A stretch of 64,000 nucleotides of DNA from Candidatus Latescibacterota bacterium. GTDB taxonomy: Bacteria; Latescibacterota; UBA2968; UBA8231. The translations under genes were made by a program, and so were the position numbers. Positions 1 through 64,000 of the stretch are shown here, piece by piece. The number at the start of each line of letters is the position of its first letter. The stretch's first letter is position 1. The notes beneath the pieces were generated by a model. It was given only the letters and a program-made list of their open reading frames with translations. It was not told where the DNA came from and made no database searches. The stretch lies in assembly GCA_965203175.1 (NCBI GenBank), contig OZ241867.1:1216001-1280000 (forward strand). Direction: 5' to 3'.

Positions 1-903
1 CGCTCCAATAGAGAAATCCGTCCAGACCTGATAGGCATAAGCCAAGGGCCAGCCATAGAATTGGCCGTCGCGGAGCGGGGTGATCCACTCCGGCGGCAGA
101 TCCCGTCCCTCGCGGTCGTGCCCATTACCGGCACCCCACAGCTCGCCGGTGACCGGGTGTAAGTCGAGGCCGATGGCATTGCGCAGCCCTGAAGCATAGA
201 TCCGCCGACCTGTGCCGTCGGTGTTCATCTGGATGACGGTGGCCCGCTCGGGATCGTCTTCGCGGCAGAGGTCGCAACTCGAACCGGCGTGGAAGTAAAG
301 CTTGTCGTTGGACTCGTCGAAAACCAGCGTATGCGTTACGTGCTCAGAGGCTCGGCCCATGAAACCGGGCACCCTGGCAAAAACGGCGCGCTCCTCGTAA
401 AAGCCATCTGAATCCCGATCTTCAAGGCGGTAGATCGCATCGTCATCGGCGACGAAGAGAGCCCCCCGGTAGAAGGCGACGCTGTGCGGCCAGTGAAAGT
501 CATCGGCCGCTTTGTACACGGTGTCGGCGCGGCCGTCGCCGTCTTTGTCGGGCAGGGCCAACACCGTGCTTTGACGGCCGGAGGCCGGGCTCCATTGATT
601 GCTCCCGCGAGTCTTCATGTTGGCCACATGCAAGACGCCTTGATCGTCCCAGGCCATGAAACGGGCTTTATCTACTTGGTCGGAGAAGAGTTTGACCTTA
701 AAGCCGGGCGGGAGTTTGAGCGTGCGGTCGGAGAGTCCCTCAACCGGCACTGGTTCGAGGTGGAGGTCGATCTTGGGCGTTAAGCGGATCTGACCGGGGA
801 GGTATTCGGCGTGGAGGGGGGTACTCGCGAAAAGCACACAGAGCAGGTAGGCGAGAGTGAAACTCTGCCCAGAGACGATGCGTGTGACATGCGGAACGGA
901 CAT
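1..903 (-). CDS. PQQ-dependent glucose/sorbosone dehydrogenase-family beta-propeller protein, secreted (3' end runs off the window)
   Basis: Manually translated from ATG at 903: signal-like N-terminus, then LKLPPGFKVKLF, DKDGDGRAD, GSSCDLCRE, YASGLRNAIG, FYGWP motifs. Absent from the ORF track because it is truncated. Confidence 0.8.
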   Translation of the reverse strand, partial: MSVPHVTRIVSGQSFTLAYLLCVLFASTPLHAEYLPGQIRLTPKIDLHLEPVPVEGLSDRTLKLPPGFKVKLFSDQVDKARFMAWDDQGVLHVANMKTRGSNQWSPASGRQSTVLALPDKDGDGRADTVYKAADDFHWPHSVAFYRGALFVADDDAIYRLEDRDSDGFYEERAVFARVPGFMGRASEHVTHTLVFDESNDKLYFHAGSSCDLCREDDPERATVIQMNTDGTGRRIYASGLRNAIGLDLHPVTGELWGAGNGHDREGRDLPPEWITPLRDGQFYGWPLAYAYQVWTDFSIGA

Positions 904-907
904 GAGA

Positions 908-935
908 GCTCCCCGTCGCCAGTATTGGCGACGCA
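908..935 (+). repeat. 28-bp palindromic element, copy 1 (GCTCCCCGTCGCCAGTATTGGCGACGCA)
   Basis: 8-bp stem CGTCGCCA/TGGCGACG with GTAT loop. Matches the copy at 43962-43989 (reverse strand) at 26/28, with the 23-nt core identical. Confidence 0.8.
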
Positions 936-952
936 ATTCCGATTGTTGATGT

Positions 953-2077
953 CTAAAGACCACGACCGGAGTCTAAGAGGATTGCCGAGGTCAGAAAGTG
1001 TTTAGGGGCCGGTGGTCCTGGTGCCGGGCGCTCTCGGCTCTCGGCGATTATGCGCAGACGCACAAAGCCCTGGGCATCGGGCGGGATTTCCAGCGTCCAT
1101 TCGGAACTCCCAGGCGGCCGGGGACCCAGACACTCTAGCACGGCAGGAGCAGCATTCGGCTGCCACAGACCGATCAACTCGGCCCTTTCGACTGCTTCGG
1201 TTGCCTCAAAGGCCACGTGCAAAACACCGGGTCCTCCCGTCCAAGTGTCGCCGATAAAATGGTTGTCGACTGAGAAATCGCCGAGGTCGAGCCAGTGCCC
1301 TTGAGAGGCACAAGTGCGCCCTCGGCGCAGGCTGGCGAAGAGCGCTTCTGAGATGGCTTGGTGGCCCGCCTCCACGCCGACCCGGACGTGATTGAAGACC
1401 CCTAGCGGATAATCGGGCTGCTGCAATTGCTTGTGGACGTGGAAGTCGGAGTTCAATAGCAAGGAGAACGGCCGCTGGCAGGCGTACACTTGGTCGACCA
1501 AGCCGCCGACGGCTCCCCCCGGATAGGCACACGGATCCATCGCAGCGACTCTGGCGTGAGCTTGGTGCCCGTGCAAGGCTTCGATGCCAACGACGAGGCC
1601 AGCCGGATCAGCGGCTAGATAGCGGTTGATGCTCTCTGCGGACCACTGGCCGGCAGCGGGGTGGTTGAAGAAGAGAATGGGGCGCTCTTCCGCCGGCAAT
1701 GCGGTCAGATGCTCCAAGGCCGCTTCTACGCTGACTAGATCCGCAGCCCTCAGCCGGTCGTGGGCAGCGGCGAAAGCATAGGCGTTTTCAGCCTCGCGCT
1801 CGCCTATGGGAAAGACGAGTCCTGCGTGGCCTCCCCTAGGCGCGTTCCACTCTAGCCCGAAGAAGACGGGAAACCCCGGCAGGATGCGGCGCGCTTGCTC
1901 AATCATGCGGTGTTGCTCAAAGAAGACGGGCTTTTGCGCGTGATTGGTCAGCGCGATAAAATCGAGTGCGTCGTCGGCCCCTTGCAAAAGCTCAGCGACC
2001 AAGGCGTGATCTTCGCAGTGGTTGTGTATATCGCCGCGGAGCCACCTCAGAGGCCCGCGCGTTGTCTTATCGGTCAT
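953..2077 (-). CDS. PHP-domain metal-dependent hydrolase (CehA/McbA-like)
   Basis: WLRGDIHNH, DFIALTNH, GLEW, FNHP and NSDFH metal-binding motifs. Confidence 0.7.
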   Translation of the reverse strand: MTDKTTRGPLRWLRGDIHNHCEDHALVAELLQGADDALDFIALTNHAQKPVFFEQHRMIEQARRILPGFPVFFGLEWNAPRGGHAGLVFPIGEREAENAYAFAAAHDRLRAADLVSVEAALEHLTALPAEERPILFFNHPAAGQWSAESINRYLAADPAGLVVGIEALHGHQAHARVAAMDPCAYPGGAVGGLVDQVYACQRPFSLLLNSDFHVHKQLQQPDYPLGVFNHVRVGVEAGHQAISEALFASLRRGRTCASQGHWLDLGDFSVDNHFIGDTWTGGPGVLHVAFEATEAVERAELIGLWQPNAAPAVLECLGPRPPGSSEWTLEIPPDAQGFVRLRIIAESRERPAPGPPAPKHFLTSAILLDSGRGL

Positions 2078-2218
2078 TGCAAAATGGACGGGTACGTATA
2101 TTCTCTAATGTTGCCTATCGGCTTGAGTTTGAGGTCCGAGCCTTATAGATTAAGCGAAAACTTGGACCGCGTAAAAGAGTCGCCGGAAACCTTGGCGACT
2201 GGCTCGAGGAGTAAAACA

Positions 2219-4243
2219 GTGTACAAATGGTCAATTCTCATCGCGCTCGCGCTTCCTACACCACCGGCAGCCGCCCAGATTTCGCTGTGGAAGATGGGCG
2301 GCCAAGGCTTGGCTTGGAGCCGGAGTGACAGCAGCGAAGTCTTTATCGACTTCCAGACCTTTCCCGGCTCAATAGCGCCGACTTACTTCGACGGCGAGGA
2401 AAATATCCTTTCCAAGCTCCCGTTCTGGTCGCCCTTTAAGTTTCCCACTGACTTGGGCTACGAAGACGGCCTCATCCCGCGAGTCTGGCGCGCGGCCAAC
2501 GGCTTCTACTGGTTCACGGCCGGAACCCTGACGACCGAGTGGGTCGATGGCGATAGTTCATCTTACAGTCCACCGGTAGCACGCGGTATCAACTCGGAGT
2601 GGTACACTTTTGACGTGGGGGTTCCAGTGCCAGCCGACGTAGTTGGTTTTTACACGCCTCCACACGGTTTTCGCGCCGACGGTACGCTTCTCCGCGACGA
2701 CATCTTCAAGGCGTTTGAAGTCTCAATCGCCGAAGAGTTTGACCCGGTCCTCAACCTCGAAAACAACGACGACGACTATCACCGCCTAGAGACCTTGATC
2801 GCCGATGTGCCGCTCAATTTCGACGCCAATGTCCAACTCGAATTTCCCAAACAGTACGTGCGTTTCATTCGCCTACGACGCAACCCTTCCATCGACGACA
2901 AAGCCTTTGCCTCCGGCCAAGCCAATGTCCAGCAGGGAACCATCGGCGAGTTTGAGCTCAAGGGCGAAGGGGTGCCCAAGCGGGTATTTTATCTCTCTAA
3001 GATTATCTCCCTAGGCCGCACGGTGAATTTCGGGCGTCTATTTTGGGACGCCACGCCCATGCGAATGGTCAAAGGGGTCCCTACTCCCGTTGACGACGCC
3101 CAAACCCGACTCGCGATCTCCGTGCGCTCTGGCCGCGACGACGACCCCAACGTCTATCACGAATTCACCGACACCGGTGCCGAGCGGACGGTCTCTCGCG
3201 AGCGCTTCGAGAACGAACTCAAGCAACCAGATCAAACTACCCAAGGCCAGATCCAAGAAGGCAAGCCCGGCCTTAGAGCCTCAATCATTTACGACCAAGA
3301 CAACTGGACCTTCTGGTCTTTTCCCATCCCTGAGTCCGGGCAACCCGCTCCACTGGAGCGCGGCAATCACATCCAAGTCAGACTCACTTTCGAAAGCCGT
3401 TCCTTCTTCGACTTCGTGCGGCTAGACTCGCTGTGGATTGAGACTGCACCGCCGTTGGCCTCCCAAGTCATAGGCGAGGTCGCCCGCTTTGACGAGCCGA
3501 CGCCCGACGGCGGTCTAACCGAGGTGTACTTAGGTGAGACGACGGACTTTACCTACGATGTGCTCGCCCAGTTCGACGGGGCGAGCCAGCCGGGCTTTGA
3601 TACGATCCGAATCCGCACGGGTAGCCACCCTCAGTTCAAACGGCTAGAAATGGGCCAACCACTCCAAGCGCTAGAACCGGCCGAGGTGATAGAGGGAGAG
3701 AACGAATTAGTGGTGCGTTTGCCGCAGTCGGTCACCCGCAGCCGCAACGAACCAGTGCGGCTGGTATTCGGCACAGAGGTTTTCATTTTTGCCAACACGT
3801 TCGCCGGCGAGGTTTTAGACACGAGCGGGGAGAGTCTGCCGCAGCAGATTGAGGCTGGCAACGCCACCGACGAGGTCAGCACTAACAGCCTGCGGGTCTT
3901 GGGTGGCGAACAAGAGGCCGAGACACCCATCGAAAACCTAGCTTTTTCGAGCAAGGTATTGACCCCCAACGGGGACGGCACCAACGATGTGCTGGCCATC
4001 AACTACACCTTGTTCCGCCTGCCCGGCCCGGTGCCCGTGGTCCTCAACATCTACGACTTGCGCGGCATCCGGATCCGCACCCTCGACGCCGGAATGCAGG
4101 GGGCCGGGCCGCAAACCGTGCAATGGGACGGACGCGACGCGAGCGGCAAGTTGTTGGTACCAGGTCTATATGTGATGGAGATCGCCCTCAAGGCGGAATT
4201 CAAAACCTTCCGCCACCAGCAACCGCTGGGCTTGGCCTACTAG
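2219..4243 (+). CDS. Secreted protein with C-terminal TPNGDG motif and FlgD-Ig-like domain
   Basis: Likely GTG start at 2219 after a GAGGAG RBS; signal peptide ending AAA-Q; C-terminal LTPNGDGTND and WDGRDASGKLLVPGLY. Confidence 0.7.
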   Translation: MYKWSILIALALPTPPAAAQISLWKMGGQGLAWSRSDSSEVFIDFQTFPGSIAPTYFDGEENILSKLPFWSPFKFPTDLGYEDGLIPRVWRAANGFYWFTAGTLTTEWVDGDSSSYSPPVARGINSEWYTFDVGVPVPADVVGFYTPPHGFRADGTLLRDDIFKAFEVSIAEEFDPVLNLENNDDDYHRLETLIADVPLNFDANVQLEFPKQYVRFIRLRRNPSIDDKAFASGQANVQQGTIGEFELKGEGVPKRVFYLSKIISLGRTVNFGRLFWDATPMRMVKGVPTPVDDAQTRLAISVRSGRDDDPNVYHEFTDTGAERTVSRERFENELKQPDQTTQGQIQEGKPGLRASIIYDQDNWTFWSFPIPESGQPAPLERGNHIQVRLTFESRSFFDFVRLDSLWIETAPPLASQVIGEVARFDEPTPDGGLTEVYLGETTDFTYDVLAQFDGASQPGFDTIRIRTGSHPQFKRLEMGQPLQALEPAEVIEGENELVVRLPQSVTRSRNEPVRLVFGTEVFIFANTFAGEVLDTSGESLPQQIEAGNATDEVSTNSLRVLGGEQEAETPIENLAFSSKVLTPNGDGTNDVLAINYTLFRLPGPVPVVLNIYDLRGIRIRTLDAGMQGAGPQTVQWDGRDASGKLLVPGLYVMEIALKAEFKTFRHQQPLGLAY

Positions 4244-4256
4244 GCTAGCCGCCTCA

Positions 4257-4844
4257 ATGCCTACTAGAGATGTAAGCCGCTTGGGCGAAGACATTGTATT
4301 TGAAGAGACCCTCAGAGGGCGCACCTTTATCTTTCACTCCACTTGGGGGCTTTTCAACCCCAAGCGTATTGACCCCGGTACGCGGCTGCTCATCGACCAT
4401 ATCAAAGCCGGGCCTGCCGACCGCTGTCTCGACTTGGGATGCGGATATGGTCCAATCGGCTTGGCGTTAGGCCATCTCTGCCCCGAGGGCGAGGTCCATC
4501 TAATCGACAAGGACTTCGTCGCCGTCGACTACGCAGCGCAAAACGCCGCACGCAATGGGCTGTCCAATTGTCGCGCCTATTTGAGCAACGCCTTCAGCCA
4601 CGTACCCGCCCACGTGCGCTTTGACACTATTGCCTCCAATTTGCCCGCGAAAACAGGCAACGAACTCCTGACGATCATCATGCACGATGCCTGCGCCCGT
4701 CTCAAGCCGGGCGGGCACCTGTGGGTCGTCACCATTGCCGGGTTAAAGGAGTACATCAAGCGCAACTTCAAGGAAGTCTTCGGCAACTACAAAAAGATCA
4801 AACAGCGGGGGACTTACCTATTATCTCTGGCAGTTAAAGAGTAG
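4257..4844 (+). CDS. Class I SAM methyltransferase, RsmC/MTS-like
   Basis: STWGLF..IDPGTRLL, LDLGCGYGPIG, SNLP. Confidence 0.8.
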   Translation: MPTRDVSRLGEDIVFEETLRGRTFIFHSTWGLFNPKRIDPGTRLLIDHIKAGPADRCLDLGCGYGPIGLALGHLCPEGEVHLIDKDFVAVDYAAQNAARNGLSNCRAYLSNAFSHVPAHVRFDTIASNLPAKTGNELLTIIMHDACARLKPGGHLWVVTIAGLKEYIKRNFKEVFGNYKKIKQRGTYLLSLAVKE

Positions 4845-4866
4845 AGCTTCGACTACTTACAGAAAC

Positions 4867-5919
4867 TTATAGCAGTTCCCCGTTTACCTTGACGCCGAAT
4901 CCCGGGCCTTCGGGCACTACCAAGTGCCCCCCCTGTGGTTGTGGCTCACCCAGCCATAGTTTGTCGCGCACCTCGCCGCGCCTACCCATGACCATTTCGG
5001 CCAAATTGTCGCCGTAGCCAGCCGCCAAAAAGTGCAGCCCCCAAATCTCGCCGCCGCGGTGAGGCACTAAGGGGACGCCGTGGGCTTGGGCGAGTTCGGC
5101 AATGCGCAGCACCGCCGTCAAGCCACCGCACCAAGTGACATCCGGTTGCCACAAGTCCAGTGCTCGTATCCTGGCGATATGACCGAAATCCCGCGCGGTG
5201 AATTCGTGTTCGCCGCCAGCCAACAAAACGGGGTGAATCTGCGGCCGCAATGCCGCCAAGCCGTCCAAATCGTCGGGGAGTAGCACGTCTTCAAACCAGT
5301 GTATCTTAAACGGCGCGAGTTGCTGCGCTACGGCCACGGCAAAGTCGGGCGACCACGACATGTACGCGTCAATCATCAAAAGCGCATCTTTTCCCAAAGT
5401 CTGACGCGCCTCTTGGGCCCACTCAAGTATGCGCGCCGCGTCAGCGGCTTGGCCTTCTCGCTGCGTCTGCGAAGACTTATGGGCATTAAAGCCCAAGTCG
5501 CGATACCAAGCGCAATCTGGGCCTGTGGCGTAGGCCCGCACCTGGTCCCGCCGCCGACCGCCCAACAAATCGCAGACGGACTTTTCTGCGGCCCGGCCCA
5601 GGACATCCCACAGCGCCAGATCCACACCGCTGATGGCCATGACGGCGACCCCGCTGCGGCCGTAGGGCAGACTGGCCTTGTATTGGTCGTCCCACAGCCG
5701 GGCGACATCTTCAATGCTGTTGATGCTGCGACCCACCAGCAACTCGCGCAGGTGGCGGTTGATCACCTCTACGGCGGCAATCCCGCCGCCACCCGCACCC
5801 CAGCCGCTGATGCCGACATCTGTATCTACCCGCACAACCATCTGCCAGAAGTGCCGGCGCCAAGCAGCGGGCGCGACACGGTAGCGGGGATACATCGACT
5901 GCACTTCGGTTATTTTCAT
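4867..5919 (-). CDS. Mandelate racemase/enolase-superfamily sugar-acid dehydratase (L-rhamnonate dehydratase-like)
   Basis: AISGVDLALWD, LMIDAYMSW, WFED, GEHEFT, QPDVTWCGGLT, PGFGV. Confidence 0.8.
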   Translation of the reverse strand: MKITEVQSMYPRYRVAPAAWRRHFWQMVVRVDTDVGISGWGAGGGGIAAVEVINRHLRELLVGRSINSIEDVARLWDDQYKASLPYGRSGVAVMAISGVDLALWDVLGRAAEKSVCDLLGGRRRDQVRAYATGPDCAWYRDLGFNAHKSSQTQREGQAADAARILEWAQEARQTLGKDALLMIDAYMSWSPDFAVAVAQQLAPFKIHWFEDVLLPDDLDGLAALRPQIHPVLLAGGEHEFTARDFGHIARIRALDLWQPDVTWCGGLTAVLRIAELAQAHGVPLVPHRGGEIWGLHFLAAGYGDNLAEMVMGRRGEVRDKLWLGEPQPQGGHLVVPEGPGFGVKVNGELL

Positions 5920-6040
5920 GCGTAAACCCTTGTGTACATTTTGTTTTTATCGCCTTCCGTTTTGGTAATAAGCCGCTTCGTGTCGTATTATTTACATATC
6001 AAACACCTTGTATTTTATATCCCCATTATAGGAGCAGTCC

Positions 6041-7126
6041 ATGTCTTTAGGACGCAACCTGAAAGAGCTGCGACAGAAACAATCGCTCAACCAGAAAGAC
6101 CTCTCAGACCGCTCCGGCGTCTCCCAAGCCACCATTTCCCGCATTGAAACTGGCCGAGTGCGCCAGCCAGGCTCGTCGGCTCTAAAAAGTTTAGCTGATG
6201 CCCTCGGCGTCTCGACCGACTCCCTAATGGACGATAAAGCGAGCTTGGCCCGCGTCCACAAAGACCGTTTGCATCAAATCGCCGAGTCCCTCAACGCCTT
6301 TGTCATCCACGAAAACGGACATCTGCTCTTCATCAGCCAGACCTTGGCCGACTTATTGGGTTATCGCGGGGAAGAATTGCTAGCCAAAGACGGCATTGAG
6401 CTACTGTTCGCTCCCGAGGCCCGTCCCACAGCCCGGCACATAGTCGCCAGCGGTTCGTCCAATGCCTATGAGGCACTCATGGTGCGCAGTGACGGCAGCT
6501 TTCTTCCCGTCGAGATCACCAACGTCAATATCAGCGAAAAGGCGCGCTTAGTCATTGCGCGCAACAACACCGCTCACTGCTGTCAGCAAGGGGCCTTCCG
6601 CGTTTTGCAAGCTGGCTGCGAAGCCGAAAAGGCGAGTGACCTAGGCAAGGTCGTGCGCATCCTCGGCGACGAATTAGAGGCTATGGGAGTCCAATTCGAA
6701 GCAGTTAGCCTACAGGTCATTGACGGACAGAGAAACCTCTTGGCTTGCTATCGCGCCTATTCCGCAGCGCGTGGTTACCGCTCCTTACAGAACGTGGTAA
6801 CTCTCCAAGAATCGCTCGGTCACTTTGCCTCTCTGCGGAGGTTGGTCAGCTATTGGAACCGAGACAAGGCCTGGGAGCGCGAGGCCGACGAGAATTACCG
6901 CCAGATGTCCCAAGAAATCTTCTCGGACTCGATGTATCGCCCCGGAGTGCTGATCGACGTGCCTTTTGCACAGGGCATGCTCGGTCTGGGGCTACCCATG
7001 GACGGACCTAGGCACTCCGAACAGTTCCCGAGCATATTGGGCGAGTTCTCCCGCTCTATCTCTTTGGTCGTCAAGCGGCTGTTCGAGCTTCAATCGCTGC
7101 GCGAAAAGCTGGACTCTACTCATTAG
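6041..7126 (+). CDS. XRE-family HTH regulator with PAS domain and GAF-like C-terminal region
   Basis: LKELRQKQSLNQKDLSDRSGVSQATISRIETG; PAS-like LLGYRGEEL...VRSDGSFLPVEI. Divergent from the dehydratase gene. Confidence 0.75.
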   Translation: MSLGRNLKELRQKQSLNQKDLSDRSGVSQATISRIETGRVRQPGSSALKSLADALGVSTDSLMDDKASLARVHKDRLHQIAESLNAFVIHENGHLLFISQTLADLLGYRGEELLAKDGIELLFAPEARPTARHIVASGSSNAYEALMVRSDGSFLPVEITNVNISEKARLVIARNNTAHCCQQGAFRVLQAGCEAEKASDLGKVVRILGDELEAMGVQFEAVSLQVIDGQRNLLACYRAYSAARGYRSLQNVVTLQESLGHFASLRRLVSYWNRDKAWEREADENYRQMSQEIFSDSMYRPGVLIDVPFAQGMLGLGLPMDGPRHSEQFPSILGEFSRSISLVVKRLFELQSLREKLDSTH

Positions 7127-7161
7127 CCGCAACGACCCCAACAGCAGACCTAAATCGCCAA

Positions 7162-8520
7162 CTAGGAACTCGCTTCCTCAGAGCTGACCTTCCGCTGGCC
7201 AGAGCGGCGCTGCTCGGCCTCTTTGATGTGAGGGCGAGTCTCTCCGGCTTCCTCCATGCGTCTCAAGAGTCGGTCTCGCATTACTTGGGCCACTTCTCGA
7301 TGCGACTCGTGGCCGACTAGGTTGTTCAGTTCGTAGGGGTCTGCCTGTATATCGTAGAGATACTGCTCTTCGTAGAGATCGGCTCCTGCTACATCTCTTC
7401 CTTGCCCATCTGGAACGTCCACCCCGTACTTCCACCGATGTGTGCGAACGGCCCGTCCCACTTGGGCTTCGCTAATCTGCACGAAAACCTCTTCGGGCCA
7501 ATCGGCTACTCCACCGCGCAAAAGCGGCATGAGCGAGCGGCCCTGCATCTGCTCGGGGATTTCCAAGCCGGCCGCATCCAAAAGCGTTGGCGGCAGGTCG
7601 ATCAAGCTAACCAACTCTTGCAATTGGCCGCCGCGAAAACCGGGGCCAGTCAAGACCGTCGGCACCCGGATCGAGCTCTCGTGACAAGAGCGTTTGTACT
7701 CGTTGTTGCGCGTCTTGAAGTGACAGCCGTGATCCGACGTAAAGAGCACGATGGTGTCGTCGGCTAGCTCCAAGCTCTTGAGCGCGTCGTGCAGGCGGCC
7801 ATAGGCTTCATCGAGCCGCTTGACCATCCCGTAATAGCCGCCTAAGTGCTGGTGAGTCGAGCCGCCTAAGGCCGCTAGATCGGGCGGGATCCAGCCTCCG
7901 GTATAGACCTCCCGGTAGCCATCGGGGGGTGGATAGTCGTCCAAGTGGTTCTGGTGATGGGGTTCAATGTAGGAGACGAAGAGAAAAAAGGGGTGATCTT
8001 GGTGCGCGTCCACGTAGCGGATTGCGGCATCCGTGACTGCATCCACGCGATAACCGGGTAGGCGGACGGGTTGTTCGTCATTGTCGTAGAGGACCGTGCT
8101 GTAGGCGTCGGAAGTAAACTCGAGAACATTCGACGCCAACCAGTACTGGTAGCCAAAGCGGTCCGCTGCCGGTACCGGACCGGTGGTCCCTCGCTCGTGT
8201 AGGTGCCACTTGCCTATATATCCAGTGTCGTAGCCAGCCGCGGCAAAGTAGTGGGCGAGGGTCTGGCTGTCTGCTGGTAGGGGAATGCCGTTGCGGTAAC
8301 AGCCTGTAGTCGTGGCATAGAAACCCGTTTGCAAGCAAGAGCGCGCCGGGCCGCAGACGGGTTGGCACGTAAAAGAGTGAGCCGCGTGGGTGTACTCGCG
8401 GGCCAAGCGATCGAGATTCGGCGTAAGGCCCAGCGGGTTGCCGTGTAGCCCTGTTGTGTCCCAGCGCTGTTGGTCTGTAAAAAAGACTATGACGTTTGGT
8501 TTTTTACTGTCTCCGGTCAT
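7162..8520 (-). CDS. Sulfatase (formylglycine-dependent, arylsulfatase A-like)
   Basis: PNVIVFFTDQQRWD, CGPAR (CxPxR), GKWHL, FTSDHG. Confidence 0.9.
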   Translation of the reverse strand: MTGDSKKPNVIVFFTDQQRWDTTGLHGNPLGLTPNLDRLAREYTHAAHSFTCQPVCGPARSCLQTGFYATTTGCYRNGIPLPADSQTLAHYFAAAGYDTGYIGKWHLHERGTTGPVPAADRFGYQYWLASNVLEFTSDAYSTVLYDNDEQPVRLPGYRVDAVTDAAIRYVDAHQDHPFFLFVSYIEPHHQNHLDDYPPPDGYREVYTGGWIPPDLAALGGSTHQHLGGYYGMVKRLDEAYGRLHDALKSLELADDTIVLFTSDHGCHFKTRNNEYKRSCHESSIRVPTVLTGPGFRGGQLQELVSLIDLPPTLLDAAGLEIPEQMQGRSLMPLLRGGVADWPEEVFVQISEAQVGRAVRTHRWKYGVDVPDGQGRDVAGADLYEEQYLYDIQADPYELNNLVGHESHREVAQVMRDRLLRRMEEAGETRPHIKEAEQRRSGQRKVSSEEASS

Positions 8521-8544
8521 TTTGCGCTTGATCTCCTTTTTCGC

Positions 8545-9867
8545 CTATGGCTCAAGTGTCCGATTCGCTGCGCGCTGTAACTCCTCTACCACCTGTTCGA
8601 CGTCCCCGCCTTCAATCGCCTCTATCATCGCCTCTCGAATCAATCGCCGCACCCGTTCATACCCTGCCATCGTCGGCTCTGATTTTCCGTAGTCCAACAT
8701 GCCAAACGCCGCTCCATAGTGCGGGTTTTCCTCAAAGTAGCTTTCTAGCTCGCGCGCCGTACTTTTGCGCACCGGAAAGTAGTTGCTCGCCCGCACCCAT
8801 CGCGCTTGTTGTTCGGGGGCAGTAAACCACTTGAGAAAAAGCCACGCCGCCAGTTGTTTTTCAGGCGTACCGGAGCAGAGCGACACGCTGGCCCCGTACA
8901 CGTCAACAACCGGCCGCGATCCCGTCTGCGGCGGATGGGTCACTCCCCACTCGAAGGCCAGCCCAGAGTCCTCAATGCCGCTCTTGTAAAAGGGCAGGCC
9001 AGAGGAAGAATCCTGCGAGAAGAGGATCTGACCAGTAACGAACTCGTTTACCTCGACATCCCGTTCGCCGGCGATGTCCATCGCGCCGTCTCGCGCTAGT
9101 TCCTGCAACAATTCCAGTACCGCTTTAACTTCTGGCGAGTCCAGCGCATAGGCACTACCGGTCGAATCCACTAGAGCTCCGCCGCGACTGAAGACCATCG
9201 CCGCGAATCGGCTGGCGTCAACATCGAGCAAAAAACCCAAACTGCGCGCTGGGTTTTCGTTTTTGCTAAAGGGTTGGTCTTTGGCCAAGCGGCACATCGC
9301 AGCAAAGTCGTCCCACATCGCCGGTGGCTCGTCGTAGCCCAGCTCGCGCAACCAATCGACATTGTAGTAGAGCAGCTCCATTGAGCGATTCGGCGGGAAG
9401 CCAATCTGCACTCCGCCGAGATTGTCCTGCTCCAAAAATGCTTGGACGTAGTCGCTGCGCGCTGCGGGCGACAAGCCCCATTGGGGCGAATCCATATAGG
9501 GCGTTATATCCACTATGCCGTCGGCTTGGTAGTAGGCGAGGGCTTGGTTTTGGTAGGCTACGACCAAGCTCGCGGCCAGCGAACCGCTCTGGATACCCAC
9601 ATTCACCTTGTTGTAGATGTCCCCATAGCGCCCCATGTACTCGCCGCGCACCTCAATTCCATGGCCGTTGGTCTGGTTAAAGTCGGCAATCAGCTCTTGC
9701 AGGGCATCTTCGCGCTGGCCGGTGTGTTGATACCAAAAGACGATTTTCTGTCCTTGGGGATCAAGGGATTCGAGACTGGTCTGCTGCTCGTAAACGGCCT
9801 CTTGCTGGCCGCCACAAGCCCACAGCAACGTACACCAAACCAATGTAATCGCACATTTTGGTTTCAT
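8545..9867 (-). CDS. Carbohydrate ABC transporter substrate-binding lipoprotein (UgpB/MalE-like)
   Basis: True start MKPKCAIT at 9867; lipobox LWAC; LYYNVD, AAWLFLKWF, NYFPVRKS. Confidence 0.85.
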   Translation of the reverse strand: MKPKCAITLVWCTLLWACGGQQEAVYEQQTSLESLDPQGQKIVFWYQHTGQREDALQELIADFNQTNGHGIEVRGEYMGRYGDIYNKVNVGIQSGSLAASLVVAYQNQALAYYQADGIVDITPYMDSPQWGLSPAARSDYVQAFLEQDNLGGVQIGFPPNRSMELLYYNVDWLRELGYDEPPAMWDDFAAMCRLAKDQPFSKNENPARSLGFLLDVDASRFAAMVFSRGGALVDSTGSAYALDSPEVKAVLELLQELARDGAMDIAGERDVEVNEFVTGQILFSQDSSSGLPFYKSGIEDSGLAFEWGVTHPPQTGSRPVVDVYGASVSLCSGTPEKQLAAWLFLKWFTAPEQQARWVRASNYFPVRKSTARELESYFEENPHYGAAFGMLDYGKSEPTMAGYERVRRLIREAMIEAIEGGDVEQVVEELQRAANRTLEP

Positions 9868-11163
9868 CGAAAACCTCTTTAGGATACGGCCGTCTTTAGG
9901 CGGCCGAGGAATAAAGAGCGACCTGAGCGATGGGGCCTTGGGGCCCTGCGCGAAGGCCATAAAGGGCTTGACCCGGTTTCACGGAATGGATGCCTTTAGT
10001 ATGGTGAAGCGCATCATTCAAATCCAACTCCGGCCTACGCCCGAGCAAGCGGCGGCGCTTGAAAAGACGATGTGCCGCTTCCATCTGGCGTGTAATTGGG
10101 TGGCTCAGCGGGCCTTTGAGCGCAAGCTGGCCAACCGTTATGCCTTGCACAAGCTGTACTATTATGACGTGCGCCAGCGGTTTGACCTGCCCGCGCAAAT
10201 GGCCTGTCTGACCTTTGCCCAAGTGGCCGCGGCCTATCAGCGCGACAAGCGCAAAAAGGTGTCGTTTCGCCCGCTGGCGTCGATGCCCTACGACGCGCGT
10301 CTTTTGCATTACCGAGGATTGGACCGGGTGTCACTTTCGACGCTGGCCGGTCGCATCGTCGTGCCAATGGTTATGGGTGCCTACCAAGCCGAGCAGTTTG
10401 GCCACGTCAAGGGATATGCCGAGTTGGTGCGACGGCGCGATGGCAAGTGGTTTTTGATGGCCACCATCGAGTTCGATGACGTGCCCCCGGTTGAGCCCAA
10501 CGACTTCTTCGGCGTGGACCTCGGCGTGGCGAATTTGGCCACCGACTCGGATGGGGCATGCCATTCGGGAAAAGACGTAGAGCGCATCCGCGTAAAGTGT
10601 CAGACGCTCAAGCAGCAGCTTCAGTCGGCGGCTGATAAGGCCAAAAACCACCGTGCGCGCAAACGCATGCGTAAGAAACTGCACCGACGAGCGTGCAAAG
10701 AAGCCAACTTTCGCCGAAATACGAATCACGTCCTCTCCAAGCGTATCGTTGAGAAGGCTAAAGGCACTATCCGAGGTATTGCCCTCGAAGACCTCAAGGG
10801 CATCCGCGATAGACTCCTGTTTCGCAAGCCTCAACGATCCCGCATGGCTGGATGGGGCTTCAACCAACTCAGACAGTTTATCGCCTACAAGGCTCAACAG
10901 GCCGGGGTGAAACTGCTGTTGGTTGATCCCAAGCATACCAGTCAGATGTGCGCTCAGTGTGGCCATGTCCAGCGGGCGAATCGCTCCTGTCAAGCACAGT
11001 TTTGTTGTAAGCAGTGTAGGCATAACGCCCACGCCGATTACAACGCCGCCCGGAACATCCGGGCAAGGGCTCTCGTCAACGAGCCTATAGTTTCAGCCTA
11101 TGCCGCTGCGGCGGCCGGGTAAGGCTAGGGACAAGCCGCCTCCTTGAGGGGGCGGTAGTTGAC
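9868..11163 (+). mobile_element. IS200/IS605-family element, TnpB only (IS1341-like, no tnpA)
   Basis: Left-end hairpin CGGCCGTC-TTTA-GGCGGCCG (9887-9906) preceded by guide GATA. Right-end hairpin CCGCCTCC-TTGA-GGGGGCGG (11136-11155) preceded by CAAG and ending TGAC at 11163. Removal restores permease TAA-CGCG-ATG. Confidence 0.85.
10001..11122 (+). CDS. tnpB: RNA-guided endonuclease TnpB
   Basis: N-terminal LRPTPEQ; RuvC motifs GVDLG, ALEDL, HADYNAARNI all intact; Zn ribbon CAQC...CKQC. Start may be 9986 or 10001. Confidence 0.92.
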   Translation: MVKRIIQIQLRPTPEQAAALEKTMCRFHLACNWVAQRAFERKLANRYALHKLYYYDVRQRFDLPAQMACLTFAQVAAAYQRDKRKKVSFRPLASMPYDARLLHYRGLDRVSLSTLAGRIVVPMVMGAYQAEQFGHVKGYAELVRRRDGKWFLMATIEFDDVPPVEPNDFFGVDLGVANLATDSDGACHSGKDVERIRVKCQTLKQQLQSAADKAKNHRARKRMRKKLHRRACKEANFRRNTNHVLSKRIVEKAKGTIRGIALEDLKGIRDRLLFRKPQRSRMAGWGFNQLRQFIAYKAQQAGVKLLLVDPKHTSQMCAQCGHVQRANRSCQAQFCCKQCRHNAHADYNAARNIRARALVNEPIVSAYAAAAAG

Positions 11164-11180
11164 CGCGTTATCCTTTGAGC
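10980..11180 (+). ncRNA. Predicted TnpB omega/reRNA (scaffold to 11163, guide from 11164)
   Basis: Inferred from known TnpB biology: the RNA overlaps the tnpB 3' end and right end, and the guide is flanking DNA. The 5' boundary is a guess. Confidence 0.5.
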
Positions 11181-12004
11181 CCAGATATGGAAATGCCTTC
11201 GGTGAACTCCCGTTGGATGAGAAAATACGCCAAAAGTACGGGAGCGGTCGCAATGACGGCCCCGGCCATTTGCAGGTGAACCTCGGTCCCGGCCTCACTG
11301 GCAAACTGCTGCAATCCCACTGCGATCGGACGCCAATCCGGCGTATTGGTCACTAGTAAAGGCCAAGCCAATGCGTTCCAGGAACCAATAAACGTAAACA
11401 TGCCGACCGTCAAGAGCGGTGCCCGGCACAGGGGGACCGCGATCTGAAACAAAAAGCGCACATGGCCGGCCCCCTCAATCCGGGCCGCATCCCACAGCTC
11501 GTTGGGCAGGCCGCGCATAAACTGGCGCAAGAGAAAGATGCTAAAAGCACTAGCCATAAAGGGAATGGTCAAGGCCGGCCAGCTATTGAGCCAAGCAAAC
11601 GGCGTATTGCGGTGCAGCCACGTCACGACGAGAAAATTCGGCACGATGGTCACGGCCTCGGGAATCATCAGCGTAGCCAAGACGCCGGTAAATACCACAT
11701 CGCGTCCGCGAAACTGCATGCGCGCGAGCGGATAGGCCGCCATCACCGAAAACAACAGGGTCCCGCCGACTTGTAGGACGGCGATGATCAGCGAATTCTC
11801 AAAGTAGAGACCAAAATCCGCCTCTTGCCACGCTTCGATGTAATTGTCCCATTGTACGCGCTCGGGCAGCAAGACCCGCCGCAGCGATTCGCCGCGGCTC
11901 ATAAAAGAAGCCAACAGCATCCACGCGAACGGAAAGCCCGCAGCCAGCCCCCCCAAGCTCAAGCCGCAGTAAATCAGCCTAGCTTTGCCGCCCCTAGTCG
12001 CCAT
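11168..12004 (-). CDS. Carbohydrate ABC transporter permease (MalG/UgpE-like)
   Basis: EAA motif LPNELWDAARIEGA; multiple TM segments. Confidence 0.9.
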   Translation of the reverse strand: MATRGGKARLIYCGLSLGGLAAGFPFAWMLLASFMSRGESLRRVLLPERVQWDNYIEAWQEADFGLYFENSLIIAVLQVGGTLLFSVMAAYPLARMQFRGRDVVFTGVLATLMIPEAVTIVPNFLVVTWLHRNTPFAWLNSWPALTIPFMASAFSIFLLRQFMRGLPNELWDAARIEGAGHVRFLFQIAVPLCRAPLLTVGMFTFIGSWNALAWPLLVTNTPDWRPIAVGLQQFASEAGTEVHLQMAGAVIATAPVLLAYFLIQREFTEGISISGLKG

Positions 12005-13133
12005 AAAACACCCGCCTGCCGAGCACCCGGTTTTGCAGCAGCGTCAACGCCAAAATCGCGATGAAGAGCACAAAGGCCATCGCCGAGGCATAGCCGGCGT
12101 TGTGGTACTCAAAAATTTGGTCGAAAATGGCAATACTGAGCACGTCGACCGAGTCGCGGGCACCGGGCGTCCGCAGGATATACACGTGATTAAAAGCTTT
12201 GAAGGTCCCAATGACGGCTACCATCGATAAAAAGAACAGGGTTGGCGACACCAAGGGCAGGGTAACGTGGCGGAAGACTTGCCACTCGCCGGCGCCGTCC
12301 ATCTCCGCGGCCTCGTAGTATTGCTTGGGGATCGCACTGAGGCCAGCCAGTAAAATCACCGTATCGTAGCCGACGTAGACCCAAATGTTGTAGAGGATAA
12401 TCGAGGTCAGAGCCAAGCTCGGGAAGACGCTGTCCACCCACGCGGGGTGCGAAGCAAAACCGGCTCCTTCTAGTAACAGGGCGACGACGGACTTGCTCTC
12501 GTAGAGCCAGCGCTGATTCTCCAGCCCCCAAAAGCTCCAAAAGCGGTTGGCCAACGAGGAGGGGTGCGGGCTAAAGATAGTGCGAAAAACCACGGCTGAG
12601 GCGATAATCGGCGTGACATACGGTAGAAAAAACAGCGTGCGAAACGCGCCTCTGGCCCGCGTGATCTTGAAGAGCAAATACGCCAGTCCAGTGGCCAAGC
12701 CCAGTTGGAACGGGATCGTCCCAACCGCGTAGAAAAATGTGACCTTGAAGCCGTTGTACAGCGCTGGATCACCCGTCTCGACTAGGCCACCCAACCCCCG
12801 AGCCAATCCCACCCAAAGTCCCAACAGTGCGACCGCGCCCCAAGCAATGCGGACATAAAGGGGACGCAGACCGCGCTTGACTAACGAGGCGCGCAGGCGA
12901 TAGGCCGCCCAAACGAGACCGATTCCGGCGACAAAGGGCAACAGATACTGCGGGTCCCCCAAGGCGCGGACATAGTGGTCTAATCCAACCACCGCTTCCT
13001 TTTTGATCCGCCACCTGTGTAGGCTGACGTACAGGGCATAGCCAATAGGGAAGAGTCCAAACGCGCCCAGCACGACAAGTGCCGGCGCGAGGAGGCCCCA
13101 AGCAAGCTGTTGTTCTCTGCTGCGGGTACTCAT
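11994..13133 (-). CDS. Carbohydrate ABC transporter permease (MalF/UgpA-like)
   Basis: EAA motif IPKQYYEAAEMDGA; GYASAMA. Confidence 0.9.
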   Translation of the reverse strand: MSTRSREQQLAWGLLAPALVVLGAFGLFPIGYALYVSLHRWRIKKEAVVGLDHYVRALGDPQYLLPFVAGIGLVWAAYRLRASLVKRGLRPLYVRIAWGAVALLGLWVGLARGLGGLVETGDPALYNGFKVTFFYAVGTIPFQLGLATGLAYLLFKITRARGAFRTLFFLPYVTPIIASAVVFRTIFSPHPSSLANRFWSFWGLENQRWLYESKSVVALLLEGAGFASHPAWVDSVFPSLALTSIILYNIWVYVGYDTVILLAGLSAIPKQYYEAAEMDGAGEWQVFRHVTLPLVSPTLFFLSMVAVIGTFKAFNHVYILRTPGARDSVDVLSIAIFDQIFEYHNAGYASAMAFVLFIAILALTLLQNRVLGRRVFYGD

Positions 13134-13211
13134 CGGCGTGCGATAATGCTGAGGGAGAAGCTAAATGCGGGGAGATTGCGGCCTCGTCCCGATCCTCGAC
13201 AGGATGAGGCC

Positions 13212-13249
13212 AAAATAAGAAGGCTCCTGAAGCGTTCCCTTCAGGAGCC
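13212..13249 (-). terminator. Intrinsic terminator after the tRNA cluster
   Basis: GGCTCCTGAAG/CTTCAGGAGCC 11-bp stem followed on the minus strand by TTCTTATTTT. Confidence 0.75.
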
Positions 13250-13254
13250 GATAT

Positions 13255-13330
13255 TGGCTGCCCCCCTAGGGCTCGAACCTAGAACCTCCTGATCCAGAGT
13301 CAGGCGCACTTCCAATTGTGCTAGAGGGCA
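13255..13330 (-). tRNA. tRNA-Gln(CTG)
   Basis: Cloverleaf; anticodon arm CCTGA-CT-CTG-GA-TCAGG; GGTTCGAG; CCA end. Confidence 0.95.
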
Positions 13331-13342
13331 ACTAGCGCAAAT

Positions 13343-13436
<94 letters not shown>

Positions 13437-13458
13437 GCGACCTTCGCAAAATAAACTT

Positions 13459-13500
13459 TTGACGTGCTCCCATCGCTAAAGAGGATGGGATTGTGGCGGC
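13459..13500 (-). mobile_element. Miniature IS200/IS605-type remnant (single hairpin, TTGAT|...TCAA|)
   Basis: Minus strand reads TTGAT|GCCGCCACAATCCCATCCTCTTTAGCGATGGGAGCACGTCAA|. Confidence 0.6.
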
Positions 13501-13513
13501 ATCAAATGGTAAA

Positions 13514-13600
13514 TGGCGGAGGGTGAGGGACTCGAACCCTCAAGGGCGTGAGCCCGGCGGTTTTCAAGACCGCTGCCTTACCAATTAGGTCTAACCCTCC
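13514..13600 (-). tRNA. tRNA-Ser(TGA)
   Basis: Anticodon arm GCGGT-CT-TGA-AA-ACCGC, variable arm, GTTCGAGTC, GCCA end. Confidence 0.95.
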
Positions 13601-13644
13601 TTTTCTCGGTAAGGAGAAAAATATACGTGAGGCACTATTTTAGG

Positions 13645-16149
13645 TCAACCCGAGGTCTGCTCATCGGCCGCGCCGTTTTCCCGACTGCCCTCGTCTTCGT
13701 CCTCGCTGATGGGCAGGGGGGCCATGTCGATAACGCGGTCGCCCTCGTCCAGATTGATCAACCTGACTCCTTGGGTATTGCGCCCAATGGTGGATACCCC
13801 CTGTACGGGTATGCGGATCATAATACCGTTCTGGGTTATCACCATGACCTCCTCTTCAGATTCGATCTCCCTACAGGCCACTACGGAGCCGTTGCGCGGG
13901 GAGGTCTTGATGTCGATGACGCCTTGGCCGGCGCGGTGCTTGCTGGGGTACTCGGTCTGGCCAGTGCGCTTGCCATAACCGTTTTCGCAGATGGTTAGCA
14001 AGGTGCTGCTCTCGCGCACTACGACCATGTCCACAACCTCGTCCCCTTGGCGCAATTTAATGCCCTTAACGCCCGTGGAAACCCGGCCCATTGACCGGAC
14101 ATCGCTTTCGCCGAAGCGCATGGCTTGGCCGTTGCGCGTCAATAGGGCAATATCCTGCTGTCCGTCGGTGATGGCCGCCCCAATTAGGTCGTCGTCATCC
14201 TGGATCTTCAGGGCGATGATTCCGTCGCGGCGGATGTTCTGGTAGGCCGAAAGCCTAGTTTTCTTGACAATGCCGTTGCGCGTAGCCGTGAACAAGTACC
14301 GATCGTCGGAGAACTCTCGGACTGGTACGATGGCGCATATTTGGTCGTCTTGGTCGAGTGGCAACAGGTTGGCTATCGACCGGCCCTGAGCCGTGCGGTC
14401 GCCTTCGGGTATGCGAAAGACCTTAAGCCAGTAACATTTGCCCTTGGCAGTCAAGAACATGATATAGGAATGGGTCGAAGCCACGAAGAGGTGTTCAACA
14501 AAGTCCTCTTCCTTGGTTTTCATACCCGTCACCCCGCGCCCTCCGCGATTCTGTACTCGGTAGGCCCTAGGAGGCAGGCGCTTGATATAGCCACTGCGCG
14601 AGATGGTGACGACCATGTCCTCTTCGGCAATCAAGTCCTCAATGTCGAATTCCTCGGCTGCATAGACGATCTCGGTGCGGCGCTCGTCGCCGAAGCGCTC
14701 GGTGATCTCATCAATCTCGTCCTTGATGATCTGCATCTGCCGCTCGCGGCTGGCGAGGATCCCCCTCTGGTCCTCTATCGTCGTCATCAACCCCTTGTAT
14801 TCGTCCTCAATTTTATCGCGTTCCAAACCCGTCAAGCGCTGCAACGGCATGCTCAGGATGGCTTGGACCTGCCGCTCGCTTAACTCGATAGTACTGTCTG
14901 CTGTCGGGCGGATGACCGCCAGCCGCTCTTGGGCATCTGCTGGACTCGACGAGCGGCGGATGGTCTCAATCACTAGGTCAATGTGATCTAGGGCGATGCG
15001 CAGGCCTTCTAAGATGTGCGCCCGGGCTTCGGCCCGCTCCAAATCGTATTGCGTGCGGCGCACGATCACGTCATGGCGGTGATCGATGTAGTGCTGCAGC
15101 ATCTGCTTGAGATTGAGCGTCTCAGGACGGCCATTGACAATGGCCAGCATCATTACTCCATAGGTGGTCTGCAACATGCTATGGCTATAGAGCTGGTTGA
15201 GCACGACTTCGGCTTGGGCTTCTCTCTTGCACTCAAATACGATGCGCAGCCCCTTGCGGCCCGACTCGTCGCGAATATTGGCAAGTCCGTCAATGGTCTT
15301 GTCGCGCACCAAATCGGCTATTTTTTCTAATAAGCTGGCCTTGTTTACCAAGAAGGGGATTTCGGTGACGACGATGTTCTCGCGGCCGTTCTTGAGGGTT
15401 TCAATATCCGCCCGAGCTCTGATGTAGATCAGCCCCCTACCCGTTGCGTAGGCCTGCTGTACTCCGCTCATGCCGTAGATGATCCCGCCGGTGGGAAAAT
15501 CTGGAGCTTTGACGTGATCAAGCAGCTCGGCAATGGAAATTTCGGGATGATCGATCAGCGCCTTGAGGCCACTGGCGACTTCCCGCAGGTTGTGCGGCGG
15601 GATCTTGGTGGCCATGCCGACGGCAATGCCCATAGAGCCGTTGCATATCAGGTTGGGGAACCTAGACGGCAACACCAGAGGCTCTTGCTGGGTCTCGTCG
15701 TAGTTGCTGGCGAATTCGACGGTGTTCTTGTCGAGATCCGCTAGCAGTTCCATCGCTGGCCAGCTCAGCCTCGCCTCCGTATAGCGCATGGCCGCCGGAG
15801 GGTAGCCGTCAATTGAACCGAAGTTGCCCTGGCCTTGGACCAGCGGATAGCGCAAGCGAAAGTTCTGTGCCATATGCACTAGCGTCGGATAGACAATATC
15901 TTCGCCATGCGGGTGGTAGTTGCCAGAGGTGTCGCCGGCAATTTTGGCGCATTTGCGGTAACCGCGGTTGGGAAAAAGGCTTAGGTCGTTCATCGCTACC
16001 AAGATGCGGCGCTGGGACGGCTTGAGACCGTCGCGGACATCGGGTAGGGCACGCGACCGTATGAAGCTCATGGAATAGTCGAGGAAGGAGGTTTTGAGCT
16101 CCTCCTCAATCTTGACCCGCAGGACCCGGCTTTCTTGTTGTTCGAGCAT
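13645..16149 (-). CDS. gyrA: DNA gyrase subunit A
   Basis: [19 protein letters not shown] catalytic Tyr, GyrA-box QNRGGRG, C-terminal pinwheel repeats. Confidence 0.97.
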
Positions 16150-16172
16150 TAATTTAATCCTAGCTTTTTAGT

Positions 16173-18461
<2,289 letters not shown>

Positions 18462-18487
<26 letters not shown>

Positions 18488-19550
18488 AACGAGCTCCCTG
18501 CCTTGCGTTAGGCTCTTGAGGGGTCGTCGCTATGACCTGTTCAAACTCACCTACTATGTCCAATAGCTCTCCTATCCGGCCTGAATCCAACTCAGAAAAA
18601 GCATCATCTAAGAGCAGTACGGGTTGCCGACCTGTTTGCTCCTCCATGTAACGGGCCTCGGCCAGCTTCCACGATATGAGTACGGTTCTTAGCTGGCCCT
18701 CGGAGGCATAGACTTCAGCCGGTTCTTCGTTCAACGTGAATTTCAAATCATCGCGGTGCGGCCCACAGAGCGTATGGCCTATTTGGGTCTCCTGTTCCCT
18801 GCGGCGACTGAGTGCTTCGCTCAATTCGGCTCTAAGGGCCTCTAAGCCCTGTTCCTTGATACCTTGATAGACAACGGCGACCTCTTCGCCAGCTAAGGCG
18901 AAGCGACCGTAATAGTCGAGAAAAGGCGCTCTCAACGCATCCAGCGCCTCCAAGCGGTGTAGCCGAAGTTGGGCACCCAAATCCACCAACTGGGCATTCC
19001 ACGGTTCTATTACCTGACTATCGACAAACCCGCGCCCCGACCTCTTTGCGGCGCGCAATAAGTGGTTTCGCTGGGCCAGCACGCGGTAGTAGCGCTGCAT
19101 ACACCGCAAGTACGCGGCGCTAGACTGCGAGATAAGTATGTCGAGCAGCCGCCTTCGCTGGGCCGGGAAGCGCAGTACCAGCGATACGTCTTCAGGAGAG
19201 AAATGAACTGTGCGGAAGGTGCCGAGCAATTCCGATACTCGGGGCAAGGGACTGGCATCAACAAATGCCTTCTTGCCTTCCTTTTTATTGTAAAAGACGC
19301 GTACTTGCTGGTCGTGGCGACCATCCGTACACAAGGCCCGGATGTCAAAGAAGTCCTCGCCGTGCGGCACGACGTGTTGATCCTTGGCCCCGCGCACTGA
19401 TTTACCGATAGATAGGTAGGAAATAGCTTCTAAGATATTGCTTTTGCCGCGGCCGTTCGGGCCAAAAATCAGCACGTGATCCGCTGCAAAGCTCAAGCGA
19501 ATTGCGGCAAAATTTCGGAAGGGTCTCAGCGTTAATTCACGAATCCGCAC
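18462..19550 (-). CDS. recF: DNA replication/repair protein RecF
   Basis: FRNF, GPNGRGKSNILEAI, GPHRDDL, LLLDDAFSELD. Confidence 0.95.
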
Positions 19551-19564
19551 TATTCCTGCTTACC

Positions 19565-20728
19565 TCATCCTGTTGGCCGCAGGGGCATTAGTAAGCAGAA
19601 GTAGTCCTCACCTTCCTTTTGTTCCACCGGCCGCAACAGAGCTGCTGTGACGTGGTCATTGAGCTCAAAACGGACCTCGGACGCGTCCATTCTGCGCAGG
19701 ATATCCATCAGATACTGGGCGTTGTAGCCAACCTCTATCTCTTCAGAGGCGTATTGGGCTGGCACGACCTCCCTCGCCTCGCCACCGATCTCGGGGCTGG
19801 CAGCCGATAGCTCCACCTGGCCGCTATTTAGCTTAAAGCGCACTTGACGCGTATAAGAACTAGAGAGAATGGATACCCGGCGTACGGCCGGCAGAAGATC
19901 TTCGCTAGCTATTCTTAATTCTTTTTTGTTGTTTTGAGGAATAACTTGGGCATAGTTGACATAAGGTCCCTCAATCAGACGCGACAGCAAATGCGTGTGT
20001 CCTATATCAAACAGGACCTGTGTCTCGCCCAGCGTGACATTGACCGGCTCCTTATGGCCACCCAGCAATTTGACGATCTGGTTCAATGCTTGGGGGGGGA
20101 CGATGACCGCGGTCTCTTGGTCGTCTTTTACCTGATCCTGTAGATCTATTTCTAGTCTGCAACAGGCTAAGCGCGACCCATCGGTAGCCACCATCTCCAT
20201 TCCCTGAGTATCGATGCGCCAGAGCACCCCGTTGAACACTGGACGCGTATCATCGCCGGAGACGGCAAAGGCTGTCTTGTTGATCATGTCTATTAGGACA
20301 TTAGTCTCGGCCCCGTCCTCCCCTAAACTCAGGCTTACACCGTCAAGTGCTGCCGGCATACTGGGGAATTCTTCCGCTTCTATTCCCGATAGGCTATACG
20401 CTCCTTCGCTGCTCTCGACGGCCCCGGGCCGCCCTGAGAGCTTGAGTCGCTCGTCTTGGACCTCAATACTCAACTCCGCCTCGGGCCATTCTCGGGTGAT
20501 TTCTGCCAGCTTGCGAGCCGAAACAGTCGTCCTCCCTTCCTCTTCTACTACAGCAGCGACTTGAGTTCGGATGGACAAATCTAAATCCGTCGCAGCTAGG
20601 GATAGGGTGTCCCCATCGGCTTCAAGTAGGATATTAGCCAACACCGGTAGGGAAGGCTTTGAAGACACGGCTTCTAATACAGTATCAATGCCCTGCCACA
20701 ATTCATTGCGATTTACTCTTAACTTCAT
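19565..20728 (-). CDS. dnaN: DNA polymerase III beta clamp
   Basis: ATDLD, ATDGSRL, LIEG.Y..Y..VIP, C-terminal LLMPLR. Confidence 0.97.
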   Translation of the reverse strand: MKLRVNRNELWQGIDTVLEAVSSKPSLPVLANILLEADGDTLSLAATDLDLSIRTQVAAVVEEEGRTTVSARKLAEITREWPEAELSIEVQDERLKLSGRPGAVESSEGAYSLSGIEAEEFPSMPAALDGVSLSLGEDGAETNVLIDMINKTAFAVSGDDTRPVFNGVLWRIDTQGMEMVATDGSRLACCRLEIDLQDQVKDDQETAVIVPPQALNQIVKLLGGHKEPVNVTLGETQVLFDIGHTHLLSRLIEGPYVNYAQVIPQNNKKELRIASEDLLPAVRRVSILSSSYTRQVRFKLNSGQVELSAASPEIGGEAREVVPAQYASEEIEVGYNAQYLMDILRRMDASEVRFELNDHVTAALLRPVEQKEGEDYFCLLMPLRPTG

Positions 20729-21296
20729 ACTGCTTCTCAGATGATCCTTCTGCCTGTTTAAAAAACGTTGTTCTTAAAACACTTACATACAAATTTAGCT
20801 TCTGTACTTATTTATGTCAAGGTTCTATTATATAGTGCCCCATTTTTTGCATAAGAGAGAACATAAGAGCAGGTGTGTATAAAAAAACAGAAAGGTGTGT
20901 AATAAGAGTAGTGGCTTAATCCACATTGGTCTTTTAATAAAACTACACTTTTTTGTGTTCTTTTATTTTTTGAAGTTCTAGTTGTACTGTGGATATGTGG
21001 ATAACAGTATTGGAGATTTATTTATATGCAATAAAAATTGTTGTTAATAAAACACTTAAACAACAAAGGGATAACTGCCGGTGAATGCTGGGTCTGTGGA
21101 TTGTCGAGTGGAAAAGTTGAGTTTTGCACAGGCCAGAGGTTAAAAATGCCTGTTTTCTTTTTTGCACAGATTTATCCACATTGAATCAATACCTGGGCGG
21201 GGATAGATGTTAATAGTTTTCCACTGCCAAATAGGCACTATTGTGGTGAAAAATACAGACAGAGGGGACCTAAGACGGCTAAAGAGATGGGGTGGA
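20729..21296. other. oriC (dnaA-dnaN intergenic): AT-rich with a DnaA-box cluster
   Basis: Consensus boxes at 20874-20882 (TGTGTATAA), 20996-21004 (TGTGGATAA) and 21172-21180 (TTATCCACA), plus near matches at 20988, 21107, 21122, 21160 and 21217. Confidence 0.85.
20792..20820 (-). promoter_or_regulatory. Sigma70-type promoter for dnaN
   Basis: TTGACA-N17-TAAATT on the minus strand. Confidence 0.65.
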
Positions 21297-22691
21297 CTAG
21301 TGGTTTTGCCGGCGGATGGTATTGGACAAATCCTCGACTAGCCTGGCGAAGGTGGGATCGTTTTTGCACTTCTTCTCAACGGTGCTTACAGCGTGGATGA
21401 CCGTGCTGTGGTCGCGGTTGCCGAAGTGCAGGCCAATGGTAGTGAAGTGACTGCCGATGAGACTTCTGACTAAGAACATAGCAATGTGACGTGCCGTTAC
21501 CACTTCTTGCTTGCGTCCTTTTCCAGTAAGTAGCTCCTGAGCCAGATTAAAGTGGTCGGCGACCTGCTGTTGGATGGCCTCAATGCTCATTTCCGATGGG
21601 CTAGGGCCCAATTCATCTAGAATATGCTTGGCCGCCTCAATGTCGAGTTCCTTCTTGTGGATTGAGCAGTAGGCCATCAAGCTAATCAACGTACCTTCGA
21701 GTTCGCGGACATTCGATCGGATGTGGTTACCTAACAAAGCGGCCACATCATCGGGAATCCGTATGCCGTTGCGCTCGGCCTTCTTGTGGAGGATGGCAAT
21801 CCGGGTCTCGAGCTCCGGTGGATTTATTGCGGTGGCCAAACCCCATATGAAGCGGGATTTCAATCGTTCTTCTAACCCATCAAGATGACCGGGAGGACTG
21901 TCACAGGTCATGACAATCTGCTTCTCAGACTGGTGCAGGGCATTAAAGGTGTGAAAAAATTCGTTTTGGGTCCGTTCGCCGTGGAGCAGAAACTGGATAT
22001 CGTCGACAAGGAGGATATCCGCGCTGCGGTAGAAATTCTTAAACTCACTCGTCTTATCGCGGTCTCGGAGCGATTGGACGAAATCGCCCATAAATTTTTC
22101 CGAGGTTACGTAAACGACCTTCTCCGCGAGGTTGAGGCTATGAGCGTGATGCCCAATCGCTTGGAGCAGATGCGTTTTACCTAGCCCAGCGCCGCCATAA
22201 ATCACGAGAGGATTAAATTCCGTCTTACCTGGGGCATTGGCTACGGCTAAGGCCGTTGCAAGGGCAATTTGATTGCTATCGCCAATGATAAATTCTTCAA
22301 AGGTATAGCGCTGGTTGAGCGATATTTGATCGGGCCCGGCTTCTGTTTCTACCTCTTCTTCTCGTTCATCTTCTGTGGATTCTTCTTCGCGAGTGGGGAG
22401 AGGGAGTACTGGGTCGAGAGCGGGCTGGGGTGCTTGGGCAACGGCAAAGGAGATTCTTGGGGCCAGCGTCGTCTCTTCCATTACTACTGCTTGAATCATC
22501 TGCAAGTAGTGTTCCTCTACCCAAGCGGCAGAAAATGCACTGGGAACTTGGATGACCAACAAGTCTTCGTCGAATTGGCTTACGGAAGTCTGTTTAAACC
22601 AATTACTAAAACTCTGGGGACGAACCTGACGCTCTATGTTGAGCAGACATTGGGCCCAAAGTTCTTGGGGATCTTGTATTTCCAGTGCCAT
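21297..22691 (-). CDS. dnaA: Chromosomal replication initiator DnaA
   Basis: YTFEEF, NPLVIYGGAGLGKTHL, LLVDDIQF, NVRELEG, RDHSTVIHA. Confidence 0.98.
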   Translation of the reverse strand: MALEIQDPQELWAQCLLNIERQVRPQSFSNWFKQTSVSQFDEDLLVIQVPSAFSAAWVEEHYLQMIQAVVMEETTLAPRISFAVAQAPQPALDPVLPLPTREEESTEDEREEEVETEAGPDQISLNQRYTFEEFIIGDSNQIALATALAVANAPGKTEFNPLVIYGGAGLGKTHLLQAIGHHAHSLNLAEKVVYVTSEKFMGDFVQSLRDRDKTSEFKNFYRSADILLVDDIQFLLHGERTQNEFFHTFNALHQSEKQIVMTCDSPPGHLDGLEERLKSRFIWGLATAINPPELETRIAILHKKAERNGIRIPDDVAALLGNHIRSNVRELEGTLISLMAYCSIHKKELDIEAAKHILDELGPSPSEMSIEAIQQQVADHFNLAQELLTGKGRKQEVVTARHIAMFLVRSLIGSHFTTIGLHFGNRDHSTVIHAVSTVEKKCKNDPTFARLVEDLSNTIRRQNH

Positions 22692-22812
22692 TTATTGAGC
22701 GAGTGTCGCAATTTTTAAGGGGGGTTTTCAACCTATGAAGAAGGCATATGCCAGTCAAGAGTTTCCACCGAATTTGTTGTTAAAATTTACTAGCGTCCGA
22801 AGAGCTAAAGTA

Positions 22813-22841
22813 TTGACACTAATTGGAATAGCCACTAAATT
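22813..22841 (+). promoter_or_regulatory. Sigma70-type promoter for the rpmH operon
   Basis: TTGACA-N17-TAAATT. Confidence 0.65.
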
Positions 22842-22889
22842 GAACCGTTTATATGTATGCTGTGCAGAACTAACATGAGGTGAGATTTT

Positions 22890-23024
22890 TTGAAACGCAC
22901 ATTTCAACCCAGCAACAGGCGCCGCCGCAACAAGCATGGCTTTCGCAAGCGCATGAGCACACCGGCCGGTCGCAATATCATCAATCGTCGTCGTCGGAAG
23001 GGCCGCAAGCAGCTAGCAGTCTAG
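22890..23024 (+). CDS. rpmH: 50S ribosomal protein L34
   Basis: Manual translation from TTG: [44 protein letters not shown]. Confidence 0.97.
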
Positions 23025-23027
23025 CGT

Positions 23028-23288
23028 TTGATGGCTTGGATTAGGGGCCGCTGCTTTTGGATCCGTTGCGATCGGGAAGATCGCGGTCAAATCTTCGTCG
23101 TCCGACGCAAACTGGGCAATGCTGTAAAGCGCAATCGGCTCAAACGGCGCCTGCGTAGCATTTGCCGAAGCCGCCCGTACTTTCCTCGCAATCTAGTCGT
23201 TTTTTGCCAACCGTCAGCCGTCGAAGCTCCCTTTATTGACTTGGAAAGGGAACTGGATTTCTTGGTACCAAATCTTGTCCCACGATGA
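23028..23288 (+). CDS. rnpA: RNase P protein component (unusually short)
   Basis: RNR motif [16 protein letters not shown]; located between rpmH and yidD. Confidence 0.85.
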
Positions 23289-23494
23289 AGCAAATCGTCA
23301 TTTTCCTCGTCCGCGCCTATCGTCTTCTCCTGTCTCCATATTTCCCCCCATCCTGTCGTTATCAACCTACTTGTTCCCAATATGCCGAAGAAGCACTAGA
23401 TAAGTACGGGGCACTCAAGGGCGGGATGATTGCGTTAAAGCGGATTAGTCGATGCCATCCTTGGGGAGGGAGCGGATACGATCCTCTACGATAG
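23285..23494 (+). CDS. yidD: Membrane protein insertion efficiency factor YidD
   Basis: [26 protein letters not shown]. Confidence 0.95.
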
Positions 23495-23533
23495 TTTAAT
23501 AACATGTTGTTTATAAAAGGGTAAGTAAAACTT

Positions 23534-25288
23534 ATGGAAGATAAGCGGACTCTGTTGGCCTTTCTTTTCATAGGCCTGATTTTCCTCTTGCTTCCCTTCT
23601 ATAATGAATGGATGGGGCTAAATCCTAAGCCTCAGTCTCCGTCGCAGGAATCGGTGGAACAAAAGCCGGTACCTGAAACAGAACCTGTTGCTGAAGAGCA
23701 ATATGAGGCCGAGAGCATACGAGATCCCGAGTCTGCGAAACAGCTCCTTTCGGAAGGGGAAGGACCAGCACCCGTTGAGTCTCAGGCCATTGAAAGGGTC
23801 GAATCGGCCTTTACCTCAGAAGATAGAGCGGACACAATTGTAGTACAAACACCGCTTCAGAGATTTGAAGTCTCTACAAAGGGCGGTACCATTATATCAT
23901 GTAAACTATTAAAATACAAATACCTATCGAAGGAAAATTCCATTCGGAGGGGCCAGCATCCGGATGGAAGTATTATCGAACTGCTACCTCCAACCGGCAG
24001 CGGCTTGGGCATTCATCTACAGAGAGCAAACTACAGGGAGGATATCTCCTCGGCGGAGTTTGTTGCCAATCAGTCGAGTTTGCAGATAGGACCCGGGGAA
24101 GAGCGCTCCCTAACTATGGTTGCCGAACTCGGGGGAGGCAGGAGACTGGAAAAAGTCTTGACCTTTAATGGGGACCGCTATGGATTCGATCTCCAGGTGC
24201 GCTACGAAGGGTTTGACGACGATACAGAAGCCATACTCACTTGGAAAAACGGCATAGCGTTTACCGAGCGCGAGCCGGAGATTGACCTACCTGAAATGCG
24301 GGCTTTTGCCTATATCAACGAAGAACGGGTTGAACTCAAGGTGGATGATGGGGAATCGGACGAATTGGAGGACAAAGGATTACTGAAATGGGCGGGTATT
24401 CGCAACAAGTACTTCTTGATTTCCTACATCCCCGTCGATAGAGAGCAGCGTTCTCGCGTCGTCCTGCAGGGCGATCACCAAGAGTCGCAATTGTGGCCCG
24501 AGTATTCTTTTCAGCTAGGTCGGCGGCTCGAACGGTCTGGTTCTTGGCACAATACCATTTATCTCGGCCCACTCAATTACGACGAACTCGTCGGCTATGA
24601 GGCTGAATTAGAGCAGGCCATTGATTTCGGTTGGCCGATCGTAAGTCAAATAAGCCGCTTTCTACTTATTCTATTCATAGCGACCCATCAATATGTCCCC
24701 AACTATGGTTGGATCATCGTCCTGTTTGCCGTTGTCATCAAAATTCTCGTCTATCCGCTTACGCACAAAACGTATGAGTCTGCGGCGAAAATGCAGGAAC
24801 TTCAGCCGAAAATTACGGCGCTACGCGAGAAGTACAAAAACGACAATCAACGCCTGAGCCGAGAGACCATGAAGCTCTATAAGGAAGAAGGCGTCAATCC
24901 TCTTAGTGGGTGTCTGCCTCTCTTGTTGCAGATGCCCATTTTCATTGCGCTGTACAATCTTTTTGGCAAAACAATCGAGTTGCGCCAGGCCTCCTTTATT
25001 CTCTGGATACAAGATCTTTCCCTTCCTGACGAGTTGCTTATCGGCGGTTTCGGTCTTCATGTTCTGCCCTTGTTAATGGCGGTCTCCATGTTCATCCAAC
25101 AGAAGATGACGATGAAGGATCCCAAGCAGGCCGTTCTGGTTTACATGATGCCCGTACTGATGATCTTCATCTTTTGGAACATGTCGTCGGGATTAGTGCT
25201 TTACTGGACTATCTTCAATGTTTTGACCATTGGCCAGCAGCTATTGGTCAATCATTTTAAGAAAGAAGCCGCTCCTTCCAGCACTTGA
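23534..25288 (+). CDS. yidC: Membrane protein insertase YidC
   Basis: NYGWII, KMQELQPK, GVNPLSGCLPLLLQMPIF, GLVLYW. Confidence 0.96.
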   Translation: MEDKRTLLAFLFIGLIFLLLPFYNEWMGLNPKPQSPSQESVEQKPVPETEPVAEEQYEAESIRDPESAKQLLSEGEGPAPVESQAIERVESAFTSEDRADTIVVQTPLQRFEVSTKGGTIISCKLLKYKYLSKENSIRRGQHPDGSIIELLPPTGSGLGIHLQRANYREDISSAEFVANQSSLQIGPGEERSLTMVAELGGGRRLEKVLTFNGDRYGFDLQVRYEGFDDDTEAILTWKNGIAFTEREPEIDLPEMRAFAYINEERVELKVDDGESDELEDKGLLKWAGIRNKYFLISYIPVDREQRSRVVLQGDHQESQLWPEYSFQLGRRLERSGSWHNTIYLGPLNYDELVGYEAELEQAIDFGWPIVSQISRFLLILFIATHQYVPNYGWIIVLFAVVIKILVYPLTHKTYESAAKMQELQPKITALREKYKNDNQRLSRETMKLYKEEGVNPLSGCLPLLLQMPIFIALYNLFGKTIELRQASFILWIQDLSLPDELLIGGFGLHVLPLLMAVSMFIQQKMTMKDPKQAVLVYMMPVLMIFIFWNMSSGLVLYWTIFNVLTIGQQLLVNHFKKEAAPSST

Positions 25289-26673
25289 AATTTCAGCCGG
25301 ACCGCGAATCCTTGATACAGCCGGATACTGTTGTCGCTATCTCTACGCCACGGGGGGAGGGGGGGATCGGGATCGTGCGTTTGAGTGGACCTGCCGCTCT
25401 ATCTATTAGCCAGCAGATTTTTCGCTCCCATCCACCGCTCGGCAAGCGAGTCCGATACGTCGAATACGGGCGTATATGGGCTGGTGGTCGAGCAATCGAC
25501 ACGGGCGTCGCTTGGGTCTTTGCTGCGCCGCACTCTTATACCTGTGAAGATACCGTCGAGATTAGTTGCCACGGCAGCATGGTCGTATTAGAGTCCGTCG
25601 TCGAGGAAGCGCTTCGCTTAGGGGCCGTCGCCGCCGCTCCAGGAGAGTTTACTCGTCGAGCGTTTCTCAATGGCCGATTGGACTTATTAGAAGCTGAGGC
25701 TGTAATTGACCTCATCCAGGCTAGCTCTAAAGCGCATCTCGATAGTGCCTATGGTTTGGCCAGTGGCCGTCTATCTAAGATGGTAAAAGAGCTTAAGAGT
25801 CAGTTGGTTAAGATGCTATCATTGCTTGAGATAGGGCTCGATTTTTCCGACGAAGACGTCGATAGTATCGGGCGTCAAGAAATACAGACCGCGCTGCGCA
25901 AGGTGGTTGAGTCCTCTTTGCGGCTTGCCGAAACGTTCGAGGGAACAAGGCGTCGTCAAGAGGGATATTTAGTCGTGCTCATCGGGCGTCCCAACGTAGG
26001 TAAGTCCACGTTGCTCAACGTGTTGCTCGGTGAAGATCGGGCGATAGTTACTCCCGTGCCAGGAACGACGCGAGACTTAGTAGAAGGTCGGACTACATGG
26101 GCAGGAGAGACGATTCGGCTAGTCGATACGGCTGGGATTAGGCAAAGCCATAACCTGATCGAAAAAGAGGGAATTGAACGAGCGTCTCAGGCGGTCGGGG
26201 AAGCCGATGTGGTTTTAGCGGTATTCGACAGTTCGACCGAGTCGTGTGATGACGATATAGCTGTGTTAGACCTACTCCCGTCTGACAAGAAGTCAATTGC
26301 TGTCTTCAACAAGATTGATTTGCCGGGTACTAGTACTCGATCTAAGATAGAATCACGGACCTCGGTAACCGTTGAAATATCAGCACTTAGGGAGTTCGGT
26401 ATTGAAAAATTAAAGAGGGAAGTGGCTGCCGAATTGCCCCATAGGGCGGAAATAGACGGAATCGGGATCACCCGTCAACGCCATCAAGATTGCCTCTTGC
26501 GGGTAGCTAAATCCAGTGCTGTAGCAGAGGAGCTAATGAGATCCAGCCAGCTCGATGAGTGCGTCGTGGCCGAGCTTCAAGACGCCTTGAATGCCCTAGG
26601 TGAGATGTTGGGAGAGACGGTAGAAGAGGAAGTGCTTGATTCCATCTTCTCCCAATTTTGTATCGGCAAGTAA
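25285..26673 (+). CDS. mnmE: tRNA modification GTPase MnmE
   Basis: GIGIVRLSG, GEFTRRAFLNGR, GRPNVGKST, GTTRD, DTAG, C-terminal FCIGK. Confidence 0.97.
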   Translation: MKFQPDRESLIQPDTVVAISTPRGEGGIGIVRLSGPAALSISQQIFRSHPPLGKRVRYVEYGRIWAGGRAIDTGVAWVFAAPHSYTCEDTVEISCHGSMVVLESVVEEALRLGAVAAAPGEFTRRAFLNGRLDLLEAEAVIDLIQASSKAHLDSAYGLASGRLSKMVKELKSQLVKMLSLLEIGLDFSDEDVDSIGRQEIQTALRKVVESSLRLAETFEGTRRRQEGYLVVLIGRPNVGKSTLLNVLLGEDRAIVTPVPGTTRDLVEGRTTWAGETIRLVDTAGIRQSHNLIEKEGIERASQAVGEADVVLAVFDSSTESCDDDIAVLDLLPSDKKSIAVFNKIDLPGTSTRSKIESRTSVTVEISALREFGIEKLKREVAAELPHRAEIDGIGITRQRHQDCLLRVAKSSAVAEELMRSSQLDECVVAELQDALNALGEMLGETVEEEVLDSIFSQFCIGK

Positions 26674-26689
26674 TGTTCCACGTGGAACA
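26674..26689. promoter_or_regulatory. parS site 1 (TGTTCCACGTGGAACA)
   Basis: Perfect 16-bp palindrome matching the parS consensus; origin-proximal. Confidence 0.9.
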
Positions 26690-26745
26690 CTTGAGTCGGC
26701 TCGATGCAACTCGGAAAGTTTCGTGGAGCATGTTGATAAGTTCAA

Positions 26746-26761
26746 TGTTCCACGTGGAACA
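26746..26761. promoter_or_regulatory. parS site 2 (TGTTCCACGTGGAACA)
   Basis: Identical palindrome starting 72 bp after site 1. Confidence 0.9.
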
Positions 26762-26770
26762 TATTTTGAT

Positions 26771-27376
26771 ATGGTAATTAAACTGCCATCTGATATTCGT
26801 GAAGACTTTGAGCGATTAAAGAGAAAAAGAATGCAATCTCGTTCTTTTGAGGATGTCTGGCCTAAGCTGGAAATATATCTATACCTCTTGAGTCGGTGGT
26901 CGAGAAGAGTCAACCTTGTCTCTCGGCGAGATTTGTCCGTCGTAGCAACTAAGCACTTGAGACAGGCATTGACTATGGTCCCAATTGTAATAAGTATCCC
27001 TCGTCGGCTGGTTATGGATATAGGATCAGGAGCTGGATTTCCAGCCATTCCATTGAAGATCGCTCTTCCCGACTCATACTTTATTCTCGTTGAAGGCAGG
27101 AGGAAGCGGGCGCACTTCCTCAAGGAGGTTGTGCGATCTGTGGGGCTTGATCGCATAGAGGTTGTAAACGACCGGATAGAAAATCTGAGTCCCGTGGGAG
27201 CGGATTTGGTCACTGCGAGGGCGGTGGCGTCTCCAGATAAACTGCTTGATTTAGCACAAAGACATTTATCACCGCATGGTTGGATTCTTTCAACACTGGG
27301 AAAAGATGCTGCCCATTCGGAGTTGTTGGCATGGAAGACAGATCGAGTGGGGAGCACATCAGGGCTATTGCACTAA
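26771..27376 (+). CDS. rsmG: 16S rRNA m7G527 methyltransferase RsmG
   Basis: W..RVNLVS, DIGSGAGFPAIPL, KRAHFL, VTARAVA. Start placed after the parS sites. Confidence 0.9.
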   Translation: MVIKLPSDIREDFERLKRKRMQSRSFEDVWPKLEIYLYLLSRWSRRVNLVSRRDLSVVATKHLRQALTMVPIVISIPRRLVMDIGSGAGFPAIPLKIALPDSYFILVEGRRKRAHFLKEVVRSVGLDRIEVVNDRIENLSPVGADLVTARAVASPDKLLDLAQRHLSPHGWILSTLGKDAAHSELLAWKTDRVGSTSGLLH

Positions 27377-27439
27377 TTGCTAGCGTTGATAGGCCAGCAG
27401 GACCTTATAAGCCCAAATAATCGGGCGTTCCGCGTGTAG

Positions 27440-27610
27440 TTTTACCCATACTTATCCACACTCAAAAGCAAAAGAACTATGGAGTTTAGGCACTTTGGAG
27501 GACTTCTATGTCTAATTTTATCCAATAGATAGGCTGTGATTTAGCGAAGTGTTGAGTAGAGCCGATGAGGTATAGTGTGGAAAACTTGTTCTTAAGAAAG
27601 TGGAAAACTC
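27440..27610. promoter_or_regulatory. Second DnaA-box cluster
   Basis: TTATCCACA at 27452-27460, TTATCCAAT at 27518, TGTGGAAAA at 27576, AGTGGAAAA at 27599, in an AT-rich intergenic region. Confidence 0.55.
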
Positions 27611-27719
27611 TACGGTAAATCCTTTGGAAGAAAGGAAAAAAACAAGTATATTTTTAACTTAGTTTCCGAGGACACGGGGTCCCAATGGCCGCCTAAGCGC
27701 CGGCAAAATAGGTTGTTTT

Positions 27720-28337
27720 TTGCTAGATAAATATCTGAAAAAGTGGTGTCTGGTCATTCTTAGACCGTTGGCACATTTGTTTATTCGTTTGGGCTTCAGG
27801 CCCGATTGGCTAACGCTGATGGGACTAGTTTTGAACGTGGGGGCAACCGCGGCTTTTGCCAAGGGTTATTTACAATGGGGAGCTCTCATTATGATGGTTG
27901 CGGGTCTCTGCGACATCCTAGATGGACAAGTTGCAAGAGAAGGCCACAAGGAAACCAAATTTGGAGCCCTATTGGATTCGACTACAGATAGGTACTCTGA
28001 GATATTTATTTATTTTGGAATCGGTGCGTATTTGATTGGCCGCGATGAGTGGATTCCCTCGGGGATTCTCTTTTTTGCAATTACTGGTTCGCTGATGGTT
28101 AGTTATGTAAGGGCTCGTGCAGAGGGGCTGGGCGAGGATTGCAAAGTGGGCTTCATGCAGCGTCCTGAACGTCTAACTGCCTTGGCTGTGGGGTGTCTGA
28201 TAGGCCATCAAGGTTTGGTTTTTGTGCTGGTTTTATTGGCCGTTACGACCAACTATACAGTTGTTGAGCGCCTCGCTCATATCCGCAACAGGCTGAAATC
28301 TGGTCCCAATTCACCCGCCTCAGTCCAGCAGTCCTGA
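27720..28337 (+). CDS. CDP-alcohol phosphatidyltransferase
   Basis: DILDGQVAR...FGALLDSTTDR, VSYVRARAE, GFMQRPER. Confidence 0.9.
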   Translation: MLDKYLKKWCLVILRPLAHLFIRLGFRPDWLTLMGLVLNVGATAAFAKGYLQWGALIMMVAGLCDILDGQVAREGHKETKFGALLDSTTDRYSEIFIYFGIGAYLIGRDEWIPSGILFFAITGSLMVSYVRARAEGLGEDCKVGFMQRPERLTALAVGCLIGHQGLVFVLVLLAVTTNYTVVERLAHIRNRLKSGPNSPASVQQS

Positions 28338-28377
28338 TAAGGGGCTAATCGGACTTTCTTGCGCTTTTTCTGCCATC

Positions 28378-29019
28378 GTGTCCCGGGGTCATTTCATCGT
28401 TTTTGAAGGAGTCGATGGCAGCGGGACTACAACCCAATCCCGCCTGCTGGCGTCGCATTTAAGGGAAGCAGGCCTTCCGGTCACACTGACCAGAGAACCA
28501 GGCGGAACGCCGATCGCCGAGAAGATTCGCCAGCTCGTCCTCGACCCAAGCATAGAGGGAGTATCCCCAATGTCGGAGCTCTTCCTCTACGCAGCCAGTC
28601 GTTCACAGCACGTAGAAGAGGTGATCGCACCGTCGCTTGATCGGGGAGATGTGGTTATTTGCGATCGCTATATTGCATCGTCGCTGGCGTATCAGGGGTA
28701 TGGGCGTGGTTTAAACTTGGAAGAGATCGAACAAATCAATCGGCTGGCCGTGGGGGAGTGTTTGCCGGACGCGACAATATACTTGATCTTGCCCGTAGAA
28801 GTGGCTTGGCAACGCCTAGGGCGGCGAGACACCGCGGATCGGTTAGAGCAGACGGGAGTGGGATTGCAAGAGAAGGTCTCCCGAGGCTACCAAGAAATCG
28901 CCAAAAGGGATCCAGCAGGCTTGGTTTTTGACGCGCAACTTGAGATAAACCAGCTAGCTGAAAGAATTCGGGACGCGCTACGCCGGCAGTGGTCGTGGTT
29001 TCCCGAGGAGAAAAAGTAA
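28378..29019 (+). CDS. tmk: Thymidylate kinase
   Basis: FIVFEGVDGSG, TREPGGT, CDRY..SSLAYQG. Confidence 0.93.
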   Translation: MSRGHFIVFEGVDGSGTTTQSRLLASHLREAGLPVTLTREPGGTPIAEKIRQLVLDPSIEGVSPMSELFLYAASRSQHVEEVIAPSLDRGDVVICDRYIASSLAYQGYGRGLNLEEIEQINRLAVGECLPDATIYLILPVEVAWQRLGRRDTADRLEQTGVGLQEKVSRGYQEIAKRDPAGLVFDAQLEINQLAERIRDALRRQWSWFPEEKK

Positions 29020-29021
29020 TC

Positions 29022-30890
29022 ATGCGACACGTCTTAATGGGATTGATTGGTTTGTTTGCCTGCGCGGGCGCAATCTGCGCAGCCACTACAGAGGATCCAT
29101 ATGCTGAGGTAAATGCCAGTTGGGAGCGTTTCGGGGCCGTGTATTCGCGCATTCTGGAAAATTACTACTCCAGTCTGGACCAAGGGGAAATCATGAGCGC
29201 GGCCATCGAGGGCATGCTCGGCCAACTGGATCCATATAGCGAGTACTACGACGAGGAAGGTTTGCGCCAGTTGCGCCAGGACACGACTGGCAAGTTCACG
29301 GGATTGGGAATTACGGTTGCCATAAAAGATCGTTTTCCCGTGGTAATTTCCCCCATTGAGGATACCCCTGCCTTTCGGGCGGGGCTGAGACCGGGGGATT
29401 TGATTGTCGCCATCGAGGGCAAAAGTACCTTGGATATGCAGCTTGAGTCTGTGGTCAATGAGCTGCGCGGGGCCCCTGGCACCAAGGTCACAATCTCGGT
29501 CGCCACCCACTTGGGAGCAACGCCGCGCGAAGTTGAAATTCAACGGGAAGATATCAGGATCAAGAGTGTTGTGCTGGCAGAGGAGCTCGAAGACAAAATC
29601 GGTTATATAAGCATGCGTCGGACCCGTTTTTCCGAGCATACCTCCAGTGAAGTGGAGGAGGCAATAAAGAGCCTCCCTCAGGTCGAGGGGCTAATTCTAG
29701 ATCTGCGCGGAAATCCAGGTGGCTTGTTTAGTCAAGCTACCCAAGTTGCGGATTTGTTTTTACCTCAAGGGGTGCCGATCGTTTCGATCAAGGAACGCGA
29801 AGGGCGGAGAGAAGAAGTCAAGTATGCCCACCGTCACTCTATTGCGCGCGAGATACCCTTGGTTGTTATGATTGACGAAGGGAGTGCCAGTGCGTCCGAA
29901 ATCGTTGCTGGTGCCATCCAAGACAACGACCGAGGCGTGATTGTCGGAGCGGCATCCTTTGGCAAAGGTTCGGTACAGACCATATTTGACCTACAGACCG
30001 CATTCGATTTGCGCGACGCGACGTCTAGTGCTTTGAAGCTGACGACGGCACTATACTACGCGCCAAGTGGGCGTAGCATCCATCGCGAACAGGAGATAGC
30101 CAAGCCAGTGCATCGCGTCCTGTTCGGCGACAGGGAACTGCCGCATCAGCTGGTGATGGACCTTATTTTGCGTTCAGAGAGTAGGGCTAAGGCCCTTTCT
30201 GCGCTCCAGTCCCATTTTGATATGAATTCTGAGGCCGCAGAGAGCATTCTCTTGATCCGTTTGGGCGATTTGGCGGGTAAATCCAAGATGGGAGTGGCTG
30301 GGTTGCCGGATAGTATTTCAAACCGAACGTATTATACCCAGCGCGGTCGCAAGGTCTTCGGCGGCGGTGGTATTAGGCCAGACATTAGTGTTAAGTCGGA
30401 ACCGTTTCCTCCCTATATACAAGAATTAGAGCGGCGTCGGCTCTTTTTCGACTTTGTCATAGATTATGTATCGGCCGATTCGTCTTGGGCCGAGGAACAT
30501 CCAGACCTGACTGTCAGCGATGAGATGGTCGAGGGCTTTATGGAGTTCGTCCGCACTAAAGACAGAAGTCTGCATCAAGGCCAAGAAGGGTTGAGTCAAA
30601 TAGCAGAACTTGAGGATTTGGCGAAGGAAATGGATTGGGGTGAGACGGCACAGGAGTCGATCCACCAGCTACGAGCAGCGGTAACGCGGGAGTGGGAGCG
30701 GCGGTATAGCAGCAAGTTAGAGCCTTATATAAAGAGTGCCTTACGTCGAGAACTGATCTTGCGCTTCTGGGGGAGGAAGGCCCAACTGCTCGCAGAATTG
30801 CAACGGGATGTACAGCTGGCGAAGGCTATAGAGATCCTCGCGGACCAAGACCAGTATTTGGGGGTGTTGGCTGTGGAGGAAGCTAAGTGA
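29022..30890 (+). CDS. S41 C-terminal processing protease with PDZ domain
   Basis: LDPYS, LDLRGNPGG, SASASEIVAG, FGKGSVQ; signal peptide. Confidence 0.92.
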   Translation: MRHVLMGLIGLFACAGAICAATTEDPYAEVNASWERFGAVYSRILENYYSSLDQGEIMSAAIEGMLGQLDPYSEYYDEEGLRQLRQDTTGKFTGLGITVAIKDRFPVVISPIEDTPAFRAGLRPGDLIVAIEGKSTLDMQLESVVNELRGAPGTKVTISVATHLGATPREVEIQREDIRIKSVVLAEELEDKIGYISMRRTRFSEHTSSEVEEAIKSLPQVEGLILDLRGNPGGLFSQATQVADLFLPQGVPIVSIKEREGRREEVKYAHRHSIAREIPLVVMIDEGSASASEIVAGAIQDNDRGVIVGAASFGKGSVQTIFDLQTAFDLRDATSSALKLTTALYYAPSGRSIHREQEIAKPVHRVLFGDRELPHQLVMDLILRSESRAKALSALQSHFDMNSEAAESILLIRLGDLAGKSKMGVAGLPDSISNRTYYTQRGRKVFGGGGIRPDISVKSEPFPPYIQELERRRLFFDFVIDYVSADSSWAEEHPDLTVSDEMVEGFMEFVRTKDRSLHQGQEGLSQIAELEDLAKEMDWGETAQESIHQLRAAVTREWERRYSSKLEPYIKSALRRELILRFWGRKAQLLAELQRDVQLAKAIEILADQDQYLGVLAVEEAK

Positions 30891-30959
30891 ACGCGGCTAA
30901 ACAAGGCGTTCAAATCGTTTATACTTTAATATTACGACTACCAAATGTGAGGACAGATC

Positions 30960-32483
30960 GTGCAAACAGAGATTTTTATCAACCAAGGCATTCACGAATC
31001 CCGTATTGCCATCTTGGAAGAGGGACGTCTAGCGGAAGTATGGGTCGAAAGACCTGAAAATGAGCGGACAGTAGGAGACATATACAAAGGAGTTGTATCG
31101 GCCGTTTTGCCCGGGCTACAGGCCGCATTTGTCGAGATTGGCCAAGACCGCACTGCGTTCCTCCAGGTGCGCGATATGATGGAAGCAGACAGAGACGAGA
31201 CCGATGGAGCGCGCAACGGGCGCCGCTCTCGCCATCGCGGTTTTCCTTCTATTCAAGACCTGATCAAGAAGGGCGAAGAGGTGTTGGTGCAGGTCACCAA
31301 AGAGCCCATCGGCACTAAAGGTGCCCGTGTGACAACCCAGTTATCGCTTCCGGGCCGTTTTATGGTGCTGGTTCCGGGAGGCGATTGGGTTGGTGTTTCC
31401 CGCAAGATCACCAGTCGGAACGAACGCAAGAGATTGAGAGATCTGGTATTCAAGATCAAACCCGACGGCTACTCAGTAATCGTGCGCACCGAAGGACAGA
31501 ATCAGAGCGACCGCGAGTTCAAGCGCGATATGAAGCAGTTGGTGAAAAACTACGAGCGCCTGATCAAGACGAGCAGGAAGGTCGAAGCTCCGGCCTTAGT
31601 GTACAAGGAAATGGGCATGACCTCCAGCGTAATACGCGACCTGTTCACCGACAATGTGGAACGGCTGGTCGTCGATAGCAAAGAGTTGTACAAGGAGATC
31701 TCCGCTTATTTGCGCCAAGTTTCACCTGAGTTGCGCCAACGGGTTGAGTTTTACCGGGACCGTCGGCCCATTTTCGATGCCTTCAACATTGAGGAAGATA
31801 TCGAGAAGGCGACCAACCGCACAGTGTGGTTGCGGCGGGGTGGAGCCTTGGTCATCGACTACGCCGAGGCAGGGACTTTTATTGACGTGAATTCAGCCCG
31901 TTACCTCGGCTCAGACGATCAGGAGGAAAACAACCTTAATACCAATCTGAAGGCGGCCCGTGAGATTGCTCGCCAACTCAAGCTCCGCGACATCGGCGGA
32001 ATTATCGTCATTGACTTTATCGATATGAATGACGAGCGCAATCGCAAAAAGGTTGTTGACTGCTTGGTCGAGGAGTTCAAACGGGATCGGGCGAAGGTCT
32101 CTATCAGCCCGCACATCAGCGAGTTCGGCCTAGTCGAAATGACTCGCCAGCGCGTCCGTCCAAACCTGTTGCACACTCACAGCGAACCTTGTCCCATTTG
32201 CAGTGGCACAGGCCGGATTATGGGACCAGACACAACCCTGACTTGGATTGAGCGCTGGCTTCAGCGTTCCTATGCTGCCACCCGCGAGAGGCGATACGTG
32301 TTAAAGGTCCATCCCGATGTGGCCACCTATATGCTAGAAAACCGCGAGGAACGGCTCAAGTCGTTGCGCAAGGCGACCAAAGCTCGCCTCCAAATTGAGA
32401 CTGATTCCACTTTGGCTCCCCAAGACTATCGCTTCTTCTCAACCAAACGCAGCTTGGATGTGACGGCCGAGTTTCGGGTTTGA
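30960..32483 (+). CDS. rng: Ribonuclease E/G family (RNase G-sized)
   Basis: S1 domain GDIYKG..LPGLQAAFVEIG, IDVNS, LRDIGGIIVIDFID, CPICSGTG. Confidence 0.9.
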   Translation: MQTEIFINQGIHESRIAILEEGRLAEVWVERPENERTVGDIYKGVVSAVLPGLQAAFVEIGQDRTAFLQVRDMMEADRDETDGARNGRRSRHRGFPSIQDLIKKGEEVLVQVTKEPIGTKGARVTTQLSLPGRFMVLVPGGDWVGVSRKITSRNERKRLRDLVFKIKPDGYSVIVRTEGQNQSDREFKRDMKQLVKNYERLIKTSRKVEAPALVYKEMGMTSSVIRDLFTDNVERLVVDSKELYKEISAYLRQVSPELRQRVEFYRDRRPIFDAFNIEEDIEKATNRTVWLRRGGALVIDYAEAGTFIDVNSARYLGSDDQEENNLNTNLKAAREIARQLKLRDIGGIIVIDFIDMNDERNRKKVVDCLVEEFKRDRAKVSISPHISEFGLVEMTRQRVRPNLLHTHSEPCPICSGTGRIMGPDTTLTWIERWLQRSYAATRERRYVLKVHPDVATYMLENREERLKSLRKATKARLQIETDSTLAPQDYRFFSTKRSLDVTAEFRV

Positions 32484-32508
32484 CAGAAAAAATTTCGACT
32501 CATATCTT
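32480..32508 (+). promoter_or_regulatory. Sigma70-type promoter for rplU-rpmA
   Basis: TTGACA-N17-TATCTT. Confidence 0.6.
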
Positions 32509-32559
32509 TAGAGGCTTCTTGGTTGATCGTGCAGCAGTCTTTTCGTAGGAGTGCAATTC

Positions 32560-32877
32560 ATGTATGCAGTTGTCAATATCGCCGGCCATCAAGTCAAAGT
32601 CGACAAGGGTCAGAGTCTGCGCGTACCCCGGCTTCAGGCCGAAGAGGGTAGCACTCAGGAATTTACCGACGTACTGCTAGTTTCCGGCGATGACGAGACT
32701 ATGGTTGGCAGCCCCACGGTCGAGGGGGCCAGTGTTTCGGCGACCATCGTCGGCCACGGCCGCGGCGACAAGATCGTCGTTTTTAAGAAGAAGCGGCGCA
32801 AAAAATACCGGCGGCGCACTGGCCACCGCCAGGATTACACCGAGATTCGGGTCGAGGACATCGTTCTCCCGAACTGA
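32560..32877 (+). CDS. rplU: 50S ribosomal protein L21
   Basis: [14 protein letters not shown]...[19 protein letters not shown]. Confidence 0.97.
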
Positions 32878-32897
32878 GTGCGAAAGGACTAAGTATT

Positions 32898-33152
32898 ATG
32901 GCTCATAAAAAGGGCGTCGGCAGTTCTAAAAATGGGCGCGATAGCAATGCCCAACGTCTAGGCGTTAAGCGCTTTGGCGGAGAGAAGGTCAGCGCGGGCT
33001 CAATTATCGTGCGGCAACGCGGTACGCGTATCCATCCGGGCGTCAACGTCAAGAAGGGCGGAGACGATACGCTCTTCGCCACAATTGACGGGCAGGTGAA
33101 GTTTGAGGCTTTTGGCAAGAAGGGCAAGCGGGTGAGCGTCTACGCCGCCTGA
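32898..33152 (+). CDS. rpmA: 50S ribosomal protein L27
   Basis: [16 protein letters not shown]. Confidence 0.98.
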
Positions 33153-33199
33153 GAAGGTGCGTTAATAAACCACAACTCGAATAATCCATAGTTATTGAA

Positions 33200-33234
33200 G
33201 CAGGCTCTACCGGAATGGTTGGGCCTGTTTTTTT
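33200..33234 (+). terminator. Intrinsic terminator after rpmA
   Basis: GCAGGCTC...GGGCCTGT stem followed by a T run. Confidence 0.65.
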
Positions 33235-33321
33235 GACTTCGTGCCTAGGTGACTGGCAGACTCCGGTCGGTCTCGTTCAGAAGTTTGCAGCCATTGGGCA
33301 CATATTATCTGCTTGGGATGA

Positions 33322-34074
33322 TCACTCCTCCAGCATCAGGTGCGATTTAGGCTCCCAGCCCAAGAGGGCTCGTGCTTTGGACATATTCATCTCGCGGTGG
33401 TCGGCGTCGCCCGATATGAAGAAGGCGTCACAGCGGCCATGTCCTGTGCACACGTAGTCTAGAGCGGCTAGATAGGCTTTGGCCAAATCTTCCTCGTCGG
33501 TAAAGTAAAGACTGCCGGGAGGGTAGTGTGGTGGATTTTTGGCTTGTTCTAGGAATTGCTCCCGGGTGCGCGGACCGGTAATGCGCAGGACTGCCAACTT
33601 CATGTCAAATTGGCGGGCAAAATAGCGGCAAATGCCCTCGGCTAGTCCCTTAGTGAAGCCGTACACACTGGGGCTATCAAGTGGTACTTCCTCTTCGGAC
33701 GGATAATAGGAGCGGGCGCGGTAGTGGGCGCTCATGGTGGAGGTGTGGACGCCTCTTTTGATACCTAGCCTCCAAGCTGTATACAGGAGCAGGTGCAGTC
33801 CCAGGCAGTTGACCGTGTAGTTATCGACGATCTGGGCCTCGGTTTGGTCTCTGTCGAAGCCGCCTTGGCCGCTCTTCATGGTCATGTTGATGAAGGCGTC
33901 CACTCCGTCTAAGGCACAGGCGAGAGCCTCCGGGTCGGCAATAGAGCCTTCGATGTATTCTACCTCGTGCCGAGGCTTGGCGATGTCCAACACGCGCAGA
34001 TCGTGATGGCGTCTAAGGTAGGGAGTAGTGCAGGTGCCGACGTGGCCGGCCCCGCCGATTAACAAAATTTTCAC
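33322..34074 (-). CDS. NAD-dependent epimerase/dehydratase (extended SDR, uronate dehydrogenase-like)
   Basis: GGAGHVG Rossmann motif; YGFTK (YxxxK). Confidence 0.8.
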   Translation of the reverse strand: MKILLIGGAGHVGTCTTPYLRRHHDLRVLDIAKPRHEVEYIEGSIADPEALACALDGVDAFINMTMKSGQGGFDRDQTEAQIVDNYTVNCLGLHLLLYTAWRLGIKRGVHTSTMSAHYRARSYYPSEEEVPLDSPSVYGFTKGLAEGICRYFARQFDMKLAVLRITGPRTREQFLEQAKNPPHYPPGSLYFTDEEDLAKAYLAALDYVCTGHGRCDAFFISGDADHREMNMSKARALLGWEPKSHLMLEE

Positions 34075-34242
34075 CAGTCACCTCCTCGGAGTCTTTGGAT
34101 ATGGCTGAATATTATAGGATTTCCCAACAATCGACAGCCCTAATTTAGTACTTGTGCTGGTCTCCTCCTAGATCGCCTTGCTGGTATAGGGAGGTTTTTA
34201 TACTCTTTTCCTTTGCCTTCCATCAAATAGAAGATAATGCCC

Positions 34243-35400
<1,158 letters not shown>

Positions 35401-35413
35401 GAGGAATACGGGA

Positions 35414-36283
35414 ATGAGCGTTTTAATCGACGAAAACACCAAGGTCTTCGTACAGGCAATTACGGGGTCGGAGGGATCATTTCACACTCGCCAAATGCTG
35501 GAGTACGGCACGAAAGTGGTCGGAGGGGCAACACCTGGCAAAGGCGGCCAAGAATTTGAGGGCATCCCGGTGTTTAATACGGTCGCCGAAGGCGTTGAGG
35601 CCACAGGAGCCTATGCATCAATCATCTTTGTGCCAGCCCCCTTTGCCGCTGACGCCATCATGGAAGCGGCCGATGTCGGTATAGACCTGGTCATCTGCAT
35701 CACCGAGAATATCCCCGTGAGCGATATGGTCAAAGCCTACCATTACGTCCAAGCGCGCTCTACTCGGCTGATCGGGCCTAATTGCCCGGGCATTATCTCG
35801 CCGGGGAAGTGCAAAATCGGCATTATGCCCGGTTTTATCCACCAGCCCGGCCGAGTGGGCATTATCTCGCGCAGTGGAACGTTGACCTATGAAGCCGTGG
35901 GGCAGCTTACGGAGCGGGGCCTAGGCCAGTCCACAGCCATCGGCATTGGCGGCGATCCAATCATCGGTACGCGCTTTGTGGACGCGCTGGCTCTCTTTAA
36001 GGACGACCCCGAGACCGATGCGGTCGTAATGATCGGCGAAATCGGGGGCACGGCTGAAGAAGAAGCGGCCGCCTATATCAAAGAACGCTACGACAAGCCC
36101 GTCATTGGCTTTATCGCGGGGCGCACGGCACCTCCAGGGCGGCGGATGGGACATGCAGGAGCTATTATTTCAGGTGGTAAGGGAACCGCCGAGGACAAGA
36201 TGGCGGCGATGCGGGAAGCGGGGATTCACATCTGTGAGAGTCCTGCGGAAATTGGGGAAACGGTGGAGAAGGCGCTGAGCTGA
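35414..36283 (+). CDS. sucD: Succinyl-CoA synthetase alpha subunit
   Basis: [23 protein letters not shown] phospho-His motif. Confidence 0.98.
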
Positions 36284-36317
36284 TTGGGAACGTTTTTCCA
36301 ACAATTCAATAATCGGG

Positions 36318-37133
36318 CTAAGAGAAATCCCTCTTAACCAGCAGCGGCATAATGGCGGGTTGGCGGCTGAGAAGCAGGAGGCCGGCAAGTAGGATTAGGC
36401 TGGCGAGGAGGGCCAAGGGCATGGGGAGATGTTGGGAGGGGCCTATGCCATTTATGCCTAGATGAGTGTGCAGGTTGACTCCAGTTATCGAAGCCAAGTT
36501 GTTGACCGCGTGGGCGAGCATGGCAGGATAGATGCTGTGAGTCCAGTAAACCAAAGCGCCGAGGAAGAGTCCAAAGAGGAAGAGGGGGATTAGTTGCCAA
36601 GGGTTGAAGTGCGAGATGGCGAAGAGCAGGGCCGAGCCGCCTAGCGCCCAACGCGGCCCATAATGGGCGTAAAGACTCGTGAACACAAGTCCGCGGAAGA
36701 GCGGCTCTTCGCAGAATGTAGGGACTAGCACTAGTGTTACCAGTCCCCTCGGGACCTCCGCCAGTCCGCGGATAATCTGAACCTCCAGTAGGTTTTTCTG
36801 AAAGGACAGTGGCATAGATAAGTCTATCCGGTCGAACAACTGGGCCAGATACAAATCGAATTCGGCGACTACGAGGCTACAGCAAACAGTCACCGGGATT
36901 GTCAGCAACAGAGTCGCAGCTGGCGTGGCATTGAACAGAAGCAGGTCTTCGGCGATTAGGCGATGACGGCGGATATAAAGGGCCACAAACCACAGCAGGG
37001 TACATTCGGCAGCAATAATACCAGCATGTAGGGATAAAAGCCCGACGATGGGCCAAACTACGAAGTGAGCCAGCAGGAGAGTAGGTAGAGTTACGCGGAG
37101 AATCTGGGAAAATTGGGGGTAGTGAGCATGCAT
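36318..37133 (-). CDS. CPBP-family (CAAX/Abi) intramembrane metalloprotease
   Basis: EEPLFRG, FAISH, HAVNN motifs; hydrophobic. Start uncertain. Confidence 0.85.
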   Translation of the reverse strand: MHAHYPQFSQILRVTLPTLLLAHFVVWPIVGLLSLHAGIIAAECTLLWFVALYIRRHRLIAEDLLLFNATPAATLLLTIPVTVCCSLVVAEFDLYLAQLFDRIDLSMPLSFQKNLLEVQIIRGLAEVPRGLVTLVLVPTFCEEPLFRGLVFTSLYAHYGPRWALGGSALLFAISHFNPWQLIPLFLFGLFLGALVYWTHSIYPAMLAHAVNNLASITGVNLHTHLGINGIGPSQHLPMPLALLASLILLAGLLLLSRQPAIMPLLVKRDFS

Positions 37134-37164
37134 AGGGCTATTTAGAGAGTCTGCTAGGTAGTTG

Positions 37165-38106
37165 TTAAGACGCCTTTGAATGGGCAATCGCCTGTAGATA
37201 ACCCCGAGTGCGGCTGGACCAGAACAAATAACTAAAAAACAGCCCCGGGACATAGGTTTTCACAAGCCAGCGGGTCAACCAGCGAATTGGATAGTGGATC
37301 AGCGGCAACAGGGCTAGCTGGAGCGCGAGCCGCCGAGGAGAAAACGCCGAGGCCCTGATAAAGTCCAATCGAAGTACGGCGTCAAGTTCGGGATGCTTAT
37401 TTAAAAGGATGGGGATTGACTTGTTGCCGTAGGTTTGCATCAGACGGCAAAGTGGCTCCAATGAACGCAAGTGATAGTGATAGGACAGGGCTTCAGGGGC
37501 ATAATAAAGCGGAATACCCGCCAAATGGAGGCGATACCCCAATTCTAGGTCTTCGCCGCCATAAGCAGTGAGATCCTCGTCGAAAAAACCCACGCGGAGC
37601 AGGCTCGATCGGCGAACTGAGGAGTTACCGGTGACGAAGCAGTTGAAAGGTATGGGCTTATCCTCGTCGACCCTGTGGACCCCCCTCCCTTCGATATAGC
37701 GGGTCAGGGAGGTGTTGGGAATTTCACTGGCGAAGCGGACGTTGCCAACAAAAACGGCTTCCTCGTGGTTTTGATGCCGTTGGACATGGGCGCGGAGAAA
37801 ATTGGAGCCGACGATCATGTCGCTGTCGAGAAAGATGACGATCTCGCCGCTGGCGACCCGCAGTGCTGTGTTGCGGGTCCGAGCGCGGCCCTGGTTCTGT
37901 TCGTTGCGAAGCAGCCGCAATTGCAAAGGCGCAACTGCCGCATGCGACCGCTCGGAGTCCAAGTGGGGAGAAGCATCGTCCACCACGATGATTTGGATTG
38001 CCTCGTGGGGGTAATCTTGCTGAGACAGGCTCTTAAGTGCCGCTTCGAGGCGCTCAGGCTCGTCATAGGTAGGCATTACGACGCTGAGCGTCAGCGGGGC
38101 ACTCAT
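37165..38106 (-). CDS. Glycosyltransferase family 2
   Basis: SVVMPTY, VVDDAS, FLDSD, GFFDE...GGEDLELGYRL. Confidence 0.9.
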   Translation of the reverse strand: MSAPLTLSVVMPTYDEPERLEAALKSLSQQDYPHEAIQIIVVDDASPHLDSERSHAAVAPLQLRLLRNEQNQGRARTRNTALRVASGEIVIFLDSDMIVGSNFLRAHVQRHQNHEEAVFVGNVRFASEIPNTSLTRYIEGRGVHRVDEDKPIPFNCFVTGNSSVRRSSLLRVGFFDEDLTAYGGEDLELGYRLHLAGIPLYYAPEALSYHYHLRSLEPLCRLMQTYGNKSIPILLNKHPELDAVLRLDFIRASAFSPRRLALQLALLPLIHYPIRWLTRWLVKTYVPGLFFSYLFWSSRTRGYLQAIAHSKAS

Positions 38107-39218
38107 GCTAAGGTTGCGTAAAGCTGGGTGAGTTGGACAGATTCCCGTTCCCAGTTATAGTATTGTGCCGCCTGCAAACTCGCCTTGGCACACGCCTCTC
38201 GCTGTTCTGCATTGCCCAAAAAAGCGGCGATCTGCTCTCTAATGGCAGCTATATCGGTTGGATCGACCGTAGCTCCGGTACGCGTTTCCCGGATGATGCG
38301 CTGCATTTCAGGAAAGTTGCTGGCTAAGACCGGTAGCCCGGCCATCATATATTCAAAGAGCTTGTTGGGCAGAGAGTAGTAGAAGCTCTTGCCTGTGCCT
38401 TTGATCAGACACAGCCCCAAGTCGGCCGAGCAAGTATAATTGTGAAGTTGGTGAAAGGGCACCCGAGGAATAAAATAGACCCGATCTTCTAGGCCCGCAG
38501 CGCGGACTTGATTCCTCAGGGCCTGTTCGCTAGGGCCGTCCCCAATTAGAACTAGGGCGGCGGTAAGCCCAGCGGCGGCCTCAATTTGCTCGCGCAAACC
38601 GTTTTCGGTGAGGAAACCCCCTTGGTAGAGAACAATAGGGCGGTCATCGGGTAGTTCCAGCGTTTCGCGTATCAGGTTGCTTTGGACCTTATGGCGGAAT
38701 AGCGGCAAATTGCGCAGAACAACAACCTCGTCAAGGCGGTAACGCTCCCTGAGTGATTGGGCGATAGACCCGCTGACGGTTATGACGCGATCTATCCGTC
38801 TTATCAGCCGTCTCTCTAGCAAATGCCAGCAGGACCGCATGAGCGGTCGGTTGACCAGTGAGGATTGTTCGGTCCAAAATTCGTGCGCGTCATAGACGAT
38901 AGGCCGATCTAGTCGCTGTGCAGCCCGCACTGCTGGCCAGAGCGAGTCTAGATCGTGGGCGTGATAGGCGTCTGGATGGATATCGACTAGCAGTGGATAG
39001 GCTCGCTGCCAAAACAAAGGATAGAGGCGGCGTAGCGAGCGGCTTCGGTCTAGCTGGATCGGATGTATTTCAAAATCGTCCCATCCCTTGAGCGGGGCTG
39101 GATTGAACGAGGAAGCGACGATGACGACTTGGTGACCTGCACGGAGCAGCGAAGTGGCCTCTCGGTAGATGCGGTAGTCGAAATTCAGGTCGGTGAAGGC
39201 GACCATACAGATACGCAT
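38103..39218 (-). CDS. Glycosyltransferase family 4
   Basis: HAHDLD, YDAHE, LPNKLFEYMMAGLPVLAS. Confidence 0.9.
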   Translation of the reverse strand: MRICMVAFTDLNFDYRIYREATSLLRAGHQVVIVASSFNPAPLKGWDDFEIHPIQLDRSRSLRRLYPLFWQRAYPLLVDIHPDAYHAHDLDSLWPAVRAAQRLDRPIVYDAHEFWTEQSSLVNRPLMRSCWHLLERRLIRRIDRVITVSGSIAQSLRERYRLDEVVVLRNLPLFRHKVQSNLIRETLELPDDRPIVLYQGGFLTENGLREQIEAAAGLTAALVLIGDGPSEQALRNQVRAAGLEDRVYFIPRVPFHQLHNYTCSADLGLCLIKGTGKSFYYSLPNKLFEYMMAGLPVLASNFPEMQRIIRETRTGATVDPTDIAAIREQIAAFLGNAEQREACAKASLQAAQYYNWERESVQLTQLYATLA

Positions 39219-39242
39219 GGCGTATATACAAGGAAAAAGAAT

Positions 39243-39278
39243 AAAATAAAAAGCAGCCCATCTAAAAATGGGCTGCTT
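39243..39278 (-). terminator. Intrinsic terminator closing the candidate sRNA
   Basis: AAGCAGCCCAT/ATGGGCTGCTT stem followed on the minus strand by TTTATTTTATT. Confidence 0.8.
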
Positions 39279-39450
39279 ATAAAATTAAAGAGTATGGCGG
39301 CCAGATGGTGTGATCTTGAAACGCAAGTGAGATCCTCAAACGAGGCGGTGTGGGGAGGTAGTTTTGAAGATCTCAACGACCCGAAAAGGGAAATCCGAGC
39401 TTCGCGGATCAGGATTTTGGCCACGCTAGCGGACCGCCACACTCTATTTA
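39245..39450 (-). ncRNA. Candidate structured small RNA (~200 nt)
   Basis: Own promoter and terminator; 14-bp closing stem (39432-39445 with 39289-39302) and 12-bp inner stem (39363-39374 with 39329-39340). All non-Watson-Crick pairs are G-U on this strand. Confidence 0.65.
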
Positions 39451-39456
39451 GAAACA

Positions 39457-39485
39457 AAAATACACACGCTAGATTGTGTTGTCAA
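39457..39485 (-). promoter_or_regulatory. Sigma70 promoter of the candidate sRNA, containing a CACA-N8-TGTG operator
   Basis: TTGACA-N17-TATTTT with extended TG; the spacer carries CACACGCTAGATTGTG. Confidence 0.65.
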
Positions 39486-39522
39486 GTAGAAAAGCACAAG
39501 CATGGAAAATGATAACGAAGTC

Positions 39523-39551
39523 TTGCACACTTACAAGTGTGTGCGTATATT
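39523..39551 (+). promoter_or_regulatory. Sigma70 promoter of the XRE gene with a palindromic operator
   Basis: TTGCAC-N17-TATATT; operator CACACTT-AC-AAGTGTG at 39526-39541. Confidence 0.65.
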
Positions 39552-39591
39552 TGACAGAGGAGATGGTTGAAAGCAATTCAGGGGGATCGCG

Positions 39592-40125
39592 ATGCAGTTT
39601 GCTGAAATGATCAAGGAGGCGCGGCTACAAGCTAAGCTAAGTCAGCAGAGATTGGCCGACCAACTCGTGACGGCGCGAAAGCCCGAGGGCGTTTGGGCAA
39701 CCTATATAGGACAAATTGAAAAGGGAGAGAAAGTTCCTTCCGACGAGGTGTGTATCAAGTTAGCCGAGGTTTTGGAGCTCGACTCCAACATCGTATTGAT
39801 TGCGGCTTATGAGGCCAAGGCGAGTTCGGAGGAGGGACGCGCGCTCTATGGCAAGATGATGCGCTCGCTGTCGGACCCAGTGGTCAATAAACTCCTATCT
39901 AGTGAAGAACCTTTGGATCCAGCCCTGTTGGGGGTGCTTTCCAACCCAGAAATAGCGGTTCTGCTCGGGGATCAACCGTGGTTAGAGGCCGTTGTCCGGG
40001 CGCGCAAGAACCAGAAGGAACGCGATGTATTGGGTCTGCTCGAGAAAGTAGAGGCGATGAACGACACACAGTGGGATACGATAATGGGCATTATAGCGAC
40101 TTGGGATTTGAAGCCGTCTAGCTGA
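39592..40125 (+). CDS. XRE-family HTH transcriptional regulator
   Basis: IKEARLQAKLSQQRLA...TYIGQIEKGEKVPS...KLAEVL. Confidence 0.85.
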   Translation: MQFAEMIKEARLQAKLSQQRLADQLVTARKPEGVWATYIGQIEKGEKVPSDEVCIKLAEVLELDSNIVLIAAYEAKASSEEGRALYGKMMRSLSDPVVNKLLSSEEPLDPALLGVLSNPEIAVLLGDQPWLEAVVRARKNQKERDVLGLLEKVEAMNDTQWDTIMGIIATWDLKPSS

Positions 40126-40191
40126 GGAGGCCGATTCGCTTAGTAGCTCAGAAAACCACCGTGCAAAGATTTAATGTCTAGTGGGAAGGAC

Positions 40192-40680
40192 TTAGAAGTC
40201 GGGTAGTTTATACTCCCCGCGCTCAATGGCTTGCTCTAACTCTTGGTGGAAGGTGCTGTCTAGGTGGGAGGTAATTTTCCAACCGCTGGAATCGCGAATA
40301 AAATAAAAGAATGGCGACGCACGCTCATCTCCTAGCGTGGAGGCATCGAAGAGTAAGTAACCTATGCGCTCGTTGATAATGCGCTCTTCGGCGATTTCGC
40401 GCCGCAGTTGCGCCTTTATCTCGGCCGGCGTCTTTTGCCGCCAGCGTTCGACAAAGCCCTGACGATCTTCTCCCTCTATTTGCGAAGAACTGAAACATTC
40501 CCAAAGCAGATCAAAGTCGCTGTTTTCTAGCGCATACTTATAGGTCTGGAAAGTCTGGACCGGATGGGAGAAGCGTTGGTCTATGTCTTCACTAGCACAG
40601 CCGTGAAGGAGGGCGAGGCAAAGAAATAGTTGTAGGGCCATAGTGCGTAGCGCAAGGATCAGTATCTTGAGCAATGTCAA
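40192..40680 (-). CDS. Hypothetical lipoprotein
   Basis: Hydrophobic stretch followed by an LHGC lipobox. Start is 40641 or 40680. Confidence 0.6.
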   Translation of the reverse strand: MTLLKILILALRTMALQLFLCLALLHGCASEDIDQRFSHPVQTFQTYKYALENSDFDLLWECFSSSQIEGEDRQGFVERWRQKTPAEIKAQLRREIAEERIINERIGYLLFDASTLGDERASPFFYFIRDSSGWKITSHLDSTFHQELEQAIERGEYKLPDF

Positions 40681-40721
40681 CTACTTGGTAGGAGCTAAGT
40701 CTGCGCCGCCCAAATTAGGTT

Positions 40722-41417
40722 TCAGCGCTTGGCTTTATTAACGAGTAATTCGATGGCGTCGCGCAGCCGGGCAGCTTCTTCGTATTCTTCGCAGATAACG
40801 GCCTGCTGTAGCTGATGCTGAAGCAGGCTGAGCTCGTCTTTTTCTTCTTTGGGGGGCCGTTGAGCTTCGGCCTCTTCGGCGTTCCGCTTCGGTGGACGGA
40901 TGTTCGCCGTATCTGTATCTATATTGAGCGATCTAGAAATCTGCGCCTCAAACTCGTAGAAGCGGTTCAATGTGTGTTCGAGATCCAAGTCGGTTTCCAA
41001 AGGCTCCAAGCCCACCTCATCGAGCAACGCATGAGAAGCGTAGATAGGCGAATCAGTACGCAAGGCCAAAGCGATGGCGTCGCTGGGACGTGCGTCGATG
41101 TCTTTTATTGTGTGATTCTTCTCAATGACGACCCTCGCGTAGTAGATTGAGTGGTGCACGTTGTGAATGACAACGTGACGCACATTTATCGCAAGGTTGT
41201 TGACCATAGAAGAGAGCAAGTCGTAGGAAATCGGGCGTATGGGCCCATCGTTTTCTAGCCGCATCCGAATGGCGGCGGCCTCAAATTCGCCAATGGGAAT
41301 GGGCAAGAGCCGTGGCAGTTCTCCCTCCTTCTCGCTCAACCATACCAAGGGTCTATCCTCGCGCAAATAGGGACTCACCTTGACCACGGTCATCTCGACT
41401 AAAGAGGTGTTACTCAT
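40722..41417 (-). CDS. Bifunctional nuclease family (DUF151) with UvrB/UvrC motif, paralog 1
   Basis: LPIPIGEFEA, RPISYDL, IDARPSDAIALA, EEYEEAARLRD. Confidence 0.9.
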   Translation of the reverse strand: MSNTSLVEMTVVKVSPYLREDRPLVWLSEKEGELPRLLPIPIGEFEAAAIRMRLENDGPIRPISYDLLSSMVNNLAINVRHVVIHNVHHSIYYARVVIEKNHTIKDIDARPSDAIALALRTDSPIYASHALLDEVGLEPLETDLDLEHTLNRFYEFEAQISRSLNIDTDTANIRPPKRNAEEAEAQRPPKEEKDELSLLQHQLQQAVICEEYEEAARLRDAIELLVNKAKR

Positions 41418-42034
41418 TAATCATCCTCGTTGAGACGACTAATCTCGTCGCGAAGCCTCGCCGCCTCCTCGTATATTTCTTCGGCGACAGCTTGGCGCAT
41501 GCGTCTTTTTAGTTGTTCTAGCTGATTGACGGCTGGTGGGGAAATGATGGGATGGTCACCCTGCGATGCGGCCACAGGTTTGGCGAGGGCTTCAACGTCG
41601 GCCTTAACCCATTCGTCATCGTTAGAGCGAACGCAGCCTTCCTCTTTGAGGATTTTGATGGCGGCGTAGATCGGCGCGCGAAAGCGCAAGGCTAGGGCAA
41701 TTGCATCGCTGGGGCGTGCATCGAGAGTATGGGTCTTACCCTCATCGTCAACGAGGAGAATCTCGGCATAGTACGTTCTCTCGCGTAAGTTAAAGTCAGT
41801 GATTTCGACCCGGACTACCCGGGCATCGACATTGGCGAGAATCTGATGAGCTAGGTCATAACTGATGGGACGCGCGGGTCGCCGCTTGCTGTGGGCCATA
41901 GAAATGGCAGCCGCCTCAAAGCGGCCGATGACAATGTGCAGATAATAGTTGCCCTCGACTTCTTTGAGTACTACTTCAGGGTATAAAGATTGAGATTTGC
42001 TGCTTAAGACCTCCTTAACTTCCATCAGAACCAT
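41417..42034 (-). CDS. Bifunctional nuclease family (DUF151) with UvrB/UvrC motif, paralog 2
   Basis: IGRFEA, RPISYDL, LDARPSDAIALA, EIYEEAARLRDEI. Confidence 0.9.
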   Translation of the reverse strand: MVLMEVKEVLSSKSQSLYPEVVLKEVEGNYYLHIVIGRFEAAAISMAHSKRRPARPISYDLAHQILANVDARVVRVEITDFNLRERTYYAEILLVDDEGKTHTLDARPSDAIALALRFRAPIYAAIKILKEEGCVRSNDDEWVKADVEALAKPVAASQGDHPIISPPAVNQLEQLKRRMRQAVAEEIYEEAARLRDEISRLNEDD

Positions 42035-42105
42035 AGCGACACACTGCGTTTTAGTAGGCTACTGCCGGTTGACTTGTGAAATATAATACGACTTCAAAGC
42101 AGGTG

Positions 42106-42285
42106 TCAACCAACCTGTGACTCTTGGCCATCTGGCAGATCACCCTCTTTGATTCTCAGCTTCAGCTCGAGCTCTGCGAGTTGGCGGCCTAGTTCCCCGG
42201 TGCGCCGATTTAGGCGAGCCAAGTAGGCAAAAAGCACGATCCACACGGCCGCGAAAGCGGCAAACAAGTAGGGAAGATTTTCCAT
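42106..42285 (-). CDS. ccmD: CcmD-family heme exporter protein
   Basis: Manual translation MENLPYLFAAFAAVWIVLFAYLARLNRR... (59 aa), directly after ccmC. Confidence 0.8.
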   Translation of the reverse strand: MENLPYLFAAFAAVWIVLFAYLARLNRRTGELGRQLAELELKLRIKEGDLPDGQESQVG

Positions 42286-42291
42286 AGCCTC

Positions 42292-42951
42292 TTACGTTTC
42301 GTCAGTTAGTTTTTGCCGCAGGAGCACCATGGCTTTTTCGATGCGAGCTAGCTCCATGCGTTGCGCTAGGAGGAGAAACAGCAGTAGGAAGAACGCCGCG
42401 CAGCAGATCCACTTGGCGTATTGCATCGTCGGCTCGAGTTCTACATTGCGCGGCGGGTGTAGCTGTTGATCGGCGGCCCATAGATCGACAGCGTAGTACA
42501 CCAAAGGAACGTTGACAAAGGCGAGAATGCCCAGTACAGCACTGATGCGTTGTACTGGGCCGTATCCTCGCACCATTAGGTAGGCCACATAGATGGTGAA
42601 AGTAATTAGCATTGAGGTCAAGCGCGGCTCCCATCGCCAGTAAACCCCCCAGATGGGTTTGGCCCACAAGGGCCCCGTGATCAGCACGATCAACGCAAAG
42701 ATCACGCCCAATTCAGCGGAGCATAGCGCTAGGCGATCCCACTTGTCCTCGCGAGTGCGCAGATACTGTATGCTGCCAACGAATACCAGAAAAAAGGCCA
42801 GAAACGAAGAAAACGCCGCCGGCACGTGAAAATAGAAGATTCGCTGGACGATTCCCATTTCTTTTTCAGTAGGGACCCACAGAAAAATCGCGCCCAAGGC
42901 GACGAGCATGACCACGAAAACCAAACAGGAGAATGGGACCGAGCGCATCAT
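42292..42951 (-). CDS. ccmC: Heme exporter CcmC
   Basis: RIFYFHVP; Trp-rich motif GPLWAKPIWGVYWRWEPRLT. Confidence 0.93.
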   Translation of the reverse strand: MMRSVPFSCLVFVVMLVALGAIFLWVPTEKEMGIVQRIFYFHVPAAFSSFLAFFLVFVGSIQYLRTREDKWDRLALCSAELGVIFALIVLITGPLWAKPIWGVYWRWEPRLTSMLITFTIYVAYLMVRGYGPVQRISAVLGILAFVNVPLVYYAVDLWAADQQLHPPRNVELEPTMQYAKWICCAAFFLLLFLLLAQRMELARIEKAMVLLRQKLTDET

Positions 42952-43625
42952 TCCTCGATTGCGTATTCAAAGAGCATTAGCGAGAGCACGGTGAAAACTA
43001 CCGCGTACACTCCCAACATTTGCAGGTGCGGAAAGAGCTTTTCGCAACAGTCATTGGCCAGCACCAGTCCCGTCGCCTCCACGCAGGAAATCAACGCCGG
43101 CAAGATCATAGGCAAGAGCAAAAGGGGCATCATTAGTTCGCGCAAACGCATGTTGTTCGACAATGCCGCAAAGAGCGTGCCCACCGACGCCAAACAAGCC
43201 GACCCTAGGATGAAGATGGCCAGCAAAGGAACCAAGGATAATCTCAGGGACAGGTTAAAGAAGAGGGCGAAAAAGGGCAAACTCAGAAGTTCAACCGCTA
43301 AGAGAAAAACAAGATTGCCCAGCATTTTACCTAGGTAGATGGAACTGCGGTCCCCCGGTGCTAGCAGTAGCGCGTCGAGCGCGTCGTTGTCGCGTTCATC
43401 GGCAAAAGAGCGGCTCAGACTCAACAAGCTGGCTAAAACGTAGGACGACCAGAGTGTGCCAGGCCCAATCTCGCGCAGAGCGGCCCCGCCTAGATCGAAG
43501 GAAAAGTTGAATACCAGCAACATCAACAGTATAAAGAATACCATCGGGCTGAGACGCGCCTTAGTGCGCCACTCGGCCTTCAGATCCTTGCGCAGTATCG
43601 CCAGCGCACGCCCTAAAAAGCTCAT
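42948..43625 (-). CDS. ccmB: Heme exporter CcmB
   Basis: KDLKAEWR, RSFADE, LLLLPMILP. Confidence 0.9.
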   Translation of the reverse strand: MSFLGRALAILRKDLKAEWRTKARLSPMVFFILLMLLVFNFSFDLGGAALREIGPGTLWSSYVLASLLSLSRSFADERDNDALDALLLAPGDRSSIYLGKMLGNLVFLLAVELLSLPFFALFFNLSLRLSLVPLLAIFILGSACLASVGTLFAALSNNMRLRELMMPLLLLPMILPALISCVEATGLVLANDCCEKLFPHLQMLGVYAVVFTVLSLMLFEYAIEE

Positions 43626-44365
43626 GAGCCAGCGTCGAGATAGGGCGCACAAATCCTGCGCAGTTGGTTAGAATCTTTCGTCAGGACCTGGTCCAAGCGC
43701 CATTGGCCGCGTTCGACCACCAACAGGCGATCTACTAGGCCATCGGCCTCGTCGAGGCGATGCGTCACCAAGATGCAGGTGCACCCCTCTTGCCGAAGGC
43801 GGAGTACGAGGCGGTGCAATGCAGCGCTGGCACTGGAATCGAGGCCGGTAAACGGCTCGTCAAGCAAGAGAATAGAGGGGCCATGCAGGATGGCACGGGC
43901 AATTGCTAGACGCTGCTTCATACCGCGAGAGAACGACCCCACGCGCTGGTCGAGTCGCTCGTGCGTCGCCAATACTGGCGACGGAAAGCACAGACCAACA
44001 GCCGCTAAGACCTCCTCGAGCCGTTCGTCTGGATTGGCCAATCCATAGAGTTGGGCGAAGAAGCGCAAGTTCTCTCGCGCCGTCAGTTCGTCGTAGAGTA
44101 AGGTCTGGTGCGAAAGCAGTCCGATTTCTGTCCGTGCCTCGGGGATGCGTTGGGGATCGCGACCGTTGACCTTCACTTTCCCCTCCGAAGGTCGGCAGAG
44201 GCCGGCCACCAGCCGCAGCAGGGTACTCTTGCCCGCGCCATTGGCACCAACAAGTAGTACCGCTTGGCCGCGCGGGATGACCAGATCAGTGGGATGCAAG
44301 GCTGTGTGGGTGCCAAAGCGCTTGGCCGCACCTTCCAAGACGATTGCGTCGTCTCCACCCATCAC
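43622..44365 (-). CDS. ccmA: Heme ABC exporter ATPase CcmA (contains a ~9-aa palindromic insertion)
   Basis: GANGAGKSTLL, FSRGMKQR, LLDEPFTGLD. Confidence 0.92.
   Translation of the reverse strand: MMGGDDAIVLEGAAKRFGTHTALHPTDLVIPRGQAVLLVGANGAGKSTLLRLVAGLCRPSEGKVKVNGRDPQRIPEARTEIGLLSHQTLLYDELTARENLRFFAQLYGLANPDERLEEVLAAVGLCFPSPVLATHERLDQRVGSFSRGMKQRLAIARAILHGPSILLLDEPFTGLDSSASAALHRLVLRLRQEGCTCILVTHRLDEADGLVDRLLVVERGQWRLDQVLTKDSNQLRRICAPYLDAGS
43962..43989 (-). repeat. 28-bp palindromic element, copy 2, in frame inside ccmA
   Basis: GCTTTCCGTCGCCAGTATTGGCGACGCA; encodes CFPSPVLAT. Confidence 0.8.
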
Positions 44366-45435
44366 ACTTCAAGCGCTTGAGTCAGGGCAACAGCTTCGCG
44401 CATCAGATGCGCCCGCTGGTCCATGTAATGCGGATCTTCGGGCCGACCGGCAAAAGAATCGTCGAGCCGAGCGATTTCCTCAATGAGATGCTGTCGCCGT
44501 TCCTGTGCGTGGGCGCGATCAGTGCCTAGGTGTTGACGGCTCAATGCTAGCGCGACACCTCCGGCGACGAATGCGCCCGCCAGCGCAGCCCATTTGAGCG
44601 ACCAACGCAGCGAGGGGGCAAGGGGTAAGGGAATCGCCACCCGCTGGTTTGGCTGTAAGTTTTCTAGGACCATTTTTTGGTACCGACGTCCGTGCTGTTC
44701 GATAATACCTAAGTCGATAAAGGGTGGTTCGATGTCTATGGAAGGAGGATCGAGAAAAACCTCCAAGCGGCCGGTAGGATAGACCACCTGATGCACATAG
44801 GGACTGGCGAATTCGCGTGCGTCGAGGTTAAAAGAAAAACTCCGCTGCGAGCGGCCTGGAGGCAGAGGTTGGTTGTCGAAGAAACGGTCTTCTCCAGCTT
44901 GGTGGAGCAGACCCGAGTGGCTTTGGAGGTTGAACAGGCCCATTGGCAAAGCCAGTTCGGTCACCCGACGCTCACGCCCGTCGCCGCGGCCTGAGTACGT
45001 GCGCTCTAGGGTGTTGTGAATTTGCAGGAGTTGGATACACTCAATCGCGTTCTCGCGCAGCGAAAAAAAGAGATGATGAGTACCGATTCGGATTCCGGAG
45101 GGGTCATTGGTTTTTTCGTAAACCTCGAGGATGATCTGTTGCTGTGCGCCGGCCTCAAGGGTCGAAGAGAAGTAGGGGATGTCGTCGTAGTAGGCAGCCA
45201 GCCCGAAGTGGAGTCCGCTCTGTAGGAAGGGGCCGGCAAAAGAGAAGCGCCCCTCGGCGTCGGTTTCCTTGCGCAGCATCTCGAGTATCTGTCCGTCTTG
45301 GTGAACGTAGAAAGCCACGGGAATGCCCGAGATCCGCGCTTGAGTGAAAGGGTTTAGTACATAACCGTTGATCGCCGTGCCCCACAGATCGGAAGCGCAA
45401 AGGACGATTGCGGCGCAAAGCAAGCGCAGGATCAT
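44362..45435 (-). CDS. Ccm-cluster-associated exported, membrane-anchored protein (carboxypeptidase-regulatory-like N-domain)
   Basis: Signal peptide, TDAEGRFSF, C-terminal TM helix plus LIEEIARLDD. Confidence 0.6.
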   Translation of the reverse strand: MILRLLCAAIVLCASDLWGTAINGYVLNPFTQARISGIPVAFYVHQDGQILEMLRKETDAEGRFSFAGPFLQSGLHFGLAAYYDDIPYFSSTLEAGAQQQIILEVYEKTNDPSGIRIGTHHLFFSLRENAIECIQLLQIHNTLERTYSGRGDGRERRVTELALPMGLFNLQSHSGLLHQAGEDRFFDNQPLPPGRSQRSFSFNLDAREFASPYVHQVVYPTGRLEVFLDPPSIDIEPPFIDLGIIEQHGRRYQKMVLENLQPNQRVAIPLPLAPSLRWSLKWAALAGAFVAGGVALALSRQHLGTDRAHAQERRQHLIEEIARLDDSFAGRPEDPHYMDQRAHLMREAVALTQALEV

Positions 45436-45438
45436 GGT

Positions 45439-45876
45439 TCAGCTAGATTCCACTAGGGAGGCTCCGCATTGCGGACAGAACAAATCGCCCTCGCGGCGCA
45501 GAGTCCCACAGCTATGGCAACGAGAAGCGGCGGTCTTTTGGCGCAGAGCCGCGACCTCTTTCTCTATGCGTCGTTCGAGTTTAGAGCTGCTCGCGCCGTT
45601 GAGCCGATCCAACTCGCCTATAACTGCCAGCGTCTCGGCCTCCAGTTCGGCGCAGAGCCGCTGAAAATCCTCTGCGGACACTTTACCGAGCTCGCGGTCA
45701 AGTTCCAACTCGACGATCTCGCCCAAGAGCTGCTCCTTGCGCTCAAAAAGTTGCCGCGTCGGCCCACTCGCCGCGCTCGTTCGCCCGCTCGTTAGGAGGG
45801 GATGTCCCAGATAGAGCAATAGCCCCAACAGCAGAGCGACTGAACACAATATGGGTAAGAGTCCTATCTCGTTCAT
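45439..45876 (-). CDS. CcmI-like N-terminal region plus zinc-ribbon protein
   Basis: N-terminal TM, ELELDRELGKVSAEDF, CHSCG...FCPQCG. Confidence 0.7.
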   Translation of the reverse strand: MNEIGLLPILCSVALLLGLLLYLGHPLLTSGRTSAASGPTRQLFERKEQLLGEIVELELDRELGKVSAEDFQRLCAELEAETLAVIGELDRLNGASSSKLERRIEKEVAALRQKTAASRCHSCGTLRREGDLFCPQCGASLVESS

Positions 45877-45929
45877 TATAAATATATATTAGGCTCTCAC
45901 AGGCCTAGGCCCGCGTCGGTTCGGTCGAA

Positions 45930-48386
45930 CTAGTCATCGTCGTAGTGATCCAATTCGCGTCTCAGGCGATCCGCGTCTTGGCTGCGGTCGGTTGGAGAGG
46001 GCTTGGACTGTAGAGTTGCTTGGCCTTGGCCCTTCCAGCGAACTAGCAGTGTGCGCACTAAGGCGACGCCAAATAAAAGAGCCAAAAAGGGAGCGACCCA
46101 AGCTAGCAAGTTAAAGCCCTCATGCGGCGGGGTGGCTAAGACCATCAGGCCAAAACGCGCTACATAGCCATCGACGATCTGCTGCCGAGTCTGACCCTGG
46201 TCTAGGGCCAAGCCAATCGCCCCGCGTTCGGGAACCGCGAAGTCAGTACAAAGACAGGTGGCTAGGGATTCCCGAGGGCAATTGCCGCAGAGACAGACCA
46301 ATTCCGCAGCCACGGCCTTGATTTCCGCCGTTGTTGCCGCCCCCACCGGCGAGAAGCCCAACACCAACGCAGCGAGCACAGACACGTACGTACGAGACTT
46401 TTGTGCGATGGCTGCTCCAAGTGCGGTCTCGCGATCCATCCGTGCCAGCCGCCGGTCTCGCGGCGTAGGCCACATCGCCCACAGGGCACCGATCACTAGG
46501 ACGACTGCACCGAGCCACACGAAGTTGATTAGCGGGTTGATATAGACTTGGAATTTGGCGCTCTGGTCTTCGGCAGCCCCCACCAGAATTACATAGAAGT
46601 CCTCGCGCCATGTCGAGTAAATGGAGACTTCAGTAGTACCTTGGTCAAAAGTAGGGTAGTAGCGTCGCTCCGGCAGCAGCGTGCCGAGGAATTGATCGTC
46701 TCGGTGCAGGGCCAAGGCCGCGGCGGTAGTGCTGTGATTGGCGTTTGCGGCGAAGGCCAGCGACGCGAAGGTAATCTGGTATTCGCCGACCTGACGCGAA
46801 GCCCCTTGGTCAAGGACGACTTCGGCTTCTTGGGTAAAGGCTTTGCCAGTGAAGCCAGCAAAGAGCAACACCAGCCCAAGGTGGGTTAAATACCCGCCGT
46901 AGCGTCGCCGGTTCTTGGCGCAGAGGCGATACAATGCCACTGGATAGGACTCGCCCGTACTGTGCATTCTCGCCCGCGCTCCGGCGTGGAATTCGGAAGT
47001 GAGCGCGACGAGCACGAAGACGCACAGCCCGAACGACATTACGACATAGGGATCGCGCACGCCGAGGAGAAAAAAGACCCCGCAAGAAAGTACGCTCGCC
47101 GTCACCGGGCGGATGAAGTTCTTGCGTAGACTCTCGCGGGAGGTGCGGCGCCAGGCGAAGAGCGGACCAGCACCCGTCAACAACAAGAGTACTAAGCCGA
47201 TGGGAATAGTAACTTGGTTAAAAAAGGGAGGGCCGACCGTGATTTGCTCGTTGGTCAAGGCTTCGGAGACCAGTGGGAAGACCGTGCCCCAGAACACGGC
47301 GAAGAGCATCCCCAAGAGAACCCAGTTGTTGAGCAAGAAAGCTGTCTCGCGCGAGGCAAAAGACTCCAAGCGATTCTCGGCCTTGAGCAAAGGGTGCCGC
47401 AGCCACAAAAGCCCAAAAGAAAAAATCAGCGTCAGGACTAGAAACGTGCCAAAAAAAGGGCCGATATTGGATTGGGCAAAGGCGTGTACCGAGGAGATGA
47501 TGCCACTGCGGGTCATAAAGGTGCCGAAGAGGCACAGCGCGTACGTGAGAATCGCCAGGGCCACATTCCACACCTTGAGCATGCCCTTGCGCTCTTGAAT
47601 CATAATCGAGTGCAGAAAAGCGGTGGCGATCAGCCAAGGCATCAGCGAAGAGTTCTCCACCGGATCCCAAGCCCAATATCCACCCCACCCCAGTTCGACA
47701 TAGGCCCACTTGCCGCCTAGCAGGAGGCCGAAGCCGAGAAAGGTCCAAGGGATGAGCATCCAGCGGCGCGCAGCTCGGAGCCAAGTAGCGTCCAACTTGC
47801 CGGTCAAGAGCGCGGCGATGGCAAAGGCAAAGGGTACGACCATGCCCACCATCCCCAGGTAGAGCATCGGTGGATGAATGGCCATGACGGGGTGTTGTAG
47901 AATCGGGTTGAGTCCGCGACCGTCCTCTGGCGTGAAGGGTAGGCGCTGGAACGGGTCGGCGGCAAAAAGGTGCACGATGCAAAAGAAGAAGCTGGTAGCG
48001 GATAGGGTCGCTACCGCATAGGGCATCAATGCGCGATAGCGCTGGCGGTAGAGTGCCGCCAAGCCCGCCGAGTAGATGGACAGGATCCAGCCCCAAAACA
48101 ACAGCGACCCGTTCTGCCCACCCCATAAAGATGTTATTAAATAGAACAAAGGCATGGCGCGGTTGCTGTTTTCGGCCACGTACTCGACTTGGAAGTCGTG
48201 GGAGAGGATAGCGTGCCACAGCGCGAGAACTGCCAGCGTCAGCAGGGCACAGGTCGCCAAGACCCCGTTTTCGCCCGAGCGCACCAGCCCCAAGTGGCCA
48301 CGCCTCGCCCCAAGAGCCGACGCCAGAGCTCCATAGCCGGACGCTAGGAGCGCGAGGCACAAGGCAAAATAGCCGATATCAACCAT
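45930..48386 (-). CDS. ccmF: Cytochrome c heme lyase CcmF fused to a C-terminal CcmH-like domain
   Basis: HPPMLYLG, ELGWGGYWAWDPVEN, SVHAF, HLG; C-terminal ELVCLCGNC...YVARFG..VLATPP. Confidence 0.93.
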   Translation of the reverse strand: MVDIGYFALCLALLASGYGALASALGARRGHLGLVRSGENGVLATCALLTLAVLALWHAILSHDFQVEYVAENSNRAMPLFYLITSLWGGQNGSLLFWGWILSIYSAGLAALYRQRYRALMPYAVATLSATSFFFCIVHLFAADPFQRLPFTPEDGRGLNPILQHPVMAIHPPMLYLGMVGMVVPFAFAIAALLTGKLDATWLRAARRWMLIPWTFLGFGLLLGGKWAYVELGWGGYWAWDPVENSSLMPWLIATAFLHSIMIQERKGMLKVWNVALAILTYALCLFGTFMTRSGIISSVHAFAQSNIGPFFGTFLVLTLIFSFGLLWLRHPLLKAENRLESFASRETAFLLNNWVLLGMLFAVFWGTVFPLVSEALTNEQITVGPPFFNQVTIPIGLVLLLLTGAGPLFAWRRTSRESLRKNFIRPVTASVLSCGVFFLLGVRDPYVVMSFGLCVFVLVALTSEFHAGARARMHSTGESYPVALYRLCAKNRRRYGGYLTHLGLVLLFAGFTGKAFTQEAEVVLDQGASRQVGEYQITFASLAFAANANHSTTAAALALHRDDQFLGTLLPERRYYPTFDQGTTEVSIYSTWREDFYVILVGAAEDQSAKFQVYINPLINFVWLGAVVLVIGALWAMWPTPRDRRLARMDRETALGAAIAQKSRTYVSVLAALVLGFSPVGAATTAEIKAVAAELVCLCGNCPRESLATCLCTDFAVPERGAIGLALDQGQTRQQIVDGYVARFGLMVLATPPHEGFNLLAWVAPFLALLFGVALVRTLLVRWKGQGQATLQSKPSPTDRSQDADRLRRELDHYDDD

Positions 48387-48418
48387 AAAGAATCGGGAAA
48401 AGCCAAAAGGCGTGCGGG

Positions 48419-48853
48419 CTAGCCTTTCGGGCTATTCATCGCCTGCACGTGGCCTTCATAGCTTTGTCCCTCGTATTTGGAGGGGCATTTGGCAAAGACG
48501 ATCTCAGCGGCAAAGATCTGATCGGCTGGATGGTATTCGCCTTCGAGAACTACCAGTGCCTCGTCTTTGAAGGTATCGGGCAGCACTGCGTGTCCGACGT
48601 AGCGCACCCGCAGAGTGTGTTGTCCGTCGGTGATCACAAATTCGGGGCGCGAGCGATATCGGTCCCACTCAATCGAACCGGACACTACCGTGCCGCCACC
48701 TAACTGGATGCGCTGGCCCTTGTCTATAGCTCCGTCCATCAGGGTTTGCAGCGTCATATGAGTCGCTGTTGACTGTTGGACGCCGGCAATGAAAAGGTAG
48801 ATCAGGCCCGCAGCGATGGCTAGGGAGCCAAGGGTAAATTTGTGCCGTCTCAT
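48419..48853 (-). CDS. ccmE: Heme chaperone CcmE, CxxxY variant
   Basis: LPDTFK, AKCPSKY; start at ATG 48853. Confidence 0.9.
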   Translation of the reverse strand: MRRHKFTLGSLAIAAGLIYLFIAGVQQSTATHMTLQTLMDGAIDKGQRIQLGGGTVVSGSIEWDRYRSRPEFVITDGQHTLRVRYVGHAVLPDTFKDEALVVLEGEYHPADQIFAAEIVFAKCPSKYEGQSYEGHVQAMNSPKG

Positions 48854-48920
48854 AAAAATAAATCTGCTCAATTTCTCTTTCTTGTGCAACGAGGACACCC
48901 GTTGGCGAGAAGGGCCGCGT

Positions 48921-50060
48921 TCACACTTCGAGCACCTTGGGCAGACTGGATAGGTTTTCGTAGCCGTCTTCGCAAACGACGACCGTATCTTCGATCCGCA
49001 CACCCCCCAAGCCTCGGTAGTAGAGCCCAGGCTCCATCGTCACGACGTGCCCTGATTCGAGCACGTCGCCGTGCGGGCCGATCCTCGGTCCCTCGTGGAT
49101 CTCCAGACCTAGCCCATGCCCCGTGCTGTGGATGTAGCCCTGCATATAGCCGTCTTTCTCTCCCGTCTCGTAGCCGGCGTCGTTGAAGAATCGTTGGATT
49201 GATTCGTGAATAAGGTGGCCTTCGGCACCCGGACGGATGTGGTCCAAGCCCAATTGTTGAGCCTCCAGCACGGTTTCGTATAGGTGCTGCATCGGCTTGG
49301 ATGCCTGTCCCTTGCAGACGGTCCGCGTCAGATCTCCGTAGTATCCACTCGCCTCGTCGCGCGGAAAAATGTCGATAATGATGGTCTCACTGGCGCGCAA
49401 AGGCCCAAAGCCCACTTGGTGTGGATCGCAGCCTTGGTCGCCGCCGGCGATGATGGTGTGTTCGCCAATACTGTCGCAGTCCATTAGCGTCTGATGCACC
49501 ATGCGCCGCAATCGCTCTGAAGTGAGTACCGCGCCGTTGAGGAAGAGCACGTCGCCGCGCACTTCGGCTGCGCGCAACCCCTCAATCGCGGTTTCCATGC
49601 CCGCTTCGGCGGCCCGCATCGCCCGGCGCATGCTCTCGATTTCTTCGGCGTCTTTGACTTTGCGCTGGGGAAAGAGTGGCTCGGCCGCAATGACGAGCTC
49701 GATGCCCTCCCCCCGCAGAAAATCAGCCGTACCAAGGGGAAAATCAGCAGGCACTTGCAGCTTCACCAAGCCGAGGGCGCGCAAAAGTTCCGACAAGACG
49801 GCGTTGCTATTGGGCCGCTTCTGGCTTCTTTCCTTGGCTTGCTTCTCGTACTGGGCATAAGGCAATACTCGGTTGACGCAGGCTTGGTTGCGCGCGCGGT
49901 CGATCTCGAGAATGTTGGCGAGCATGATTTTTTCGCTGGGAGTCCACAAAAAGACGAAGGGATCAGGAGCGCGGAAGCGGGTGGCGTAGAACAGATTGGC
50001 GCAGCGTTCACTGCTGCCGATCATCAGCAGGGCATCAGCACCTTGTAAGTCGGGCGTCAT
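48921..50060 (-). CDS. Xaa-Pro aminopeptidase (M24 family)
   Basis: IIDIFPR, GDLTRT, HSTGHGLGLEIHE, EPGLY, GVRIED. Confidence 0.92.
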   Translation of the reverse strand: MTPDLQGADALLMIGSSERCANLFYATRFRAPDPFVFLWTPSEKIMLANILEIDRARNQACVNRVLPYAQYEKQAKERSQKRPNSNAVLSELLRALGLVKLQVPADFPLGTADFLRGEGIELVIAAEPLFPQRKVKDAEEIESMRRAMRAAEAGMETAIEGLRAAEVRGDVLFLNGAVLTSERLRRMVHQTLMDCDSIGEHTIIAGGDQGCDPHQVGFGPLRASETIIIDIFPRDEASGYYGDLTRTVCKGQASKPMQHLYETVLEAQQLGLDHIRPGAEGHLIHESIQRFFNDAGYETGEKDGYMQGYIHSTGHGLGLEIHEGPRIGPHGDVLESGHVVTMEPGLYYRGLGGVRIEDTVVVCEDGYENLSSLPKVLEV

Positions 50061-50064
50061 GGTT

Positions 50065-51570
50065 TTACTCCGGAATCTTCAGCGTCCGGACATTGATTCC
50101 GGTCTCGGGCCGCCAAAACCAAAACAACGCAGACTGTCCCTCTTCCAGCCCGGAAACAAAGCGCACAAATTGCTCCAGTGAGGTAACGCGTTCTTGATCC
50201 ACCTCGGTAATCACATCGCGCACTTGAATCCCTTTGTCCGCGGCCAGCCCCTCCGGATCTACTTCAACTACCACTACCGGCTCCTCGCCTTGTTCAAATC
50301 CCAGTTCAGCCGCCAACTCGCCGACAAATCCCAACTCAGTGGCCAACTCGGCGGGCAAGGATTCAACTGAGAACCCTAGCTGTGCCATCCGCTGATGACC
50401 CTCGGAAAGGAGTCGGTCGTCTTCGCGCTCGCCGAGCACCACAGCGACTTGGCGGACTTGATTCTGGCGCATGATTTGCAGGTTGATCGTCTCGCCTGGG
50501 TCGCGGCCGTAGATCAGCGTCTGCAGGTCGTTGAAGTGATTCACCTCGATACCATCGAGCGACAGTACGACGTCTCCGACGAGTAGGCCACCGCGCTCGG
50601 CGGGGCTGTTGGGCTGCACTTGTCTGAGGTAAACGCCCCGTGGCCATTCCATGTTGAGGCCGTGCTTGCGGATTAGCTCTTGAGTCATCTCAGATTCCAT
50701 GGTCACGCCCAAATGGCCGCGTACGATCCGTCCATGGACTAGCAGATCATCTACCACTTCGCGCGCTAGATTGATCGGCACGGCCAGCCCGTAGCCGATG
50801 TAGTAACCAGTGCGCGTTGAAATGGCCGTGTTGATTCCAACTACTCTGCCCTGTAGGTCGAGTAAGGGGCCGCCGGAGTTGCCGGGATTAATCACGGCAT
50901 TAGTCTGGATGAAACTCTCGATGGCGTAGCGACTTTCTTCGTTTTGGTTGAAAATGCCTGCTTGGCGCCCTAGGGCGCTGACGATCCCGTGCGTCAACGT
51001 TGATCCCATGCCCAAGGGATGGCCAATGGCCAGCACCCAATCGCCGATTTGCAAAAGGTCTGAATCGGCCAACTGCACCGTAGGCAACCCTTGAGCTTCA
51101 ACCTTGAGCAGGGCGATGTCAATCAACGAATCGAAGCCGATAACCTTAGCCTGATAGGTGCGGCGGTCAGAGAGGGTGACTCGGATGGAGTCGGCTTCGG
51201 CAACGACGTGGTAATTGCTCAGAATGTAGCCGTCGTCGCTGACGATGGTACCCGAACCCATGCCGCGAAAATCTTCTGGGATTTCCCGGTGTTCGGGAAT
51301 TTCCGGGTGGAAAGGAGGCAATGCACGCTTTCGCCATGTTCGGGTCGTCGCCGCGATTAAAACCACAGCCGGACGCACTTGTTCATAGGCTTGGCGGAAA
51401 GCCCGGCTGAGGTCCGCTAGTGGCTGGGTGCTCTCCACTGGCACTTGCGCCCCGGCCGGGCGCGTGCCCACGAGCAACGCAGCAATAAAGGCGATGCCCA
51501 CCCTCGGGCGACAAATGCTGGACAAGGGAGAGGGGTTGTCGCGCCTGACGGCGCGGAGAAGGCGCTTCAT
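50065..51570 (-). CDS. HtrA/DegP serine protease with two PDZ domains
   Basis: SNYHVV, DIALLK, INPGNSGGPL. Confidence 0.92.
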   Translation of the reverse strand: MKRLLRAVRRDNPSPLSSICRPRVGIAFIAALLVGTRPAGAQVPVESTQPLADLSRAFRQAYEQVRPAVVLIAATTRTWRKRALPPFHPEIPEHREIPEDFRGMGSGTIVSDDGYILSNYHVVAEADSIRVTLSDRRTYQAKVIGFDSLIDIALLKVEAQGLPTVQLADSDLLQIGDWVLAIGHPLGMGSTLTHGIVSALGRQAGIFNQNEESRYAIESFIQTNAVINPGNSGGPLLDLQGRVVGINTAISTRTGYYIGYGLAVPINLAREVVDDLLVHGRIVRGHLGVTMESEMTQELIRKHGLNMEWPRGVYLRQVQPNSPAERGGLLVGDVVLSLDGIEVNHFNDLQTLIYGRDPGETINLQIMRQNQVRQVAVVLGEREDDRLLSEGHQRMAQLGFSVESLPAELATELGFVGELAAELGFEQGEEPVVVVEVDPEGLAADKGIQVRDVITEVDQERVTSLEQFVRFVSGLEEGQSALFWFWRPETGINVRTLKIPE

Positions 51571-53138
51571 TCGAGGTCGTATTCCTTCAACTTCCGATAG
51601 AGGGTACGAGTGCTAATGCCGAGGATTGCCGCCGCCTTCCGGCGATTGCCACCAACGCGGTCGAGTGCCTGTTCGATGGCTTCCCGCTCCCTGTCTTTGA
51701 GTGTGGGCAAAGGCTCAATAGCTGCATTTTCGGGGACGTGTATTGCCGTGGGCCCTTGGGGGTCTACGGAATTATTGTATGGGGCGTCGTCAACCGGATA
51801 GATCGGTTGACTGGATTCCTCTGGCGCGACCGGCTGAACGACCGCTGGCGCAACAGGGGGGGGGGTATTGCGTTCGACCGTAGCTCTCAACTCAGCGACC
51901 TCGCGCTTGAGATCCAAGAGAGCAAAGTAGATCAACTCGCGCTCGGATTGGTCCGGCGTCTTGTTGGTTGGCACTGGCAGGTGGCGCGTAGGTTGGCTTC
52001 TGAGGTGGGGTAAGAGGTCTTCGGGTTCGACGAGGGCACGCGGGGCGAGAAAGACCAAGTGCTCGATTAGGTTGCGCAACTCGCGCACATTGCCAGGCCA
52101 AGCATAGCTTTGCAAAAGGTCAATCGCCGCGGCCGAGAACCCTTCTATGCGGCTCTTGTTATCTTGGGTTAACTCGTTAGTGAAGTGCTCGATCAAGAGG
52201 GGAATGTCCTCGGCTCGGCGGCGTAGCGGCGGAATGTCGAGCTCGACGACCTTGAGCCGATGGTAGAGGTCGAGGCGGAACTCGCGCTGGTCAACTGCTT
52301 TTTGTAGGTCGCGGTTGGTCGCGGCGATGACGCGAATATCCACCGAGACAGGCGCACTGCCACCGATGCGGACAACCTCGCGCTGCTCGAGAACCCGCAA
52401 GAGACGCACTTGCGCCGCCGGTGACATTTCGCCGATTTCGTCCAGAAAGACCGTTCCGCTGTCAGCTTGTTCAAAGATGCCTCGGTATTGAGCGCGGGCA
52501 TCAGTGAAGGCCCCCTTCTCATGCCCGAAGAGTTCGTTCTCCAGCAGATTCTCCGGAATGGCACCGCAGTTGAGTGGACGGAAAGGATGTTCGCGTCGGC
52601 TGCTGTAGCGATGTATAGCTTCGGCGACTAGGTCTTTGCCTGCGCCGCTTTCTCCCGTCAGTAGGATAGAGGAGACTGGTGTCGGTGCCACGATTAAAAT
52701 GCGTTCGCGCAATTGGCGCATTAAGGACGACTGACCCACCAGCTCGGCTCCGTGCAAAAAGTCCCCTCGCTCTAGTAGGTGGTCCAGATGTTGGCGCAGG
52801 ATTTCGGCCTCAAAGGGCACGGCGATTTGGTCCTTGAGAGGCGAGTCCCACAGAAGTCGGTCCCAGTTCTCATCGGCGTTGCCCAAGCCTAGTACGGGCA
52901 CATCGCGGTGCTGGTCGAGTGCGGCGACCCCCTCTGCTAGGACGGCGGGCGGGAGTTCCATATCAAAAGCGACTAGATCCATCCCACGCCGCAGCAGCGG
53001 TCCAAGCGCATTGCCATTAGCCGCGTTGATTACGCGCAGCCGCGCGTCATGGACCGCAGACTTGAATTCCGCTTCCAGTTCTGCCTGCTGAGTCAGAAGC
53101 AAAATATGACGTTGCATCAGGGTCATGGTTCTTCCCAC
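51567..53138 (-). CDS. Sigma54-dependent Fis-family activator with a degenerate receiver-like N-domain
   Basis: GESGAGKD, ELFGHEKGAFTDA, FLDEIGE, WPGNVREL, C-terminal HTH. Confidence 0.9.
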   Translation of the reverse strand: MGRTMTLMQRHILLLTQQAELEAEFKSAVHDARLRVINAANGNALGPLLRRGMDLVAFDMELPPAVLAEGVAALDQHRDVPVLGLGNADENWDRLLWDSPLKDQIAVPFEAEILRQHLDHLLERGDFLHGAELVGQSSLMRQLRERILIVAPTPVSSILLTGESGAGKDLVAEAIHRYSSRREHPFRPLNCGAIPENLLENELFGHEKGAFTDARAQYRGIFEQADSGTVFLDEIGEMSPAAQVRLLRVLEQREVVRIGGSAPVSVDIRVIAATNRDLQKAVDQREFRLDLYHRLKVVELDIPPLRRRAEDIPLLIEHFTNELTQDNKSRIEGFSAAAIDLLQSYAWPGNVRELRNLIEHLVFLAPRALVEPEDLLPHLRSQPTRHLPVPTNKTPDQSERELIYFALLDLKREVAELRATVERNTPPPVAPAVVQPVAPEESSQPIYPVDDAPYNNSVDPQGPTAIHVPENAAIEPLPTLKDREREAIEQALDRVGGNRRKAAAILGISTRTLYRKLKEYDLE

Positions 53139-53148
53139 TGTCGTCGCC

Positions 53149-56100
53149 TCAGTTGAGGGTTTCCAACTCGTGGCGCAGGGTCTCGATCCGCTCGCGGGCT
53201 TCCTGCCCCTGTGGACTCTGCCCCCCTTCGCGCCGCGCGATCCGCTCGTAGATGGTTATGGCCGTGGCGTCTTCGCCCAGCGATTCGTGGCAGCGGGCGC
53301 GCTGGAAATCCGCCGAGGTGATCCACATGCTGAGCCCTTCAGAGCCGTGGTAACTGACTTTGTAATAGGCTTGGATAGCCTTGCGGTACTCGCCCATGTT
53401 CTGATAGGATTCGCCGATGTAAAACCGAGCTTGAGAAGCGCCGTTGCCATCGAGTAGCTGCTGGGAAAGCAGATCCTCTAGTTGTTCAATGGATTGGGCG
53501 TATTGGCCCTTATTCTTGAGGATGATGCCTAGTTCGAGTTGGATCTCGACGGCTTTGGGGTTGTCGGGGTATTGGCTCAGTAGCTGGTTGGCTATTTGGT
53601 GAGCGGCCTCGTACTCGTGGGCTTTTTGGTAGCTCTTGAGGAGTTTCCACAGCGCATTTTGGATCTGTTCGCTACTGATTTCCGGTGCGTCCAAGACGTG
53701 TTTGTAGGCCCCGGCCGCTTGTAGGAAGTTGCGCAGCGAAAAGTGGTAGTCTCCTAGGCGCAAGTAAGCGTCGACTGTCTGAGGACTCGTTGGATATTGC
53801 CGGACAAAATGCGAGATAGCCTCCAGCGCATACGCCGCTCCTTCCTCACTGGGCGCCGCCCGGTTTCGCTTCCACAGCGTTATGGCCATCCAATAGGCCC
53901 CATCGTCGGCCCAAGTGCCGCCTTGCTCTTCTACCTTTTGAAACGTCTCGTATGCCTTCTTGTGGTTGCCCGCCTGCAAGTAGTATTTCCCTTCTTCGAT
54001 CGAGAAATGTTGCCGCCACTCCGTCTCCTCCTTGAATCGCTTGGCAAACTGCTTGGCTGCCTTGCGCCCCTCTTCTATGCGCTTGAGTCGGAACAAGGCT
54101 AGGACGGCTTGTCCGTGGATCAGAGCATCCTCGCTTTGCTGCATCAGGGGCTGATACAGCTGATAGGCTTGCTTGTATTTCTGTTGGGCAAAGGCGATGT
54201 GGCCGGCCCGCGCCGAGGCGTCGGTCGCCAGTTCGCTGGAGGCAAACTCTTGGCCGACCTTGCGGAAGAGCCGAAGAGCCTCGTCTTCCTGCCCCAACCT
54301 CAGTTGCAGTATCGCTTGGGCGAAGTAAATGCTGTCTAGTCCCGCTGGGTTTGGTTCTTCGGCGAGTATTTGCCGATAGGTCTCCATGGCCTCGCCGTAG
54401 CGGTTGAGGTGGTGATAAGCGCGGCCGGTTCGTCGGAGAATCGGCCCCCTGTCGTCGGAGATGGTCGAGTTGGAAACTAGCGGTAGGTATAGCTCGATGG
54501 CTGCGGCGTATTGGCCGAGCTGGAAGTAGGTGTCGCCCAGCAGTTTTTGGGCGGCGCGGCGTTGGGGAAAGGCCGGGTAGCCCCAGCGCAACTCTTGCAG
54601 CCGGGCGATGGCTTCTTGGGTGCGCTCCTGCGCTAGGCGGATATGGCTCAGTTCAAAGAGCACCGGTGCCGTCAGCGGACTGTCGGGATAGTCTCGCAGA
54701 ATGCGCTCGAACAGGTCGGCCGCAGCTCGGTATTGGCCTTTTTGCACTAGGCAAAGACTCTTGCCGTACAGAGCGTGGGGTACGAGTGGGCTACCAGAAA
54801 AGAGGCGACCGAGCTGGTCGTAGGCCGCAATGGCCTCGTCGAACCAAGTAGTAGTGGTATCGGTCGCCCCGAGTTGGCGGCGGGCATCGCCCAGCTGCAA
54901 AAGGGCTTGGTCTAGATGGGCATCTCGGCGCTCGGAAAACTCGGCGACGAAGGCGGCAAGCCCCTCTTCGAGCGTTGACAATCGCAGCGAGTCGGGGCGG
55001 TCCTCGGCTTCGAGTGTAATGAGGCGCAGTCGTGCGCGCCGGGCCCAAGTGCTGTCGGTGGGGACTTGCTCGACGAGAATAGTGCTGTCGGTGGGGGCTT
55101 GCTTGACGAGAACGCGGTATCCCCGGAGAGCAAGAATCCGCAGCGAGTCAGCGCTGGCAGGCTCTGCTTCTAGCTCGCGTTGGCGGGAGAGCCGGAGCAG
55201 GCTTTCGGCCAAAAAGTACTGTGCTTCGCTGCGGTTGTGATCGTCTGGATAGGCTGCGGCGTAGTGTTTGAAGGACTGGGCAGCAGTCACAAAATCGTGG
55301 TGCGCGAACAGCACCCGAGCTACCTCTAGCAGCACGAGTTGGCGCGGCTTGCCGCTCAACTCGTCGATCCACGCCTGCTGTAGGGCCCGGTTGAGGCCGG
55401 CCCGGTCCAAGACGGTGAACTCGCGCAGATATTCGATTCGCTGGCGCACCTCCTCGCTCCGACGGTCCGCGGGGAAGAGTTCGAGAAAGGCCGTATACTC
55501 GCGCAGTGCCGTGCGCGGCTGTCCACTTCGCTCAAAAGTCTGGGCGAGGGAAAATTGCGCTTTGGTTGCTACCTCGTCCTGAGCCGAAGCTAGCTGGCGA
55601 TAGAGGGCGATGGCTTCTTCGTAGTAACCGGTTGAATCATAGAGTGCGGCGAGTTCGAAGCGCACGGCGTCGGCATCGGGGGCGGTATCGGCTTCCTGAA
55701 GGTAGCGGCGATACCAAGTTATCGAGCGGCTGTGTTCGCGGCGTCTCTTGTAGAGGACGCCCAGTTCCTGCAGCGCACTGATGGCTTCGGGGCTGTCGCC
55801 GGTCTGGATCAATCCTTGAAACAGGCCCACTGCGAGGGCGAATTGTCCGGCTTGGCCTAGGGCGATGGCTCGGCCAAGCTGCGCCCGGAGGAAAGCGGGA
55901 TGGCCGGGTTGGAGCATGGAGCGTAGCTTTTCGTAATGGGCGATGGCCTTGCTCGTCTGATGACTCTGGCGGCGGGCATCGGCTAGCCCAAGGAGTGCGC
56001 GTTCTTTGAGAGAGCGGTCGTCAATTTTGCTGTAGGCGCGCTGATAGGCGTCCCCAGCTTGGCTGAAGAGGCGCGATCGATAGAGATCGTCGGCGCGATC

Positions 56101-56850
56101 TAGATAGGCGCTGTCGGTCTGCGCCGCTTTGGGAAAGCGCCGCGCTAGCGATTTGAATTGTTTCTCAGCGGTTTCTCTATTGCCCATGAAGAGCGCGATG
56201 CGCCCTCCGAGCAGCAGGGCGCTGGGGGCTTCAGGCGGCGACGGTGCCGCGGTGGCGATTTGCCCAAGCAACTGTTGGGCCTCTTCGACCCGACCAGCGG
56301 CAAAGCGCAACTGGGCCAGCCGATAGCGGGCCAAATGCGCTTGCTTAGAAGTCGCGTAGTCGGTCAGCAGACGTCCATAGACAGCTTCGGCTTGCCGCAA
56401 GTTTTCAGCGCGGGTATAATTGGCTGCTGCCTCAATCAAGGCTTTGGCGGCGAATTCGCTGGTGCTGAAACGACGCTGCACCTCTTCGTATGACCGAGCG
56501 GCCAACAGGTATTGACCTTGCTCGGCCAGACAGGCCGCTCGCTCGCGTCGTGCGTCGGCAGCATTCAAGTGCTCGAGATGTTCGAGATAAAACGTCTCGT
56601 AGGCCGGCACCGCTAGGTCGCAATGGCCGCTTTGGCGGTACGCACGCGCCAGCATCAGTCGAGCCTCGGCTATCTGCTGACTGTCGGGATAATTGCGAAC
56701 AAACTCGGCAAATAGCCCGGCGGCGGTGGCATAGTCGCCGGCATCCCGGAAGAGATTGCGGGCCAGTTTGAAGTCGTCCTCTGCGCTCGCTTGCGCCCAG
56801 CTTTGGGTGCTTAGGCAGAGGAGAAACACTAACATCAACTTTGGAACCAT
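53149..56850 (-). CDS. Large secreted tetratricopeptide-repeat protein (YbgF/BamD-like repeats)
   Basis: Signal peptide SWA-Q; many helical repeats with YP.S turns. Confidence 0.85.
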   Translation of the reverse strand: MVPKLMLVFLLCLSTQSWAQASAEDDFKLARNLFRDAGDYATAAGLFAEFVRNYPDSQQIAEARLMLARAYRQSGHCDLAVPAYETFYLEHLEHLNAADARRERAACLAEQGQYLLAARSYEEVQRRFSTSEFAAKALIEAAANYTRAENLRQAEAVYGRLLTDYATSKQAHLARYRLAQLRFAAGRVEEAQQLLGQIATAAPSPPEAPSALLLGGRIALFMGNRETAEKQFKSLARRFPKAAQTDSAYLDRADDLYRSRLFSQAGDAYQRAYSKIDDRSLKERALLGLADARRQSHQTSKAIAHYEKLRSMLQPGHPAFLRAQLGRAIALGQAGQFALAVGLFQGLIQTGDSPEAISALQELGVLYKRRREHSRSITWYRRYLQEADTAPDADAVRFELAALYDSTGYYEEAIALYRQLASAQDEVATKAQFSLAQTFERSGQPRTALREYTAFLELFPADRRSEEVRQRIEYLREFTVLDRAGLNRALQQAWIDELSGKPRQLVLLEVARVLFAHHDFVTAAQSFKHYAAAYPDDHNRSEAQYFLAESLLRLSRQRELEAEPASADSLRILALRGYRVLVKQAPTDSTILVEQVPTDSTWARRARLRLITLEAEDRPDSLRLSTLEEGLAAFVAEFSERRDAHLDQALLQLGDARRQLGATDTTTTWFDEAIAAYDQLGRLFSGSPLVPHALYGKSLCLVQKGQYRAAADLFERILRDYPDSPLTAPVLFELSHIRLAQERTQEAIARLQELRWGYPAFPQRRAAQKLLGDTYFQLGQYAAAIELYLPLVSNSTISDDRGPILRRTGRAYHHLNRYGEAMETYRQILAEEPNPAGLDSIYFAQAILQLRLGQEDEALRLFRKVGQEFASSELATDASARAGHIAFAQQKYKQAYQLYQPLMQQSEDALIHGQAVLALFRLKRIEEGRKAAKQFAKRFKEETEWRQHFSIEEGKYYLQAGNHKKAYETFQKVEEQGGTWADDGAYWMAITLWKRNRAAPSEEGAAYALEAISHFVRQYPTSPQTVDAYLRLGDYHFSLRNFLQAAGAYKHVLDAPEISSEQIQNALWKLLKSYQKAHEYEAAHQIANQLLSQYPDNPKAVEIQLELGIILKNKGQYAQSIEQLEDLLSQQLLDGNGASQARFYIGESYQNMGEYRKAIQAYYKVSYHGSEGLSMWITSADFQRARCHESLGEDATAITIYERIARREGGQSPQGQEARERIETLRHELETLN
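55048..55112. repeat. 33-bp tandem duplication in the TPR gene
   Basis: LVKQAPTDSTI/LVEQVPTDSTW; DNA units start at 55048 and 55081. Confidence 0.85.
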
Positions 56851-56940
56851 ATCAATTCTCAGCTATTCTCAAGAAGTATGCCAATCTGACACGTAGTATA
56901 GAGTGTAAAATATAGTAAAATGCGGTCAAGGTGTGCAGCG

Positions 56941-57798
56941 ATGGAGAGTCTGCCGGTCGAAAAAGCGTACGCAAAAATAAACTTGGGGTTTAAGGTTCTC
57001 GGCCGCCGCTCCGATGGCTACCACGAGATCCTCAGCGTGGCTCAATGCGTGGATTTAGCGGACGTCCTGTACTTTGAATCAGCTTCCTCCGATCAATTGA
57101 CCTGTAATCTCGATAGTCTATCGACCGGGCCGGACAACCTAGTGTGTCGCGCAGTTGATGCCTTTCGCGCTCGGCTCGACCGGCCGACCCAGTCTTTCCG
57201 CATCCACCTAGAGAAGAATATACCTATAGGTGCAGGCCTGGGCGGGGGCAGTGCCGACGCGGCAGCGGCCCTGCGAGCACTCAATCGCTTCTATGACCAG
57301 CCATTCTCGACCGCAGACCTCCGCCAGATCGCCGCAACCCTTGGCTCGGACATTCCCTTCCTAGTGGAAGGCGGCACCGCTCTAATGAGAGGCCGGGGCG
57401 AGATGCTCGAAGCGCTGAGCTGGGAGGGCGCAGTCTTTTATGTGCTGGTGTACCCCGAGGTCGAGATCAGCACGGCGTGGGCTTATGGCCAACTCGGCCC
57501 TATCTTGACAGAAAATTCTCCCTATTTTAACTTTATTATTTCCCTGAGCGGCGGGTGCGTTGACCACGACAGGTTATTTGAAGTGCTGGAGAACGACTTC
57601 ACGCCCGTGGTAGATCGCGCCTATCCCATCGTCGCAGAACTTCGTTCTCAACTGGACCGAGTTGGTGCCCGCGCCGCGTCCATGTCGGGCAGTGGCTCCA
57701 CTGTTTACGGTATCTTCGACGACCGGAAGACCGCCTCTCAGGCGCACAGCGCACTGCAAAGGCAAGGTTGCCGGTCTTTTTTATGTCAGCCGGTCTAG
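56941..57798 (+). CDS. ispE: 4-diphosphocytidyl-2-C-methyl-D-erythritol kinase
   Basis: AYAKINL, KNIPIGAGLGGGSADAA, GSDIPF, MSGSGS. Confidence 0.96.
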   Translation: MESLPVEKAYAKINLGFKVLGRRSDGYHEILSVAQCVDLADVLYFESASSDQLTCNLDSLSTGPDNLVCRAVDAFRARLDRPTQSFRIHLEKNIPIGAGLGGGSADAAAALRALNRFYDQPFSTADLRQIAATLGSDIPFLVEGGTALMRGRGEMLEALSWEGAVFYVLVYPEVEISTAWAYGQLGPILTENSPYFNFIISLSGGCVDHDRLFEVLENDFTPVVDRAYPIVAELRSQLDRVGARAASMSGSGSTVYGIFDDRKTASQAHSALQRQGCRSFLCQPV

Positions 57799-57828
57799 CT
57801 CGGGGGAGTGCGAGGCATAAAGATAGGT

Positions 57829-57903
57829 AGCCCGGTCGTTCAATTGGTAGGACAACGGATTTTGGTTCCGTTTATCGAGGTTCGAGTCCTCGCCGGGCTG
57901 CCA
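57829..57903 (+). tRNA. tRNA-Gln(TTG)
   Basis: Anticodon arm ACGGA-TT-TTG-GT-TCCGT; GGTTCGAGTCC; CCA end; canonical position after ispE. Confidence 0.95.
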
Positions 57904-57947
57904 TTATGCCATTGATATTCGATTGAGTCTTTTGAGGAGACGTTCCG

Positions 57948-58664
57948 ATGCCACAAGTTCCACTACAGATCCAAGCGCGCGAGCAAGTCGCGCTCAAAGT
58001 CCAGTCCCGCCAAGAGCAGGGCAAGGGACCGGTGGGCCAGATGCGCCGCCTGCAGGGCCAGTTGCCCGGGGTGATCTACGGCCACAATCAGCCCACTGAG
58101 TCCTTCAAGACGGATGCCCATGGCTTGGAGCTCATTCTGAGCAAGGGCGGGCAAAACGCGATCATCTTGATTGAGCACGAAGAGCCTGACAGAGCTCCTG
58201 AGCAGGCCCTGATTCGCGACATCCAATACCACAAGGTCCGCGGCGATGTGCTGCACTTAGACCTTTTGCGCATCGATCCGAGCGAGACGCTGCGCGCCAA
58301 TGTCCCGATCCTGACTGAGGGGGAGCCCGAAGGAGTCCGCAACGAGGGCGGGGCCTTGCAGCAGGCGCTGACTGCAATCGAAATGGAGTGCGTCGTCTCG
58401 GAAATGCCCTCTGCGATGGTGATTGATATCTCTTCGCTGGTCATCGGCGACAGCCTGCATGTGAGCGATCTCGTCGAACAAGAGCCGCGCATTACCACCG
58501 ATCCGGACCGCACGATTGTCAACGTCTTGGCTCCGCGCTTGATCACTGAGGAGGAAGAAGCCGAGGAGGTCGAAGGAGAGGAAGGCGAAGGAGAGGAAGG
58601 CGAAGGAGAGGAAGGCGAAGGAGGTGGCGAGGGCGGCGAAGGCGACGAGGGTGGCGAAGAGTAG
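57948..58664 (+). CDS. rplY: 50S ribosomal protein L25/Ctc
   Basis: LPGVIYG, IRDIQYH, HLDL, GVRNEGG, IGDSLHVSDL; acidic tail. Confidence 0.93.
   Translation: MPQVPLQIQAREQVALKVQSRQEQGKGPVGQMRRLQGQLPGVIYGHNQPTESFKTDAHGLELILSKGGQNAIILIEHEEPDRAPEQALIRDIQYHKVRGDVLHLDLLRIDPSETLRANVPILTEGEPEGVRNEGGALQQALTAIEMECVVSEMPSAMVIDISSLVIGDSLHVSDLVEQEPRITTDPDRTIVNVLAPRLITEEEEAEEVEGEEGEGEEGEGEEGEGGGEGGEGDEGGEE
58571..58624 (+). repeat. 15-bp tandem repeat (CGAAGGAGAGGAAGG x3+) encoding an EGEEG tail
   Basis: Three exact units plus a partial unit, read directly. Confidence 0.85.
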
Positions 58665-58666
58665 AT

Positions 58667-59224
58667 TTGCAAGTAGCCTTGGGTTTGGGCAATCCCGGTG
58701 CGCGCTACGCGTCAACGCGGCATAACATAGGCTTTATGGTGGTAGACCACCTAGCGGCCCGCTGTGGTGTTGACTGGCAGCATCGAGCGGACGTACAGGG
58801 CCAAGTTGTCCGAGTAGTGCTGGGTGGTCGGGAAGTGCTTTTGGCTAAGCCCCAGACCTATATGAACCGCAGCGGTTCGACCGCTGCGGCCCTTTGCGCC
58901 CAATGGAAAGTGCTTCCCGAGGACGTATTGGTCATCTTCGACGACTTCCTCCTCGATTTCGGGTGCCTGCGCTTTCGCCGTGGTGGCAGTGATGGCGGGC
59001 ACAACGGTTTGGCTTCAGTACTCGAAGCGCTCAACACGGAAGCCGTACCGCGCCTGCGTTTAGGAATCGGCATCCCACCTGCGGATGCGGACGTCATCGA
59101 CTACGTCTTGGATCCGTTTTCCCCCGCAGACGAGGTAGAAGACTTGATTGAGCGCGGGAATGCGGCGCTCGAAGTGTACTACGCCGAAGGCATCGAGGCG
59201 GCCATGAACAAGTTCAACGGTTAA
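58667..59224 (+). CDS. pth: Peptidyl-tRNA hydrolase
   Basis: [30 protein letters not shown]. Confidence 0.96.
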
Positions 59225-59259
59225 AAAGCAACGTAGCCGAGGGAGGGTTACAAACGCAT

Positions 59260-61299
59260 ATGGAAATTTGGACAAGCGCAGCGCCATTCATAGGTCTGGG
59301 CGGTTTGCTTTGCTCGCTCCTGCTGTACTTTTACATCAAAAAGTCTCCGGCGGGCACTCCAGAGATGGTGGAAATCTCAGAGGCTATCCACGATGGAGCT
59401 ATGGCCTTTCTCAAACGCGAGTACACCATCCTCGCCGGGTTTATCGTCATCGTTTTCGCCCTCCTTTTTGCCTTCGTCGGTGCCCATACCGCGTACGCTT
59501 TCTTGGCGGGAGCCGTTTGCTCCATTTTGGCCGGTTATACCGGTATGAAGGCGGCCTGTCACGCCAATGTTCGCACCGCCCAAGCGGCCAACCAGCGCGG
59601 CCAAGGACCGGCGCTGAACATCGCTTTTTCAGGGGGCGCCGTGATGGGACTTGCCGTGGCTGGCTTGGGACTTTTCGGCGTTGGAGCGCTGGCTAGCGCC
59701 CTTGGTATCTGGAGCGATATAAGCCAAGCATCCACGATCAACGGCTTCGCTATGGGAGCCTCTTCGATTGCTCTTTTCGCGCGCGTTGGCGGCGGCATCT
59801 TCACCAAGACCGCCGATGTAGGTGCCGACTTGGTGGGCAAAGTAGAGGCGGGGATTCCCGAGGACGATCCCCGCAATCCGGCCGTTATCGCCGACAATGT
59901 CGGCGACAATGTCGGCGATGTAGCTGGCATGGGTGCCGATATCTTTGAATCGTACGTTGGCTCGGTCATTGCTACCATTGCCATCGCCGCCACCGCGTCC
60001 GCGTCACTGCTGGCCACTATTGCTCCCAGTATCTCCGATCCGACCCAGGCGAAACTTGCGGCAATGAGCTTCCCGCTGATCGTCATCACGATCGGTATAG
60101 TCGCGTCGCTACTGGGCGTGTTGATGGTGCGGATACTGCAGAATTTCGACCCCGGTGCCGCATTGCGCTACTCGACTTGGGTTGCAGCCGCACTAATGAT
60201 TTTGGGTGCTTGGTGGGTCTCCGGGACAATCGGCCTATCCAATCAGCCGGTGTGGGCACTATGCGCGGGCTGTTTGGCCGGGATCGCGATTGGCCTTTTT
60301 ACCGAGTACTACACTGGCGGCAAACCCATCCGCACCATCGCTGAAACCTCTAAGACTGGCGTGGCGACCAATATTATTTCCGGTCTGGCCATAGGCATGG
60401 AGAGCGTCGTTCTGCCGACCTTGGGGATCGTCATCGCCATTGGCTTGGCCTTTCACTTTGCCGGGCTTTTTGGGATTGGGATCGCCGCCGTGGGCATGCT
60501 GGCCACCGTGGGTATCACTATGTCGGTTGACGCCTACGGCCCCATCGCCGACAACGCCGGCGGCATTACCGAAATGGCAGGCTTGGGCGAAGACACGCGC
60601 AAGATCACCGATGGTCTCGACTCACTCGGCAACACGACCGCGGCCATGGGCAAAGGATTTGCCATTGGTTCGGCGGCGTTGACGGCATTGGCACTTTTTT
60701 CGGCCTATTCCTCCGCTATTGAGACCGCAACCGGTGAGCCGGTCGTCATTGACGTGACTACGCCGATTGTCGTCGGCGGGCTTTTTATCGGCGCGATGAT
60801 TCCCTACCTAGCGGCCTCCATTACCATGACCTCAGTCGGCAAGGCCGCCTTCAAGATGGTCGAGGAAGTCCGGCGTCAGTTCCGCGAGATCGAGGGCCTG
60901 ATGGAAGGCAAAGCCAAGCCCGATACCCAGCGCTGCGTGGAAATCAGCACGACGGCAGCGCTGCGCGAGATGATTCTACCAGGCTTGTTGGCGGTGTTGG
61001 CTCCGGTCGCGGTTGGGTTCGGCCTCGGCCCCATCGCCTTGGGCGGTATGCTCGCCGGGGCGACGGTCAGCGGCGTCCTGTTGGCATTGATGATGGCCAA
61101 TAGCGGCGGGGCTTGGGACAACGCCAAAAAATGGATCGAAGAAGGCCACTTGGGGGGCAAGGGCTCTGACCCCCACAAAGCCGCCGTCGTTGGCGATACG
61201 GTCGGCGACCCATTCAAGGACACTTCGGGGCCGTCGCTAAACATACTCATCAAGCTGATGTCGGTGATATCTCTCGTCCTGGCACCGCTTTTCGTCTGA
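59260..61299 (+). CDS. hppA: Membrane pyrophosphatase, K+-dependent, probably Na+-translocating
   Basis: [33 protein letters not shown]. Confidence 0.93.
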
Positions 61300-61338
61300 G
61301 GGATGTGCCTCAGACCAGAACCAAGAAAGCGTAATACA

Positions 61339-61884
61339 ATGAGAAACTACGAACTCGTATGTATCTTGGACCCCCAAGCCGGCGAGGGCCAATACGATCA
61401 ACTCGTCGAAAAATACGAGGCTCTACTTGAGGAAAATGGCGGGCAAGTCGTCCGGATCGACAATTGGGGTCTGCGGCGTCTGGCCTATACCTCGTCTAGC
61501 CTGAAGAATCGGCTCCAAGGCTACTACGTGCTCTACCAGTTTTCCGCCGAGCCGACGGCAATTGAAGGGCTAGAGCAGACGCTCAAGCTCGACGAAGTGG
61601 TGCTGCGCTACCTCGTCACTGCTGTCGAAGGCGAGTTTATCCACGTGCCCGAGCTAGCCGCCGACAATTTCCTCGAAGAAGCTTTTGCCCGGCCTACCCG
61701 TGGTCCGAGGGACCGAGGTGGTGGCCCGCACCGCGACTCCCGCGGCCCGAGGGGCCGCGGCGAGGTCCACAGTGCTGCACCTGAACACGAGGCTCTTGAT
61801 GAAGAGGTAGAAGAAGTAGAGAAGGTGGAAGAGGCAGAGGGTTCACCAGAAGAGGCCGTCGTCCAAGAGTCCGACGACTCTTAG
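61339..61884 (+). CDS. rpsF: 30S ribosomal protein S6 with a long C-terminal extension
   Basis: MRNYELVCILDP, WGLRRLAY, GYY, VLRYL. Confidence 0.93.
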   Translation: MRNYELVCILDPQAGEGQYDQLVEKYEALLEENGGQVVRIDNWGLRRLAYTSSSLKNRLQGYYVLYQFSAEPTAIEGLEQTLKLDEVVLRYLVTAVEGEFIHVPELAADNFLEEAFARPTRGPRDRGGGPHRDSRGPRGRGEVHSAAPEHEALDEEVEEVEKVEEAEGSPEEAVVQESDDS

Positions 61885-61899
61885 AGTCGGCGTGCGCCG

Positions 61900-62712
61900 A
61901 TGTTGATTCTGCTGGGCATAGCGCTGGCGGTCGCTTCGCTTTTGGCCAGTTTGCGCTACGGCTCGCGTGGTGCTCTGCCCTTGATTGGCCTGCTTTGCTT
62001 GGGCACCGCCATGCTGCTAGGGGCTGCGTTGGGGCTGGTGCCCATTATGGGGTTGCTCGCCGCTTTGCAAATAGAGCGTCAGCAGACCTATGGTCGCGTC
62101 ATGGCCATGGCCTGTACGCCACCGGCGGGCTTGTGTCTTTGGCAGTTAATTCAGGCGCGCGATGGCACCCATCGCCAAGAGCAAGCCGCCGCCGTCTTGG
62201 AGCAGTTCCAAGCCTTGGAGATGGCCGTTGAGGAAGGCGGCCAGATGCTACTCGCGATTATCGACGCGGTCCTGCGGGTGCAGCCGGCCATCGAGATGGC
62301 GACCCTACTTTTGACGTTTGTCGTAGCGTATCGCCTGAGTCAGGGCCTGGCCTTGCGGCTGGGACTGTCGCTGCCCGCCCCCCTGCCGTTGTCTTTGTGG
62401 CGGCCTTGGGAAGAGCTGATTTGGGTATTGATCGCGGCCTTGGGGCTAAGTCTTTTGGGCGATGGGTTGTTGGCCGATTTGGGTCTCAACCTGATCGTGT
62501 TGATGGGGATTATCTACGGGGTTCAAGGGGTGGCAGTTCTGCGCTTTTTTGCCCAGCGTCAAAGGGTTCCGCCTTTGGTCGAGCTGTTGTTTTACATAGG
62601 GCTTTTTTTTGTCGTAGGGTTGGCGTTTCTACTCTTGGCTGGATTGGGGCTTTTGGATACTTGGTTCGATTGGCGTCGGCTGCGCCCAGCCCCCACGGAG
62701 GAAGAAGCGTAA
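61900..62712 (+). CDS. DUF2232/YybS-family membrane protein
   Basis: QGVAV, GLLDTWFDWR; usual position before rplI. Confidence 0.8.
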   Translation: MLILLGIALAVASLLASLRYGSRGALPLIGLLCLGTAMLLGAALGLVPIMGLLAALQIERQQTYGRVMAMACTPPAGLCLWQLIQARDGTHRQEQAAAVLEQFQALEMAVEEGGQMLLAIIDAVLRVQPAIEMATLLLTFVVAYRLSQGLALRLGLSLPAPLPLSLWRPWEELIWVLIAALGLSLLGDGLLADLGLNLIVLMGIIYGVQGVAVLRFFAQRQRVPPLVELLFYIGLFFVVGLAFLLLAGLGLLDTWFDWRRLRPAPTEEEA

Positions 62713-62756
62713 GGCCCAAACAACATCGCCGTTTTCTATGAAGTGGAGGACAAATC

Positions 62757-63200
62757 GTGAAAGTAATTCTGTTAAAGGACATTGAAACCTTGGGTTCGGC
62801 CGGCGAGGTCGTGGAAGTAAAGAACGGGTATGGTCGCAACTTCCTGATTCCTCGCAACGAGGCCTTGGTCGCCACCGCCGCCAACATGGCCCAGTTCGAG
62901 TCTAGGCGCAAACAGCAAGAGACCTTGGCCGAGCGCGACCGCCGGGCCGCCGAGGGCCTCGCCAAAAAGCTGGAAGCGGAGTCGATCACCGCGCAGGTCA
63001 AGGTCGGCGAGGAGGATCGCCTCTTTGGTTCGGTAACCGCTCAGAATATCGCCGAATTGCTCGATGAAAAGGGCTACGAGGTGGATCGCCGCGCCATCCA
63101 CCTCGAAGATCCCATCCGCGAATTGGGCGTTTACAACATCGAAGTGCGCCTCCACCCGGAGGTAGTAGCAGCGGTCAAGCTCTGGGTCGTCAAGGAATAG
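62757..63200 (+). CDS. rplI: 50S ribosomal protein L9
   Basis: VILLKDIETLG..GEVVEVKNGYGRNFLIP, LFGSVT. Confidence 0.97.
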   Translation: MKVILLKDIETLGSAGEVVEVKNGYGRNFLIPRNEALVATAANMAQFESRRKQQETLAERDRRAAEGLAKKLEAESITAQVKVGEEDRLFGSVTAQNIAELLDEKGYEVDRRAIHLEDPIRELGVYNIEVRLHPEVVAAVKLWVVKE

Positions 63201-63240
63201 CGCGACGCTAGACGCCCTTCCTCCTCAACGGAGGTAATTC

Positions 63241-64000
63241 ATGCTAGGCAGGGTCTTGTTCCTTTGCTGGATGTGTGCGGCGGCCCTCGGCTGCGGACCG
63301 GAATATTCGGAAGGCCCTTTCGCGCGCGTCGGGCAGGAAGTATGGCGCACGGTAAACAGAAGCCATCGGGGTGCCGACGGCATCTTGGTGCAGGCGGCCT
63401 TGCACACTTTCGCCTATGAGATCTCTCGCGCCTACGCGCGGGCTGAGCGCGAGGACTTGGGGCAGGAGCAGCTCGAATTTCGCATCAAGCAGCTACTCTA
63501 CTCCTACGTCGATGGCACCTACCCGTCCGAAGACGGCACGGACATCAACAGCCTCTACTTGCAGTATCTCATCTACGTAAATCCGTCCTTCGATGCACGC
63601 AATCCCCTGCAAAAACGCTCCTTCAACATCTGGAGGGCCGAATACATCCGCCGGGTCGTCGATGTCATCTACGACTCCAAGTTTCCCATCTTGCGCGACG
63701 AGTACGACGACCGTTGGGGCTTGACGCTCTACAGTCGCCTAGTCTTTACCGTTTATCTGTCGAGCGGAGAGTCTCAGCTCAAGCCTTATATTGCCGATAT
63801 TGGTACGCGCACCTTCTTGGTCAATCAGCGAGGTGCGCGCTTCCAGCCTAGCGGGACGTTTGGTTCCTATCCGTACGAGAGCGACCGTCCCGAAGGAGAG
63901 GTTCTCGACGGCAAGACCTACTACCGAGTCTTCTTCCCCAATCGCAAGAGAGACGACAAGACGCCTATTGTCCGGCGCGACGACGACTATCTCGAGCTGC
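63241..64000 (+). CDS. Hypothetical lipoprotein (runs off the window)
   Basis: GGAGG RBS, then MLGRVLFLCWMCAAALGC lipobox; frame stays open to the window end. Confidence 0.7.
   Translation, partial: MLGRVLFLCWMCAAALGCGPEYSEGPFARVGQEVWRTVNRSHRGADGILVQAALHTFAYEISRAYARAEREDLGQEQLEFRIKQLLYSYVDGTYPSEDGTDINSLYLQYLIYVNPSFDARNPLQKRSFNIWRAEYIRRVVDVIYDSKFPILRDEYDDRWGLTLYSRLVFTVYLSSGESQLKPYIADIGTRTFLVNQRGARFQPSGTFGSYPYESDRPEGEVLDGKTYYRVFFPNRKRDDKTPIVRRDDDYLEL

Follow-up and report, generated by a model that had tools for sequence, protein, structure and literature searches.

How a transposon can come to lie between a gene and the native ribosome-binding site of that gene is the question raised by a locus in the 64,000-nucleotide stretch of DNA analysed here (the window). 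IS200/IS605 and TnpB elements rank with the most common mobile genes, and how they keep damage to the host low is under active study, IStrons being the known example. In the window, the gene for a substrate-binding lipoprotein (SBP; 8545-9867, minus strand; Pfam SBP_bac_8) is parted from its native Shine-Dalgarno (SD) sequence by such an element. The protein begins with MKPKCAITLVWCTLLWACGG, a lipoprotein-type signal, and its orthologues are found at 74-93% identity in 18/18 genomes of the genus in one draw. The neighbouring ABC permease gene (11168-12004, minus strand) contributed its last codons and stop (AAA GGA TAA) to the native SD region of the SBP gene, and the element lies between this stop codon and the SBP ATG. 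The called SBP ORF extends 31 codons beyond the true start into the element; such insertions lead gene callers to extend or miss the true start.

The ends of the element were fixed by copy comparison and by empty sites. Homology among the six full-length copies of the same genome ends at ...GTTGAC| in 6/6, and CAT closes the left flank in 5/6. The element is an IS608-type TnpB element with the ends predicted by the first-pass annotation. The 11 orthologous loci in other genomes of the genus are all empty, with the permease 3' end directly adjoining the SBP ATG. Their junctions read ...AAAGGATAACGCG|ATGAAAC... with small variants, and the ...CGCG|ATG... common to 11/11 indicates insertion without gain or loss; the empty allele predicted earlier (AAAGGA-TAA-CGCG-ATG) is thus found exactly as claimed. 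Taken together, the empty alleles and the copy comparison demonstrate that the CAT is host DNA, that no target duplication took place and that the element is exactly 9868-11163 (1,296 bp, plus strand). The left cleavage site and target tetranucleotide, TCAT (9864-9867, plus strand), is therefore host sequence and the reverse complement of the ATGA of the SBP gene, while the right flank (11164-11183, plus strand; AAAGGATAACGCG on the minus strand) is, by the empty alleles, the native SD and spacer of that gene. Subterminal hairpins with covarying stems are present at both ends (9887-9906 and 11136-11155), and there are no terminal inverted repeats. The right end (11132-11163, plus strand) carries the guide CAAG (11132-11135), a hairpin (11136-11143/11148-11155) and the cleavage site TGAC (11160-11163); its arrangement, ...AGGGACAAGC-hairpin-GGTTGAC|, is conserved, with covarying stems, among copies. 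The coordinates first given all agree with the sequence.

The only gene of the element is tnpB (10001-11122, plus strand; Pfam OrfB_IS605 and Cas12f1-like_TNB), encoding 373 aa from the ATG at 10001; the GTG at 10004 is the position to which other tnpB copies align. Both Pfam families (PF01385 and PF07282) exceed their cut-offs, and the GVDLG, ALEDL and HADYNAA of TnpB align to the GVDMG, MEDL and NADFNAS of Cas12f 9nzq; the RuvC D-E-D triad and the zinc-ribbon motifs are intact. A Y1 TnpA gene is absent inside 9868-11163, and the element is a TnpB-only, IS1341-type non-autonomous member of the IS200/IS605 family. Two Y1_Tnp genes (128 and 126 bits) are located elsewhere in the same genome; the elements carrying them start CCAT|AAAAAATCACCG... 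and CCAT|AAAGAAACTC... and possess the same hairpin type at the left end, and the window element is probably mobilised in trans by TnpA. The right flank would be the expected guide portion of the omega RNA of the element. An Rfam scan of 9000-12000 returned no family, the only match being HEARO, below threshold (19 bits against an 83-bit cut-off) and on the wrong strand.

Two known kinds of TnpB association were considered for this locus. The resemblance to TldR, a nuclease-dead TnpB repressor, lies (as far as the available text on TldR goes) in the presence of a TnpB homologue at the 5' end of a host gene. The locus differs in its intact RuvC motifs, the presence of both ends and the existence of empty alleles in relatives, and the TldR identity was rejected on these grounds: the window element is a transposon, not a domesticated regulator. 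IStrons are described, in the portions of the literature available, as IS605/IS607 elements with a group I intron, in which the mRNA is restored by splicing the element out. In common with the window element, they are TnpB-bearing transposons that lower the cost to the interrupted host gene. However, no group I intron family was detected in the e-value scan of 9000-12000, which rejects the IStron identity, and the mitigation proposed here is docking at the ATG with a substitute SD.

The left end resembles that of IS608 of Helicobacter pylori. According to the available part of He et al. (2011, PMC3201880), IS608 is cleaved 19 nt 5' of its left hairpin, at a site recognised by a guide at the foot of that hairpin. 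The two elements share (within the same partial text) subterminal hairpins without inverted repeats and insertion 3' of a tetranucleotide without duplication, as well as the 19-nt geometry: here, 19 nt (9868-9886, plus strand; CCTAAAGAGGTTTTCG followed by the host ATG on the minus strand) separate the cleavage point from the foot of an 8-bp hairpin (9887-9894/9899-9906, plus strand) that includes one G.T pair and has a TTTA loop. The guide GATA (9883-9886, plus strand) begins 16 nt into the element; it differs from the commoner GAGA of the nearest relative (L024). Across left ends, position -4 of the flank and the third base 5' of the left hairpin covary (T-A in 49/49, C-G in 31/35). This fits a hairpin-foot guide as set out in the same text (PMC3201880) and, on sequence comparison, is IS608-type target recognition. 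The tetranucleotide guide rule put forward earlier holds for this one Watson-Crick covarying pair but is otherwise loose. Differences from IS608 include the target (YCAT here, TTAC there), the lack of tnpA and an extra covarying helix, P1 (9875-9918, plus strand), formed between element positions 8-14 and a segment 3' of the hairpin. In P1, CTCTTTA (9875-9881) pairs with TAAAGAG (9912-9918), enclosing the guide and the left hairpin. All seven pairs show changes on both sides in A1, and 78.7% of cells are paired in A2 compared with 62.1% in shuffles; the pairing of the SD-like stretch with CTCTTTA, which had been suggested from the window alone, is therefore a conserved helix.

The extent of this pattern was surveyed with a left-end covariance model (R1) in 31 genomes of the genus, 24 of which gave matches, yielding 95 left ends at 90 distinct sites. 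Excluded from the counts were TnpB copies in which no left end could be recognised (L028, L031, L040) and partial R1 matches (about 20 rows in the genus and 1 beyond it). YCAT, the reverse complement of ATGR, flanks 80/90 distinct sites; the base at -4 of these 80 CAT-flanked sites is T in 48 and C in 32, and never A or G. The target was first given as ATGA(A): the antisense ATG is borne out, but the real target is YCAT (ATGR), with T or C at -4. Beyond the genus, YCAT adjoins 10/14 fetched left ends, representing 9 distinct sites, 6 of them with ORFs of 82-306 codons. T at -5 occurs at 30/52 start-codon sites and 8/28 non-start sites, figures that reflect second-codon usage and not recognition, and an extended left-flank motif was rejected for the lack of bias beyond -4 at non-start sites. 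At one site, two genomes each carry a different element. Insertions of IS608 and ISDra2 are biased towards the lagging-strand template; the corresponding orientation fits 7/16 left ends in G000 (by GC skew, origin at about 2.0 Mb and terminus at about 4.5 Mb, the origin assignment being uncertain).

The target sites coincide with start codons at a rate far above that predicted from the frequency of YCAT, as the first-pass annotation had anticipated for antisense start codons. At 51/80 YCAT sites an antisense ORF of 100 codons or more starts at the junction ATG, compared with 26.9% of the 87,592 YCAT sites in the genome under the same ORF test (p = 6e-12), and the binomial p ranges from 6e-12 to 1e-6, even assuming a site at every gene. 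The start tally stands at 52/80; it counts o6 (an internal Met of a methylase) as non-start and, on weaker grounds, six short or decayed cases as starts (L080, L114, n4, o2, L029 and L093). Insertion just upstream of starts, as claimed earlier, hence describes these 52 sites but not the remaining third or so. Pfam domains begin at residues 2-35 of the junction ORFs (hisD, aminotransferase, amidohydrolase, PhyH, HlyD, UVR), and HicA begins at the junction ATG itself. In G000, the empty orthologous site is kept with its ATG in 45/49 rows, and in 22 cases no earlier in-frame start separates this ATG from the preceding stop. The excess may arise by targeting or by selection and retention. Accessibility of single-stranded DNA received no support as its cause, the unpaired probability being 0.50 at 34 observed start sites and, for YCAT in 84-nt windows, 0.55 at crude starts, 0.56 in intergenic and 0.59 in intragenic DNA. 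A regional preference for 5' UTRs was likewise not supported, since a gene start lies 1-150 nt on at only 6/28 non-start sites, compared with 31.8% of 1,500 random intergenic sites.

Several observations bear on the tolerance of such insertions by host genes. Three genomes share one left end at the same start codon, where the downstream gene of 325 codons (dN/dS 0.10-0.14, dS 0.18-0.24) is under purifying selection. Since G013 has no tnpB within 3 kb of this left end, the case tests the left end and not the whole element. A small ORF, antitoxin-like by eye, adjoins the shared left end. ORF lengths match those of the empty-site orthologue in most rows. Decayed genes are also found at start-codon insertions, with 18 codons in L029 against 94 in the G000 orthologue and 13 against 122 in L093. 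A 15-nt right-flank probe had no match in L136. From the read runs X1, X3, X21 and X22, of which contigs only were used, the empty form was recovered: RNA contigs from relatives (X21, X22), like one DNA contig (X3), run through the insertion point without the element. RNA contigs over the element itself amount to a few low-depth bins, none of which spans either junction, so the joined form seen is the empty form of relatives only. Read-through transcription of occupied sites would be expected.

A possible means of tolerance is provided by the left end itself: an SD-like core, 5-7 nt from the host ATG, appears in most left ends when they are read outward. The core is often purine-rich and of GGAG/GAGG type; conservation of the literal CCTCTTT/AGAGG motif, on which the first-pass annotation had relied, was not upheld. 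In the window copy, pairing with the 16S tail has a duplex energy of -7.0 kcal/mol, and the spacer is U-rich. Left ends average -6.96 kcal/mol, compared with -6.26 at crude gene starts and -4.37 in random ATGR contexts, and values of -6 or lower are reached in 65%, 53% and 26%, respectively. The core is absent in several subfamilies (GCCGAAA in L027, L029, L030 and L046; also L043 and L111), those reading GCCGAAA, GCTGA or GCAGT scoring -0.5 to -2.6 kcal/mol, and L030 and L046 are at real starts despite the weak SD score. Beyond the genus, four start-codon-adjacent left ends were judged by eye to have no SD (L125, L126, L134, L135). The idea of an outward SD thus applies to most left ends but not to some subfamilies. 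Where the core is present, the left end may act as a ribosome-binding site. Two points temper this reading: the SD-like stretch forms one side of the covarying P1 and may therefore be conserved for TnpA recognition and not for translation, and the SD and AUG are both paired in the predicted fold of the c1 antisense RNA (MFE -38.5 kcal/mol, z = -2.7), which would oppose initiation.

The explanation favoured here, with moderate confidence in the whole, is that of a YCAT-docking element with an outward SD-like end, moved by TnpA in trans and inserting at low cost at start codons. A Y1 TnpA from one of the two tnpA genes elsewhere in the genome, whose elements share the left-end type, would move the window element in trans. 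As in IS608, the top strand would be cut and joined 3' of a tetranucleotide with which the guide just 5' of the left hairpin pairs, this tetranucleotide in the present lineage being YCAT, the complement of ATG plus a purine. Insertions would consequently arrive, or persist, immediately 5' of an opposite-strand start codon at about two thirds of independent sites. The native SD would be displaced by 1.3 kb. In its place the initial 19 nt of the element, in outward reading, would offer a purine-rich SD-like core, set 5-7 nt before the host ATG, together with a U-rich spacer. Translation of read-through transcripts would thereby remain possible, and the low cost of insertion would allow such copies to persist.

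Target chemistry combined with purifying selection may account for the same distribution, and is regarded as a somewhat unlikely reading. Any accessible YCAT would then be hit and intragenic copies purged, start-codon copies surviving through the tolerance of this organism. The SD look would be a by-product of a pyrimidine-rich 5' strand of P1 needed by TnpA, would represent no adaptation and would not have to function as a ribosome-binding site. Such a by-product is consistent with the membership of the SD-like stretch in P1, with the equal SD strength of start and non-start copies (-6.94 and -7.00 kcal/mol) and with the start copies that have no SD; equally, non-start sites show no target beyond 4 nt. 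A second guide reading the right flank was also sought and rejected, left ends matching their own right flank at 6.23 of 16 positions and those of other copies at 6.03 (permutation p = 0.11), as chemistry and selection alone would have it. The numbers of available sites, however, argue against this account. The genomic YCAT sites comprise 75,798 intragenic, 9,857 intergenic and 1,937 at crude predicted starts (at most about 5,500), an excess of intergenic over start sites of about 2:1 to 5:1, yet 52 start and 28 non-start insertions are observed. The shortage of non-start sites just upstream of genes further places the excess at the codon itself and not in 5' regions. Ordinary intergenic insertions would have to be several-fold more harmful than those severing a gene from its SD, which is difficult to envisage if the left end does not replace the SD.

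A stronger form of the favoured explanation, in which the left end actively recognises SD-spacer-ATG, either by spacer-CCTCC mimicry or through a circle tethered to nascent SDs, is unlikely. The element would then be a start-codon-specific transposon with a structured and possibly switchable ribosome-binding site (its SD lying within P1), and precise excision would restore the site, making it a reversible mobile translational controller.

It is very doubtful that the element is a mobile expression cassette or switch selected by the host, the left end bringing control through an SD held in P1, an outward promoter or reversible precise excision. The pairing of SD and AUG in the c1 fold, the conservation of P1, the start-codon excess above simple availability and the double occupancy of one site would suit such a device. 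On the other hand, no sigma-70-like promoter was found on either strand of 9700-11400 (0 against 0.9 expected in shuffles), and the counts of G.T and A.C in the left-end structure (32 and 23) do not settle the strand it serves. Furthermore, the genes concerned are unrelated, being housekeeping as well as accessory, with no common theme. Terminator-like sites in the same interval are four and weak (1.7 in shuffles). Finally, that the element donates the start codon (adjoining ORFs being captured or artefactual), or that the window case is a one-off coincidence, is scarcely tenable: CAT is common to nearly all copies and its side is undecidable from copies alone, but the ATG is kept in the empty alleles (11/11 at the window site and 45/49 in G000), which refutes donation, and the pattern recurs at 80/90 sites.

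The explanation by YCAT docking and an outward SD-like end may be set against what is described for related systems. For IS608, start-codon association and an outward SD-like end are not described in the available portions of PMC3201880 and PMC5934647. In the accessible text of Meers et al. (10.1101/2023.03.14.532601), the flanking target and TAM of ISGst5 from Geobacillus stearothermophilus is TTCAT, so a YCAT-type target is not new in itself; ISGst5 carries IscB, in contrast to the TnpB of the window element, and that text makes no mention of start-codon adjacency or an outward ribosome-binding site for ISGst5/ISGst2. Among precedents for a more specific IS200/IS605 target, the closest is engineered IS608: according to the available part of Morero et al. 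(2018, PMC5934647), target recognition can be extended there by left-end DNA 3' of the hairpin, within limits set by left-end structure. The extended pairing described there involves bases 5' of the tetranucleotide, whereas conservation beyond -4 at non-start sites and right-flank covariation are both lacking here. A literature search yielded no paper describing IS200/IS605 insertion next to start codons or an outward ribosome-binding site, and supplementary insertion-site tables might hold such cases.

As regards the limiting of harm to hosts, the lineage points to a solution different from that of IStrons, in which the target is the complement of the start codon, the outward end resembles a ribosome-binding site and a 1.3-kb insertion is tolerated between a gene and its native SD. 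The lineage would be a natural example of context-specific IS200/IS605 insertion, and it bears on efforts to make such transposons and TnpB nucleases more site-specific.

The element, whose mechanism class is IS200/IS605 with IS608 as its paradigm, resides in a 6.58-Mb, single-contig genome of 59% G+C. It lies between the second of two ABC permease genes (11994-13133 and 11168-12004, both minus strand) and a substrate-binding lipoprotein (SBP) gene (8545-9867, minus), which is accompanied by a sulfatase gene (7162-8520, minus). The TnpB encoded on its plus strand (373 aa; Pfam OrfB_IS605 and Cas12f1-like_TNB) harbours the stretches GVDLG, ALEDL and HADYNAA, which align to the RuvC motifs of a solved Cas12f. 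All 18 genus genomes of the first draw contain an SBP orthologue, and in each of the 11 foreign loci retrieved the 3' end of the permease gene is joined directly to the SBP start (...AAAGGATAACGCG followed by ATGAAAC...), which is the empty junction that the first-pass annotation had predicted. The element is thus exactly 9868-11163, the CAT at its left junction is host DNA and the target duplication is zero; the hairpin, guide and tetranucleotide coordinates of that annotation also proved correct throughout. Furthermore, contigs of a DNA metagenome and of two metatranscriptomes, belonging to relatives 88-95% alike, bridge the site in the empty form only and show that this form exists in nature. 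The window genome carries five further full-length copies (71-74% DNA identity) and three end fragments; the right ends of all six full-length copies terminate at ...GTTGAC, and five of their six left flanks end in CAT. In a mechanical ORF listing, the SBP frame reaches 31 codons into the element and, read from an ATG at 9960, encodes 471 aa (8545-9960, minus).

Within the genus, TnpB relatives of at least 57% identity make up 30 rows, and their left ends can be aligned around a common 8-bp hairpin and a second helix, P1, in which element positions 8-14 pair with a segment 3' of the hairpin. In this alignment 78.4% of cells are paired versus 64.5% in shuffles (observed value reached by 0 of 500), with changes on both sides in seven of seven P1 pairs, while a larger, model-fitted alignment gives 78.7% versus 62.1% (slid controls, 33-53%). 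A covariance model of the left end, built without any flank bases, matched in 24 of 31 genus genomes, and 95 left ends were fetched with their flanks, at 90 distinct sites. As the same left-end type heads both tnpA-bearing elements of the window genome, with tnpA at G000:C1:330768 and 4688228, and at least three TnpB clades, the group is defined by its left end and not by its TnpB. At ten loci (L034, L038, L088, L091, L103, L109 and L117-L120), the hairpin loop TTTA is swapped for a conserved insert, mostly of ~30 nt (...GCGGCCACAATACTGTGGCCGGACTGCTAG...) and different in L038 and L088, which is itself a small hairpin and is bridged by the covariance model. In o6, L033, L045 and other copies, the sequence TTGACA-17 nt-TATATT is situated ~7 nt 5' of the tnpB GTG/ATG, pointing to a tnpB mRNA with no leader or almost none; in the window copy (9968-10006), TGCCTT stands at the -10 position and matches poorly.

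The junction reads CAT at 80 of the 90 distinct sites and is preceded by T (48) or C (32), never by A or G; the 10 exceptions to this YCAT rule (CCCT, TTAT, CTAT, CCAC etc.) are mostly a single change away from it. The flank base covaries with the third base before the hairpin (T with A in 49/49, C with G in 31/35). This follows the same principle as in IS608, where a guide at the foot of the hairpin recognises the cleavage site (He et al., 2011, PMC3201880). The window copy has the guide GATA, and GAGA, which is commoner, is found in its nearest relative (L024). The target had been proposed to be ATGA(A), which needs to be revised: position -4 takes T or C, no conservation extends beyond -4 at non-start sites, and T at -5 is confined to start-codon sites and hence reflects second-codon usage. 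TTCAT has already been described as the target of ISGst5 (10.1101/2023.03.14.532601), and IS608 has been engineered for extended target pairing (Morero et al., 2018, PMC5934647).

Antisense ORFs of 100 codons or more start from the junction ATG at 51 of the 80 YCAT sites, and several observations mark these as genuine gene starts. Many of these ORFs begin with signal peptides or known N-termini, and Pfam domains (histidinol dehydrogenase, class I/II aminotransferase, amidohydrolase, PhyH, HlyD-type and UVR proteins) start at residues 2-35; a HicA toxin gene begins at one junction ATG, and in one case (o6) the ATG encodes a methionine inside a DNA methylase. For most foreign insertions the window genome has an empty orthologous site, with the ATG present in 45 of 49 rows; in 22 long-ORF cases no other in-frame start lies between the preceding stop and this ATG, and native SDs (e.g. 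GGAGG or AAGGAG) lie upstream of such ATGs. Two short-ORF cases (L029 and L093) are decayed genes; from the same ATG, their orthologues in the window genome extend over 94 and 122 codons. The working tally is 52 start-codon sites versus 28 others, six of the 52 being placed on weaker grounds. Outside the genus, 14 left ends came from 10 of 11 other phylum genomes with a match; YCAT is seen at 10 of these left ends (nine distinct sites), six sites opening ORFs of 82-306 codons that include, as judged by eye from N-terminal letters only, DksA-like and class IV aminotransferase-like proteins.

The genome offers 87,592 YCAT sites, of which 26.9% pass the same ORF test, so that insertions occur at antisense start codons well above the YCAT-frequency expectation (51/80; p = 6e-12), as had been suspected. 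A crude gene map (4,924 genes, 89.7% coding), whose rough gene and start calls are the main weakness of the availability null, divides the YCAT sites into 1,937 predicted starts, 9,857 intergenic and 75,798 intragenic. If all intragenic insertions were purged, the expected start share among survivors would be ~16%; it would be ~23% with ~3,000 genes having an ATGR start, and at most 36% if every one of ~5,500 genes offered a site. The observed 50/80 exceeds each of these (p = 3e-20, 9e-14 and 1e-6, respectively).

The excess is located at the start codon itself, and it reflects either better persistence of ATG-docked than of ordinary intergenic copies or an insertion bias invisible to the analyses performed. 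Predicted single-strand accessibility of YCAT did not differ among site classes, left ends matched their own right flanks no better than other flanks, non-start sites were not concentrated just upstream of genes (6/28 versus 31.8%), and no replication-strand bias was seen in the single genome tested (7/16 fitting), in which the origin assignment is uncertain.

Several individual sites deserve mention. At four non-start sites (L038, L068, L102 and L108) a single codon separates the junction ATG from a stop, and at L033 a 4-codon ORF is natively preceded by AAAGAGGAAATAGA; these mini-ORFs may be chance, decayed genes or leader mini-ORFs. Copies at L043 and L004 (o4) lie at the 3' end of enolase-superfamily genes that run in the same direction; at L043 the T of CAT and the element's AG create a new TAG stop that trims ~3 codons relative to the window-genome orthologue, and the o4 flank CCCT is a single change from CCAT. 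A tnpA+tnpB element of the window genome (L011 1327-3040; G000:C1 ~330.6-332.3 kb) shares its chromosomal site, left and right flanks included, with a tnpB-only element of a different clade in another genus genome (L045; G006:C239 ~52.3-53.6 kb). The flank is CCCAT for one and CCTAT for the other, and either the site was used more than once or the interiors of the elements were exchanged. Outside the window, nine left/right-end matches (o3, A011, n5, n3, o6, n2, n1, o4 and an RE-like fragment) fall within 85 kb (G000:C1 ~316-401 kb; L003, L004, L006, L007, L009, L011), an interval that may represent a hotspot or an island of these transposons.

The proposal of a built-in, RBS-like left end holds in part at the level of sequence. 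Read outward, left ends give, for example, ACGGGAGGTATTT, CCAGGAGGTTTTT, AAAGGAGATTTTT and GCGAGGTTTTT, and the window copy AAAGAGGTTTTCG, each directly before ATG, with the SD-like core ending 5-7 nt before it. With the 16S tail of the window genome, which is canonical (...GGATCACCTCCTTTCT), left ends have a mean duplex energy of -6.96 kcal/mol, and 65% of them reach -6 kcal/mol or lower; the corresponding values are -6.26 kcal/mol and 53% at crude gene starts, and -4.37 kcal/mol and 26% in random ATGR contexts. A simple adaptive reading is opposed by several subfamilies at real starts having no SD-like core, by the SD-like stretch being the 5' strand of P1, by duplex scores being alike in start and non-start copies, and by the predicted fold of the window antisense RNA, in which SD and AUG would both be paired. 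In favour of tolerance, ORFs adjoining occupied sites are in most rows as long as their orthologues at empty sites, and one left end is common to three species-level genomes at the same start codon, beside a gene with dN/dS of 0.10-0.14 at dS of 0.18-0.24. No tnpB was found within 3 kb of it in one of these genomes (G013), and the case therefore speaks for the left end only. In the same genome, a small minus-strand ORF (MNKIDRNKYPEGWNQERV...; L136 ~240-540) of antitoxin-type look adjoins this shared left-end remnant.

In the literature searched, neither docking at start codons nor an outward RBS is described for IS200/IS605; IStrons spare host genes by another route. The start-codon observation is confirmed, and the core of the first-pass interpretation is supported with its details corrected: the excess at start codons stands, while the ATGA(A) target and a universal SD core do not. 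An outward RBS role of the left end is a candidate function suggested by sequence, and start mis-assignment by gene callers is probably to be expected for genes adjoining such insertions.

Follow-up and report, generated by a model that had tools for sequence, protein, structure and literature searches.

Small RNAs of the RsaE/RoxS type, described in staphylococci and Bacillus, carry C-rich (UCCC/CCCC) motifs and act by C-rich loops on G-rich, Shine–Dalgarno (SD)-like mRNA sequences. A different organisation is represented by the divergent regulator–sRNA pairs, such as oxyR–oxyS, gcvA–gcvB and sgrR–sgrS; in the last of these, read-through from sgrS into setA provides a case of downstream-gene expression that resembles the one discussed below. 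The Latescibacterota, which are contained in the FCB group, have no cultured model. In this work we analysed a stretch of 64,000 nt, hereafter the window, from a Candidatus Latescibacterota bacterium (OZ241867.1, positions 1,216,001 to 1,280,000; GCA_965203175.1), in which an RNA with exposed C-rich loops lies divergent from the gene of an XRE-family regulator and upstream of a glycosyltransferase operon.

A first-pass annotation, made from the letters of the sequence, had proposed that an unannotated structured RNA is encoded at this place between a promoter and a terminator of its own, and that it exposes a C-rich loop; the data presented here support this proposal. The locus encodes a real, structured, strand-specific non-coding RNA, absent from Rfam 15, and represents a new family of bacterial regulatory RNA adjoining its likely repressor gene.

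Genetic organisation of the locus

The features of the locus are collected in Table 1. The XRE gene is divergent from the RNA, and its product is composed of an N-terminal DNA-binding HTH of the classic repressor type and of an orphan, all-helical C-terminal domain. The AF2 model of the protein has a mean pLDDT of 89.6; a Foldseek search with this model gave matches to the HTH part only (P22 c2, SinR, C.BclI and DdrO), all with E values of at least 2e-3, and for the C-terminal domain neither sequence nor fold searches returned an informative match. Homologues of the protein number 115, with identities from 100% down to 35%. A neighbouring gene codes for a 162-aa protein for which no family was found in Pfam or NCBIfam, and sucCD converge from the other side of the locus. 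A retron ncRNA was considered as a candidate and rejected, as the genes downstream of the RNA are those of GT4, GT2 and CPBP proteins and not that of a reverse transcriptase.

Table 1. Positions of the features of the RNA locus, numbered along the window.
Feature	Position	Strand	Basis or remarks
Sigma-70-type RNA promoter	39457-39485	-	TTGACA 39485-39480, 17-nt spacer, TATTTT 39462-39457
O1, operator-like palindrome ACACA-N8-TGTGT, within the promoter spacer	39462-39479	.	Motif count
O2, operator-like palindrome GCACACTT-N-AAGTGTGC, at the XRE promoter	39524-39545	.	
Conserved RNA core, 156 nt	39289-39444	-	Model R1, covariation
P1 5' strand GAGUGUGGCGGUC	39432-39444	-	Nearly invariant; 7/11 columns invariant
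P1 3' strand GGCCGCCAUACUC, then U-rich linker	39290-39302	-	Helix 1: 99.8% of cells paired
P2 5' strand CGCGA, pairing with UUGCG 39322-39326	39402-39406	-	Covariation helix 3
P3 hairpin GCUCGG/UCGGGU, loop AUUUCCCUUU at 39385-39394	39379-39400	-	Covariation helix 4
P4 hairpin, stem UGAGAUCUUCAA/UUGAGGAUCUCA, loop 39340-39363 with CCUCCCCACACCGCCUCG	39328-39375	-	Covariation helix 5
Intrinsic terminator: 12-bp GC-rich stem (39278-39251), 4-nt loop, U-run	39241-39278	-	Stem covaries among relatives
XRE-family HTH regulator, 177 aa	39592-40125	+	Pfam HTH_3, HTH_31, HTH_19
GT4 glycosyltransferase	38103-39218	-	Pfam, NCBIfam; ATG at 39218
GT2	37165-38106	-	Pfam, NCBIfam; EpsD-like below cut-off
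CPBP/Rce1-like protease	36318-37253	-	Pfam, NCBIfam
GT4-GT2-CPBP operon, downstream of the RNA and co-oriented	36318-39218	-	

A search of the whole window against Rfam 15 at the gathering score returned four tRNAs only, with no family at the RNA locus. Even when the threshold was relaxed to E<=10 on positions 39100-39650, only short, terminator-driven matches appeared, and no 6S, RsaE or leader family was among them. The Rfam check that had been called for, 6S included, thus identifies the RNA as previously uncatalogued.

Occurrence of the RNA in related loci

The XRE gene was used as an anchor, and an alignment of 45 XRE proteins retrieved 60 loci, all of them from MAGs labelled Candidatus Latescibacterota or, in some cases, Gemmatimonadota. 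An nhmmer search with the window RNA detected the element in 41 loci; the covariance model R1, built from 41 sequences, found the RNA in 42 of the 60 XRE loci and in the window. Each of these loci has a single copy of the RNA, which is transcribed divergently from the XRE gene in all 42 and lies 143-300 nt from the XRE start. Conservation upstream of the XRE ortholog, on which the annotation was to be judged, is therefore found in 42 of 60 loci, and it is accompanied by the covariation described below.

Model R1 scores the window copy at 182 bits. Full-length copies reach 115-184 bits on the minus strand, as compared to 17-23 bits on the plus strand; the exception is L045, the most distant copy, with 57.8 bits, and the copy of L027 is cut by the contig end. 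The model found no second copy in the 64-kb window, and a blastn comparison of the RNA with plasmid and phage records gave nothing similar. In the 11 most distant copies the core is 55-73% identical to the window copy, and 76-99% identical in the other 30 loci; over the same relatives, identity drops to 36% for XRE and to 53% for GT4.

A conserved fold supported by compensatory changes

The minus strand of the region 39243-39450 (208 nt) folds with a minimum free energy (MFE) of -78.5 kcal/mol (z = -7.2), a value equalled by none of 200 shuffled sequences, while the fold of the plus strand is weaker (z = -5.5). The 14-bp closing stem and the inner stem presenting the 22-nt loop ACUACCUCCCCACACCGCCUCG, both proposed from the sequence of the window, are found in the MFE fold exactly as described. 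Overall, P1, a variable middle part and P2 make up a long closing rod, which leads to a three-way junction with two hairpins, P3 and P4. Specifically, P1 has a consensus of 13 bp (GAGUGUGGCGGUC/GRCCGCCAYACUC); P2 comprises 5 bp, three of which show compensatory changes; P3 comprises 6 bp and a loop with the consensus AUUYCCCUUU; and P4 is built on a 12-bp stem, compensatory in 7 of its 12 pairs, and carries a loop of 22-24 nt.

Covariation was assayed on a model-guided alignment of 42 copies (40 of them distinct). In this alignment, which is itself fitted to the structure, 99.1% of cells are paired over the 37 pairs of five helices, with compensatory changes at 13 of these pairs. Each of 500 shuffles falls short on all five measures, and pairing falls to 35-47% when the partners are slid by 1-3 columns. 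In addition, an independent analysis with MAFFT and RNAalifold, which took in the terminator, found compensatory changes at 18 of 47 pairs. G-U is the commonest pair type in 7 of the 37 pairs, in line with the earlier remark that the non-Watson-Crick pairs are G-U on the minus strand and would be A-C on the other; these pairs, together with model scores far higher on the minus than on the plus strand, place the RNA strand beyond doubt.

The two small side hairpins proposed in the first-pass annotation (AUCCG/CGGAU and CCC/GGG) did not turn out to be the conserved ones, and the comparison backs P2 and P3 instead. Indeed, AUCCG reads AUACG in many relatives, and in L031-L033 CGGG is changed to CGAG, yet GCUCGA/UCGAGU still pairs. 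The middle rod is irregular and variable, with pairwise duplexes ranging from -3.4 to -20.9 kcal/mol. The candidate helix P1b (GCGUG/CACAC), which has a C-A mismatch in 29 of 40 sequences, P1c (UCYUGA/UCAAGA) and an RNAalifold mini-hairpin are each compatible with the data in this part, where the alignment is unreliable.

Promoter, operator-like palindromes and terminator

The leftward TTGACA-N17-TATTTT promoter on which the earlier proposal was based is present on the minus strand, with 10 of 12 matches to the consensus, and from the spacing only transcription likely starts at about 39450-39448. In close relatives the promoter is letter-for-letter the same, and in the distant groups a -10-like box lies 7-13 nt ahead of P1.

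ACAC-N-GTGT palindromes overlap the RNA promoter. By counting the pattern ACA[CG]-N3-12-[CG]TGT at up to 70 nt upstream of P1, we found a palindrome in 38 of 42 copies, compared to 83 of 5000 control windows (1.7%); nearer the XRE gene, a palindrome is found in all 42 copies, and L023-L030 have three sites, about 64 nt apart. O1 is presumed to be the XRE repressor binding site, and its location within the promoter spacer suggests repression rather than activation. Given these palindromes and the adjoining repressor-type HTH, the simple reading is that XRE governs both divergent promoters.

The strong terminator expected beyond the fold was confirmed, as a 12-bp stem followed by a T-run. By reading of the alignments, L039 and L045 are the only loci with a weak terminator or none. 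In the window, the GT4 ATG lies 32 nt past the terminator stem and has no SD. The distance from the core to the GT4 ATG is 57-94 nt in the window and in 38 of the 41 full-length loci, the exceptions being L054, in which transposase fragments are inserted, L034, with a gap of about 230 nt, and L059, where the RNA is followed by a gene of 567 aa (no family in Pfam or NCBIfam) and by a distant GT4-like gene. GT4 orthologues occur in 40 of the 42 RNA-bearing loci and in none of the 18 others.

In every group the spacer before GT4 is pyrimidine-rich and devoid of an SD, whereas XRE has one. No promoter is recognisable in the 24-45 nt between the terminator and the GT4 ATG; a candidate GT4 promoter within the 3' end of the RNA, TTGATT-N17-CATCTT, overlaps the terminator in L023-L037 by reading of the alignments, but it has only 8/12 matches and is accounted for equally by the terminator sequence. 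Since no GT4 promoter was detected after the terminator, GT4 is probably expressed by terminator read-through, which keeps a cis-acting role of the RNA open.

Conserved loops and a second type of the RNA

Sequence conservation is concentrated in the P4 loop, where the top-base frequency is 0.95 and 12 of the 24 columns do not vary, in the P3 loop (0.92) and in the P1 5' strand (0.95), as compared to 0.66-0.78 in the middle rod and 0.64, with zero invariant columns, in the J3/4 junction. Over 41 distinct sequences, the predicted unpaired probability is 0.93 for the P4 loop and 0.98 for the C-run of P3, against 0.38 for the whole RNA. Two exposed C-rich motifs are therefore nearly invariant, UUYCCCY in P3 and CCUCCCCAC in P4. 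No conserved G-rich single-stranded partner was seen within the RNA in the alignments, which points to a partner outside it. A metabolite-type pocket of conserved unpaired junction or internal-loop nucleotides was not found either, the conservation being that of hairpin loops and P1; loops that are both conserved and exposed, stems that covary and a junction under little constraint are what is expected of contact sites for an outside partner and not of a metabolite pocket.

With its filters off, the model gave weak matches (13-15 bits, E of about 0.3-0.6) at the expected place in three loci supposed to lack the RNA. Reading these loci and aligning nine of them defined a relative, which we call type B, of about 240-290 nt; the RNA of the window and of the 42 loci is accordingly named type A. 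Type B carries the same RNA promoter as type A, CTTGACAAYACACACTTGASAGCGTATATTTT, and a hairpin with the invariant loop CUCCCCAC, 7 of whose 10 stem pairs are compensatory. Its transcript also contains an operator palindrome and two further hairpins. A closing helix, GGUGGGGAGGGUAAACC/GGUUUACCCUCCCCA, encloses a hairpin with the loop GAUUCCCCUUU and is followed by a U-run. RNAalifold gave 47 pairs for type B, 20 of them with compensatory changes. An nhmmer profile found type B in 10 of the 60 loci and not in the window, so that 52 of the 60 XRE loci have one of the two RNAs. In one of the ten, L043, the RNA lies 1.9 kb from XRE, and what looks like a transposase remnant separates the two.

A 115-aa coiled-coil protein, with no family in Pfam or NCBIfam, is encoded in 8 of the 10 type B loci, namely in 7 of the 9 with the RNA beside XRE and in L043; wherever positions were compared, its gene is located directly downstream of the type B RNA. 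Types A and B share the XRE gene, the promoter and the C-rich loops CUCCCCAC and GAUUCCCCUUU, and differ in the downstream gene, which leaves the XRE gene and the promoter as the constant partners of the loops. In addition, the module GCUCNGAUUCCCCUUU is common to P3 of type A and to the inner hairpin of type B, which argues for a shared descent of the two types. The loop core in common with type B is CUCCCCAC and not the ACCUCC to which the first-pass annotation had drawn attention.

Search for targets of the C-rich loops

The organism makes use of SD sequences: in the window, 23 of 50 crude ORF starts are preceded by an SD-like 4-mer, and sites of the GGAGG type are found at some genes. When the P4 loop was paired with these 50 start regions, the best duplex reached -24.5 kcal/mol, compared to -23.9 kcal/mol for the 1% tail of random windows, which is the level expected by chance from 50 trials. 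For neither the P3 nor the P4 loop did any target rise above background among the 50 start regions, and in the 10-kb type A loci (L034, L054 and L036 excluded) a conserved loop site was recurrent among close relatives only. Concerning the trans-acting sRNA put forward in the first-pass annotation, the exposed C-rich loop is upheld, but SD targeting gained nothing above background in either the 50 starts or the 10-kb loci.

In the close group, the P3 loop is the complement of the XRE gene's own SD (AGAGGGA, with GGGGGA for the window). A G-rich site of this sort is lacking from the start regions of XRE in the distant type A loci, and for this reason we did not retain feedback on the XRE mRNA as a mechanism of general validity.

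A regulatory model and its alternatives

We propose, with a probability of about 40%, that the locus encodes an XRE-controlled regulatory RNA that acts via its C-rich loops on G-rich, SD-like sequences, and that read-through feeds the operon. In this model, an RNA of about 200 nt would be transcribed leftward from the promoter with the XRE operator in its spacer, a location from which the XRE protein would probably turn the RNA on and off. The junction would hold up the P3 and P4 loops as the functional ends. Most transcripts would end at the intrinsic terminator and yield a discrete small RNA. Through base pairing of its C-rich loops with G-rich, SD-like stretches of target mRNAs, this RNA would determine how well the targets are translated or how stable they are. 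Transcripts that read through would express GT4-GT2-CPBP from the same XRE-controlled promoter. Three observations deserve mention beside this model: no target of the loops stood out in the 64-kb window or the 10-kb loci, the near-invariance of both P1 strands is unneeded for a plain base-pairing sRNA and counts against an sRNA reading, and the constant place upstream of a co-oriented gene suits a cis-acting leader equally well.

A purely cis-acting 5' leader (attenuator) of the downstream operon, with the short RNA as a mere by-product, is accordingly a serious competing explanation, only slightly less probable than the model above. The XRE-controlled promoter would then be the operon promoter, leader and terminator would set the polymerase flux to GT4, and control would be exerted by a factor binding the C-rich loops or by Rho acting on the C-rich, G-poor RNA. 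The attenuator had been listed among the possibilities from the outset, and its leader position and the lack of a recognisable intervening promoter stand. The position and orientation before a co-oriented GT4 are constant, no promoter was detected between the terminator and the GT4 ATG, and in L001 just about 24 U-rich nt separate the two; the pyrimidine-rich spacer lacks an SD in all groups, and in L039 and L045, which have no clear terminator, the RNA is probably part of the GT4 mRNA. A co-oriented gene likewise lies behind type B, both in L043 and in 7 of the 9 loci where the RNA adjoins XRE, and the possible alternative pairing of the G-rich P1 5' strand with the P4 loop looks like a switch. 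What an attenuator would be expected to show is, however, missing from the alignments, where inspection revealed no alternative pairing between the conserved core and the canonical terminator. From lineage to lineage the arms of the terminator differ (GCAGCCCAU, GGCGACCCAUC, CGCGCAGCUCAUC) while the core is fixed, an 11-nt linker parts P1 from the terminator, P1 with its 13-14 bp is very stable and ill-suited to ligand-dependent opening, and the junction is poorly conserved, unlike those of metabolite-binding aptamers. Moreover, types A and B precede unrelated genes, with no common metabolic logic apparent, and in L059 the RNA is followed by other genes and a promoter-like site. It is rather unlikely that the RNA instead binds a protein, titrating or delivering it, with the invariant C-rich, CACAC-containing loops and the P1 helix as recognition sites; a KH- or S1-type protein, RNA polymerase or XRE itself (through operator mimicry) would be the candidates. 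Pairing alone would not call for the invariance seen in both P1 strands and in 12 of the 24 loop columns, the CACAC/GUGUG motifs that recur in the RNA (in P1, in the 3' rod and in the P4 loop) are similar to operator half-sites, and the search for RNA targets in the window and the 10-kb loci came up empty, all of which would suit a bound protein; yet no gene of an RNA-binding protein is linked to the locus, and the XRE model is that of an ordinary DNA-binding HTH, with nothing like an RNA-binding fold.

Two further explanations have little in their favour. A divergent 6S RNA, which would mimic an open promoter and sequester RNA polymerase holoenzyme, was named in the first-pass annotation and is rejected here as very improbable: the size of about 160-200 nt and the long closing rod made of the 5' and 3' ends fit, but no 6S-family match was obtained even at E<=10 in the 551-nt search (39100-39650), a three-way junction with 2-3 nt on its 3' side takes the place of the two-sided central bubble, the gene is seemingly under a dedicated repressor, and conservation is highest in the terminal loop, a part of no importance to 6S. 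Even less credible is the view that there is no RNA function at all and that conservation stems from DNA-level operators or from a small protein gene. Operator-like motifs are plentiful in the region and open frames span the core in close relatives; against this, compensatory changes keep 99.1% of cells paired, the G-U pairs would read A-C on the opposite strand, the model scores of 115-184 bits on the minus strand (57.8 in L045) contrast with 17-23 on the plus strand, and reading frames are broken in distant copies. A protein-coding candidate was likewise rejected, as the frame is open across the core in just 22 of 42 copies and several distant copies are stopped in six frames.

Possible alternative pairing of the conserved segments

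By reading of the alignments, the P1 5' strand of type A (GGCGGU...GUGG) has two complementary segments, namely the P1 3' strand and, with interruptions in the register, CCACACCGCC of the P4 loop. In type B, GUGGGGAG similarly has two complements, one in the CUCCCCAC loop and one in the 3' strand CCCUCCCCA; a U-rich tract comes after the 3' strand in type A as well as in type B. Such a three-way complementarity would freeze all three sequences, as is seen, and it suggests a switch; because these segments hardly vary, covariation cannot probe the alternative pairing.

This is compatible with the hypothesis, to which we assign a low likelihood, that the RNA is a novel kind of conformational switch common to types A and B, in which an outside partner on the invariant C-rich loop picks the state. 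In the switch as we propose it, one G-rich strand, which is GUGUGGCGG for type A and GUGGGGAGG for type B, would pair either with the C-rich 3' strand ahead of the U-tract, so that the molecule is closed, or with the loop. The loop might be occupied by a G-rich mRNA or rRNA segment, by the ribosome, or by a protein such as XRE, and the choice of state would set RNA release and downstream-gene expression together. If true, the RNA would be a repressor-linked RNA sensor without a described relative.

Comparison with known systems

In the parts of the full-text literature that were accessible, regulatory RNAs and Latescibacterota are found together only in incidental co-mentions. The RNA family described here, with its two architectures, its probable dedicated repressor and its link to cell-envelope glycosyltransferase genes, is a candidate Rfam entry, and the operator, promoter, RNA and loops together provide a defined handle on Latescibacterota gene regulation.

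With the leaders of polysaccharide operons (EAR, put-type, riboswitches) the RNA has in common the location between a promoter and a glycosyltransferase operon and the terminator in the leader. It differs from them in that it has no Rfam match, no antiterminator alternative and no conserved junction pocket, and in that its type B relative precedes an unrelated gene. The likeness to 6S RNA (RF00013) is limited to a similar size and to a long irregular rod in which the two ends of the molecule pair, whereas the absence of a model match, the three-way junction, the conserved terminal loop and the putatively repressor-controlled promoter set the new RNA apart.

The arrangement of the locus is that of oxyR-oxyS, gcvA-gcvB and sgrR-sgrS, with an RNA divergent from a transcription-factor gene and palindromes at the promoter, and it is further reminiscent of sgrR-sgrS/setA in that the downstream gene is probably expressed by terminator read-through. 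In contrast to those pairs, the factor is here a phage-repressor-like XRE protein, with a putative operator in the promoter spacer.

The likeness to RsaE/RoxS is one of function only: several C-rich hairpin loops in both, a promoter of their own under a dedicated (here putative) transcription factor, a terminator of their own, and the action on G-rich ribosome-binding sites that we propose. The new RNA has no sequence or covariance-model similarity to RsaE/RoxS, is roughly double their length, is built around a long closing rod and a three-way junction, and comes from another phylum, in the FCB group. If its loops do act on ribosome-binding sites, riboregulation by C-rich seeds would reach from the Firmicutes into the FCB group.

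A Rearranged Relative of the RNA Linked to XRE

A second XRE-linked RNA, type B, carries the same promoter as the type A RNA of the window, while its parts are rearranged. Its closing helix pairs a G-rich with a C-rich strand, one hairpin loop, CUCCCCAC, is invariant, and a further loop reads GAUUCCCCUUU. A gene for a 115-aa coiled-coil protein lies downstream of this RNA in 8 of the 10 loci. In one of the XRE-anchored loci of related MAGs, L054, transposase-like ORF fragments are inserted between the RNA and the glycosyltransferase gene GT4; in another, L043, such fragments separate the type B RNA from XRE. A break in the module can therefore fall on one flank of the RNA or the other.

Coordinates of the features discussed (window, or locus:position)
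Feature	Position	Strand	Remark
Type B RNA	L041:4634-4869 (example)	minus	L038, L040-L043, L047, L048, L052, L055, L057
P1 end and linker	39281-39296	minus	equivalent position in loci
P1 3' strand duplication	L002:4687-4710, L004:4687-4710	minus	tandem, 10 nt
GT4 start region/spacer	39219-39250		orthologous spacers in loci
XRE gene	39592-40125		C-terminal half of the protein: residues about 78-177
Transposase-like ORF fragments	L054:3100-4100, L043:3400-4200
162-aa protein gene	40192-40680
Two tandem paralogous genes	40722-42034	minus	each: bifunctional-nuclease (BFN) domain and UVR motif
Three tRNA genes, clustered	13258-13600	minus
Lone tRNA gene	57829-57900	plus

Operator-Like Sites, XRE Protein and Neighbouring Genes

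Between the RNA and XRE, loci L023-L030 carry three operator-like palindromes spaced by about 64 nt, that is, roughly six helical turns. This spacing points to an XRE protein that binds cooperatively or forms DNA loops. The C-terminal half of this protein is helical and was modelled confidently; it has no match in solved structures or Pfam families. The 162-aa protein gene, whose product belongs to no known family, adjoins the BFN/UVR paralogues; the 162-aa protein keeps its synteny in 38 loci. Elsewhere in the window, the G+C content is 0.47-0.51 at positions 20001-28000, compared to 0.55-0.62 in the remainder, possibly marking a block of genes that are foreign or specialised.

The GT4 Start Region and the 3' End of P1

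The GT4 start region is G-poor and pyrimidine-rich in all lineages, frequently ending in CGCCAUG, and no SD was found there in any lineage. The GT4 spacer of both L036 and L037 repeats CCGCCUCGUUU, an 11-nt stretch that also occurs in the P4 hairpin loop of the type A RNA.

The 3' strand of the P1 closing helix carries a 10-nt tandem duplication (GGCCGCCACA) in L002 and L004, which provides P1 with two alternative 3' partners in both copies. A U-rich stretch follows immediately 3' of this helix, and the linker after P1 might represent a U-tract for P1. The P1 end and linker together read CUCUUUAAUUUU, or CUCUUKAUUUU in distant copies, a U-rich sequence similar to a boxA-type antitermination box.
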